Shown piece by piece: positions 1 through 64,000 of a DNA stretch of 64,000 nucleotides (the stretch's first letter is position 1; every line of letters begins with the position of its first letter). Under the pieces are notes generated by a model. That model was not told the origin of the DNA. It did no database searches and saw nothing but the letters and a program-made list of their open reading frames with translations. Source of the stretch: Thalia democratica (lineage: Eukaryota); contig OZ241827.1 in assembly GCA_965202585.1 (NCBI GenBank), positions 66,464,001 through 66,528,000 on the forward strand. The letters run 5' to 3'. A program made the position numbers and the translations under genes.

Positions 1-632
1 AAAATCAAAAAAGTAGCATTCTGAAGCTATTTATTATGATGTTATTTACGTCATCAATTAAAAACTACAAGTTAATTGTTCTTGTGTTTGTTTGTATTGT
101 GCTGTGATTTATAAAAGTTACTACTGGGTTTAGAAGTACTGAAATATTTGTAAGCCGCTGTAAAGAGGCTGTGATGTGAATTTATTAGTGTAAGGAACAA
201 CAGTATTATATTTTAATTGTCAGCTGAGTGAAATTTACTTTTACAACGTTAACAAAATAGTTGATTGAAATCTATTGATCTATTATATTTACTCTATAAC
301 ATCTTTCAGATTTAATTGTTAGATGAGGTCGTACAATGATTTATTCGAAAATAATTATAAGTTTTTATGTGCAATTAGAATGTTTAACTGATCATAAGGT
401 ATGATTGAAATTACTTATCAACAAAATGTTAATTCAGATTTAAGTCTAAAAAATTAATTAATTTCGTAAAATAATATAATTATTAAATTCATGTTATGTT
501 GTTGTTTTTTGTAACTTTGCTTAGTTTGTTTAACTGTTTTTCAAGACCTTCGGTTTTTAGAATAAGTGTAAGTATTTCTGACACAAAGTTCAAAATAAAT
601 GACGAACAGTTCTGACACAAAGTTCTAAAATA

Positions 633-1019
633 CAGGGTAGCCACTTAACCTGGAATCCTGGAAAAATATGTAATTTGTCAGTTTAGGCTAGATAAACCTG
701 GAGTTCGAGAAATTTTGAAAAAAACTGGAATTTTGAACAAAACCACTAAAAACCTTGGAATTTTTAACAACTTTTACATGTTTTAGTAAAATTTTGATTT
801 GACACAAAAAAATCTACATATAGATCAAAGTTTTTTTATTATAAAAACACATTTAAAGTAGCTTTACAATATCTTTTAAATTTTGTTATGCTATTTAACA
901 TTTTTTTACCTTTAGCTTAATTTTTAACTAAAAATAGACCCAAAAACGTGTACGTTCAAAAACTTGGATAAAATTCAGAAAACCTGGGAGAAATTCATCA
1001 AAAACCAGTGGCCACCCTG
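633..1019. mobile_element. MITE family 1 (TIR CAGGGTTGCCA type)
   Basis: TIRs CAGGGTAGCCACT / AGTGGCCACCCTG. Subterminal CCTGGAA repeats are shared with other copies in the window. Confidence 0.85.
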
Positions 1020-3419
1020 AATAGATGATATGAAACTACGATGATATGATATTCTTTTTAACTTAGTTTGTGTTTCCTCAACTTTAGTTGTTTTTATTTT
1101 CCAATGAGGTTTTCTTCTCTAAATTTTTACAATTTAAGTCCTTATACTTTCTCTGGTGTGCATATTAATATGCAACACTATTGCATATTAAATTCATATG
1201 AATCAGGGTTCGTACGCGTCACTGTAATCAAAACGATTTGGTAATATTTTCTAAGTGTAAGGATTTCGATTCCATGCTCATTAACATTTTTTGAATTGTT
1301 AATGTTTTTCTCATACTGATAAATCAATCAAAAAATCCCTGCTGACGTCATCAGTTAAAACCCACAAGTTGAACATTCTTGTTTTAAGTATGAAATGATG
1401 TGTGAATACAGTAATAGTGCGAAGCAACGTTCAATGACATTTTTATAAGCCGCTGTCGAGGGGCTAAATGTGATTTCAAAACATAGGAAACTATTTATTT
1501 TGACATGAAATATAAATGAGCTAATCATATAAGTGAAAACTTCTTGCTGGCAACAATTAAGAAGTATTTTATACTGTAGTATTAGAACTGGGTGTAAATA
1601 ATTAACTTCACACGATGAATCAATTATTTAGTGGTTACTGCTATATTATGTAAAATTATTTTATTGTCTTTGCTCTAAATCACCGAAAAAAATGTTATTT
1701 ATTTTCCGATTGTATTTCTGACTTTTTAATTTAGCTTGTTGTACCCTTTTATTTGTTTTCGAAATAAACACATAGTCTTTTTGTTGCCTCTTTTCTTAGA
1801 TTAATATTGGAAAATTACTTTAAGTTGTTTTTTTTTTATTTTACCTGAAACTTTTTTTTTAATTTATCAAAAAATTTAGAAAATTAATATTTATCAAAAA
1901 CCAGTGGCCACCCTGAATAGAGGATACAAAACATAATTCTTTTTAACTTAGTTTGTGTTTCCTCAACTTTAGTTGTTTTTAATTTTCGGACGAGGTTTTC
2001 TTCTCTATATTTTTACAATTTAAGTCCTTATTATACTTTCTCTGGTGTGCATTGTAACATTATTTCATATTAAGTTCATATGAATTAGGGTTCGTACGCG
2101 TCGCTATAATCAAAACGATTTGGGAATATTTTCTAAACGTAAGGGTTTTTATCGCATCCTCATTAACATTTATTTTAATTGTGAATATTTTTCTCATATA
2201 AATCAAACAAAAAAGTCTGAAACCCTTGCTGACGTCATCAGTTAAAACCCACAAGTTAAACTTTCTTGTTTCAGGTATAATATGATGTGTTAAAGTAAGT
2301 ATCTATGTGAAGCAACGTTCAATGACACATTTGTAAGCCGCTGTCAAGAGGCTAAATTTGATTTAAGAACATAGGAAACTGTTTTTTAAGACATAAAATA
2401 TAAATGACTATTCATCAAAGTTAAAACTTCTTATCATGTCATTACTTAAAACCCACAAGTTAAACTTTCTTGTTTTAAGTATAAAAAGAGGTGTGAAAAC
2501 AAGTTTTAACAGAAACAAACAGTCCACGGTATTTTTGTAAGCCGCTGTCAAGAGGCTAAATGTGATTTCAGAACATAGGAAACTATTTATTTTGACATGA
2601 AATATAAATGAGCTTGTCATATATGTAAAAACTTTTTATTGGCAACAAATAAGAAATATTTTGTACTGTAGTATTAGAACTGGGTGAAAATAATTTACTT
2701 TAGCTTGTTGTACCATTTTATTTGTTTTTAAAATAAACACATAGCCTTTTTTACCTCTTTTCTTAGATTAATATTGCAAAATTACTGTTTTATTTTTTTT
2801 GCTTTAGGTGAACCTTTTTTTCTTTTTTTTTTTATTAAAAAATTTAGAAAATTAATACTTATCAAAAACCAGTAGCCACCCTGAACGAAGGATATGAAAT
2901 ATAATTCTTTTTAACTTAGTTAATGTTTCCTCAACTTTAGTTGTTTTAATTTTCGGACGAGCTTTTCTTACCTATATTTTCTAATTATTATAATTATTAT
3001 TGTGATTAATTATTTATAATTAATTATTATAAAATATTATACTTTTTCTGGTACATATATTTGATTATAACTCTATAACATATCAAATTCATATTAATCA
3101 GGGTTCGTATGCGTCACTATAGTCAAAACAGATTTGGGAAAATGTGTAAGGATTTGATTACATGCTCATTAACATTTCTTGAATCATGATTTTTTTTCTC
3201 ATATAAATCAAACAAAAAAGTCTGAAACCCCTGCTGACTTCATCAGTTAAAACCCACAAGTTAAATTTTCTTGTTTTAAGTACAATATTAGGTGTGAATA
3301 TAAGTAATAATGCGAAACAACGTTCTATAATACAATTTGTAAGCCGCTGTCAAGAGGCTAAATGTGACTTCAGAAAATTGAGAATCTTTTATCAAGTTGT
3401 GCCACTCTAGTGGTAATTG

Positions 3420-3720
3420 TCTCTTTTTACTTTCTTCTTTTCTCTCAAGCGAGTATAAATTCAACAATCGCGCGTAATTTTGACTTTTAGTTTCTGCTTC
3501 GTTGCAGCGGACTGAAGTCAGTGCAGCTCTTCGCTGCACTTAAGTTTTAACGGTTTCAATCTTGTTGTCGAGTTTATTTCGATTTTAGAACACTTTTTGA
3601 GTTTGGTTTAAACGTTTAGTTTTTAGTTTCTTTGATTCGAGTATTGTCGTCTTTTAAAAGAATTGATAATTTGATTTGTTAGTGTAATGTTGTGCAGTAT
3701 TTTATCATCTTTTCGTTTCG
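3420..3720 (+). promoter_or_regulatory. Candidate promoter / 5' UTR of the coiled-coil gene
   Basis: Locally CpG-rich in a CpG-poor background, with TATAAAT near 3454 and CGCGCG near 3469. It lies about 1 kb upstream of the first recognisable coding exon. The role is inferred only. Confidence 0.3.
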
Positions 3721-4562
3721 CAAATTCATTGTAAATATAATCATTATCACAGATACGAACTAAGTTTAAATTAGTATAAGTAACTGATTTATTAAACCTT
3801 TAGTAAATAGTAAGTAAGTCATATTATATATTTAAGTCAACTATAATTTAAGCGTTATCTTGGGGGCATCTACTTTACAAGTTAGAGCGCACGTTGCGTT
3901 ATAAACCAGGCCAATAATAGTGAATAAGTAGAAACCCTTGATAGCGACAAAGTTATGATGAGCTAATCATATAAGTGAAAACTTCTTATTGGCACAATTA
4001 AGAAATATTTTAAACTGTAGTATTAGAACTGGGTGTAAATAATTTACTTTAGCTTGTTGTACCATTATATTTGTTTTCGAAATAAACACATAGCCTTTTT
4101 GTTGCCTCTTTTCTTAGATTGTTATTGGAAAATTACTTCAAGTTGTTTTTTTTTTAGCTGAAATTTTTTTTTTAAAGTTGTCACAAAATAGGTATATTTT
4201 AATTCTTTTTGAAGCTGTTTAAAATTTTGCAGAAATTTGAAAGACCATTAGTTTTTAAAATGAGTGTGAATTTTTCTGACGCTAAGCCCTTAAACTTATT
4301 CCTGAAAGAAGTTTTTTTTTCGTATATGTTTAACAAAGTTTAAGTTTAAATAATATCTAGAATAAGTAGATAGTGTTTTAGTATTTTGATTGTAACATTG
4401 CATTGATAACTTCTTTGTTTTTCTGCCCAACAAATGTGTTGAAACTTTGAAATTCATAAGTTGTCCAGTTCCTTTAAAACTTTTGTGAAAGGTTTTAGCT
4501 ACGTAAACTAACAAAAGTTTGCATTTTTAAATAAATAAATAATTTTGTATACTCTGTTGCAG

Positions 4563-7500
4563 ATTTAGAGGAAAAGCTGAAAACTTCCAACGAGTTCGCA
4601 AACTTGCTCAAGAACGATTTAAACGAAGCGCTGAAGGAAAATGAAAAGCTGAGGAAATTCGCGCAAAATTACGAGAAGCTCGAACAAATGTGCCAGACCA
4701 AATCGCACAGGTTATTGAAATCTTCTTGAATTGCTACGCTTTTGTTTTTGGTTAAAAAAAATTAGAATAGAAATATTTGAAGACTTAAGACTGTTTTTAA
4801 AACTTTTGAATTACTACGCTTTTATTTTTGAAGACTTAAGATTATTTTGAGCATTTGATAAATTAGATTGGTGCGATAGTTGTTTGTTGAAACTTTATGA
4901 TTTTATCTCATAGTGCTAAATTAAGTTTAGAGAAAATTTTGGTTAAAGACCAATTATCATAGATTAAGTTTGCTTTTTTATCAGTATGTCTTTATTTTGC
5001 TTATTTCTAACAAAAAATATAAATATATAAAGTATTATAACTATATGACAAAGTTTTATAAATTTTCTGTGTGGAACAACAGCTGTAAGTTCTAAAAACA
5101 GAAAAGTAATTTTTAATAAAATAAATTGTATTGATATTAATAAATAATAAACCTGATAAGTATTTATTAAAAGATGCAAATATGTACTTGATAATATGTT
5201 TGTGCCCAAAAAATTAAAAAGTTTTTTCATTTAAATTAAAAAACAGTAAAGTACTTTTGAATCAGCCTTTAATAATATCAAACTCAAGTAGTCACTTTAA
5301 ATTTTAAAATAAAATCTTAATAATTATACAGAATATAAGTTCTTGAGAGAAATTTACAATTATTGAAAAGTTAATTTAATATTAATTATACACAATAGAA
5401 GTTCTTCAGAGATTTGCAATTTTTTTTAAACAAATAAAATGTTTATTATGTAGAATAGAAGTTCTTGAGAGGAATTTAAAATAATTAAGAAATTAAATTG
5501 ATATTAATTATTTAGAATAGAAGTTCTTGAGAGAAATTTGCAATCCAGCGCTCAGCAACACGAAGAATTGAAAGAATTGAAAAATCTTCTGCAAAAACAA
5601 AACAACAAGAAAACTGAAGATATACAAATGTTAGTAACGTTTTATTGTTATTGTTTTACTTAAATTAAACTAACGTTTGAGTAATTTTGCATCCTTAGTT
5701 GTATACCAAATTCTAAAAGTAACATTTTAAACAGTTACTAGATTTTTTCAGATTTAAAGTTTATGTCTTGTTGATGTATATTTTGAGTTGATATTAAAAC
5801 TTTAAGGCGAACTAAATTTATAATTAGCTAATATTAATTATTTTATTACAGTCAATATTATTATTAGTAAATACACAAATAGTTTTTCATGTTTGTATAT
5901 AGTATATGATAACTCAAGTACTTGTAAAACCATAACTGTGTAGCAAATTATAACAAAACACTTTTTAAACTTTGAAAAAAAAACCTAATGTTGAGAAGAG
6001 AAGCTCACCACTGAACAAAGTGTTTGTTACTCAGTCAGAATAGTTCTCCTGTATTGCCGAATATCAAACAGGCCAAAAACTATATTTCTACTTTCTCACT
6101 TTCCTGATTAGAAAAATGCAATCATGCTTCTTAAACCTCCACTGAAAAACTAAAATTGTATTTTTGTGTTTACAGGAGGCAAAGAGTTTAAGGTTTTTAG
6201 ACATGTGGTTTCAGGTCCATCTAAGAGGCGTTTGCAAGCGGCTCTCCAATATTTTACTGCACAATACTTTGTTAGTAGAGATCTCTCCTGTTGTGTTGAA
6301 AGCGTATTATTTTGAATTTTCCCATTAGTTGTGCGTCTTGATGTTCTTTTGAGAGCCAAAGAACTATCTTTACTTAGGAACAACAGTCGCCAAAGTTAGA
6401 TGACAATTTCTCACCCCGTTTGAGAGCAATTCATTATGCATGAGACATTGATTATTGATCCCATTAGGAAATTCTGCTCAACAATAACATTTATTCAGTT
6501 TAAAGGCTGAGGAAGTTAAATACATTTGAACTATATATTGTAGTAACCCGAGTCATTAAATATATTCATACTTTAAAATATTTTTAATTTATTTATATAT
6601 TGAGATATAAATTAATTAAGTAAGATAAATTCTAATCATTAAATTAGCTTTGTAAAAATAATTTAAAGAAAGCAATTAAGCTAAATATAATCTCCCTACA
6701 TACTTTAAAAGTTTTCAGAATCAAAAAACAATATTCTAATAGTATCACCATGTCTTTAACTTTTGCAACAAAATATTAAAAATCTTTATTAAAAGTTACA
6801 ATACAAATAAAAATGATAGTCAAATGTTTTTGAGGCAAACAAATTATAACTCTAAATGGAATTCTTTAAACTCAAAATGTGCTAAAACCTTAAAAACACT
6901 AGTCACGAATTAGAAAATACAAAAGAACATGAAACTAAAATCTGCTTTCCAAAAAGGCAATTTAAATAATAAAATTCTTTAAATAAATACCAAATGAACC
7001 CAACGTTGAAATAATCAATAGTGTTTGAACTGGCTTGTTTCAGTAATATACCTATTTTTTAAGAAAATTTTCCAAGAATAAAACCCGCTTGCTATATGCG
7101 TAAAAACACATCTAACAAACACCTCAACATTTCAAGTAATTGAAATCTCTAAACAGACTAAAGAACAAACTTAAGGGGATGGAATAGCTATAGATACATT
7201 TTAAAACAAGGTTACCCGAATTGGGTCAAGTGGCCCCCTTGGGGGCCATGAGGTCATAATTAAAAACTCACACTAGATATTCTGGAGTTGATGATGGAAA
7301 AGCAAAAAAAAAATCTTAAGTGTTTTTAATAGTAGTTTTTTGAGTAATCCTGTTGGAAGGGACCATAGCTTTTTTAATTTCTTTAAATGGGGCCATTTGA
7401 AAAAAAGTTTGGGGAACTCTTTTTTAAAAGTTCAAGCATCTCATAGAATACATTCAAAAGTTTATTTTTTTAACAAATTAAACAAAACTAACAGTCTGAA

Positions 7501-10500
7501 GAACAAACTTGAGGAGATGGAGTCGAAGCAGATGCAATTGGACAAAATCAACCAGCAGCAGGAGAACAAGCTGGAGGAAGCGAGGAAATGTTTGGAGGAG
7601 AGGGAGGGGAGGATAAGGGAGATGGAGGAAGCGAACATAGACATGGAGCAGAAGGTGCAGGACCTCAATAAGGAGTGCAAGGAGAAGGGTGACAAGATCA
7701 AGCAGCTGGCTTCGCAGGTTTGATGTTTTGTTTGTTTTAGTTGTAGGTTATAGTTTAGTGTTTGTTATTAAAGTAAATGTCAACCGGCTTTTTTGTGGTT
7801 TATGAATTTTTTATATTGTTAAGCAAGCAAGCTGGAATAAGATAAATATTTTTGCAAAGTTGTGTACTTTTTTTATCAGTTTACATCTGTAAAACAAATG
7901 CTCTAAAGTATAGTTAAGTATAATTTTAGAAAAAAATTTAAAAGCTTAATATTTTTTGAACTATATAAAACTATAGTTTTATTTAAGAATTTTTTAATGA
8001 TTAATAATCTTTACGATTAATAGGTTAAGTTTTTTATTACTTATTGTTTTTTGAAACAGTTTTTGCAAGTTTGTGTTTACTCTTTTATCAGTCTGCAATT
8101 GTAAAACAAATGGTTCAATTTTATAAAAATCTTTAAATGCTCAATTTTTCATAAGTTATAGACATAGTTTTATTTTAACTTTTATTAATGATCACATTAA
8201 TCTTTATGATTTATAGCTGTAGTTTTATTACTAGTTTTTTTTTTGAAACAGTTATCATCATGCGATGCAGACAGACAACAATCCGAACACAAATTGAAAT
8301 TATTAACTGTGGATCACAGAAAGTTGAATAACAAGTTCGATTCTCAAAAGAATAAGGTATTTTTCATTTATTATATATGAAGTTAATGAGGTATTTACTA
8401 CAAATTGAAGTTATGAACTGTCAACTTTTACAAAATTAATAAAAGCAAATTTATCAATGCATGTTTTAAAAATTTTTTAAGACAATTTTCATCAGTATTA
8501 TTAGTATTGAAGTATTTTAAGTAAAAATATTTCAAATATTTATTCATTATAACTATTTAACTTAAATATACATGTGTTGTGTACTTTTTTATACATTAAT
8601 TACTAACATTTAATAAAGAACTTGTTATTTTAAAGGTTAAACAGTACAGTATAATTTTATTAAAACGGAATCAAAATTAAATAGTATTTGAATTATTTTT
8701 TCAATGCAAATTTAAGTTAACTTTTACTTGAAACAAAATCTTCCCAAAACTTTAGCATCAAAATAGTTCATATTTAACAGAATTTTACTTTTTTGGTTTA
8801 CTTTTTCATAAAACGTAAAAACCGTAAATTAAGGCCATGGGGGGAGGGGTTGGCCATGTTTTTACAAGTTGATCTTATTTTAAAGATTTTATTGTAAGCT
8901 TCAAAATGCTTTTTATCGTTTTAGAAAATTCAAATTATTTTGTGAGATATGACCAGTCAAAGTCGAGCTGCATAATAGCTTTCCTGTGGGAAGGGAAAAC
9001 TAAAACAGCGAAAAAAGACTATTTTATTTAAAATCTATCTCCTCCTACATTTTTTAAGTAATCTTTTTCAAATTTTCAGTCTAATTTTTATACAATTACA
9101 AAAAATGTTACTTAGGAATTTTAAAAATTTTAAGTAATTTTTTTATTTTGCTAAATTTTTAAAATTCATAAGTAACGTTTTTTCTCATAATGTAAGGAAC
9201 ATTTCCTGAAAATTTGAAGAAGATTGCTTGAAAAATGAAGAAGGAGATAAATTTTTAAAATTTCCGAGAAAATTGACCCCTAAAAACTTGCAGTCCATAC
9301 GTTTGTATCGGAAACTTTTTACAAAAAACAAAATATCTCAAAAGTTAAATGATATTTTTGAATTCTATAAAAACTGGCTTGTAGTTTGTATTTAAAGCTT
9401 TCATGTAAAAACCAAAGTTAGTTTGTGTAAAAAAAAGTGTTTTACCCCCCATGGCCTTAAGCCTTACATAAGAATACTTGGATAATTTATTTAATGTTTC
9501 TTATAGATCAAAAGATTAGAAGACGATATGAGAGACTCAACAAAAAGAAATAAAGAAACGGTTGATGAACTAGAAAAAATAAATAAACAACTCAAAACAG
9601 AAGTAAGTTTATGTATGTATTGTGTATGCATATAATATGTTTTCCTTAAAATTTAACTAACTTTTACCTAAAACTATATTTAAAGCAATTTTTATTACTG
9701 CAATTACCACTGCTAATAATTTTGATCATTAATTTTCATTTTAAGACATAAACGAGAAATACCGTTTGAAATCATATAAATTAATCTATGAACCATATTT
9801 TAAAAATTATTACTAAACAACGTACTTTTACTAAGCATGAAAGCATTAAAGGTTGTGAAAACCTTAAAGAAATAAATATACAGCTGAGTTAAAACAAAAA
9901 AAAATTACCACACACTCAGACTAGTTTACTATAAAACAACTGAAGATAGTTTTTTTTTTTTTAATTAGTTTTGTTCGTTAAAACTTATGTTTATATGTTA
10001 AAACTTAATACTAAGATGGTAAGTTTTAATTTGTTCAGTTTTTAGCTTTGAATACTCTTTTTAAAAGTATACTACTGACTCAGATAAGTTTTTGGTAACT
10101 CAGGCTAGCTTCAATGCTTCAAACAGCATCAACCCTGCAAAATAAGCAATAAGTTCAATTGGATAATAATCAAGTTTTTAAATAGTTTGGTTTTGCATTG
10201 TAAAACTTTATATGGTTTGTCTAAGTACTTATATGAAAGTTATTTGTTATATTATTACCTTTTTCAATAACTTGTATCCTGTTACAACTTTAAAATAAAG
10301 TTTTTTTTAAGTTTTTGTAGTTACAAATGACTGTAAATTGTTTACTCAAAGTAAAACCTACCCATTATTAGCATAATTAATATCAACAGCTTAAAACAAA
10401 AGAAAAATTTATTTTATACAAAATTTTTTCAAATGTGTTAGAAACCTTTGTTATAAATAAGCAACATCTTTTAAAGTTCAATAAAAAGCTGTTGAGAAAA

Positions 10501-11758
10501 TAATAGTAAACAAATAATTTTTTTTTTTATCAGATTCAAAAAAAAACAAGAATGGGTACTACAATTTTTTTGAAGTGTACCAATAACATTTTAGTAATGT
10601 AATTTGAAATAAGATTTAAATTGCAAAAAAAAAATATTTAAGATTAATAGTTGTTAGTTTTTATATATACAAAAGACAAACAAACACTTTTTCAATTTTT
10701 TTTTTGTAAACAACGTAGTCTTGACAAAATTTAATTCAATCTTAATAATACGTATGTATATTAAGATAGGAACAATAAAAAGAGCTAACATTATTTGTTT
10801 ATCAAATATTGTCTATTTTTATGGTTTTAGTTTTTTTTTTTTTTTACTTCGAATACAAAAAATAAGCAATAGTAGTTTTCATTAATAATTTCAAAATACT
10901 AGAATATAGAAAATTACAACTGTAATTACTTACTGAAATACTCATGGTTGCCAAAAAATCTGGAATCCTGGAAAAACGTGGAATTTAACTATTTAGACTA
11001 AAAAACCTAGAATTTTGAACAAAATCACAAAAAAACTTGGAATTTTAAAGAAAAACTACTAAAAAACCTGGAGTTTTAAACTATTTTGAAATGTTTATTA
11101 GTGTACTTTCGATTTGATACAAAAAATCTATTTTATGGAGGAAAAATTTGTCACCATCAAAATTGTTTTTATTGTTTCTTACCTTAAACTCAGCTTTAAA
11201 TAAAAATAGACCAAAAAAACGTGTACTTTTAAAAAAGTGGAAAAAATTCAGAAAACCTGGAAGAATTTCTCCAAAAAAGTTGGCAATCCTGGATACTACA
11301 CCAAATTAATATTACAAATAGCAAAAAAAAACTGCAAAATTGGATACCATTTTTATAATAATTAAACAATCAACTAAATTCTTTCTACTTTTATAGTTCA
11401 ATTTTGAATTTTATTTAACATTTCAGATACGTATATATAAAAAAAGTATCAATTGTTATTTATCATAGGTATTTTCAAAAAAAGTTATGTTGTTGTTGTT
11501 GTTTATTAGCAATCTATCTATCAAAAAAATATTACAAACAATTGCTGAGGAAGTATACCAAATTAGTGTGACTAGTATTGAAACCCTTTAAAAACAAATG
11601 CTAACAATTAACCTAAATTCCAGATACAAACAAAGGAGAAGCAGATTGAAGCGAACGAGGACAAGTTGAAGCAACAGGATGTCCAGTTGACCAAATTCAA
11701 GAAGAAGCAGACCCGCATGATGCAGATGTGGTCGGAAATGCAGGACAGTCAGGAATGA
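4563..11758 (+). CDS. Unidentified coiled-coil protein, 5'-incomplete; join(4563-4710,5516-5629,7495-7717,8252-8356,9507-9602,11624-11758)
   Basis: Six GT-AG exons with consistent phases (1-2, 2-2, 2-0, 0-0, 0-0, 0-stop) splice into one E/K/Q/L-rich heptad-like frame, (D)LEEKLKTSNEF...RIEVLERNLQ...ILKNKLEEMESKQ...KFKKKQTRMMQMWSEMQDSQE*. The start exon was not found and the family was not recognised. Confidence 0.85.
5320..5545 (+). repeat. Four tandem ~62-bp copies of the intron/exon junction of coiled-coil exon 5516
   Basis: Unit TAATTAT..AGAATAGAAGTTCTTGAGAGAAATTT near 5321, 5382, 5445 and 5505. Confidence 0.85.
7207..7421. mobile_element. hAT (Charlie-like) MITE, family 3
   Basis: TIRs CAAGGTTACCCGAA / TTTGGGGAACTCTT with an exact 8-bp TSD TTTTAAAA on both sides. 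Related copies lie at 34900-35057, 41290-41590 and 61530-61732. Confidence 0.8.
8833..9456. mobile_element. Kolobok-like MITE (TTAA TSD), family 2
   Basis: TTAA|GGCCATGGGGGG ... CCCCCCATGGCC|TTAA. Internal sequence is shared with 24917, 27704 and 55035. A TTAA TSD with purine-purine termini fits Kolobok rather than piggyBac (CCC termini). Confidence 0.85.
10943..11291. mobile_element. MITE family 1
   Basis: CATGGTTGCCA ... TTGGCAATCCTG; flanks AATACT/GATACT. Confidence 0.8.
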
Positions 11759-12320
11759 TCTGTGTGATTGGTTGAAAGTGTGCAATGTGCTGATCTGATT
11801 GGATTAAAATTGCAATGAGCTGATCTGATTGGTTGAAAGTTTGCAATGAGCTGATCTGATTGGATTAGAATTGCACAAAGCTGATCTGATTAGAATTAGC
11901 AATAAACTGATCTGATTGGACCAAAATTGCATTAAGCTGATCTGATTGGATTAGAATTTCTAATAAACTGAACTGATTGGTATAAAATTGCACCAAGCTG
12001 ATCTGATTGGATTAAAATTGTGTTAATCTGATCTGATTGGATTAGAATTTGCAATAAGTTGATCTCATTGGATCAAAATTGCACTAACAAGCTGATCTGA
12101 TTGGTTTAAGATTTGTAACAAGCTGATATGATTGGTTTAGAGTTGCACTAAGCTGATCTGATTGGTTTAAAATTGCACCAAGCTAATCTGATTGGATTAG
12201 AATTTTCAATAAACTGATCTGATTGGTATAAAATTGTAATAATCTGATCTGATTGGTTTAAAATTTGTAATGCGCTGACCTAATTGGTTTATATTTTAAA
12301 GGTGATCTACTTGGATTAAA
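11756..12320. repeat. ~30-bp minisatellite, about 19 units, core GCTGATCTGATTGG
   Basis: Units are directly readable from 11756 to about 12315, e.g. GCTGATCTGATTGGATTAGAATTTGCAATAA. They degrade towards the 3' end. Confidence 0.95.
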
Positions 12321-13140
12321 ACAGTAAAATTTTGCTTACTTTTTGTCTGAATTGTAAAAGTAGGAAGTTTCAATAAATTATTGTTTTTTTTTCAATTGTT
12401 AGTAGTGCAAAAATTTAATTTACAACACTTGATTTTAGTTAATTTTGTTTTATAAGCTCGCTTTTTGTGAACTGAAAAGATTTTATTAATGAGATTAACT
12501 CTAACATCTCAAAGTGCTTACAATATGTAGAACTTCTTTTTGTTTTTGCATAAAAGATTTAAAAATTTTGACTTTGAACTGTTATGGTACATGTATTAGA
12601 TGTTTGAAATTTATAAAGTTATAAAGTATTTAAGAGTGAAAACTACAATGTATTGTTTTAAAATTGTTGAACTTTTTCTTAACATGTATTGTTTTTAAGT
12701 TGTACTGTTTGAGAGTATATCTTTAAATGCCTTTGAAGTATTTTGAGTCATTTAACAGTCATAGCAATTATATATCTATTCTTTTTGTTATTTATTAAGA
12801 TTTGTAAAAAAATGTAAAAGCTATTTTAATTAGCTTTTTATAAATTGTTGTCACAATTTTAATTTCTTAAAATAAGTTTGTTTTTAAGTTATGTAAAGTA
12901 TTATAATAATTTTTATTTCTGTATACTAAATACAATTTATGAAATTCCTTGTTAAAATAATCATTTGAATACTTTATTATACATTAAAAATTTTTTTTTT
13001 TCTTTTAAACTTCTAATCTAAGTCAAGTACTTAGTAAATGAAACTGTTTCTAATCTTAATAAAAAGCAACAAAATACTTAGTTTTTTGTTCACCATTCAA
13101 GTGATTTGTAAAAAATAACTAAAACTTTCCTTGATTTTTT

Positions 13141-14030
13141 AAGTAAATTTGTTTTAAGTATGTTATTTGCTAATTTTTATGTAAAGACATAAATTAGTAT
13201 AATAACTTGCAAAAACTTTTACTTTTTGGAATAAAAACATGTGAAGCTTATTTGTTTACAATTAAAATATTAGAACAATTTCTAACAGTATATTTTTTTA
13301 ATATTTTTTTTCATTTTCACAACAACAATAAAACTTCAAAACATATTTTTATTTTTGAAGTTTGTATCAACAAGTTTATACTGATACTTTATTATATATA
13401 AAAACATAAATGTTGCATTTTGAATTTATACAAAAGTTATTTTTATAACAAAGCTTACACAGCTGTGTTTATGTTAATAAAATATATTCATGGTTTGTGA
13501 CAGATTTTCTAAACAACAATTTTAAAATTATTTTTTTTAAATGGTTAAGCTTTAATGCATAAATCAACTACTATAATATAACTCAACTTACCTTAGTTCT
13601 TAAAAAAAAAGTAAATTTGTCTTAAGTATGTTATTTGCTAATTTCTATGTAAAGACATAAATTAGTATAATAACTGGCAAAACTTTTACTTTTTGAAATA
13701 AAAACATGTGAGGCTTATTTGTTTACAATTAAAACTTTTTAAAAACTTCTTATAACATGTATTTTTTCAAAGAATAATAAAACTTTAAAACAGATGTCTA
13801 TTTCTATGTGTTTGCAGTATTTAAAAAAAATAGTTTTTGATAAGTATACTTAAAATGATTTTGTAACAAACCTCACTGCCATAAAGTTAATATATTTGTA
13901 ATTAAGTGTTTAAAAACCTTAATGTAGCATTCTAAGATTATACAAAACGAATTAATTTTCACTACAAAACTTCACAGCTAAGTGGATGTTAATAAAATAT
14001 TTTCATGTGACAGTTTTCTAAATAAAATCT
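13141..14030. repeat. Direct duplication, ~470-500 bp period
   Basis: A ~125-bp highly similar block AAGTAAATTTGT.TTAAGTATGTTATTTGC... occurs at 13141 and 13609. A second block occurs near 13450 and 13966. Confidence 0.8.
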
Positions 14031-17000
14031 AAAGCCTTACAGTTTAAAAAAAACTTTATTAAGTTTTAATTATTTATGAGCAAATTATGCAAAAACTAAA
14101 CTTTTTGAAGTTCATAGTGAACAAATAAACAAAAAATTAGTGTATTAGATTTCACAAAAAACATATTTTGTAGATATATCCTGTCAGTTAATAAAGCTAT
14201 TTGACTTAAATAATAACAAGTAGAAGTTTTTGAAGAATACTGTACATTGCATTTTTCTTACTTTGAATCAAATTACAAGTTTCATGGTTTGGAACGAATC
14301 ATAATTTATAACCTCAATTCACATCTTGTTTTTTCATAAAGTCAAAATATACACTGCACTATTTTATGTTTACATTGTATATATCTTTTAAACTAATTAA
14401 ACCATAATGAACTATTTTTTTTTACTTCATAAATTATTTAAAAAACATTTTTTCATGAATACTTATTCTCATCATTAACATGTGTGTCTTTATTTATACT
14501 GTTTCAAACTAGAAATTGTAATACTATAATACTGAAAATTAATGCAAACTTTTTTTTTGAAGTATGGTTATATTAGAAGAGGTTTTTGTTGAAATAAAAC
14601 TATATTTAGTTTTAACTGACTATAGGTTTTTTAAATCCTGAAGGGAATCAGTCAAAACAATAAATAAGATGCTTAAAAAACTTAACTGAGAGCAAAATCT
14701 GTAAAAAAAGATTTTAGGCTAAACTTTCACAATTAAGTAATCTACATCATAAATGCTTGAGTAATAAGGTCCAAAATGCAAAGGTTTAATGTAATATCCA
14801 ATCATAAAAAACTGTAAGTTACTGAATAACTCTTACTATCTCAAGTTGTAAGCAAAACAACTTTTTTAAAGAACATTTACAAAAATACTATCTTTCAAAT
14901 TTCTTTAAAACAAAAGTACACACCAAACTTATTTATTTATATTTTTCAGCTGTAAAGTCAGCTTAATAAAAGTTTAATCTAATTAAGTAAACGTTGTAAT
15001 TTCTTTTTAATGCTTACAACCAAGTATTTTCACACAGCCGTACAGTTGGTTATGTTGTCTTGAGAGTGTTTTGACACATACCAAAACAACAAACTTTATA
15101 GAACACCAAGTAGTTAGTGTTTGACTGTTATTAATATCGCAAGCAAATAAACTTCTTTACAACAAAACAGTGTTTTAGACAGTTTAAGTTGTTACATTAC
15201 TTTTTATTAAAATAATGAAAGTTTTTCTGAACACTTTAGAAATTTAACTAAAAAGTTTACAAAAGTCTGTTTTAATTTCTCTGGCAATAAGATTAAAACG
15301 AAGTCTAATAGAAATATTTAATAAGCTTAAATTTACAATGTTATGTATAAAGTGCAATAACAGTGTTATTAATACTCGTTATATTTTCAAACTAAAACTG
15401 TTTTCACTGTAAAAAGCGCGGGAAAGTTGTGAGCGTAGAACTTTCCAAGTAACTTGACTGCATACGTAATAAGCTGCAAATTAATCATTTACTGGCAATG
15501 CATTAGCTTGCTGCAAAAACAAGGAAATAAAATTTACGAAATTATTCTTTTTTTAGTAGCTAATTTTCCACATTAAATGACCATACTTTTCAATAAGTTC
15601 TAAAATGAAATCACATCTTTTTTTTCAAGTACATTGTAAATAATCTAAAACAAACAGTCTTAGCAAGTATTTTAAAGTTTCTTTAAACTAGAATGATGGT
15701 TAAAACTTGTACAAAGCAAGAAGTGTTGAAAAATTTCACAACCTATTGCTACTAAAAAAATGTGGCCATTTTGCCAAAATTAATATTAGTTATAATCTTC
15801 TTTTATTTTTTTTCTTCTTTCAATATTTTTACGCTTTACATCTCATTTATTTAACATACAAAGTAAATTTGGTCGCCTTTTTTTAATGTTTTTTTGACTT
15901 TCAGTAAAATTTAGACTGTTCGACTATACAGGATGATTAATTTAGTACTACCTTTTATTAACAAAAATAAACTTGTTTCATTTGTACTAGATAACTATAT
16001 ACTGTTTATAATACATTGATTAAACAATTTTAAAACTGAGTTTTTTTTTAATTTATCTTTATATCATTATTATCTTCTGCTATTGTTTCTCAAAAGCTGA
16101 AAACACAGTTAAAAACTTTCTATAATTTTTTAGTGTTTTAAAAAGTTAAGTATACGTTTAATAAATGTTTTCAAACATTCAATGACAATTTTTCATAGCA
16201 CTTAAATTATAAAAATTTACTAAGAAAATTACAAAAAAAACTTAAACTTATACTATTTTTAAATCAACCTAGAAAATACTTACTTTTTTACTTAAACATA
16301 CAACTTTTACACTTTAATTTTAGATTCAATAAAACATTTTTGGAAAGGTAGACGAAAAACGCGCTACAGTAAACTCATAAACAGACAATATAAACTAATG
16401 ATTACAATCACTATATCTAGCCTACGGCAACTTAGAATGCTGTTTAATTAATTATACGTTGTAACACATTTATCAAAACAGTTTTAAGATATACTTAAGT
16501 AAAAAAAAAATAACTAAAAGGACTAATGTTAGCCAAACAAAGCAAATAACTGATAAACTTAAAAAAAGTTTTAAACAATCATTAGTTTAGAAATTAAGTT
16601 TAAGCAGTCGAGAAGTTTAAAAAAACAACTACTATGTTTTGATGACAATAAAAAAGCTGTCTACATTCTTTATTGTTTATTGAGTATCTGTTGTGAATCT
16701 ATTCTGTTTAAGTGATTTAAAAATGCTGTAGTTTAATCACCGATCTGTTTAAGTAAGCGTTTGAATTTGAAAAAAAGATGCTGTAAATTGTTATAACAAT
16801 GTAGCTGCTTTAGTAATTCTCAAACTTTTGAAACTATATTTAAAAAACAAAAGAAAACTTTAGTTTTCAAAAAATTAATGTATTTAACCAAATACTCTTT
16901 TTTATGTGCAGTTACTATAAATTTTACTCTATTTACTAAGTTTAAATTAAATAGGGAAAAAAATAACTCTAGAAATACTTTCACAACATTTTATGCACAA

Positions 17001-20000
17001 ATAGTGTAGTTTCTCTTACAAAAACTCAAGTTTAATACGTGTTTGCATTGGTTTTAAAATCTTTTGACATAAAAAAAAAACCTTTTGTGCACAATAAAAA
17101 CTTGCAATTAATAAACTTTCTACTGTTGTTTATTCTGTCAAAAACATTCAGATTTTAAAAACTATTAAAAATTTTTATACTTCCTTTTACTACTTTTTAA
17201 CCAAAAACAAGTGTATTAATATACTGATTACTTTTAACCTTATTAATATTGACTTAGTAACAAATAAAAAACACTTCGATATTGTGCGATTATGTTATTT
17301 TGATTTTAAATCCTAAAAATTTATTTTAAATCTGACTTTCGGTAATTACTTAATAAAACAAACAGCTTATTTTGAGTATACAAAACCCAAAATATGATAG
17401 TATATTTATTGAAAGAAAGTTTTTAAGAATCATATTAGCAGCTTAAAGTTAAAATAAAGTTCTTTTAGTTAACGAAAGAATGTACTTTAATAAACATGTG
17501 TATTCTATCTAACTGATTTTAACCAAAGACTTTTTATTCAGTTTAAAATAATTAATTTTAATTACTATAAGTGTATCAAAGCAGAGTTAAAATTTAACAC
17601 AGATCATGTTTTTATTTCTGGTTTAATTAAATCGTCCTTTTTCAATAATAACTCTCTAGCTACTATATACTTATTTGGATTTTTATCTATAACAAATCAA
17701 AATAATTTAAGCTATAATGTGCAAGTAGCTTATAGTACTCAATACAAGTTTTACTAACATACTGTGTTAGATTTAGTCTTTCTTTTTAAGTTTTGAAAAG
17801 CTTAGTTTGTTTACCTTCTTATAACAATTGAAATGTTAGTTTTGTTGCACACGTGTATATAAAGCTTTTCATTTTTTAATTATCTTTCAAATGAAGTTAA
17901 AAACTTATATCTGATATAGTCAGTTTAGAACCCACTTCTGGCAATAACAAAAAATCATCTAAATATCATTAAACAACCGAATTTTAAATTATGCAAAAAG
18001 CATTTATATGAAATCTTGTTCTCAGTTAAATTACTGTATAAAAAATATAAAAAGAATATAAAAAGATTACTAAATTCAAACATAATCTTACCAAACCATC
18101 ATTTGGAACATAATCTGTTTATTATAAAGTTGATAAATAACTTTCATAAATTAAGCTGTAAGCAATTGTTCCTTAAGTTATATGAAGAATATCAATGTAA
18201 GCTATGTAAGTTATACAACTCAACTAGAGTAATAAATACTTATTAAATATAATAAAATTCTTCGGGGAACTTGAAAACTATGCAAACAACTTGCAAGCTA
18301 ATTTTCATATTTAATGAGTTCGCAAAAAAAAATTCATGTTGTTTTCAATTACTTTTTAATCATACTGACTGAGCAAATATAAATTTATTCATTTTCAAGT
18401 TTATTCATTTTCAAGACTTGAATTAACAATAAATTTTATATTTATTTTTATTTTACAAATCAAAAACAAACTGTTTGACTGAAGGTTTATCTTAGCTTCC
18501 TGAATTGTTAAATGCTTTTAACTAAAAAGTAAATTATAAGGTTAAGGTTTTATAAATACCAATAAAACTTTTGTTGTCGAAACAAACTTTACTTCAAAAA
18601 CAAATATAATATTTTACTAGGTTAAAATTGTTAGGAAAAATCTTGAAAAGAAATTTAATAAAGATAATAATAAAAACTTATTTTATTGTTTTTTCTGAAA
18701 CTTTATAGACAACATCACTGTCTTTCTTGTGTAGTTATTAACAAAGATAATTTCTATGTAAAAAAGATTCTTTTTTACTAAGAAAATGTTTATTTTAGCT
18801 TCCCTGAATTTTAAATAAAAACTATATTGAATTTGTTAAACAAAAAAGTAAAAATAAATATTAAAAATAAATATTAAAAACCAATGCAATTTTAAAAAAT
18901 AAAGATTTTGCTAAATTTAACTTTAAACAATTCTAAAATTGTCTCTTTTAAAAGAAGATATTTTCAGCTAATAAAATCAATTATGGGTAACATTTTTTAA
19001 ATTTACATTTTTAGTTGAACTTATAATTTTTATAAAACTTTCATAACATATCTAATGCCCTTCATTTATAAAAACTCTACAAAAAATTAAATGTGCATAT
19101 AGCTTTCAAACTTTTATGCTGATAACTAATGCACATTAAATTAACTTAACTTATTAGTTTTAAGCTTTCAAAAAATATTAAAAACCAATTATAAATTATT
19201 TAACGTAAATTCTTTCGTCAAGATATTTTATTAAAGCTGCATTATAAGTTTAAATAAAACCTTAATTATTAACCAAGTTTTCTTCGTTTGTACATTTTAA
19301 CTAAATATTAACTCTGACTTATTTACATAGTTAGGTTAAAACATATCTGGCAATAATAAATTTGTAACATAAGTAGTGATGATAATTAAGTAACTGAATG
19401 AATAAAAACACAACAAATAAAAATTTATAGTTCTCATTCTGTATTTACACGAGTAAAAAAAAATATCATTATAACCTAAAATAAAACATCTATTCGTACA
19501 AACGGCTGATTTAAAAAAATTAACAAAACATAATTGAAGTCAGAAAAGTTCATCGTGTGGAAATTCGATCGATCATCGTTGTGGACCTGTAAACTATATG
19601 TTAGCGTGTATAAGATAATACAAAAAATTATATATTAAATTGCAAAGATCTTATCAGCATGTAAAAAGTTTGGTTTTGAGCAATCAACTTGAAATTTAAG
19701 AACTGAGAATTATTAGCATTCAAAACAAATTTAGGAGCTTAACAGTTTCTTAAGACTTTAAAAAAAAGAGTAAGCTTTCTTTAACTTCCAAAAGAATAGC
19801 ATTTAAACTTCGTTCAAAAAAAAAATTGATACTCAAAAATATACAATTAAGTTGAAAAATTAATCAAATTAAAAATACTTTTGAACACAAAATTTTGAAA
19901 ATAACTTTTCAGATTGAAACCATAGAAGCTTAAGCATAACTTTCGAAACTCAAATGTTTACCAATTAAGTGTAATGTATGCGAAAATGTTAATTCAAAGC

Positions 20001-20284
20001 AAAAATTCATTCGTAACTGTGAGCCAACGTCCAAACAACCATACAATAAATGTTTTTATCTCAAAAAAACTTATATTTGGAAATTGATATCAAAATAAAA
20101 AATAAACATAATCATCCAACATACTTTGAAAATAAGCTTTTTATTCGAAAAATATAAAAATAAAACATAATCAGAAGCCGTTTTTACCATTCATAAAAAA
20201 AAAATACTCAACAAGCGTCTACTTTATAAATGTACAAAAAGCGATGAGAACTAATTACCTACTTCCGAAAATGTCACTCTCCAC

Positions 20285-22762
20285 TCAGTCCAGCTGCAGC
20301 TTGATGGGCCTGTTCAGGAACAGCCGGTTGTTGAGGGTTTCCACGGCGGCCCTGGCGTCGCTCGGGTGGTTGAACCTGAGGAAGCCCTCGCCGGTGACGT
20401 GACCCGCCTTGTCGAACACCAGCCGGATGGACTCGCTAACCGGGCGGAACTTGCTGAAGAACTCAATGATGTCCTCCTGCGTGACCGACGCGGACAGCCC
20501 AAGCATCTTCACCTGCTTGGAGCTGCTTGGCGGCGGAGCAAAGAAGGTTCCCGGTCCGCTGGAGGGCGCCTTGTGCGCCAGAGAGTAGGGAGAAGGTGCG
20601 GCGGCCGACGGTGGTGGCGCCAGAGTGCCTTCCACGCGAGGGCGTTTCTCATAAGGCGAGTATGGAGAAGGGGCATGCTGGGGTGCAGCATAGTAAGAGT
20701 GTGGTGGTGCGTGCGGGGGTGGGGCGTATGGAGAAGCTCCGTATGCAGGCCTGGGTGGCGGAACCCCAACTGTCCTCTGCAAGTCTTCGAACTTGATTGG
20801 GAAGAACTGCAGCTGCTGGCCAAAGAACCTGATCTTCTCGTGCAAATCGACAGCACGGTGGCAGTCCATCCTGTTGTCCAGCTCAACAAAAGACTCTCCC
20901 CTGCACCTGCCGTGGGGATCCCTCATGATGTGGATGCGCCTGCTGTCAATGTGGTTGTCCCTCTTCAGTATGTTGTAGATGTCGGTCTCAGTGCAGTCGG
21001 AAGGCAGGTTCCTGATGTTGATGCAGTTCATGTTCAGCTTGTCAATGTCCTCGTGGAACATCATGGTGATTGGTTTCTGCGGCAGAGGAGCTTCCTCGTC
21101 AAAAACTTGGTCTGGAAAAGGTTCACCTGGCAGGACACGCTCCCAGATTGTCTTCAGGTACTGCACGTAGCTGGACTTGACCAGCACTGACCTGCCAAAG
21201 AAGTCTTTTTCATGCATTTTCTCAGCCTTCAAAGCATCTTCAGCGCATGTCAGACGAATGAAAACATGTCCAGTCTTTTTGGGTCCCTTTGCTAAATAAA
21301 CAATACCACCAAATGGGATCTTAATGTCTTTGAAAAAATTTTGTATGTCTTCATTAGAGGCATGGTAGGCAACGTTGGCCATCCTGACACAGAACTTTCT
21401 CTTATTGATTCTTTCCTCCTCACTTGCTTTCTCCTTACCATTAGTCTCCTCCTTCTTTTCCTCTGCCTTTGGAGACTTGCTGGACTCGTGGTCATTGTTG
21501 TCTTCAGTCTCAGCCTTCTCACCATTGGGAGATTTCTCACCTTCAGATCCTGAACTTTCCTTCTTTTTCTCCTCAACTTTTTTTATTGTGCCATTCAACT
21601 CATTCTCTCTTGGCTTGTGCACATACGAGGTAACCTTGCTTTTTACAGGCCTTGGCTTATGCTGGAAAGCGCCTGGGGCCTTGTGGGGTGGTACAACAGC
21701 TCTGATTCTTTCCAAGTTCTTTATGAAGTCAACCTCATTTGTGAAGTCCTTGTTCCTGTAGAAGGTGTCAATCATGAGGCGCATGGGAACAGGCCTGATG
21801 TCAAGAGGTGCGCTGATGAAAACTTGCCTGTCTTTTGCAAGCACTTTCTCAAACTCATACTTGTCAGTCTCGAAATCAATGAAGGCCCTGCCCTTGCATA
21901 CTTCACCGCGCATCTCAAGAAACAACCTCTGCTCTTTGAAGTGCTTGGAAAGACCAAGGAATCCGCCCAGGCTGTTGTAGTCAGCCGTTGGAGAAACTCC
22001 ATAGACTTCCAAGCAGTACGCAGCTGGAATGGGGGCAGCCACTTCAGGCACAACAGGAGGCAAAACCACTGGTGGAATTTCAACTGGTGCCCTGACAGCA
22101 GCAACTTTTTTGTCCTCCAACGACTTGCAGTATGTCTCCGGTGGCGTGCTTATCTTCACGCTGCAGTTGTTGATCATGGCAGGGTCCATCTTCAAGGCAG
22201 AGTTCTTCTCATGCATGGTGGCAAACTTAATGATGGCTGACTCAAACCTGTCGTTGGGGCCGTTGAAGATCTTGATGAAGTGGATTGTTCTGGGGTGAAA
22301 GAAGGCTGTGAGGTGGTGCTCAGCCACCAAGCCTGAAGGGAAAAGGCACTCAATGTACTTCAAATGCTCCTGCTCAACACCTCCGTACATGACAGAGGGG
22401 GGTGTTGAAACAACTGGCGGGTACGGTTCAGCCTCGTACCTGCTGCTGTGGTGGTGTGAAGGAGTGGTGATCACCACGGGCTCAACAGACGAAGCTGGCT
22501 GGTTGCCCTCGATGATCTTGTCCATTTCTGCCTGGCTGGAGAGGGTGAGTCTCACCGGGCTACTGCACAAGAGCTGCCCATCCAGCTGCATGGCCCTCCT
22601 GGCGTCCTCGTCAGAGTTGAAGAGGATGAAGGCCGTTCCGTCCTCGCCACCGATGATCTGCACCCCTCCCTCGGGTATTTCCAGGTCCTTAAAGAACTCG
22701 CGGATGTGGGGAGGGTGGGCGGCCATGGAGAGGTTGCGCAGTCTGATCACAAACATGGTCAT
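20285..22762 (-). CDS. RBM12: RNA-binding protein 12-like (multi-RRM), 825 aa, intronless CDS
   Basis: N-terminus FVIRLRNL...FFKDLEIPEGGVQIIGGEDGTAFILFNSDEDAR matches the RBM12/RBM12B N-terminal RRM (VIRLQGL...FFSGLTIPDGGVHIVGGELGEAFIVFATDEDAR). About six RRM-like repeats, a Pro/Tyr-rich linker and a C-terminal RRM are present. GC content is high. RBM12 versus RBM12B orthology cannot be resolved. Confidence 0.92.
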   Translation of the reverse strand: MTMFVIRLRNLSMAAHPPHIREFFKDLEIPEGGVQIIGGEDGTAFILFNSDEDARRAMQLDGQLLCSSPVRLTLSSQAEMDKIIEGNQPASSVEPVVITTPSHHHSSRYEAEPYPPVVSTPPSVMYGGVEQEHLKYIECLFPSGLVAEHHLTAFFHPRTIHFIKIFNGPNDRFESAIIKFATMHEKNSALKMDPAMINNCSVKISTPPETYCKSLEDKKVAAVRAPVEIPPVVLPPVVPEVAAPIPAAYCLEVYGVSPTADYNSLGGFLGLSKHFKEQRLFLEMRGEVCKGRAFIDFETDKYEFEKVLAKDRQVFISAPLDIRPVPMRLMIDTFYRNKDFTNEVDFIKNLERIRAVVPPHKAPGAFQHKPRPVKSKVTSYVHKPRENELNGTIKKVEEKKKESSGSEGEKSPNGEKAETEDNNDHESSKSPKAEEKKEETNGKEKASEEERINKRKFCVRMANVAYHASNEDIQNFFKDIKIPFGGIVYLAKGPKKTGHVFIRLTCAEDALKAEKMHEKDFFGRSVLVKSSYVQYLKTIWERVLPGEPFPDQVFDEEAPLPQKPITMMFHEDIDKLNMNCINIRNLPSDCTETDIYNILKRDNHIDSRRIHIMRDPHGRCRGESFVELDNRMDCHRAVDLHEKIRFFGQQLQFFPIKFEDLQRTVGVPPPRPAYGASPYAPPPHAPPHSYYAAPQHAPSPYSPYEKRPRVEGTLAPPPSAAAPSPYSLAHKAPSSGPGTFFAPPPSSSKQVKMLGLSASVTQEDIIEFFSKFRPVSESIRLVFDKAGHVTGEGFLRFNHPSDARAAVETLNNRLFLNRPIKLQLD

Positions 22763-23291
22763 TTTTGCAGTTGATGTGTGTTTAGCTTATAAAAATGCTT
22801 TTGCTGTTGAAAACCAAATTGTGTTAACATCAAGGTGTCAATATACATTTAAGCAAAATAACTGGTTCTTGTAAAAACTTGGTAAAAAATAGTTGCAACA
22901 AAAAACCAATAAATTCTAGTTTTTTAAAAATTATAATAAAAAAGAATGAATAATCAAAAACATACCTATACAACAACTTTAAAAACACTAATTAAAATTA
23001 TTTAAAAAAATATATAATTCTGGGGTACTTTTAAAATTCATAAAAAATAAATAAAACTTTTTGGGGCAATAAAGACATACTTTCTTAAATAATAAACATT
23101 ATTCAAAACTAAGGATATTAACAAACTAAGTATTTTTTGCTTAAATACTTAAAAAAATAAGTATTAAACATTTATATTAATAATTAATAAAAAACAATAA
23201 TTCAATTTCCAATCAAAGTAATAAAAATATTAAAATACTTAATCAAGTTTGTCTTTACTGTAACAAATCTAATATTAAACTGAACAAATAA

Positions 23292-23881
23292 TAGGGTTGC
23301 CACTCTTTGAGTCAAAAAACTATCCTGATTTAACAACTGTCCAGGAGTAATTCAGAGTTTCTTTCAAATTGTAAAAAAAAAGTTAACTTTTGAAATCAAT
23401 AAAACTTCAGTTCTTAAACAAATTTGGTTATAAATAAATTAAGCTAGCTTCAAATTTCCAATACTATTTTGAATTGCTTGAAAATCATGCAAATAATTTG
23501 CATATTTGCTGAGTCAGCAATTTTAATTTAATTTTTTTATATATATTTATACCCTTATCCCTAACCCACTATACCTAAACATAAAAAAAATCATAAGTAA
23601 AATTTTGTTATTAAAATTAAAAAGGAAAAAAATGCCAATTCAGCAAATATGCAAACTATTTGTACAATTTTCAAGCAATTCAAAAAAGTAGTTGTAACCT
23701 GAAGCCACCCATAAAAACAAATTGAATCTAATAAACTAAATCTCATTTAAAACCCAGAAAAAGGATGACAATTTAGCAAATTTTAAACCTATCCGGGGTT
23801 TTTATAAAAAATGGTCAGAGTCACCCTGAGATTTTTTAAAATTATAAACGTCCTAAACTATTTGAGTGTGTGGGAACCATG
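23292..23881. mobile_element. MITE family 1, long subfamily
   Basis: TAGGGTTGCCAC ... GTGGGAACCATG with an exact 6-bp TSD AAATAA. Its 5' end is similar to the copy at 48816. Confidence 0.75.
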
Positions 23882-24916
23882 AAATAAGTAAACAAAAAAT
23901 ATAATTTTCAATTTTTAATCAAGTTTAAATAAAAAATTAAGGGTTGTAACAAATTGATTAAAACTTTTAAAACATCTAATTATACTTAACAACTAAATTT
24001 ATTCAAAAATAAAAAAACATTTGAAAAAATTAAGTTCTTGATAAAGACTATAACCACGTCATACTTTCTTACTATTTTGTTGCATACAAAAAATAGTAAT
24101 TTATTTGTCTATTTTGTAGACATAAAACTAAATCTTAAAAATAAAAATAAAACATTTTAATTCAAGGTTTGCTATTAGCAAAAATTTAATAAAAAATACA
24201 AGAAATTAAATACTTGCTCAAGATATGCTTGTAACAAACATTATCTGTTACATACAAATAACGCTGTTGAATGTATGCAGTTTTTAAAATGACTGAAATG
24301 TAGTAAAAACATTATTTAAACACATTAATTATAAAATAGATGAAATAATCTGCAAACTATCATTATACAGTAAAATATCTGTAAAAAAACAACTTAGATA
24401 ATTAAAAGTTGTACACTAAATTTTCATAATACAGTACAGAACTTAATTTCAACTTTATCAAAACATATATATTTTAGAAAATAAATATTTTCATTATCAT
24501 AAAAAATGTTTTTAGTAATTTTTATTGGGTAATAAACCTATTTGTAAACTATTTTTGTCTTTTATGCTAATAATTGTTAGCTGGTTGTTTTAGTAGTACT
24601 TTAAAGCAATCTTTTTATAATTGAAAACATTTAGTCAATCACATTACAAAATTATTTTAAGTTGACAGAGGGTTTATACTAATACTATAATAGAGGCTTT
24701 AATTGTTTAGTTCACAGTATATTTAGTAAAATACAGTGAACAATAAAATTTAACATCTATAATTATTAAATTATGAAAAATTGTAATTGGACAATTTTTT
24801 TCTTTCAGCATGACAACTTAACATAAATATTTTTTTAAATATTATAAAACTATAATTACTCATAGTAAAAATGAACAAAGTGCTTGTTCAAATCATTTAT
24901 AATGTAATCTAGTTAA

Positions 24917-25620
24917 GGCCATAGGGGGGTCCAACATTTTTTTTTTACAAAAAATAACTTTAGCTTTTATATGAAAGCTTTAAATACAAACTACAAGCCT
25001 GTTTTTATAGAATTCAAAAATATCATTTAACTTTTGAGATATTTTATTAATTGTAAAAAGTTTCCGATACAAACGTATGGACCGCAAATTTTTTGGGGTC
25101 AATTTTCTCGGAAATTTTAAAACGCACTAAAAACCTATCTCCTCCTTCATTTTTTGACCTAGAGACTTCAAATTTTCAGGAAATGTTCCTTTTAATATTT
25201 TGAAGAATCTGAATGTTGGAATTTTTGAAATTTTGAAAAATAAAAATTTTATCCACTAAAAACTAAAAAAAAGAGTAGTTTTTTGACAAAAATTTTATTT
25301 TTACTCAAAATTAAAAAAAATTCTACAATAGATCTCTTTAAAGTTTAATGTTACACATTCTGTAAAAATTTGAGAAAGATTACTCAAAAAATGAAGGAGG
25401 AGATAGATTTTTAGTGAAATAGTCTTTTTTTGCATTTTTAGTTTTCGCCTTCCATAAGGAACCTATTGAACGCCCTTTCTTTGTTCTTTGATCGCTTATA
25501 TCTCAAAAGTTACTTTGAGTTTTTTTAAGCGGTTAAAAGTGTCTGTTAGCTCAGATTAAATTCTACAAAATAAGATCAAGTTGTAAAAAACAAAGTGGAC
25601 CCCCCCCCCCCCCTATGGCC
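24917..25620. mobile_element. Kolobok-like MITE, young copy
   Basis: TTAA|GGCCATAGGGGGG ... CCCCCTATGGCC|TTAA; nearly identical to 27704-28394. Confidence 0.9.
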
Positions 25621-25753
25621 TTAAAATAAAACATTGAAACTTTTATTTTAGCTTCAGGGTAGTATGAAAAAAAAACAAAAATAGCCTGAGTTGGGTTTTG
25701 AAAAATATTACATCTTAAAACTGAGTTTAACTTTAAATCATTTTTAATCATAA

Positions 25754-26068
25754 CAGGGTTGCCAAATGTTTTTGACAAATTTTCTCCAGGTTTGCAAAAA
25801 TACATATTTTTGGGTCTAATTTTACTTTAAATTTAAGTTTAAGGTAAGAAACTACTGTTAAATAAAAACATTAAAAAGATACTTGAATTTACTTTAAATG
25901 AGTTTTTTAATAAAAATTTTTTGATAGTGACAAATTTTTTTTATATATGATAGATTTAATGAGTCAAGTCAAATTTTACTACATGAAATGTTAAAATTCC
26001 AGGTTTTTCTACGTTATTTAGCCTAAATTTTCAAATTCCATGTCTTTCCAGGTTTCTTGGCAACCCTG
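25754..26068. mobile_element. MITE family 1
   Basis: CAGGGTTGCCAAA ... TTGGCAACCCTG; no clear TSD. Confidence 0.85.
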
Positions 26069-26099
26069 AGTAAAAGTCTTTAATGTTCTTAATCTATAA

Positions 26100-26370
26100 A
26101 AGGAACATTTTCTGAAAGTTTGAGGTCTCTAGCTCAAAAAATGAAGGAGAAGATTTTAATTGACTTATAAAATTTCAAACATTTTAAACTTTCAAAAAAT
26201 TTGCAGTCCATGTTTGTATGGGAAACTATTTACAAAAAATACACAATCTCAAAAGTTATATAAATTTTTTTAATTCTATAAAAACTTGCTTGTAGTTTGT
26301 ACTTGAGGCTTTGATTGTAGGAGCCTATGTTAATTTTTGCAAAATAATATTGGACCCACCCTATGCCCCT
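26100..26370. mobile_element. Truncated Kolobok-like MITE
   Basis: AAGGAACATTTTCTGAAAGTTTGAGGTCTCTAGCTCAAAAAATGAAGGAG...GGACCCACCCTATGCCCC matches one half of family 2. Confidence 0.7.
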
Positions 26371-26571
26371 AAACTTTAAAATATGTTTAAGTAAATCATG
26401 AGATCAAAGGGACAAAAAAAGGAAAAAAAATATAATTAAACTAATATGAAATATCAATTCTTACCATTAGTCATATTTTAAGTTTTCTGGAATTAATAGC
26501 ATCTGTTTCTATTCTTTTTAACGTAAAACTATGAATAGGGGAGTTAATTAAAAACTTACAAGACAATACTT

Positions 26572-26902
26572 CAGGGTTGCTAAAGATTTTTTGTTTTTTA
26601 ACTTTTTTGATCTATATTTTGTATAAAATTAAGCTTAAGTTAAAAAAAACTGTCCTAAACAGTATAACTAAATTGAAAAGATACAATTAAGCTATTTTAA
26701 ATGAGACTATTCATGAACTACTTTTAAAGAAAATAACTATTGTTCAAGTTATATTTTTAGAAGCTTAAAAAATTTCATTACTTAACATGTAAAAATAGTT
26801 TAAAATTTCAGGTTTCTTTCAAAATTTCTGAAATTCAAGTTTTTCCAGCTTTTTCAGTCTAAAATTTTAAATTCCAAGATTATAGGTTTTTTGGCAACCC
26901 TG
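26572..26902. mobile_element. MITE family 1
   Basis: CAGGGTTGCTAAA ... TTGGCAACCCTG; flanks share TACTT. Confidence 0.8.
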
Positions 26903-27703
26903 TACTTTACTAAAATGTATTCTGAATTTTAGATGTTTATGACATATTTTCTGAAGTAAAAAAATAGGGAAAATAGAAATTTTAATTATTAAAGCTTTTG
27001 ATGAAAGACTATAGTTGAATATAAGTGATCATAAATATAATGAAATGGTGTTTTTACTCAATTTTTTGTTTGCTTGATGTTATTAGTGCAATCAGCTAAA
27101 AGTTAGTATATTAATTTCAAATACTTAAAGGCATGGTATCTATGTTTTTATACTAACATTTTTAAACTTGGAGTGGTTCTATAGTAATACTTAGATGTAA
27201 TCAAACAAAAAGTTAAAATTTAGAGAAATTAACTACATTAAATGGTTAAAATTATATCTAACAAATATAATTATAAGACTGCTTTAGAATTTAGTTATGT
27301 AATTAATTTGAGTTACTGACTAAATTAAACAGAAGAAATCATAAAAATATTTACTTAAGAAAAACTACTCCAGCTTATTAAAGCCATTTAGAGACTACAT
27401 AACAATTTTAGAGGTTGATCTTATTTTAAAGAAATATCTAGGATATTTAACCTTTTTATCACTATAAATCAATTATGAAATATAAGTGTATTAAGTTGGA
27501 GAGCTCAATGGGTTTGAGATGACCATATAAAAAAAAATTAACTATTACTTTTATCTTCCTTTGAAGTTTTTGATTACCTTTTTTTAAACTTTTTCAGTTA
27601 ATATTAATTTGATGGTCAAAAGTTCTTTATGTAAATTGTTACAATAGGATTTTTCTTATAATGAAAGGAACATTTCTTAAAAATTTGAGGTTTAACTAGT
27701 TAA

Positions 27704-28394
27704 GGCCATAGGGGGGGTCCAACATTTTTTTTTACAAAAATTAACTTAGGCTTTTATATGAAAGCTTTAAGTACAAACTACAAACCAGTTTTTATAGAAT
27801 TCAAAAATATCATTTAACTTTTGAAATATTTAATTTTTTGTAAAAATTTTTCAATATAAACGTATGGACCGCAAATTTTTTGGGGTCAATTTTCTCGGAA
27901 ATTTTAAAACGCACTAAAAACCTATCTCCTCCTTCATTTTTTGACCTAGAGACTTCAAATTTTCAGGAAATGTTCCTTTTAATATTTTGAAGAATCCTAA
28001 TGTTGGAATTTTTGAAATTTTGAAAAATAAAAATTTTATCCACAAAAAACTAAAAAAAAGGGTAGTTTTTTGACAATAATTTTTTTTTTACTCAAAATGA
28101 AAAAAATTCCTACAATAGATCTCTTTAAAGTTTAATGATACACATTCTGTAAAAATTTGAGAAAGATTACTCAAAAAATGAAGGAGGAGATAGATTTTTA
28201 GTGAAATAGTCTTTTTTTGCATTTTTAGTTTTCGCCTTCCACAAGGAACCTATTGAATGCCCTTTCTTTGATTGCTTATATCTCAAAAGTTACTTTGAGT
28301 TTTTTTAAGAGGTTAAAAGTGTCTGATAGCTCAGATTCTACAAAATAAGATCAAGTTGTAAAAAACAAAGTGGACCCCCCCCCCCCCTATGGCC
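27704..28394. mobile_element. Kolobok-like MITE, young copy nested in an older family member
   Basis: Complete TIRs and TTAA TSD. The flanks (about 27400-27700 and 28395-28560) resemble family-2 internal sequence. Confidence 0.9.
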
Positions 28395-28950
28395 TTAAGA
28401 ATTGAATAAGATAGCTTTTTAGTAAGTTTTAAAAATTCAAAACAATTAGCAATGATATTTTTTTTTTTTAATTACTTTGTTTCATAAGTTTATAAAAAAA
28501 TTATGTTTTAAAAAATAATTTTTAGTATACAACTTACTCTTTAAAAATAAGATCCAATGATTATTATATTTTAAATAAAAATTTTAGACTTTTTAACTGA
28601 AGCAGTAGGTACTAATAGAGGAGTCAAGTAACTTGTAAAAATTGACTCATATATGAAAAATTAGAGTGTGAAGTATAAGTCAGTTTCAACATAATAGAAT
28701 AATTTTATTTTGCTTTTGAACAGTTAAAATTTTGTAAAATGAATTTTGTATCCACATTTTCAGTATCAGTTACCAAAACCTAACCTGAGTTACATCAACT
28801 TTTTAGCTAAGTTTAAAGACAAATTGAACAATAATCTGCCAATTTTTTTAAATACTAAAAATTAAGCTTGTATACCTTAAGGTACTAAAATAACAGAAGT
28901 TGAAAAAAATTATAAAAATCTCAAGCCATAAAAACCAGACTAGATACTTA

Positions 28951-29319
28951 CATGGTTGCCAAATGTTTTTAACAAATTTTCTCCAGGTTTTCTAAATTTC
29001 CTCCAGTTTTTTAAATGTACACATTATTGGATCTATTTGGAGAAGTTAATTAAGGTAAGAAAGTGTTAATAGTATAAAAACGTTGAAAAGATAATGTTTA
29101 GCTACTTCACATGTGTTTTTTGTTAAAAAAAAAATTGATGATGGCAAATAGATTGTCCATAGGATAGATTTTTGTGTCAAATTGAAATTTTACTACTTAA
29201 CATGTAAAAATTTTTAAAAACTCAGTTTTTTTTTCAAAATTTTTAAAATTCAAAGTTTTTCCAGGATTTTAAAGCCTGAATTGTCAAATACCAGGTTTTC
29301 AGCTTTTTTGGCAACTCAG
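28951..29319. mobile_element. MITE family 1
   Basis: CATGGTTGCCAAA ... TTGGCAACTCAG; flanks TACTTA/TATTTA. Confidence 0.8.
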
Positions 29320-30751
29320 TATTTAGGAAAAAATATTTCAACTTACTGGAGTTTTAGAAGTGAAAAATTATTTAAGTCAGAATCTGTCTGACATTTAAAA
29401 AAAATTAAAGTAGTCTGAATTATTTTGTGAGTATTATGACAAACCTGTGCACTATCAGGGTTGAGAAAGGTTTTATGTAATTTTATTCCAGGTTTTCAAA
29501 AATTAAGTAGTTTGTTGGTAAATTTTTAGTACAAAATTAAACTCAAGGTAAAAAAAATCTGAAATAGTATAAAAACATAGAAAAAATGCTGTAAATCTGC
29601 TTCATGTGTATTTTTAAATGAATAAAATTGAATAAAGATATTTTGTTCAAAATTCTAGGTTTATTTTTTCAAAATTTCTTAAATTCCAGTATTTTCTAAA
29701 ACTCCTGGGTTTTTGTGTTTTTTTTTTTCTTTCATCATAAGCTTATTTGAAGATGGGTCAAGTTAAAAACATGAACAGTAATTTTCAGTCAATTTCTACA
29801 ATATGTAATATTATCATTTTTATACTATGTAAATTCATTCAAGTCTACTAATAAGAAACATACCTGAGAGCAACTTATTTGGGAGTGGGGTATTTTTTTC
29901 CTAAATTTATTTTAATTAAAATTAAGCCTTTGTTTTAAATTGGTATACTTAATCAATCTAATTAGTAAACTTTAAATTTTTTATTTTCTTTTATTTGGCG
30001 ATTAATATATTTACAAAATTAAGATGTTACTAAAGTACTTGGGGATAGTACTTTGCAAAAGCCATCTAATGTGCTAATTGTTAAAAAAATACATAAAAAT
30101 ACTATAAGAATCTTTTTATAGAATCTATCTTAAATTTTTGGACATGTTACATAAATAACAAAAATATTCACTGAGGTTGTCATTAGTATCAACAAATCAT
30201 TTTCAGTTCAAGAAACAAGTTTAATAATATTTCATTAATTCTAATATAACTAAAACATAACTAACTATTGTTAATGCTTAGTATTTAAATATAAACGCTA
30301 ACACCTATGGTAAATGGATGAGTGTGCAGAAAGACCTTTTGTTCATCAAGCTACACACCATTTGCTTGTAAACACTGTCCAATTAAAAATGCTCAAAAAC
30401 TGAACTGTTTAAATTTAATTAATAAAAACAACACTTTGTTAACAATTAATTTGAACAAAGACAATAAAATAAACCTTGCTTGATACTAATAGTATAAACT
30501 TTACATAAGCATTTATTTATTTTTCAAACATAATCCTATACTTTTATCACAAAGTTATTTATACTTATTTTTTTAAGGAACTTGATATCAGATTTCTAGA
30601 GTTTTTTTAAATACTTAGCTCTTAATCTTATATGTTCACTTATATAAGTTATTATTTCACTAGAAAAAGTTATTCATGTTTTCACAAATTTATGATAATG
30701 ACATTTGAATGAAAAACAATTTAATAGAAAAGTTAAAATGATATTATTATA

Positions 30752-31110
30752 CAGGGTTGCCACTGACTTTTGGGAAATTTTCTCCAGGTTTACAAATTTT
30801 TTTCCAGGTTTTAAAAAGTACTTGTTTTTGGGTCTATTTTTAGTTTAAACTTAATTTTTAGGAAAAAAACTGAGTTAAAAAGTATAAAATGTTGAAAAGA
30901 TACTGTAGAGCTACTTCAAATGTTTTTTCAATAAAAAAATGTTTTATGATGACAGAAAACTTTTATTTATATGGTAGATTTTTGTGTCAAATCAAAATTT
31001 TTCTACTTAACATGAAAAAATTGTTTAAAATTCCAGTTTTTTCTAGGTTTTTTTACTTAACTTGTCAAATTCCAGGTTTTTCCAAATTTCCAGGAAAAGT
31101 GGCAACCCTG
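30752..31110. mobile_element. MITE family 1, well-preserved copy
   Basis: CAGGGTTGCCACT ... AGTGGCAACCCTG; flanks TATTATA/TACTATA. Confidence 0.9.
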
Positions 31111-34100
31111 TACTATAGTAAAGTTTTAACCCTAGTAGTTTTTAAGCACCCTTAAACAGCTTAAAATCAAGCTATTGGTCAAAATTGGTTACAAAATAAA
31201 AACTTGAACTGGATGAACTAAATCTCATTTAAGATGTGGAAAAAATTGGCATGAGATATTTAAATTGAAATATAATTATCTGGAGTTTTATACAATAAAA
31301 ACAAACTAGCCTGAATTATCTTAAGATGTGAAAAACAATCAAAAAAATCTGGATCTATAATGAGTACAGAGACATTTTGAGTATGTGGTAAAACTAATAA
31401 ATAAAAAGATGACAAGTTGAAAGCTAGTCAGAAATTTTTTTTTTTTAAATGTTGTGCTGGAAAATTTGTAGGGGTATAATGTAATAAAACAAATTATTTA
31501 CATGAAAATGTAAATTTAACAACAACACTAATTATATAGTGGTAGTCTGCAATAATAAAAAAAATAAATATCTAATGAAAATAACAAATTATTAATTTAG
31601 TTGGAATTTGCTTAAAACTAATTAAAAAAAAAAATTATAAAAGGTTAAATTAATTGGAATCTGCTAAAATATGATCAAAAATTTAAAGTGGAATGTATGA
31701 GTGAAACCCTTTTATATTTAAAACATGCAAAATTAATATGGTATAGTTAAGCTTTAACACTATTAAAGTAAAATAATTTTTTAAGTTGAAAACATCATTA
31801 ATTACTTTGACTTAAAAATTTCAAAGTTAAGTAAATTTGTGTATAGGTATTGATAGATATTTTTCTACCTTAAAAATTTCTACCTTTAAAAAAATTACTT
31901 TTAATTGTATAGTAAAACTGCCTTTTGAACCTAAAAAGCCTTAAATTTCATAACAATTCAAATTCTATAATTTTAAACAGCCTAAATATTGAACATGCAG
32001 AGGCTTAACAATTAGTATCTTGTATTTATCAAGTAAAAATTTCCAAAATGCAAAATGAACATAAAAAAAAAACATACTACTTTTTTTGAATGAATTATGA
32101 ACAATAACTTCTTAAAACTGGTAAATAACTTCAAAGCAAAATTTTAATGATCACGTCAATCAAAGCAATTTAAAAATAAAAATTTATAAAATATAATATA
32201 TACTTGACAGCTGTGCAGTAGTGTTTTAAATGCTCTAAAATAATATGTGTAGTAAATAAAATAGAAAACCTTTAACAAATTGAATTTTAAGCTTTTAGAT
32301 TTACAAAAACCACACCATTTAAATTTATCAAAATAACCTGCTTCCATATGAGTGATCAACATGGAAATACATCCAAGAAAACACTGTTTAAAATCTGCAT
32401 TCTTTAGAAAACTTATCACCCTCCTGTTGGAAACTAAGGCTGTTTCTCTAGAATAGTCTCAAAACAGCCATATTTACAACCATTTTGTAAATTGTCCATT
32501 TTAGTAATTGCTTTGCAGGAGCAATATTTACTTACAGTTTCAACAATGTAGTCAAAGAATAAAAAAGATCAACTTAAGTTACAATTTAAACCAAAAAAGA
32601 GAGTTTCAACAACAAAATATTTCTAAACACTGAATGAAATTTTAAGATAAATTGTTATGCTTGAACAACTTTTGGCTGCATGCTGGTAGAAATATAGCAA
32701 CTGTGTTTTTGCTAACAATCACAAATACATTTACTTTTTACCAATTACCTTTCTTAAAAAATATTATGCTTCTTTTTTGCAACTTTTTTATAATTTGTTG
32801 AATTTCATATATTAGACTTAGTTTTAACAGTTTCTCCGCTACATTAAATTTAAAGAAACGAATATTTTTGTTGAAAATATAATTAAAAAAAACTTTTTAG
32901 GATGTGAAAACCTTTTTTTCATTTTGAACCAGAACTAGCGCAGAACCTTTTTTGGAATCAAAAATATTCGGAATATATTATTTTTTCTTGGTTCCATGTG
33001 CATCTTAACTTATGTTTTAACATTTTATTGTAATAAACTGACTGAAAAACTGTTCTGTCAAGCAGAACAAAGAAACATATACATCAGTAAAAACTTCATG
33101 TTTCTTTAATATCCATATATGAAAAATGATATTAACTTAACAACTTTCCACAGAGCCCACTTGAAGAGCTTTAAAACAGTTAATAAAATTTGATTTTAAA
33201 AGGTTAGAACATAATAACAATAAAATTTATCTTTATTTGTACTGTACTGTATTTAACAATATGTCATACTGTTTAGTCTTTGTATAACATTTGTATCATT
33301 GTATAGCAACAGTTAATTCATTTCAAACTTACAGCTGATAATTAAGAAAAATTTTATTAGTTTTATGAAACGTATGTAATGTATTTTTTAGATTTTAGTT
33401 TTCTTAGTTTTATATGTACTTTTTTTTAACTGTATAATAAACAACAGTTTTATAAAGCTGTTTCGGTTTTAAGATTTTTCTATCTTATCTCATATATTCC
33501 TCAGTAAAGCTAAATTTTTTAAACATGTTTTACAGAAATTTAAGATTTAGAAATTTTGTGAATATTATGACGTGGTAATATAATAATGAAGGTTTTTGTA
33601 CAGTAAGCTAAGTTTGAAAAATACGCTAACTTTAGTTTTGTTACTGGTTTAAGAAATGGTGCATTTGAATAAAGTTGAAAAATTATTTAAACTGCTCGGG
33701 TGCGAGGCTTAATTTTACTTTAATTAATATTTAATTAGGTTTAATTTTGCTAAAAAATATTTTTGGTAATGAATGCATACATTTTGTTTTTCGCTTTTCT
33801 TCTTTAGTGTTATGGTCTTGTCTGATTTATTAAATTAGATTTTTTCCAAGTTGCAAAGTCTGCAGCCGTAATTAGTATTAGATTTAGATTTAATTTTAAT
33901 TTAATTCTATAGTCTGTGTTGTTATTATTTTAAATTTAAAATATAGTTTGCCAATATATAAAGTCAATAGCAGATGGTAATAAATCTGTTTGTAGGCTGT
34001 GCTCAAAAGAATCAACGGCCGTTGTGTATGTATTGAAAAAAGAAGGTTGATAGATAAGAGGAGTGAACTTACTTCGTCTTGTCGACATATAAAAAAGCTC

Positions 34101-34899
34101 CTTTTAAAATACAATAAATTTTAAAAAATTTCATAGTCACTTAATTTTAGTTTGTTGTGAATTTTAGTTGTTTTTTCGAAAGGGTTAATTATTGCACTTA
34201 ATACTTGTATTGTACAATTTTTTAGTTACGTTGTAGTTTTTTTTTTTTGTTTTTTTTATAACTTTTGTATCATTGTTTAATAAGGTGCTATTTATTTCAA
34301 ACCGTACTAGCTGAAATTAAGGCATACAGCTTTATGAAACATATGTTCTGTATTTTTTTTATCGACTTCTCTAAGTAAATTATATACAAATATATGTATA
34401 TATTTTTATAGATACTATTTATGTTATCAAAATTTTATTAAAATAATACTTATGTTTCATGCAGCTTTTGACAATAACTTAATTTTTTTTTTTGAGTTTT
34501 TAAAAAACTATTTAATAGCCGTACACGCGGGCCAAGCAAAAACTGATTTAGTTATTTAAATCTTGTTCGATTTTATATTTAACAAACTAAATAACAACTC
34601 TAAAAGTTGAACTAACATTTAAATTTCTTACAGTTTATGAAGCTGTATTTACATGTTTTATAACATATACACTTTAAAGTGGTGGACGCTTATTGAAAAA
34701 CTCCACAGTTCGACAGAAGTATCAACCGGTTTTGCATGGGCGAACTAAAAACAAAAGAACAAAAATAAAATTTTCCCACTAAAATCATCATTTTTATATG
34801 CTAGATTTAACAAGTTGCTTTAATTATGTTTGTTAACCTGCCTGAGATCAGTTTGTATCTGGGAACTATTTAGATGTAGAGTAGTGTACTAGAACTACA

Positions 34900-35057
34900 C
34901 TAGAACCTTTACTTGAAACTTACACTGGATAGACTTGATGATGATGAGCAATAAAAAAGATTTTAGGTTTTTTATGGTAGTTTTTTGAGTAATCTTGTTG
35001 GAGGGGGCCATTTTATTTTTTATAGGGGACCTTTTAAAAATAGTTTGGGAAACCCTG
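34900..35057. mobile_element. Partial hAT-like MITE, family 3
   Basis: Ends TTTGGGAAACCCTG; internal similarity to 7207-7421. Confidence 0.65.
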
Positions 35058-36049
35058 CCCTAAACTAAACACCGAAACTTTCATTGTGGCTTCTACTTGA
35101 ATAGCAAACAACGAAGTACCGGTAAAACTTTAAGTTCAAACTTTCTCTTTTTAAAACAAGTTTTAGATAACTTTTTAAAGATTTTTTTAAACTTATGTAA
35201 GATTTTTTGCTTTTAACAGTTACTAAATTAGCTTTTGCTGGTATATTAATAAACTCACTATGACTAAAAAATAATATAAAATTCTAACTACCCTTCAAAT
35301 ATTTACTCTTAAACTATTTTCTTTTGTTATGTTCTGAAGTTATGACAAATTGTCTGGAAGTAGTATAAAACAAACTGTCGGTTAACTTTTTAAGATAGTA
35401 CACAGTATTTTAAATTGTTTAATAAACATTTAAAAAACTCTTTCTTGCTGTTACAGCTAAATTAAAGTAATGATTCATTGAATAATTAATAATAAAATAA
35501 CCAAAAAATAGTAACAAACATAATTCATAATGTATAGATTTAAACAAAAAAGTCTTAAAACTAAAAGTTAGAAACTTGCAACTAAGAGGTTTGTAGATAA
35601 ATTAAAAAATAAATAGTATTATTTATAAACAACAAAGACATAAAATTATTGTTTAACTTCAAACTCTCGTTGAAAGGAACTCAAAGCTTTAATCTTTTTG
35701 TTTAGTATGTAGAAAATAACCTTTCAATTGCTTGTTTAATACAAGCTTTTAAAAAAATTGAAAAGATGATGTTAATGTAAGACAGAAATATATAAAATTT
35801 CTGACACTTTATTCAAAATTATACTTATTTTTCAGATTGTTTGTGAAACTCTGTTTTAAAAGTAAAGCGAATAAGTTTATTAACATTAAATTGAATTTAT
35901 AACACTTATAATTTTCTACTTAATGTAAATTATAAAATATTTTTATAGACAATTTTAATGCAAAAACCTTTTGTGTAAAACGAACAACTTGTTAAGTACA
36001 TTTAGTTTATTTTCAAAAGTATCCAAGTGGCTTTTATTCATAATTTTAC

Positions 36050-36660
36050 AGCAAACAATTTCGCATAAAACTTTTTCAAAAGAACGCAGAAGGAAACAAA
36101 ACAAGGGATTTTATATGGGATTTTCACAAACACGATAAAAGTTGCAGCATCAAAAATTTTTAATCGGAAAAAACGAGGTTCCGCATGCACGAAGTCGCGA
36201 AAGCTCAAAAACAGAACCGACAAACGGAAAAGCCTTGAAGACGCCGAGCGCCAAAAGAAGCGCAGGAACTGGCAAGTTTGCGCGGGAACGATCGGATTCT
36301 GATCAGAAAACTTTTTCAGCACCTCGCACAAGGCCGCTGACGCTTTGCAACACAAGCCGCGCTGCAGGTGAACGCATTTGTGAGAACTGTGATACGAAGG
36401 ACCACCGTCGCCCCAACGGTGTATGAACTCGGAAGTTTTTGAACTCGGTTCCGTCGGAGAGCCACCGCAGGACCACCGTCGATCCACTTGAACAGCATTA
36501 GAGAGTCCTTGACCTTCGGTTCCGTCGGAAAAGACGAAGGCTTGTTGGTGTCCGAGGCGTCTTGGTCCATTTCAGGCACTCTCAGAAAGGTTTCGTCAGC
36601 GGATAGCTATGCGCCGCGACAGCTGTTTTTTTTTGTGCATTTTCTCTGCATAATAAATGT
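36050..36660. other. GC/CpG-rich island of unresolved nature containing a 71-bp tandem duplication
   Basis: Sharply GC-rich versus its surroundings. AGGACCACCGTC...TCGGTTCCGTCGG occurs at 36398 and 36469. Short ORFs overlap on both strands, none recognisable. Confidence 0.6.
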
Positions 36661-38176
36661 TTGTGAACGTCGTTTTTTTCATTTTGGTTCTGTGATTTAG
36701 TTTCAGTGTTATAATTTTATATAATATATATATTTTGTTGTCGTTGTTATAGTTTTAAGTTGTTATTATTTTGTTGTCTGTATAAGTTATATGGTAGTTT
36801 AATTTCAAAACTATACTTTTATTGTTTATGTTATATTAAAGACTGCATTTGAATACTATGCATAAATGCTTTATACTTATAAAGATTTGATGCTAATTTT
36901 TATTTAATTATAATACCTTTTTTACTGTTTGCTAATAAGTAGTGTAAGTAGAAAGCGTAACTTAATAAATTAGTAAAAAATGATTTTAATATTCAAATGT
37001 TAAAAATTTGTGTGTATGTTATATTTAGAATTTATTTAATTTTATTATATGTTAACTTTTAAAATATCCAACTAACTACTGCACTTAGTATATTTTATAC
37101 AAGAAAACGTTGTAATAGAGTTATAGAAAAAATATTATATAGTTGCTTAATGTATTGCTTAAATTATGTGCCGTAATTAAATTGTACTTAGAAATCTATT
37201 TAATTATTCTCTATAAAAAATTCTATACACTATTTTATCAAAAATGAAACTTTTATATTCAACACATACCTCAAATCATATTTTCCGAAATTAGAAACTA
37301 AATAATAACAAATAAAAACGTAATTATGTTCGTTATTTCTAATTAAAAACCTATAAATCGATGACCGAAATATTCTTCGTGCACCAGGTTCTAGGACCAA
37401 ATATTTTTAGCGCTTTTTTGTCGTTAAATAAACAATATATACATAACAAAACTAAGAAACATTGTTTTTGACTAGTTAATTTCAGGTTCACAAAATATTA
37501 TAAAAACGTACAAATTAACCTAAAGATATTATACTTAAAGTCAACTTGGAAAGTAAGGTAAGTAGGTATCGTATTATAACTGTAGGTGTTTAGGAAAATA
37601 CTGTACAAAATTAAGCAATTACAGTTGTAAAATAAAAACTTATGATACTGATAAGAACCAGTTTATATGTTTTTATTTGCAAAAAAAGTCAAGGATATTT
37701 TATTTTAAACTTCTAAACTTTAATACTGTTTTACGCTACTTACAACATTTAAATTATTTCAATCTAGTGCAAACTTTAAAGTTACCTGATTAAAAAAATT
37801 CTCTTTAACTTAAAAAAAAAAATGTAAGGTCTAATACAATTTAAATAATCAATGAATTTATAATTCTTTTAGGGATAATTTATAAAATACTTTAAATCAA
37901 TATTGTTGAAATGTAATTTTAATTGCTAGAAACTAAGGTTTCCCGAAATGGACAAAATTGCCCCTTTAGGAATGATTTTAGCTATCGGAGGCGTTTATTA
38001 GCAGGGTGGCGAAAAAGTATATGGAAAAATAACTAGTAGAGAGGCAATACTTAGTAAATGGGGGCGATTACTTATAAAATTTCAGCCAAAATTGCGCTAA
38101 TGAAAATAAGTTCTTGTAATCCAGCTGTAAAACAATATTTTAATTTTTTAACATACAGGTTTAATCATACCTATTC

Positions 38177-38248
38177 GATCATCAGACCACATGCCTTCGG
38201 TAGAACCAAGCCTACCTCAGTCTACCGAAGGCTTGTGGTCTGATGATC
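38177..38248. other. 72-nt hairpin (28-bp stem, 1 mismatch, 16-nt loop)
   Basis: GATCATCAGACCACATGCCTTCGGTAGA / TCTACCGAAGGCTTGTGGTCTGATGATC. Confidence 0.9.
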
Positions 38249-39040
38249 TATTTGGTTTGATCAAACCTTTTGTAAACTTGAGCTTGTCTCACAGCTTACT
38301 AAAGTCCAGGCTTAGGCTCTGTAGACTTTTGCCGATGTTTTCTTTAAATTTTTAAGTAATCTAATTATGTATACAAACCGTAGTATTGTAACTATTTCTT
38401 TTCATGTATAGTTCTTTAACTATCTAAAGACCTTAAGTATACTTTTCAAGTATTGTATAAGTTTTTAGCTTTATAAAAAAACATTTAGATAAATATACTA
38501 AAACCATTTAAAAACTCAATTACCAATGTTTAGGGACTAAGCTAATTTTATTTTTAACATAGTTAGTTCAATTACAATGTTACTCAAAAACACAAAGCAA
38601 TAAAAATTTTTATATAGTGTTTCATTTTAACAAAAAGGACATTTATAAATTTCAAAATTAAGGTGCTTTACTTTTGTAGTCATTGTTGAGTTTAAAAGGG
38701 TAATATAAATCTTTAGATGTGTAACAACGACATATAATCGTTTGAAAATAAGTAAGTAAATATTTGATAACAGTTTTTAGTAAAACTTAAAAAGTACATG
38801 AAGTTCTTAGACATAAATAATCCATAATTTAACATTTTAACCATAATTGCTACATCTTTTTCAAAATTTTCCTTCTGATAGCCGGTATTCAAACCAACAG
38901 CTGGTTCACTAATGTTAATATAATTCTTTTGTTTTAAGATAATACTTAAAATATTTCAGAAGAGTATATAACAATGTATTTTAAATAACTTTTTTTTTAC
39001 AGTGGATAAATACTAAATATTTCGACATAAGTATATAATA

Positions 39041-39303
39041 CAGGTTTGCTACTGATTTTTTCTTCCAGTTACATGTATGTGGCCTATTTTTAGTTGAAAA
39101 TTAAGTTTAAAGTGAAAATATTGAAAAGATACTTGCTTTTTTATTAAAAAGTTTTGATGATGACAAAATATTTTGGTCTATATGATAAATTAGTTGTGTC
39201 AGGTTGAAATTTCACTAGTTCCAGGTTGTTTTTTTTTTCAAAATTTCTCAAGTTCCAGGTTTTAAAGCTAAATTGTCAAATTCCAGGTTTTGTGGCAACC
39301 CTG
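39041..39303. mobile_element. MITE family 1
   Basis: CAGGTTTGCTAC ... GTGGCAACCCTG; flanks ATAATA/ATCATA. Confidence 0.8.
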
Positions 39304-41289
39304 ATCATAGCAACTCATTTTTGAAATGTTTTCATAAAGTTCTTTCTCAGAATGTGCAGTACATATGTTTTTAAAATTTAAGAATTGATCAAAAAAAGCT
39401 TGCTTTGCAGAGAATACTTTAGAATAATATTTTAAGTAAATTTTTAAATAACTTTTTTCAAAACAAGCTAGTGTGAACAGTTATTAAAAGAAGGTTATAA
39501 TCTTACTTTTTATCTTCAGAAATTATGAAGTCTTTTAAAGGTATTAATTACAATATAAGTACGACATTAAAGCTTTTTACTTTAATTGTTTATAAAAATA
39601 TATCTAACAAATCTGATTTGTGTAACATATACATTTTCTTAAAATTAAATTTTCATTAAAAATTTCAAATGCACTTTTTCTACCTTTAAAAAATGTTTTA
39701 GTGGTCAAGTTTATTAAAATGCAAACATGATTATACTAAAACATTTAATTTAGTTTATTCTAGTCTAGTGTAACAACTTCATTTTCATAAGTATTGGAAT
39801 ACAGAATGTTTTAATTCATTACAATAGTTGGTCTCATGAAAGTTTAATCAAACCAGTTTTCTAAACTAAATAAGTTGAAGTAAGATTATTTATTCATAAA
39901 TTAATGTTTAAAAAAGTTAGCGGTAGTAAAAAGGACTATAAACAAAAATAAGAAGTTGAAAAGTTTATAACACAGGTCTAACAATTAGCTTATGTTTAAT
40001 TTAGTGCTAGCAAAACTATTTTAAAAATGCGAACATGAATAACTACTGTGGACAAAATATTTAATAAGAAATTTTTATTTCTAGTCGTTTAACTTATTCA
40101 TGTTCTTTAAAACACTTAATGTGTACTAATTTATAACCAGTAATTGAAAGAAAATAGTTTTTTTTGTTAAACTGTACCTATAAAATGGTATTTACACACA
40201 TTTGTTTAAATGTATTTTTTTAAAACTAAATATTTTGTTTTTTCATAAGACAAAACTTATTATTTAAAATTCTACAAAAACGCTAATAAATTATTTTACA
40301 ACTATTCAAACATTTGTTTAAAATATAAGTTTGTAATCAGAAAGTAAGTATAGTATTATACAAGAACAAACACTGCAAAACACCAAATAGAACTGCATTA
40401 AATAAAAAACTAAAAAGAAACTAATATTGACGAAAGGCACTAATTTGAAGAACAATTATGAACTTATGTCGGAATGATTAGCAAATTTTGATGTTGATAA
40501 AAAAAAAGGTTTATCATTAATGAAATGTTAAAAGTAATAGAATATTCAAACTGTTGTATCCAAGATTTTGATGTGCATAATTATATAAACAGATGGTAAA
40601 AATGATTAATAAATATATGAATTAAAAATTTTAGAGCTTCAAACAAAACTAAAATCATAATTTCAAAATAACTAAAAATAATTGCATTATCATTTTTTGT
40701 ACACAAATGTTTTAGTGAAACATTTAAAACAGAATTTCATAAATCAAACAAAATTTAAAAACACTCAAAACTTGATTATAATATTTTTGGAAAAATATTT
40801 TTTTAGACGAAATATAACACTTCTAAACTTTAATAAACAACAAAAACTAATTTTTACACAAAACTTGTTGCACTATATTTTACTTCTTTTTGAAAATATA
40901 CTTTGATATTTTTTGTCGTCTATTTCTCCTTGCATTCAGAACCTATCAAGCTCATTGACTTTTCTGAATAATATTCGTTTATTGAATAACATATAAAAAA
41001 TTATTAAATTAACAGAAACGTTCATCAATTTTTGTTGGGTTGGTAGTTAATAAAAGATTAAAAGTAAAAAATAAGTTTTAAATTTAGACTTTTGTGGAAA
41101 AATTAAACCATTAATGTTCACAAGATAATTTTTTAGAGTTTTCAACTTTAAGAAATGAGGTATAGTTTTAAATTTGAAAAGTTTGTTTATATAAAATACT
41201 TTTGATATTTCGTGTAAAGAATATAAGACTGATACACTAATAATGTAGATATAATTTTAATGAAAAATCTAAAACTAAACAATTTAAAC

Positions 41290-41590
41290 CAAGGTTTCCC
41301 AAAACTTTTTTCAAATGGCCCCCTTTGAAGAAATTAAAAAAGCTATGGCCACCTTCAATATAACTACTCAAACTAATATTAAAAAGACTTAAGAATTTTT
41401 TTTCTCCAGAACATCTAGTGTAAGTTTCAGAATTACCATTTGAAACACCTAAGATTTTTTTTTTTGCTCTTTTGTCATCAACTCCACAATATCTAGTGTA
41501 AGTTTCAAACTATGAACTCATGGTCCCAGTGGCCTCTTTGCTGCTCGTGGCCCCCTGAACACCTGTCATGGCCCCCAATGCCTATGGTCT
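41290..41590. mobile_element. hAT-like MITE family 3 with internal duplication
   Basis: Starts CAAGGTTTCCCAAA and is the reverse-orientation homolog of 7207-7421; the right end is degenerate. Confidence 0.65.
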
Positions 41591-42557
41591 TAAAGTATTT
41601 TAAAGTCCAAACTATATATATATGTTATAAACTACTCTATCAAAAAGTAGTTTGAAATCTGATGATTCAATAGGGCTACTACTAATTGTAAAGTTACTTA
41701 ACTTTTTCCGGACCTTTTAAAATATTTTTATAAAAAGTTTATTTTATTCTAAGAAATTATAATTTTGAGGAATATAAACTTATACTTCTTAAAAACAATC
41801 CTTATCATTTAATTTTAATTTATTGTACGTGGACCTCATGAATAGCTTTAATTTTGACAAACTATTTCCGAAAAAAATAAAAAACTTTGCACAAAAGTTA
41901 ATGCCTGTTAAATAAAAATTATGTGGAAAAGAGATTAAAAGGTATATTAATACTATTTATGTATAGACTTATATGGTTTGTAAATAGACTAAAACACCGA
42001 ATATTTAGTAGTCTTAGTCATAGAGATATAAAACTTCTCAGTTGTTTGTATTTCGAACATAAATTTTACACTTCAATCAATAACATTTCAATTTAAAATG
42101 CCTCACATCAAATCTGATTTAACTCTTACGTGTTTTATGTACATACTTTCACAAATCCTGAGGGCACTTATTTGCTTCTAGCGGACCATATAAGAGTTCT
42201 TATAAAAAATAATTTAAAATTTTTAGCTAGAACCTTTTATTTATTTGGTAAATATCACAAAAACAGCTTCTGCAGGATTTTAAATAAAATCACGGAGGTG
42301 GTTTTTGATTTTCTGAAATCTACCCCAATGTAAACTGTATTAGAATGATACCTTTGAGTTTTTAACTCAAAGTTGTTTTACATGTTGGAATTATATAAAA
42401 AACACATCGTGCGGAATTTAAGACGATTTGGAGATAACTTTTACTATTTGGAGATTTTTATAATTTACTAACATTAAAAGATAACTAACTAACCTTTCAA
42501 AGGTTGCAAATAAGAGCTAACTTTGTTTAGTTAGTTGAAAAATTGCTCACCTAAAAT

Positions 42558-45500
42558 TTAACTATTCATGCTCATTTTGTCAACGCTCCTAGTGATGGAA
42601 CTTATGGATTCCAAGTTATCATCTGGGTTGGCGGCGAGGTTTCTTTCTATCTGGGGCCCGTCTATAGGTATCACTCTAACTACCACATAGTCGCTATTTG
42701 GTGACCCAAATCTAAAATTATTTCACGTAAAAAGTATTTTACTTTACTAAATTTATCAGTAATGTTTTATGAACAGTATAAATTTCAATACTATAAAATA
42801 TGTATCAGTATATTTAAATTTAACTTTTTATCATAAAGAATGTTAAGTATTAAACAATAAATTTACATTGGTCAGCACAAGTTTAAGAGGTATAAAACAC
42901 ATGTCACTATTTGCTTTTATTTAAGACTTGTTTTGAACACATATTAATAACTATAGTTGGTAAAATAATAGTATTGTAATGTAAAGAAATATAAGGCTTT
43001 TTTATAACCAAAGTTAGATTATAAAAACTATCAGACTGCTTATGTATAAAATTTTTGTAATGGTCCACTTTGGGAAACCCTGAACTAGACTAAGAAAAAA
43101 AGTACTACTACATTTTCAAAATTATTTTACACATAAATATAAGTGTAAAAACTTACTTGAGTTTCAAGTAAAACTACCAAAGTTAGACTTGAAAAAAAAA
43201 CACTCCAAAAGTGCTTTAAGTATCCTGATTTTATTCGTAATCTGCCAGTTTAAAAAATAAACCTGAAAGTAGTTACATGGCTGCTGACTTGGTTGTTCTG
43301 GAACCCGTTGACGAACTTGTAAAAGTTGAAAACCTCCAAAGGAACCGGTCCACTATCGCTCGAGGACCTTAGTACTTTTTGGTAGTCCTGAGAGCCGTAC
43401 TTTGCAACAAATACCCGACACTGGCACAATCTGAACACTTTTAACGACCCATGCTCGTATTTTAGTATGATGCCGCCTTTTGAGGTGGAGATGATCTTCG
43501 TGACTTGGTCGTAGCTGCCTGTTTTTTATAAAAATCAAAACCGTTGTTAGATGAAATATCTTAATTTAATGTTGTAACAATTTGATTTGACTCTATTTTA
43601 AACCTGATTTTTTAATGCTATAAAAGTGACCTGAATATGACCGGACCAATACGTAGGTAAACTTATACAATAACAATTATTAGCCAATTTTATATATAAA
43701 AACCTACAAAGTTTACTTGTTTTGTAAGCGTATGTATCTTCACATCATAATAAAAATATTTCTTTATCGTTTGGGTTTTATGCGAATGTAAAACAATCTG
43801 ATTTGATCAAAGCACAGACTAACACTTCAAAAACTAAAGAGCTAAATGTTGTAAAAAGCGTTTAAGCAACATAGAGTCTTATAAACATGTGTTTAACCGA
43901 CCGACCGAATAATTAAGAAAGTTCAATAGAAATACTTATAAACATGAAAAACTATTAAATTGTATTTGTCGATAACAGTCTTCCTTTTATGCTGCCTCTG
44001 AACAAAAAAGAAGCAGCAATTTTCAAATCTTCTTAGAAAAAGGAAATTTTGATAAGGGAATTGGTTTAAGATGCACTATTTGAAATACATATTATCAATT
44101 TTAACTATTTTAATACAGCACCATTTTTCTTAATTACCTGCATACTTGAACGTCTTCGAATTCTTACCGACATCTTCAATAAGTTCCTTCATTACAGTAT
44201 CACCTTTTTTAATTACTTCATTGTAGTTTTTATTCAAATTTATTTGCAATCCTTTGTCTAGTTGAAATATGTGATTTTCCGCCATTGTGTCGTACATGAC
44301 ATTCACTTGAAAGCAAGATAAATCTTGTTCTACAATGTGAATTGGTAATTAAGGAAAGTTTACTTGACAATTTATATATAAAAACAAATCAGTGTGCTTT
44401 ACTGAGTAATTTATAGTGTGATAAAACCTTGTATAAAAAATGAAAGGTTTTTAATATTAGTTTTATACTTAGTTACAAAACGTTTAATTACTTTTGCAAT
44501 TTAATAAACTGAAAAGCCTATAGTTTTATATATACACGATAACTTTGGCTCGTACTAATAAGTATTAACTTACAAAATTAATTACAGCTTAACTAGCTGG
44601 GGAATAGAAATCATGAGCGATTTATTTGGTAAATAAAAAAAAACATCAACAACATCTTACTTTTTATGTTCAGCTCATTTAGAATTGTATCCAAAGACTT
44701 GATATTTTTAGGTGAAGTTCTTTGACCTGTTAAAATTAAAAGCATAGTATTAAAAAAATTATTTAAAAAACTAATGCCAGGGTTTTAAAAAGTTTTTGGA
44801 AAATATTTTTCAGGTTTTCAATTTTTTTTCAGGTTTTTAAAACTACACGTTTCTGGGTATATTTTTAGCTATAAATTAATTTTTAGGTAAAAAATTTGTG
44901 TTAAATAGTATAACGACATTGAAAAGACTTGTCTAAAGCTTCTTTGAATGTGTTTTATGATAAAAGAAGTTTTTCGATACAACAGATTTTTGTGTCATAT
45001 CGAAATTTCACTACTTAATATGTAAAAGTTGCTTTAAATTCAAGGTTTTTTAGTTATTTTTGTTCAAAATTCCAGTTCAAAATTTTCCGAGGATTCTAGG
45101 CTTTTTGGCAACCCTGAAATGTTTAAGAACTTTTTCAAACCAACTTGTGTTTGAACTGGCGTAGGTGTCGGAAGTGGGGGGAACTTGGTTGGGGGTTTGG
45201 GGTTGGCCAGGGCTGTTAGGTTGTTGGTGTATAGGTGATAAAGGGTTCAGCCTGAAGCTCATTGGGGATACGGGATTTGAGTTGGGGTCATTCATTGTCA
45301 TGGGTGTGGGCACCGGCGTCGTTTCTGTATTTAAATTGAAAACAAATGTTAGTGTGTGCAAAAAAAGAAAAAAAGTGTGCAGTTTAAAATTACCATATAC
45401 ATTATAAATGTTGTTTCTGTGTTGGAATCCGAAATTGTTTCTCAGTGTTTTCAAGTTAAAGTTATAGGCAAACTAATTTTTTGGTTTGCACACGAACAGC

Positions 45501-48500
45501 TTGTTTGTTTTTAGTTTAATGTGCATGCCACAAGTATTTAACGTCAAATAGCAACAATTTAATTTTCAATAATTTTCAGCATAACTATATGAACTGAGTT
45601 TTAGAATTTTTTAAACTATGTAAGATATGTTTGTTACTAATAAGCTTAAATATATTGATAAGTGCGAGATATATATACTATAAATTGCTTTAAAAACATA
45701 AGTTTTAACTGTATTATTATCAGAAACAAAGCCACTGGTGTTGTTCTGTATGGAAATCAAAAATAGTTTCTTAGTACTTTCATACTAAAGTTACTTGCAC
45801 ATCATACAAACTACTTTTTTAGTTTGCACACGAATAAAATAAATTTTAAAATAACAAAATTAAATAAAGTTTGTTAGTTTATTTATTACTTTTAAAGTAT
45901 TATGTGCATGGCATAAGTAATTAACGTAAACCGGAATAAATTTTATTTTTTAATAATTTATAGCATTACCATATGCGCTGAGTTTTAGTATCTTTAAACT
46001 ATGTAAGATATGTTTGTCTATTTTAAGCTTACATATATTGATAATTAGAAGATATATATATTTAAAAATTTCTTTAAAAATATAACATTTTAGTTACAGA
46101 CGTTGATTAAATAGCTCAGTGCATAAAATGAGCTTTTTTGTATACTTTTAAAGTTATTAAAAATTATCTCAACACCAATTATTTTTTGTGCATAAATGCA
46201 AAACTCAAAATTTTTTTTTTTATTTGTTATGATTAAATTTTCAAATACTTCAAAATGATGTTTACTACTCAGTAAAGCGCTAATATACAGAACAAAAGCT
46301 TTTAAAAATAAAAAAGTACAAAAAATTGAACTAACGTAAGAATTCATTGATGTTAAAGTCGTTTCCTTCGGTAGCTTTCATGTCTATGTTGGAAGTATCT
46401 TAAAATAAAAAAATAGTTTTATTATTAATACAAAAAACCTGAAACTTGCAAGTTTATATGAAAATTGTTTTATTTCAAACCAAGTACTTTTGGTGAACAA
46501 CATTTAAAATACTGAAATTTCTACTTCTACAACTTTAAGTTATTGTAAGTCATCTCATACAAATTTATTGATTCACTGATTTATGAATAAACAAGTGTTT
46601 TTATTAATTAACAATTAATATTAATGAGACTCTCAGTTATGATAAATATTTTTTTTTAATAAAAGTTATCTATCTTAATAATAATTAAAGAAAAATATTT
46701 TAACATCATAATCTTATTAACTAGACCGTGAGGTACTTTTTATTATTTTTTGAATTTAAAGTTACTTTTTGATATATGGCCCCTCAAAATTTATTAAATT
46801 ACTATGTACACAAGTATCTTATTTAGATATTAATAAAAAATTATATCAGCTACAACATTTCTGTGGTGAGCACCTTATTAGTTCGAAACTTAAATACAAT
46901 AAAATATTTAAAATTTAAATTGATCATTCTCCTTATCATTAAGTCGAGAACTTTTATTGTGATATATAGAAAAAAGTACACAATAAAACATTTGTAGCTA
47001 ATATTGGAGACAAGTTACTAAACTTTTCAGTCACCAGCTTTTATAAGTTTCAAACAAATTTTATTTTAAATTTTATTTAAAAACACAAATAAACTCTCAC
47101 CTTCCATAAATTGAGCTAATTCATTAGCAACTGGTTGATGCTGTTTGTATAAAACATTTTTATTTAAAGTTTTAATACGAAAACTATTTTTAAGCAATTT
47201 TTCTTACTTATTTAAGGAATAGATTTTTATTTTTTAAGCATTTGAAATTAAAAGCATTAAAGAAAAACTTTTACACTTAAAAAATATTATATATGTTTTA
47301 CATTAATAACACGTTGAATTAAAAAAGTTCAGAAAATTCTGTAAGAGACTTAAATATTATGCAAACTTTTAATGATTACTCTTTAGCATAATGAACAAGT
47401 AGTAACTTTAAACTCAATCTTTTTTTTTTTAGATACACATAAAAACTGTTAAAAAATAAATTAAATTAAAAAAAAATATGATAAACTATAAATTTGTATT
47501 TTAATTTACAGATAAATTTTCAAGTAAACAATCTTAATAATTCATTTCTAAACACAATGATAAACTACTTTTTAAACATATAGTCAGAAAGTGTTAAGGT
47601 GTTAAACCAACATCCGAAAAATTCTTAAACAAATTACAAGAACTTAAAAAGTTTTACTTAGTCTTCTAAAAATTATAATTTTATTTATGCATTTAATAAC
47701 TTATAAGAATTTAAACTTACATTACTCGAAGAAGACTCGTTGTTAAAATCTGAAAGTTAAAACTTGTTAAACAACTATAAATGTTTGAAATACTATTGCA
47801 AAAAATTAGCTATAAAAAACCTCTAAAAAATATGAGCATTATTTTGTTCTTTTTCCAATTAAAATTTTTTTAAGTATATAAATGATAATATTAGACTCAT
47901 TAGCAAGAAATTAAAAAAAAATTAAAACAGTAACATTAAAAAAAGACTTGGATCAATTAAAAGTATGTCAATATAAAAGAATATATTCAAACAAATTTAA
48001 ATTGTTATCTTTTTATAGTTCAGCAAAGTTAAGCGAGCATGTTGTTTGTATTGCTCATTAAGTAAACAGATGTAAAAAATTTTAAAGAAAACAACTTTAT
48101 CAAACTATACGGTAGTCAAGTTTGAAAAAAGCTTTGACCTTTACAGCTAAGTTTTTTATAAAATGACCAAGTGATTTTTTAGTTATAAAACTTTGTGTTT
48201 AAAAAACTATAATTTGTAAAAATAATTTTAAAAATTAATACAAAAAAATTATTTAAATTAAAATTCAACCAGCTAAACACTTTGTTTTTAACTAATAATT
48301 TTTTAATACAAGCAAAAATACGTTAATAGAGCGTTTAATAACTATAAATAAATTATAACTACCTAAAATAATAATTTAATAACTATAACATATAGTTTAA
48401 AAAATAAACTAATACCAAATGAGGATATTAAAATCATTTTTCAGTTTAAAAAGTAGACATGTTTCAAAAATAAAGTTAAACTACATTAGTCAACATAACA

Positions 48501-51500
48501 AAAATTTTAAACAATTTCTATCTTTAAAAAAAAGGCGAAATAATAATAACAACACAGAAAACTATTTTCATTACTTAATAAAATTGTTTATAAACATACC
48601 GTATTCGAAGTATCAATTTTAAATAAGAATAAAATAGTTTTATTTAGTTATCTCGTTTAAACTTAAACAAAAAATTATATATTATTTAAAATGTTTTTGA
48701 TGACTTTTAATACAAGCAAGTGTAAACTAGTTATTTTAATTATTTCAGAATTTTAATTATTTTAGAATTATTTTAGAACTAGAATTTTATTAAATATAAT
48801 TGAACCAAGTATTACAAGGGTTGCTACTCTTTCAGTCAAAAAAAAAACTGATTTACCAAAAACTGTCCTGAGTCATCCTGAATTTTTTTTAATTCTTAAT
48901 TTTTTTTCACTTCTAGCGCAAACTGCTTATACCTCATAGTTCTTTTACTGTAAATAATAAATCTAAAAGTTAAAAATATATGCTTTTACAATTGATGCTT
49001 AAATAAATTAATAAAAAGTGCTGTTTTTGAAGATTCAACATTTAAATTCTAAATCGATTGTAAGCTTTTTAATAAGTTTGTGGATAATTTTATGTAAACA
49101 TTGTAGTTAATTTTATATATAAACGAAAATATTTTGAACTTGATTTTTTGTTGTTTCTTAGAGTAGTGAAGAGCTAGCCTCTAAGCTAAAAAAATTAAAC
49201 AAGCATTTCAAAATAAACAAAATTTTCAAAATATAAAAACTAGATAAATTAAATCTCAGTCAAAATCTAAAAAAGTAGTGAGATTAAAAAAATCTTAAAA
49301 CTTTCCTGGGGTTTTATGAAACAACAGATCTATCTTGAGTTAGCCTGATTTGTATTGAGTCATCCTGAGAATAAAAACAAAAACATTATGAGTGTCCTGA
49401 ATGTGTGGCAACTCTGTATTACTTATTATACATGAGGTTTTATTTTTCAAAAGTGCATTAGGATATTATATAGTTAAAAGCACCAATTCATTACCAACAA
49501 TAAGTTAAATATTAACAAGGTAACATTTGTTCAAAAAACAAAAAACTCAACATAAAATTTGCATAAAATGGGTAGTATAGTACTGATCAATAAATAAAGT
49601 ACACACTTAAATAAAACAGATATAATAAATTATACTTTAACACAAACCATTTTGGTTGTTTGGGTTTACAGGAATCATTTGTGATTGGTTCTGGTAAGCT
49701 GGAGTGTTCTGAAAAATTATGAAGTATCATTTTAAAGCAAAAACTTTTTTTAAGTCTGGATTATTAGTATGCTACTTATGAATCTACAATATTTACAAAA
49801 ACCAAACTAACAAAAATGTGTTAACAACACAGTTTTATTTATATAAAAAACTAGTATCACATGAATTAGGCTCAACAACTTTTTAAATTTTGTATAAGAT
49901 GAATTATTAATATTTTACACTCAAAGTTTGAAATCAAAACTATTTGTATTATCTATATTATACTCTAAATTTCGTTTTAAATAAAAAAGTTTTTTTTATT
50001 TAACAAAAAAATCTACAAATTTATTAGTATTCGTTATATTGCCTAAAGTACTTTCAAATTCTTCTTCAGTTCTAATTGCCTACTGAAGAAGAATTTGAAA
50101 GTACTTTAGGCAATATAACGAATACTAATAAATTTGTAGATTTTTTTGTTAAATAAAAAAAACCTTTTTATTTAAAACGATTTTGATAAAGACAAAAAAA
50201 TCACGAAGAACAACACACAACCAGGGGAAGATTTGAGACACTTAAAACTAAAATATTTTTACACTCTAAATTTGAAATCAAAACTGTTTGCATTATGTTT
50301 AAACTTGACAAAACAGTTAAAAAATAACTTACTTGAGCTGAATAATGTGCAGGATTGACATTTTGTAATACATGAACATCTTGTGCAGGTTGTTGATGGT
50401 ATTCAAACTGGTGATTGGTTGCTATAAATACAAGCTAGTTTTAACAATTTAAAACAGTACATATAACTATAACAAATTTTAATTTTAATCAAAACCAGCA
50501 AAAAAGTTCTTCCATTATGATTTTAAACATCTTAAAAGTTTTTAAAGCAAGTTTTTAATGAAATTATCACAAAACTCAATATAAACTAAAATCATTTAAT
50601 CATAAGTTTTGGCTGGTGTATATTGTTAAAAACTAAAATAACAATCTTAAAATTTTACCTAAAAAATCTAATGCCAGAAATTTTAAAAACTGTTTGAACA
50701 TAATAAATTCTTTTCAAAGCAAGTATTTACTCAAATTATCACAAAACTCTTTACAAACTAACTGGAAGGATTGTTGTAAGCCACGTACTGTTGCTGGTTA
50801 TTGAAATTTTCACTGTATTCACCATGTGGTCTCTTCCTTGAAGGAGGTCCATAATTAACTGTTGATAACAATATAAAAACTATTTTTGCTGTGACTTTGT
50901 CATTTACTATAAAAAACTATAAAGCCACAATGGAAAGGTTTATAAAACAAAAAAAAAACATTGGCACTTATGTAACTTCAAGTATTAACTATGAGTCACT
51001 TTTTTTAAAACATTAAAAAAAAATCAAGTTTTGAGATATAGTCAGTTTTGTAAAAAGTTTTAAACAAAACTTTATAGACCATAAAATTTTCATCATCAGT
51101 TTTCTCTTAAATTTAAAAAGTTTTAACTTAAGATTTTTAGCTCTAAACTTATTTGTCCACTTTAACCAGCTTCAAAGTTTTGTAACTAATAATAAAATTT
51201 AGTTAATTTTTTTGGAAGTATAAAACTCAGTAAATTTTCACTAACCGTTATGATTATAATTTGCACTTTTATTTACTTTTCTGTTTTCTTGCACACAATA
51301 ACATTTGAAATTGCTACCAAAATTGTGATCAACTTTTCTGAAGTCATTTGACTTATCCATGGCATTTCTGAACTTGTTTTTTAACTCAGTGATATCTTTC
51401 GAGATGTTTTTATCTCTCCATTTGTCTTTGGGAGGAATAGGAAAATTTCTGTGTTCAGCATAAGCCTATAAAGTGCATTTTTAGCTGAATATAATTTTTT

Positions 51501-53568
51501 TAAAACTTTTGAAAAAACTTTTATTTGATAGATTTCTATTTAAAAAATATTAATTTAAAAGCTCTACATATATAATATAACATTATAATATAACATCTAT
51601 AATATAACATTAATTTCAAAGTTTTTTTGTGTTTAAAAACAAAACTAAATAAAAAATAAATATTATAGAACACTCTTAATTCTTTTTTTACAGTATTTCT
51701 ATGGAACCTTTTATCAACTTTAAAGTCTGGTAAGTTCAACACTTTTTTTTTACAAAGTTTAACATTGGCTCTTGTTATATAAAGCTTAGAGTAAATACTA
51801 TAAAATACTTATAATAGATAATAAATTCAATTATTTTTTGAGATATAATCAGTTTTGTAAAAATTACTAAATACAACCATATAGAAATAAAAAGTTTCCA
51901 AGGCCTATCTTGATATATAAAAAAATCACTAAACATATATCTCCTTCATTTTTAAAGCAATTTAATTCAAATTTTTAGAAAAGGTGCTGTTCAATATAAC
52001 AAAAAACATGTAAAAAGCATATTTTGAAAATAAAATACTATGACCAAAATTAAGAAAAAAAAAAGATTATTTCTTTTATCAAATTTTATTTTTACAAAAA
52101 CTTGAAAATTTGTTTTACAAGTTGTTTAAAGTTTATTCAATATAACTTTTATAAATCTTTAAAACATTTGCTCCAAAACTGAAGGAGGATATATATTTTT
52201 AGTGAAATATTACATTTTTGCTCTTTTAGTTTGTGCCTCCCATAAAGAACCTATTGAACACTCAAACTTTGACTACTTATATCTCAAAAGCCACTTTACT
52301 ACTTATATCTGTTTAAATAAGTGGTAAAAATAAACAAGCGGGTCAATTAATTCATGTAAAAAATAAGACTAAATTTAAAAAAGTGTTATATCCCCTATGC
52401 CCAAAACTAATTTCTTTAAAAGCATTAAAGTTGTCTCCAAATCTATTGAACAAAAGTTTAAAAAAAGTTAAATGCTAACATAAAGTATCAAAAGTATAAA
52501 CTTATACCTAAAAATATTAAAAAAGGTTTACCATAATTATAAATATACCAAGTATCCTTAGAAATATATTTAAATTATTGTAACTCAATGTTTTTAAGTT
52601 ATTTCACAATGTATCAACATTCACTTTATTCAGTCTGTAGTCTTCAACATATGCTTTTTTTTATCAAACAGCAACAAAGCACTAACGAAAATAACACTCC
52701 AATATTCCTTCCAATTAAGATCACCCATTCTGACCCAGGGAAACTTGAATGTGCATGCAGGAAAACCTGGTTCCTTGACTTGTTCTAATCCGGGGATATC
52801 CCCTTTTTTGAGATGGTGGATAATCCATGTCCGGAGTGGGGCATTTGCCATCATTAGTTCTTCTGTGACAGCTACAATTTGTAAAAATAAATAGTTTTGA
52901 AAGCTTTAAAAATACCAGTGGAAACAACAAGAAAACTAAGCGCTTTACCATCAATGTTTTAATTTACTTGCAAACCATTTGGTTTTAGTATTATTTAAAG
53001 TAGGGTTTCCCAAATTCATTTTAATAAATCCCACTTGAAAAATATTTAAAAATAAATGCCCTATTTCTCTACTAGTTAATTACCCATTAGAATTTATGGA
53101 TCTAGTTATTTCCCCTAAAAGGTTATATGAAAACTAAGGTTTAAAGGTTTCTCAGAAACTTCTTGTAGTTTCTTTTAGTTCTGAGAGTTCATATAAAACA
53201 ATTTCAAAGCTAGTTTTAAGAAAGTTTTTACTATTCTTGTAATTAGCTTTCAAAGCATATGTGTTAAATAATGACATTATTAACGTTCAAAAGAATTTTT
53301 AAAAATTAATCTTTTATAAGTTGTGCAGGTTAGTGTTTAATGATCATAAAGAAAAAATATCTATCAAATCTTATCATTTACTTTAAATGTTAAAACTATA
53401 CAAAATACTTATATTATTACAAAAAGTAATATAAATACATTATAAATAAAAAGTTTTTATTATTTTTAACATTGAGACAAATGTGTATGTTCCATACAGT
53501 AAGTGTATTTACACAAATTTTTTAAATTAAAGCATAAAACAACCTGTAGCTAAAAAAGAATTATCCAT
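42558..53568 (-). CDS. IRF: Interferon regulatory factor-like protein A (DBD + IAD), 529 aa, 13 coding exons: 53544-53568, 52687-52871, 51246-51465, 50763-50858, 50333-50421, 49648-49708, 47721-47749, 47101-47140, 46336-46398, 45145-45324, 44138-44329, 43263-43518, 42558-42711
   Basis: All junctions are GT-AG with matching phases and sum to 1590 nt (530 codons including TAA). DBD motifs: LRTWII...GDIPGL...FKFPW and FRNAMDKSNDF (compare IRF4 LRCALNKSNDF). IAD motifs: GGIILKY...FRLCQCRVF (compare IRF6 RLCQCKVY) and FRFG...VVVRVIP. The small linker exons are less certain than the domain exons. No vertebrate ortholog is assignable. Confidence 0.88.
44778..45116. mobile_element. MITE family 1 in IRF-A intron 10, ending about 28 bp from the donor
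   Basis: CAGGGTTTT ... TTGGCAACCCTG with the family's internal sequence. Confidence 0.75.
45470..46085. repeat. ~350-bp period direct duplication in IRF-A intron 9
   Basis: TTTGCACACGAA...ATGTGCATG...CTGAGTTTTAG...AACTATGTAAGATATGTTTG occurs near 45485 and 45820. Confidence 0.75.
48816..49416. mobile_element. MITE family 1, long subfamily, in IRF-A intron 6
   Basis: AAGGGTTGCTAC ... GTGGCAACTCTG with an exact 6-bp TSD TATTAC. Confidence 0.8.
49972..50180. repeat. Near-perfect inverted repeat, 99-bp arms and 11-nt spacer, in IRF-A intron 5
   Basis: Arms 49972-50070 and 50082-50180 with one mismatch seen; loop TCTAATTGCCT. Confidence 0.95.
51899..52402. mobile_element. Degenerate Kolobok-like MITE in IRF-A intron 2
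   Basis: CTCCTTCATTTT, TTTAGTTTGTGCCTCCCATAAAGAACCTATTG and CCCCTATGCCC motifs of family 2. Confidence 0.55.
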
Positions 53569-55034
53569 TTTTGAATAATTTAATCCTGTAAAACGTTATA
53601 AATATTAATATCAAATTATGTTAAAAAAACTTTAAAATTTAATGTCCTGAAACTGATTGCTTAATAAGATTTAATTAGTTTGTAATTACTATGACATGCT
53701 TTTTATTACTAAATAAAATTTTGAAATAAAAAAATTTTACATTTTAAGTCAGTTAAACTTATAAATTTATTGAAGAACTTCTTTTAATAAGCTGATTTAT
53801 ATTTATGATTTAGTCTATTAACATAAAAAATTCAAGATACTTACATACTTGTGCAAATGATAAAAACCTACTAAAACAGATGAAAATTAAAAGCATAGAA
53901 AGTTGTAAAATATTTATATACTAATATAATATGACAATATACTTCTTTGATATAGTCTATATTTTCTACTTGGTACTTTAAATTTATGTTTTAAAAACTG
54001 AGAACTAATTACTTTTTTTTTAAATATAAGTAAAATTCACTTTTTGAAGGTACTTGAAACTATTTTAATACATATCAGTTATAATTTTTTTAAGACTTCT
54101 GTAGAAAAATAAAATTAATTAATTGTCTTAGTTACAAAAAATTCAGAAAATATCTAATAAAGTTTTAAACAAAAAACTATAAAAGTAGAGATAAAATTAA
54201 AATAGTATTAGTGTTCAAATATTATTGTAATCAAAGTTAGTTAGTTTAATATTTTAACTGTAGTTTAGAAAACAACAATAATCTTGATCTGGAACAAATG
54301 TGCCATAGTTTAAGTTTTGTTATAAATCTAGAAACTGTTATGCTTAAAATTTAAATAAACATATTTCTTGCCATTAAAAACAAAATACAAAAAGGAAAAG
54401 TTTTTGAACAGATAGACTAAACTTAATAAAGCCTCACATAAAATTTCTGTTTTAAAAACTAACTTACAGCCACAAAACTGGTGCAAAATTATATCTTTGA
54501 TCTAAACATATAAGTTAACAATTTCAGTTCAATCAAAAAAACTTCAGAATTTAACATTTTAACAACATAAAACATAGTTAAGTGACAGTTTTTTTTAAGT
54601 AATTGCTTTATGTTAAATATTACAACTAAGCATAAGTACGAAAAAAAAAAAAAGAAACTCAAATACTATTTACACATTTAAAACTTTATAATTAAGACTT
54701 GCTTTGACCTATTACTTATCTATCTTGTCTTTTTGTTGTTTGTTTCAATTAGAAGTAACTTTGTTCAAACTTAGAAACTAAAAATACATTATCAGAGTCG
54801 CCACTAGCAAAATAAAATCTTGAGTGACTACCAGGATGGCCACTAACATTTTAGAAATTTTTTTTGTGTTTTCATGTTTACTTCCAAGATTTTTAAAGTA
54901 GAAGTTTTGAGTTTTAAGTATAAAATAAATTTTAAGGTGATAAGTTTTTCAAGAATTTTTAACCAAACTCCATTTTTTTCTATTTTATCAAATTCCAGCT
55001 AAAATGGATACTTTTTCAAACTAGTTTGATTTAA

Positions 55035-55742
55035 GGCCTAAAGGCGGGGGGGGGGGGGGGGGGGGGGGTCCAACACTTTTTTTTACAAAAACTAAGTTTG
55101 ATTTTTATATGAAAGCTTTAAGTACAAACTACAATCCTGTTTTTATAGAATTAAAAAATAGCATTTAACTTTTAAGATATTTTATTTTTTTCTAAAGTTT
55201 CTGATACAAACGTATGGACCACACATTTTATGGAGTCAATTTTCTTGGAAATTTTAAAAATCACTAAAATCTGATCTCCTCCTTCTTTTTACAAGCAATC
55301 TTCTTCAAATTTTTGTAAAATGTTCCTTATATTAAAAGAAAAAAACATTACTTATGAATTTTAATCGTTTAATTGAAATAAAAATTTTATAACAAAAATT
55401 AAAAAAAAATATTTTTTTTTCAGAATAAATGTATTTTTACTTAAAATTTTTTTTAAGTCCAAAGTAACGTTTTTTGTTATTGTATAGGGGTTAGACTGTG
55501 AAAGTTTGAAGAAGATAGATTGAAAAATGTAGGAAAAGACAAATTTTAATTAAAATAGTCTTTTCTTGCTCTTTTAGTTTTCCCTTCCCATAGGGAACCT
55601 ATTGTGCAGCTCGAATTTGACTGGTTATATCTCAAAAAATAATTTGAATTTTCAAAAACAAAAAAAAAGCATCTTGAAGCTTAGAAAAAAACTCATTAAA
55701 TAAGATCAACTTGTAAAAAACATGGCCTACCCCCCTATGGCT
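55035..55742. mobile_element. Kolobok-like MITE with a G23 run
   Basis: TTAA|GGCC...G-run at 55046-55068 ... CCCCCTATGGCT|TTAA; internal homology to the other copies. Confidence 0.85.
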
Positions 55743-58700
55743 TTAATAAGTTGTAAAATGTTGAAAAACTAAATATTGAAGGTGTTAAGGTGGATGCTTG
55801 ATAATGAGCTACAACATTGTTAAAAAACCTTGACAAGTGAGTTTTAATTAACTACAATATATAACAAAAATTAAGTCCAAGTTTTATTTAAACTTAAGTT
55901 GAAGTTATCATGAGTAAGTGGAAACTTCGTACAAAAGAAATTTTAAAAGAGATAAATTACATTAGAAACAAAATATTTTCAAAACATATAATAAATCATA
56001 GTCCTTAATGTTTTTTATACTAACATAAAATTAAAATTTTATAGTTGTTGACCTTTTTATGCTTCTTTTAAGAGGATAATTCTGTTTGAAAACCAGAAGT
56101 CTATTTTTAAAAAAATTATTGCAACTATTATAATAAAAATTTGTAAGCATACAACAGAATTGCTGAATGTTTTTTAAAATATTTTTATTAGATATTTCTT
56201 CCAGGTTTTTGAGAATAATTTATTTTTAACTCTATTTATAGTATAAATTAAATATAAAGTCTTAAATGGTATAAAAATATTGAAAAAATCAATAATCCTA
56301 CTTAAAATGTGTCTTATAAAAAAACTAAACAATACAATAAATTTTTATTGTATGTGATAGATTTTTGATATCTAGTCTAAACTTCATTATTATACATGTA
56401 ACAATAGATAGAATTTCAAGTTTTAGTATTAGTTTTTGTTCCTAGTTTTTTTTTTCCAAAATTTTGCAAATTCAAGGTTATTTGGCTTAAGCTTTAAAAT
56501 TCAAGATACTCCTAGTTTTTTTAGTAACTCTCATATTACTAATACTAAAGACAAATGTCTTAACCTTAATAAAATTTTGGCTCCGTTTAACAAACATGAC
56601 CTCATTCATAACAAAGTTTTAACTTTAAAAAAAAACATATAATATTTTTCTTGAGCAACTTGAAAGTTCAATCATAACTGCACTTTTACTTGCATCCAAT
56701 AACAATTATATTTAAGTGGTAAACTTACAAGTTACATTTAATATTAACAATTTAAAGAGTTAAAATCCTAAAATAAATAAAATTTCTATAAAAAAATTAT
56801 TGGATATTACTTGATTGTTTTGAGATAAGAATATACAGTCGCAAAAAAAAATTTAAATATTTTATAAGAATTACTTTGAAATGTGTTTTTTATTTAATTT
56901 TGTAACAAATTGAAACCTTTGAAAACATTGTTATTTCATTACACTTATACTTTAAAAGAATTATTTTAAGTTTTTGAAGTATGACTTTTCAAACTTTTTC
57001 TAAGAATCTGGTCAACAAATGTTTTTTTACATAGATACCTAATACTTGGTTTAAAAAAAGCGCTTCAGAGAGTTTTTCTAATAAACTTGGCCCACCAGCT
57101 AAAAAGTTACCAAATCTTACAGCGTACAACAACAAGCCTTTGAAACTAGTTAGTAATTAGTTTTTTTGATAACAGCAAAACTATATGAATTCTTACCTTA
57201 AATAGTTGAAAACTTAGGTTGTGCTTGAATTTAAAGAAAAACTCATTGGGACAAAATCATTTATAAAATCAGGAAAGTCCTAAAGTTAAGTATTTTTTAA
57301 GGATATATAATCTGCCTAAAATTAATGTTAGTAAAGTTTTTAATGAACCAACTTTTGTTAAGTATCACTAAAAGATATTTAATATAAAAATGGTTACAAA
57401 ATATATAGTATTGGGATGCTGATATAGACTTAATTACTTATACAGTCAAAGTTGACTAAAAAAATTTTTTGTTTTTTGCTTGCAAAAAACTTATCACTGA
57501 GTTACTGTAGATTATTAAACCTTATAAATTTAAACCTGTTTTTTTAAGGTAGAAAAAATCAGAAGAACTCACTCTCCCCTCTGCAACAATAAACGTTTTC
57601 TGAAGGTCAAGTGAGTGAGTTTGGGCTCATTAGTGTTATTCCACCTGCCCTATTATTAAATAAAATAAGAAAAAATTTACCGTTCAATTAAAAAGTAAAC
57701 TAAATCTGCCTATAAACTAAAAATATTTTTTAACTATCTGAACACTAACCATTTAACACTAATTGACCATTATTATTTTTTAAATTTTATGATGTTTGAA
57801 AATTGCATTGAAACTAACAGTTTTTTAAAAATATTAAACTAAGCTTGTGGTCATAAATTAGTTTAAAACTTGTTTTTGCATTCTTCATTGCAGATACTTT
57901 TACTTTTACATTTACATTGTAGTAAGGAGAATGTGAATGTAAAAGTAAAAGAGGTGGTTATAGTAGGGGATTTTTGATAAAAGTTTTTTGTAAATTTCAA
58001 ATTCAATTCAAGGGTGACAGCCAAGCCTTATATAAGGTTAATATTTTTTTTGTTGTCAAATGTCACTTCTTTAATAAAACACTAACAAAATCTGTTTCCA
58101 GAAACACTTTTCTATAAATCTAGATCTGAAAATATTAATAATCAAAAACTAAAAGTTAAACTGCATTCTTTAAAAAATTACGTTTTTAAATCAAAAGAAT
58201 TATTGAAAAGTACTAAATTTACTAAATTTATAAGTTATCATTGTTTTATTTGTACTAAAATACTTAATATTTCGTTTAACTAGAAGATAAAGTTACAAAG
58301 ACCTATGTCCTATTCACGTAACATAAAATATAGATATGTAAAAAAGTTTTTACATGCATTTTAATATGTTTATGAAGTTTAAAAAATCAAAATAAAAAGT
58401 AAAACTTGTTTGATAATATAATTTGCTTGATAACAATTATTGAGTTCAAACTTATTACCCTGAAACGTGGTTTTTAAAACTTATTGACAAATAGTCTTTT
58501 TTAAAGATTATTAAATTTGCCATTCTGATAATGTACAAATTATTTTTTTAATGGTTTTTGTAATAGGTAAAATCTTTGACTACAAGTGGGCAACGTTAAA
58601 GCTGAAATTCAAATCATTCCAACATAAATATGTTGGTCGCAACGTATTTTTTAGGTTAAAAACGATTTATCAGAATTAATAACAAATAGGTTCAAATGTT

Positions 58701-60526
58701 CACCTAATACGATTTTTAGTATACAAAAAATAGTTATTAAATGAATGTTCCTAAACATTTCTTTTGTTATACGTTGCTTTAGCTTTGTATATATATTATT
58801 TTGAAATTACAGGACCCACTAAAACTTTTTTTAAACATATCTACCTGAACATTTTTTTTAAATTTAAAATTGCCCACATCTGAATTAAACAAAGAGGTTC
58901 AGTATATTATTACAAGGAAATAAAGAGACTCTTAATAAAGAGTAGGCGATGTAAAACAATTTTGAAAATCTTCAAAAAATCTACTACTTAAAAAAAGGAT
59001 AAAAAAATTAAAAAGAGAAATCAATCCTACTTTAAACTTTTAACGACTAATTAGTTTTTAACTACTCTTATTTTAGAATTGGGCTGCTAATTAAGCAGTG
59101 CTTAATTATCATCTGTGCATATCCAGCCAAAAAAGTAATAAATATCTTTATGTGGTTAGATGAACTACACTAGATTAAAGACCCTTTTTTTAACTATTTT
59201 TAGTTTGAAGTAATTAAGTGTGGTTAGAAAAAAATTACACCACTATGTTTAAATTATTATAAATAGATTACAATTAAAATAAAATTTACATCGGTTTTTA
59301 AATTTAATTAGTTCGAACATCTTTTAGCAAACTAAAAACAATTTTAAAGTATTAAGAAAAAACATATAATAAAAAATAAATTTTAAATTATCGTTATTTA
59401 AAGTTTAAATTAGTGATTAAAACAATACTATGTTTTCGTGTTTTTTATAAAAAAAAATACAGTACTTTATAACGAATGAAAGTTAAACTACGAGATAAAA
59501 TGTTTTTAATTAATTTTCAAGCATTATTTTTTTTATAATCATACAATTTTATCTACATAAATAACATCTGTTTTCAAATCTTTTAGTTTAGTCATTTGTT
59601 TTGTTACAACAGTCAGTTCTAGTTAATAAATTTAAAGATGTAAAATTCATTTTATCGACCTTGGCTGTGATTATCGACTCGATTACTTTTATAGCAAATT
59701 TTTAACAAAAGTATTCTTTTAGTATCTCTAGTTATAGGGTTATATGCTTGTTGTAAGAATAGACAGTTTTGAAAAAGCTAAAACTTTTTCATTAATAGTC
59801 TACATACAATTGTATTTTTTTGGGAAATTCCCTACTACAAACTACATGCTTTTTCTTTTACTAAAATCTAACTTTTGTTTGTATTTCTATACCTGCCTCT
59901 ATTTTTAAACACCATTCTTAAAGTTAATTTTTTGCAACAACATTTTTTGGACTCAATGTTTTCTGTACTGTTTGAAATTATAAAGAATGTTCAATTAAAA
60001 ATGTCACTTGTAAAGTTAAAAAGAATAAAAATTCACTGTGTTTTGTCACAATGAATATGATTTGCCAAAACTATGTAATTGTTCTTATTAAATATCAATA
60101 TAGTTTTTTGTATTATCTATCAACTCAGCCTTTAAATATAACTACTTTTGATAAAAAAAAATTTTATTTTGAAAAAACAAAAGTTATTTTCATTTACTGA
60201 GCTAAAGTATGTGTTATGTTTTATTATGGACTAAAGTTAACTTAAGAACTACACACATGGTAATCATCATGGATGAAGTTTGATAACATGATGGGAGCAG
60301 AGAAACTTTAAATGTTATTTTTAGATTGGAAAAGTAGCAAAAGGGTCTAAATGCGTATAAGTATTAGTATAACAGTATGTATACTAACATATGTTTAAGG
60401 TAGTTAAAACTCATTTGCACCTCTACTGCCCCCTAGTTATTATCACCACAGAAAACTCATAAACATTTACTTTTAAAAATGAAATCTGCAAATGATTAAA
60501 AATCAAAAAACTAATTAACTTTCATT

Positions 60527-60935
60527 GGTTATCGTTAACTTTAGATGAGCACCAATATCAAGCTGAAGTTATAATACATTTGATGTCTTATTTAATCTTA
60601 ATTTTAGGCTAAAAAATTATCTTTTATAAATACATAAATAAAATTAAACTTATATATGATAAATAATAAACTTATATACTTGTATACTATTGCTTTTAAT
60701 TTACAATTTATAAGTGATTACACCAATACAATAATTTATATTGATTATGATATTGTAAAAAAAAATTGATTAAATATTTTAGTTTATAATATATTAATTT
60801 AGTTCTTTCTATGTATTTATATAGCTTGTTTAAAACAAAGTATTGTTTTTTTAGCCTAAAATTATGGTTAAAAAGACATCAAATGTATTATATTTTCAGC
60901 TTGATATTGGTGCTCACCTAAAGTTAACCATAACC
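60527..60935. mobile_element. Long-TIR MITE with 8-bp TSD (Merlin- or MULE-like)
   Basis: About 85-bp imperfect TIRs GGTTATCGTTAACTTTAGATGAGCACCAATATCAAGCTGAA... and its reverse complement; exact TSD CTTTCATT at 60519-60526 and 60936-60943. Confidence 0.85.
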
Positions 60936-60997
60936 CTTTCATTATGATAGTAACATTTTCTCTGGAAAAAATCAGACAAAGCTGTCTAACATAAACA

Positions 60998-61529
60998 GGA
61001 ACGGGTCAAATATGCACAAAGGTACATTTTTGCACAAAGACTTTTTTTCACAAAAACACTTTTGCATAAGGGGTCACTTTTGTACGAAGGGTCATTTTTG
61101 CATGAGAGTAAAAAAAAATAATAAAAAAAAAAAAACAGAAATATAAAACTTACCCACCAAGGGTAAGGGTTAGGTGTAAAAGTTATAGTAAAATGGTTAA
61201 AAAACTATGAAAAAAAGAATTAAAAAAAAAACTAAAAAAAGAAACAAAAAAAACTTTGCCAACCAAGGGTAAGAAAGAAAAAAATCTATAAAAAAATTTA
61301 TTAAAATAAAAAGAAGGAGAACTAAAACCATAAAAACAAATAAAAAAGCAAAAAAAAATAAAAAAAATACCGACAAAAAGTAAGGGTTAGGGGTAATAGT
61401 AATAGTGAAAAAAATAAATTGAATTAAAAAAAATAATTAAACTTTTTTACCCTGTTCATTCAAAAGTGTCTTTGTGCATATTTGATCCTGCCTGCAAAAG
61501 TGTCCCTTTGTGCATATTAGACTCCTACC
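60998..61529. mobile_element. MITE with subterminal tandem repeats (TTTTGCACAAAG) and internal AGGGTAAGGGTTAGG motifs
   Basis: TIR-like GGGTCAAATATGCACAAAGG / CCTTTGTGCATATTAGACTCC; the boundaries are approximate. Confidence 0.7.
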
Positions 61530-61732
61530 CAACATTTCCCAATCTTTTTTCTAAAATAGGTAGTATGAGTTTCAAAACTATCATTAATAAAGCTTAAGAT
61601 TTTTTTGTTTGATCTCTATCCTCAACTCCAGAATATCTAGTGTAAGTTTCAAATTATGACCTCATGCCCCCTTTGCCCCTTTACTGCTTATGGTCCCCAA
61701 GGGGGCCACTTGGCCCAGTTTGGAAAACTGTG
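61530..61732. mobile_element. hAT-like MITE family 3
   Basis: Reverse-orientation homolog of 7207-7421 (CCCCAAGGGGGCCACTTG, CTCCAGAATATCTAGTGT). Confidence 0.75.
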
Positions 61733-62620
61733 GTCTAAAATTTACCTTAATACTTTTTATTTTTTTACTGAAAATTTTAGAAATTAGAATGGATAAAAAA
61801 CTATTTTTTGAATATTAAGTTCAAACTGTGATAGATTAAAAAAAAATTGTTTTAACTTTAAAAAACAAATTGGTTAATAACTGTACATTTAACGACATTT
61901 CTTCATTGTAAAACTTAACCAGTTTTAATGAACAACTATTTGTATTAGAGTGTTTTGAGTAACAGTTTATAATTTTAAAAAGCAAATGTAGCAGTTAAGG
62001 TAAATTTCAAACTGTTGTAAAATGGCCTAAATATGTACACATTCTACTATTGGCTTCTACTGAATTTCGTTAAAACATCTTTGATAAAACAGACATACCA
62101 CTTTTACTTTTAAAAGTTTTATTAAACTTCTGTCTTATTCTCCTAAACTGTTAAAGAGCTGATTTAGGACATGAAGGAATACATCACTTTGTTTTGAAAC
62201 TAGTTTTCTGGATTTGAAAAATATAATTGATTTAAGTTGAAGAGCTCTTATAAGTTCCACATTGTAGGCACAAAGAAACATTTTACTTGAAAATTTTGTT
62301 CTCATACAATTTTATAAGCAACTTACTATGAAAGTTTTGTTTCCTTTCATTTGCTTTGGAAACTATATACAAATTTGATTCTATCTTTAAAATATAATAA
62401 ATTTTTAAAATAAATAAGTAAAAAATATCTTTAAATATATTTAAAGCTTACAATATTCAGTTCTATACTGTTATATCTTTAAGCAAACTTAAAAATAACT
62501 TTTTAAGTTATGTATAATTGTAAACATTTAAATTTTTTTAGTAGATAATACACATTCATAAAATATATTGGAAGGTCTAATGCACAGCAGAAAAGTCTTA
62601 TAACTTTAGCTAAAGAATTC

Positions 62621-64000
62621 ATGGATTCTTCTGCAAGTTAAATTTTTTAAAAATAAATTGTTTAGTTTTAAATATTAAATGTATATTGTCTGGCAGTAGC
62701 ACATTTCATTTTGTTATTTAAATCTCAATTTTAGAGAACTTGTTTTTGTATTTGTTTTTTGTGTTTCTTTTGAAGTTTTAGTGGAAAATAATATTTTTCT
62801 AGTTTAAAGACAAGGAAAAGCTTAATCAAGTGTACTTCAAAATATTTTTAGACACAAAGAAAAACTTCTGTTTTTGCTTAACTTTGTCTACAATAAAAAG
62901 TACTTACTTATTAAAAACATTTACTTATCATCAAATGCTAATACTTACCCTTAAATCATCAGGTGCAAAAGAAGACCTAATGATGGAAAGTACAACTTTG
63001 AAAAACTGGATAGTCCACCATCTCAATAAAGGGGATATCCCCGGATTAGAACTGGTCAAAGAACCAGGTTATCCACCATGGACATTTAAATTTCCCTGGG
63101 TAAGAATGAATGACCCTGGTTGGAAGAAAAAGTGGAGTGTTATATTCGTTAGTTTTAGCTGTTAATTTTTAAATTATTTTTTCATACATAGTGGCCTTAA
63201 AAATACTTTGTAATGTTTTAAGATAAACCTTGTTTTTCATGATTTTAAATCTATTTTGTTTTTTTTTTAATAGACTTAAGTTTATTATTTATGGTTTAGA
63301 AAATATCATAATCATTAACTATAAAAAGTAAAGTATGTTAAGATAAACATAAACTTTGTCTGTATAAACAAGTTTCTGGTTGTTTATTTATTAAAAATCT
63401 GTGCGCAATTTTCTATAAAATTTATTTTTTATATATAAATTATTTGTTTTGTAATTACCTACACCAAGTATAACAAAAAAAAAGAGAATAACTTTAAAAG
63501 TATGCTTACAATTAAACTGCTACATCTCACTAAAGTTCCTTTGCAAAGTAAGCTATTTTATGTACCTAATTTGAAAGTGCTGGCTTAACACACAATAAGA
63601 TAAAAAACTTGAAGTAATTTAAATTCAAACAGTATTAAGATTTGAACTTGCTGTACAGTGCCTTCTAGCAGGTTTATTTACTACAATTTTACACTAGATT
63701 TAAAAAATATTTTTTATACACATTGTACCAAAAAAGATTATATCTAAATATACAAATGTGAATCTAAATTTGTAATTATTATATGTAACATAACAAAACA
63801 AATTTATTACTAAGGAGTATGCGAGACACAAAAAGTTTCCTATTCCAGCAATGGAAACTTGGACTTACGAAGAAAGTAAAAAGATTATTTCAAATCTACG
63901 AAATACTTTCAGAATGGCATTGCACAGTAATAAAGATTTTACAAGAATAAAAGACTATGATAAAAATTACAATTGTTATTGCATAAATTTTAACAGAAAA
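62621..64000 (+). CDS. IRF: Interferon regulatory factor-like protein B, 5' part; join(62621-62636,62963-63147,63815->64000)
   Basis: MDSSA|SAKEDLMMESTTLKNWIVHHLNKGDIPGL...FKFPWVRM...WSVIF|EYARHKKFPIP...LRNTFRMALHSNKDF. Exon 2 has the same length (185 nt) and phases (1-0) as in IRF-A. The gene runs off the window. Confidence 0.88.

Follow-up and report, generated by a model that had tools for sequence, protein, structure and literature searches.

The window analysed here, a 64,000-nucleotide stretch of the genome of the salp Thalia democratica, contains two multi-exon IRF genes in a head-to-head arrangement. Gene A lies on the minus strand, from 52854 down to 42558, and was modelled as 8 exons with canonical splice sites and consistent phases, giving an intact and complete ORF of 433-443 aa over 10 kb. 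Gene B lies on the plus strand, begins at 62980 and extends past the window end, and its exon structure in the DNA-binding domain (DBD) part is that of gene A. The coding features are as follows.

52687..52854, minus strand: gene A coding exon 1, the N-terminal half of the DBD, 56 aa (ORF and splice sites)
51246..51465, minus strand: gene A coding exon 2, the C-terminal half of the DBD (Pfam IRF match)
50763..50858, minus strand: gene A exon 3, linker (splice sites and frame agree with the model)
45145..45324, minus strand: gene A exon 4, Pro/Ser/Asn/Gln-rich linker (frame works only if joined directly to exon 3)
44661..44726, minus strand: gene A exon 5, linker (aacag acceptor, gtaaga donor, phases agree)
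44168..44329, minus strand: gene A exon 6, start of the IRF association domain (IAD; no Pfam match for the exon alone)
43263..43518, minus strand: gene A exon 7, core of the IAD (PF10401 match)
42558..42711, minus strand: gene A last exon, end of the IAD (phase-2 junction agrees; ORF closes at TAA)
62980..63147, plus strand: gene B coding exon 1 (70% aa identity to gene A; Pfam IRF 21.3 bits)
63815..64000, plus strand: gene B coding exon 2 (39% aa identity to gene A; leaves the window)

Exon 1 of gene A opens with MMANAPLRTW and closes with WSVIF at a phase-0 GTTAGT donor, and exon 2 follows an atag acceptor with AYAEH and ends in phase 1, again at a GTTAGT donor. The latter exon comprises AYA, FPIPPKDKW, the recognition helix ITELKNKFRNAMDKS and a wing (DFRKV...FKCYCV); the recognition helix of gene B is ISNLRNTFRMALHSN. 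Further downstream in gene A, the PPSRKRPHG segment of exon 3 is a possible nuclear localisation signal, exon 4 has a weak donor (gttggt), and the last exon carries a Ser-rich tail (ESISSITRS) followed by the stop codon. A second possible donor for exon 6 lies at 44138, and since either donor is phase-compatible the product is 433 or 443 aa. The model omits an exon-like stretch at 50333-50421, which is flanked by good splice sites but would disrupt the reading frame. The span assigned to this locus in an earlier note, 51246-52871, takes in both DBD exons of gene A but falls short of a gene that runs on to 42558, and its start at 52871 marks not the coding start but an AG acceptor that precedes the gene A ATG by 17 nt. 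An AG acceptor is also found at the matching place upstream of the gene B start.

No third IRF gene was found in the window, where HMMs of both exons match genes A and B only; weak exon-HMM matches at 4.5-5.7 kb were set aside as coiled-coil noise, not IRF. The locus is cellular, and the genome of its host, a fast-evolving pelagic tunicate, has 24% GC. A neighbouring RBM12/swan-like ORF has named relatives in ascidians only, and its close matches are all Tara Oceans plankton contigs; a cnidarian host such as Hydra, which the low GC had suggested, was rejected on these grounds.

With respect to family membership, the Pfam IRF profile (PF00605) matched gene A exon 1 over profile positions 2-48 (17.4 bits) and exon 2 over positions 55-91 (18.9 bits). 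The exons were scored singly and each falls below the cut-off of 27 by itself; the two matches are colinear and sum to ~36 bits. The match to exon 1 of gene B is also below the cut-off by itself, and a related fragment (P0006) reached 28.7 bits from exon 1 alone. The IRF-3/IAD profile (PF10401) matched gene A at 43263-43518 over profile positions 63-134 with 33.4 bits (cut-off 27), and the exons on either side round off an IAD region of ~200 aa. The IRF ancestry proposed in the earlier note is thus upheld by the colinear Pfam matches to both gene A DBD exons plus the IAD match, and the proposed IAD itself by the one C-terminal exon that scores above the cut-off.

Other searches gave a graded picture. 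A protein-language-model search with gene A exon 2 returned IRF clusters at 0.84. The top 38 PDB matches of an AF2 half-model of gene A exon 1 (pLDDT 76) were all IRF DBDs, and IRF DBDs were also the top PDB matches for exon 2 (pLDDT 62; a helix at 21-38 plus a hairpin), with Foldseek E-values of 0.2-1 for both half-domain models, which are not significant. No IRF was retrieved when exon 2 was searched against PDB sequences, either singly or as a profile. Exon 1 of gene B aligned with the DBDs of IRF-2 and KSHV vIRF-1 in the PDB, the best match being KSHV vIRF-1. Exon 2 of gene B alone had no match in Pfam or in the protein-language-model search, and it is assigned to the family because it is homologous to gene A exon 2 and shares its intron position. 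A phase-0 intron within the DBD had been claimed and is present in both genes; it is found at this position in five other family members as well, a VS read-through occurs there in 5 metagenome relatives, and most IRFs have a DBD split by a phase-0 intron (PMC2885996). Taken together, the sequence evidence indicates that genes A and B are real IRF-family genes, of the IAD1-bearing type.

The usual picture of the IRF DBD is that of a near-invariant reader of GAAA built on a 'tryptophan pentad'. For the salp genes, residue equivalences were taken from a phmmer alignment to IRF-2 in exon 1, and from ungapped Pfam coordinates and the helix of the fragment model in exon 2. Two of the five regularly spaced tryptophans (W11, W26, W38, W58 and W77 of IRF1) are kept, namely W11 and W38 (FPW), and, just as first read, W26 is replaced by Gln in gene A and Leu in gene B, W58 by Tyr and W77 by Leu. 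The total number of tryptophans is still five (A) or six (B). The W77 position is occupied by the Leu of TELKNKFR (A) or SNLRNTFR (B), in which the Arg of FR is Arg82. W72 (PIPPKDKW; compare PDPxTW) was considered as a displaced W77, and L84 was preferred on account of the Pfam register and an i/i+4 spacing to Phe like that of W77-F81. As for the supposedly non-canonical tryptophans, that of GDxNW/GW aligns with W46 of IRF-2 (IRF1/2-type) and is invariant in 7/7 family members, and hence does not belong among them, but those at WSVIF and FPIPxxxxW are new and invariant. The insertions described earlier are likewise present, as 3 aa in exon 1 and ~6-7 extra residues between the Y58 position and the helix.

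In terms of DNA recognition, the major-groove contacts of IRF1 are Arg82, Cys83, Asn86 and Ser87 (PMC6543449), and these positions are R, N, D and K in gene A and R, M, H and S in gene B. The view that only the Arg survives is accordingly correct for gene A, but gene B also keeps Ser87. Asn80 had been named as a base contact; the contact Asn is instead Asn86 (PMC6543449), which is also replaced, by Asp (A) or His (B). The His that follows PW (His40) is Arg in both genes, as claimed, and Phe81, Arg82 and Ala84 are retained. In IRF1 the DNA backbone is contacted by W11, W38 and W58 and a base by Arg82 (PMC6543449), and the two kept tryptophans together with the Tyr at 58 occupy exactly the backbone-contact positions. 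Helix-3 residues across the paralogs are RNAMDK, RMALHS and NNAFNK, and helix 3 of gene A is identical in its ortholog. The DBD is basic, with a pI of 9.45-9.67.

When 1.84 billion representatives were scanned exhaustively by HMMER with the exon-1 profile (E 1e-3), relatives were recovered only as marine-metagenome fragments with exon-sized ORFs. No annotated protein, ascidian or other, was found in that scan, and two metagenome scans for fuller relatives gave nothing, or a spurious bacterial contig (L017, 60% GC). The W26 position is non-Trp in 7/7 exon-1 sequences. The pattern is therefore common to lineage-restricted relatives, as expected of the lineage-specific class that had been proposed, but the novelty of that class was overstated in view of vIRF-1 (PMC3627575) and tunicate divergence (PMC2885996). 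A literature search found no paper pairing salps with IRFs.

The relatives also allowed selection to be measured for gene A alone, from 10 and 16 substitutions. Over 57 codons, exon 2 differs from a Tara Oceans ortholog (L012) by 8 synonymous and 2 non-synonymous changes (omega ~0.04, binomial p = 2e-5); for exon 1 against its ortholog (L001) omega is 0.18, and the introns flanking the DBD exons are more diverged, with indels. Purifying selection on the gene A recognition-helix exon is strong. In a third family type (L007 vs L016) omega is ~0.8 and the Arg82 equivalent is lost, and some family members may therefore not bind DNA.

Among known systems, the vertebrate IRF4/IRF8-type factors (the IAD1-bearing IRF3-9 group) resemble the salp genes in their phase-0-split N-terminal DBD (its winged-helix fold being predicted for the salp proteins), Pro/Ser-rich linker and C-terminal IAD (PF10401), and in W11, W38, Phe81, Arg82 and Ala84; IRF4 DBD chains show 32-33% identity to gene A exon 1 (Foldseek). 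The KSNDF that follows helix 3 presumably reflects the same resemblance to IRF4. In contrast to this type, the salp genes carry replacements at W26, W58, W77, His40, Cys83 and Asn86 (Gln/Leu, Tyr, Leu, Arg, Asn/Met and Asp/His, respectively), the 3 aa and ~6-7 aa insertions, a helix 3 that is predicted to be longer, and the invariant tryptophans at WSVIF and FPIPxxxxW. A closer parallel for the losses is the DBD of KSHV vIRF-1 (K9; PDB 4HLX/4HLY), which is without three of the five conserved tryptophans and the loop-1 His, as are the salp genes, and which, while not binding the IRF consensus, keeps the fold and binds non-ISRE DNA with helix 3 in the major groove (PMC3627575). Unlike vIRF-1, the salp genes are cellular and intron-containing, with orthologs in related plankton, and their residues differ from those of its recognition helix, which uses two Arg. 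Viral IRFs are herpesvirus-encoded and intronless, whereas the present locus is cellular, with 8 exons, 10 kb of introns in all and 24% GC.

Divergent IRFs are also known from ascidians: the nine divergent IRF-like genes of Ciona intestinalis cluster by species and include local duplicates, a tunicate-lineage expansion like that seen here (PMC2885996), although no ascidian protein matched the salp exon-1 profile at E 1e-3 among the 1.84 billion representatives. Human IRF4 mutants supply a functional parallel. ISRE binding is lost in both C99R and C99A, and C99R in addition acquires new sites (PMC10630337), in agreement with what the earlier note had stated of C99R; PDB entries 8JKL-8JKS show, by their titles, IRF4 T95R on GATA, GACA and GAGA motifs. 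Single changes in or beside the helix-3 Arg-Cys pair can thus shift the factor off ISRE (PMC10630337). Whereas these are point mutations, somatic or germline, in a canonical DBD, the salp contact surface is wholly rebuilt and fixed by selection.

With respect to function, we give somewhat better than even weight to the view that genes A and B are functional, paralogous IRF transcription-factor genes whose products still bind DNA, at a motif other than canonical GAAA/ISRE. On this model the DBD would retain the IRF winged-helix fold and the backbone-docking residues of canonical IRFs (W11, W38 and an aromatic residue at 58), plus Arg82 in the recognition helix; the core residues W26 and W77 would have been replaced and new conserved tryptophans placed elsewhere, and the loop-1 His and the base-reading Cys83, Asn86 and Ser87 would have given way to other residues. 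The proteins would enter the nucleus and bind DNA via helix 3, the motif read would differ between the paralogs as well as from GAAA/ISRE, and pairing or regulation might proceed through the C-terminal IAD.

The replacement of three of the five canonical tryptophans, the loop-1 His, Cys83 and Asn86 would also be expected of a decoy or adaptor that does not bind DNA and uses its IAD to sequester other IRFs or cofactors, as has mainly been proposed for viral IRFs. Such a role would also fit the IAD being the best-conserved Pfam match, and vIRF-1, the best PDB sequence match of gene B exon 1, was long believed unable to bind DNA (PMC3627575). Nonetheless, vIRF-1 proved to bind DNA after all (PMC3627575), the residues retained in the salp genes are DNA-contact residues (PMC6543449), the DBD remains basic, and constraint is strongest, among the parts measured, in the gene A recognition-helix exon (omega 0.04). 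We regard a decoy role as unlikely, and the evidence favours the reading of another motif because the recognition-helix exon is constrained, the DBD is basic, and W11, W38, the aromatic residue at 58 and Arg82 are kept.

Slightly less probable again is that these are ordinary fast-evolving tunicate IRF-like genes in which Arg82 and the fold suffice for GAAA-type or ISRE-like sites still to be read, which would imply a canonical GAAANNGAAA preference. Retention of Arg82, Phe81 and Ala84 is consistent with this, as are the nine Ciona genes, with their little similarity to vertebrate IRFs and clustering by species (PMC2885996), and the ascription of divergence in tunicate immune domains to a rapid tunicate evolutionary rate (PMC8662601). 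However, ISRE binding by IRF4 is abolished by C99A as well as C99R, that is, at the Cys adjoining the Arg (PMC10630337), and Asn86 is replaced in both salp genes and Ser87 in gene A, with the paralogs differing there. We consider it very improbable that the genes are decaying duplicates or pseudogenes, or that the gene model is wrong: the low sequence scores to IRF models and the frame-breaking stretch at 50333-50421 could be read in that way, but the ORF is complete, with phases that agree throughout its 8 exons and 10 kb, both DBD exons are under purifying selection, and the intron position recurs in five other family members.

The salp genes are best regarded as a variant of the known IRF family, not a new kind of protein, and to judge from their sequences they probably bind DNA with altered specificity. 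The impact of the finding is limited, since earlier work had already shown tunicate IRF-like genes to be numerous and very divergent (PMC2885996) and the function of the salp genes is only predicted. Even so, a cellular IRF clade that has lost three of five tryptophans and most base contacts, and is still constrained, speaks to how far the fold can be re-tooled, something previously illustrated only by viral IRFs and disease mutants. These genes would provide natural variants for work on the determinants of IRF specificity, and a possible way into the innate-immune or developmental regulation of salps. More tentatively, and at rather less than even weight, they may belong to a private pelagic-tunicate IRF clade with a re-packed hydrophobic core (W26 and W77 lost, new tryptophans invariant) and a base-reading helix-3 face rewritten differently in each paralog and then frozen by selection, yielding non-GAAA specificities. 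Such a clade would constitute a natural series of IRF DBDs, possibly serving a tunicate-specific immune or developmental programme.

The window is animal DNA with a GC content of 24% and carries two IRF genes lying head to head and 10 kb apart, designated gene A (minus strand) and gene B (plus strand). Exon 1 of gene A is an ORF that runs from 52854 (MMANAPLRTW...) to WSVIF at 52687 and is followed by a GTTAGT donor; exon 2, which lies beyond a 1.2-kb intron and has an atag acceptor, opens with AYAEHRNFPIPPKDKW and contains ITELKNKFRNAMDKSNDFRKV. By tracking splice phases downstream from exon 2, we obtained a predicted eight-exon gene with an unbroken ORF of 433 or 443 residues and a TAA stop. 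The intron position, in phase 0, is common to both genes, and gene B has an acceptor ~17 nt upstream of its ATG that is similar to that of gene A.

Exons of the two IRF genes, with strand and basis
52854-52687, minus strand, gene A exon 1 (ORF, splice phase)
51465-51246, minus strand, gene A exon 2 (splice phase)
50858-50763, minus strand, gene A exon 3 (splice phase)
45324-45145, minus strand, gene A exon 4 (splice phase)
44726-44661, minus strand, gene A exon 5 (splice phase)
44329-44168 (or -44138), minus strand, gene A exon 6 (splice phase)
43518-43263, minus strand, gene A exon 7 (splice phase)
42711-42558, minus strand, gene A exon 8 (splice phase, ends at TAA)
62980-63147, plus strand, gene B exon 1 (ORF)
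63815 to window end, plus strand, gene B exon 2 (runs to window edge)

An 89-nt exon-like stretch at 50333-50421 (minus strand), with a tatag acceptor, a gtaagt donor and a Q/H-rich peptide, was excluded from gene A as its inclusion shifts the frame; it may be a poison exon, an alternative exon or a chance match. HMMs of both exons detected no IRF copies in the window beyond A and B, and spurious low-score matches of the exon-2 HMM were attributable to exons of a coiled-coil protein gene at 4535-7720 (plus strand; weak CCDC22-type matches).

With respect to family membership, the Pfam profile for the IRF DNA-binding domain (DBD; PF00605) matched the two DBD exons colinearly, at profile positions 2-48 for exon 1 (17.4 bits in A, 21.3 bits in B) and 55-91 for exon 2 of gene A (18.9 bits). 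The exons were scored singly, and these values fall below the 27-bit cut-off because the domain is split between them. For the IRF association domain (IAD; PF10401), the exon at 43263-43518 gave a 33.4-bit match, which exceeds the cut-off of that profile. A protein-language-model search likewise placed gene A exon 2 among IRF clusters (0.84, 172 shared features). Gene B exon 2 alone was recognized by neither Pfam nor the protein-language-model search; its exon boundaries equal those of its gene A counterpart, to which it is 39% identical. AlphaFold2, run per exon on half domains and not on the spliced DBD, gave models of gene A exon 1 (pLDDT 76; helix 7-17 plus strands) and exon 2 (pLDDT 62; helix 21-38, then a hairpin, 42-45/55-58). 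The top 38 and top 12 Foldseek matches of these respective models in the PDB were all IRF DBD chains, at E values (0.2-1) that are non-significant, as expected for half domains. The membership of genes A and B in the IRF family is well supported.

Residue equivalences (IRF1 numbering) were drawn from an alignment by phmmer between exon 1 of gene B and IRF-2 and, for exon 2, from the ungapped Pfam register and the predicted helix. Exon 1 contains a 3-residue insertion relative to IRF-2; W11 is retained, gene B has Leu and gene A has Gln in place of W26, W38 corresponds to the Trp of FPW with the next His replaced by Arg, and the counterpart of IRF-2 W46 is the Trp of GW/NW. Position 58 shows a conservative change from Trp to Tyr, the W77 position is the Leu of ELKNKFR (A) or NLRNTFR (B), and the Arg82 position is the Arg of FR in both proteins. 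W26 and W77 are core residues of the IRF fold. The tryptophan pentad, the defining IRF feature, is incomplete in A and B, with the total Trp count still at 5-6 and extra family-conserved Trp residues at WSVIF and FPIPxxxxW. The DBDs are basic (pI 9.45-9.67 for A, B and a third type described below).

In IRF1, Arg82, Cys83, Asn86 and Ser87 contact the major groove, and Trp11, Trp38 and Trp58 the DNA backbone (PMC6543449). The four groove positions read R, N, D and K in gene A and R, M, H and S in gene B. The surviving W11 and W38, together with Tyr at 58, occupy exactly the backbone contact positions, and the lost W26 and W77 are absent from the listed contacts. The earlier note had described a rebuilt DBD with two of five tryptophans and replaced contacts; the alignments agree on these replacements, but the contact asparagine is Asn86 and not Asn80 as it had stated (PMC6543449).

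An exhaustive profile scan returned no annotated protein at E <= 1e-3, and searches of large protein collections yielded relatives solely as ORFs of exon size, on contigs from Tara Oceans and other marine metagenomes. W26 is absent from all seven exon-1 sequences, each of which keeps W11, FPW and the W46-like Trp. Two of the metagenome ORFs are gene A orthologs from a closely related organism. Comparison of gene A with these two fragments, which involves few substitutions, gave 8.5 synonymous and 7.5 non-synonymous differences for exon 1 (omega 0.18), and 8 and 2 for codons 1-57 of exon 2 (omega 0.04; binomial p = 2e-5 under neutrality). The recognition helix is identical in both species, and the flanking introns show more mismatches and many indels. 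Given the low omega and the identical helix, purifying selection maintains gene A's rebuilt DNA-reading surface; the gene is not in decay.

Genes A and B are 70% identical in exon 1 (dS 0.66) and 39% in exon 2 (dS ~2.4). The exon 1 copies form a 147-nt inverted repeat (52681-52827/63007-63153, 84% identity); the introns do not align between the paralogs. This pattern hints either at gene conversion that affected exon 1 alone or at an unusual constraint on its synonymous sites. A third IRF type, found at L007:3158-4357 (a Tara Oceans contig, 24% GC) and on a second contig, L016, retains A-W-A and has a loop 9 aa longer. Its recognition helix reads KNLLNNAF, with the Arg82 equivalent lost, and omega between its two copies is ~0.8; the family is therefore heterogeneous. 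Helix-3 residues differ among A, B and this type.

Several other elements occur in the window. The long intron of gene A holds a near-perfect hairpin (49972-50070/50082-50180; 99-nt arms, 99% complementary, 11-nt loop), possibly a MITE-like element or the precursor of a hairpin RNA; Rfam gave no match in the window. Members of a dispersed repeat family (73-93% identity, both orientations) lie at 8.9-9.45, 24.9-25.5, 27.7-28.3, 52.15-52.3 and 55.0-55.7 kb, one copy within gene A intron 1, and tandem repeats at 11726-12333 (30/31-nt period) and 1.0-4.2 kb (units of ~0.9-1 kb). At 20285-22762 (minus strand) lies an ORF of 825 aa that has no introns, encodes several RRM domains and is RBM12/'swan'-like; at 48% GC, it stands out as an island from the 24% GC window. 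Its only named close relatives are ascidian (Phallusia 'Swan', Clavelina, Styela), and marine metagenomes contain matches to it at 98% and 79%. Combined with the Tara origin of all the IRF relatives, these affinities indicate that the host is a pelagic tunicate.

In terms of mechanism, we consider it most likely, and on balance probable, that A and B bind DNA with altered, paralog-specific specificity, a reading supported by two precedents. KSHV vIRF-1, the best PDB sequence match of gene B exon 1, lacks three of the five tryptophans and the loop-1 His and does not bind the IRF consensus; nonetheless, it does bind DNA, placing helix 3 in the major groove (PMC3627575). The IRF4 variants C99A and C99R no longer bind the ISRE, and C99R in addition acquires non-canonical sites (PMC10630337). 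A decoy working through the IAD only is unlikely, as the constraint on helix 3 speaks against it. Retention of GAAA reading in a lineage that evolves fast appears improbable and ranks behind the decoy, and a pseudogene or wrong gene model is very improbable for a gene with an unbroken ORF under purifying selection.

Tunicate IRF-like genes are numerous (nine in Ciona), group by species and hardly resemble those of vertebrates (PMC2885996), and tunicate immune domains drift beyond standard HMMs (PMC8662601). Our comparison with ascidian IRF-like genes is by published description only, and the same substitutions in ascidian IRFs, if present, would be the main threat to novelty; among the papers listed by a literature search, none paired a salp name with IRF. 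Genes A and B represent an IAD1-type IRF variant that departs from the textbook in two respects, its Trp pentad and its contact residues. Under altered, paralog-specific specificity, both DBDs would bind DNA with motif preferences that are changed and different for each paralog, and the IAD would mediate dimerisation or regulation; the Ser-rich C-terminal tail (ESISSITRS) and the PPSRKRPHG motif may be compatible with phospho-regulation and nuclear import, respectively.
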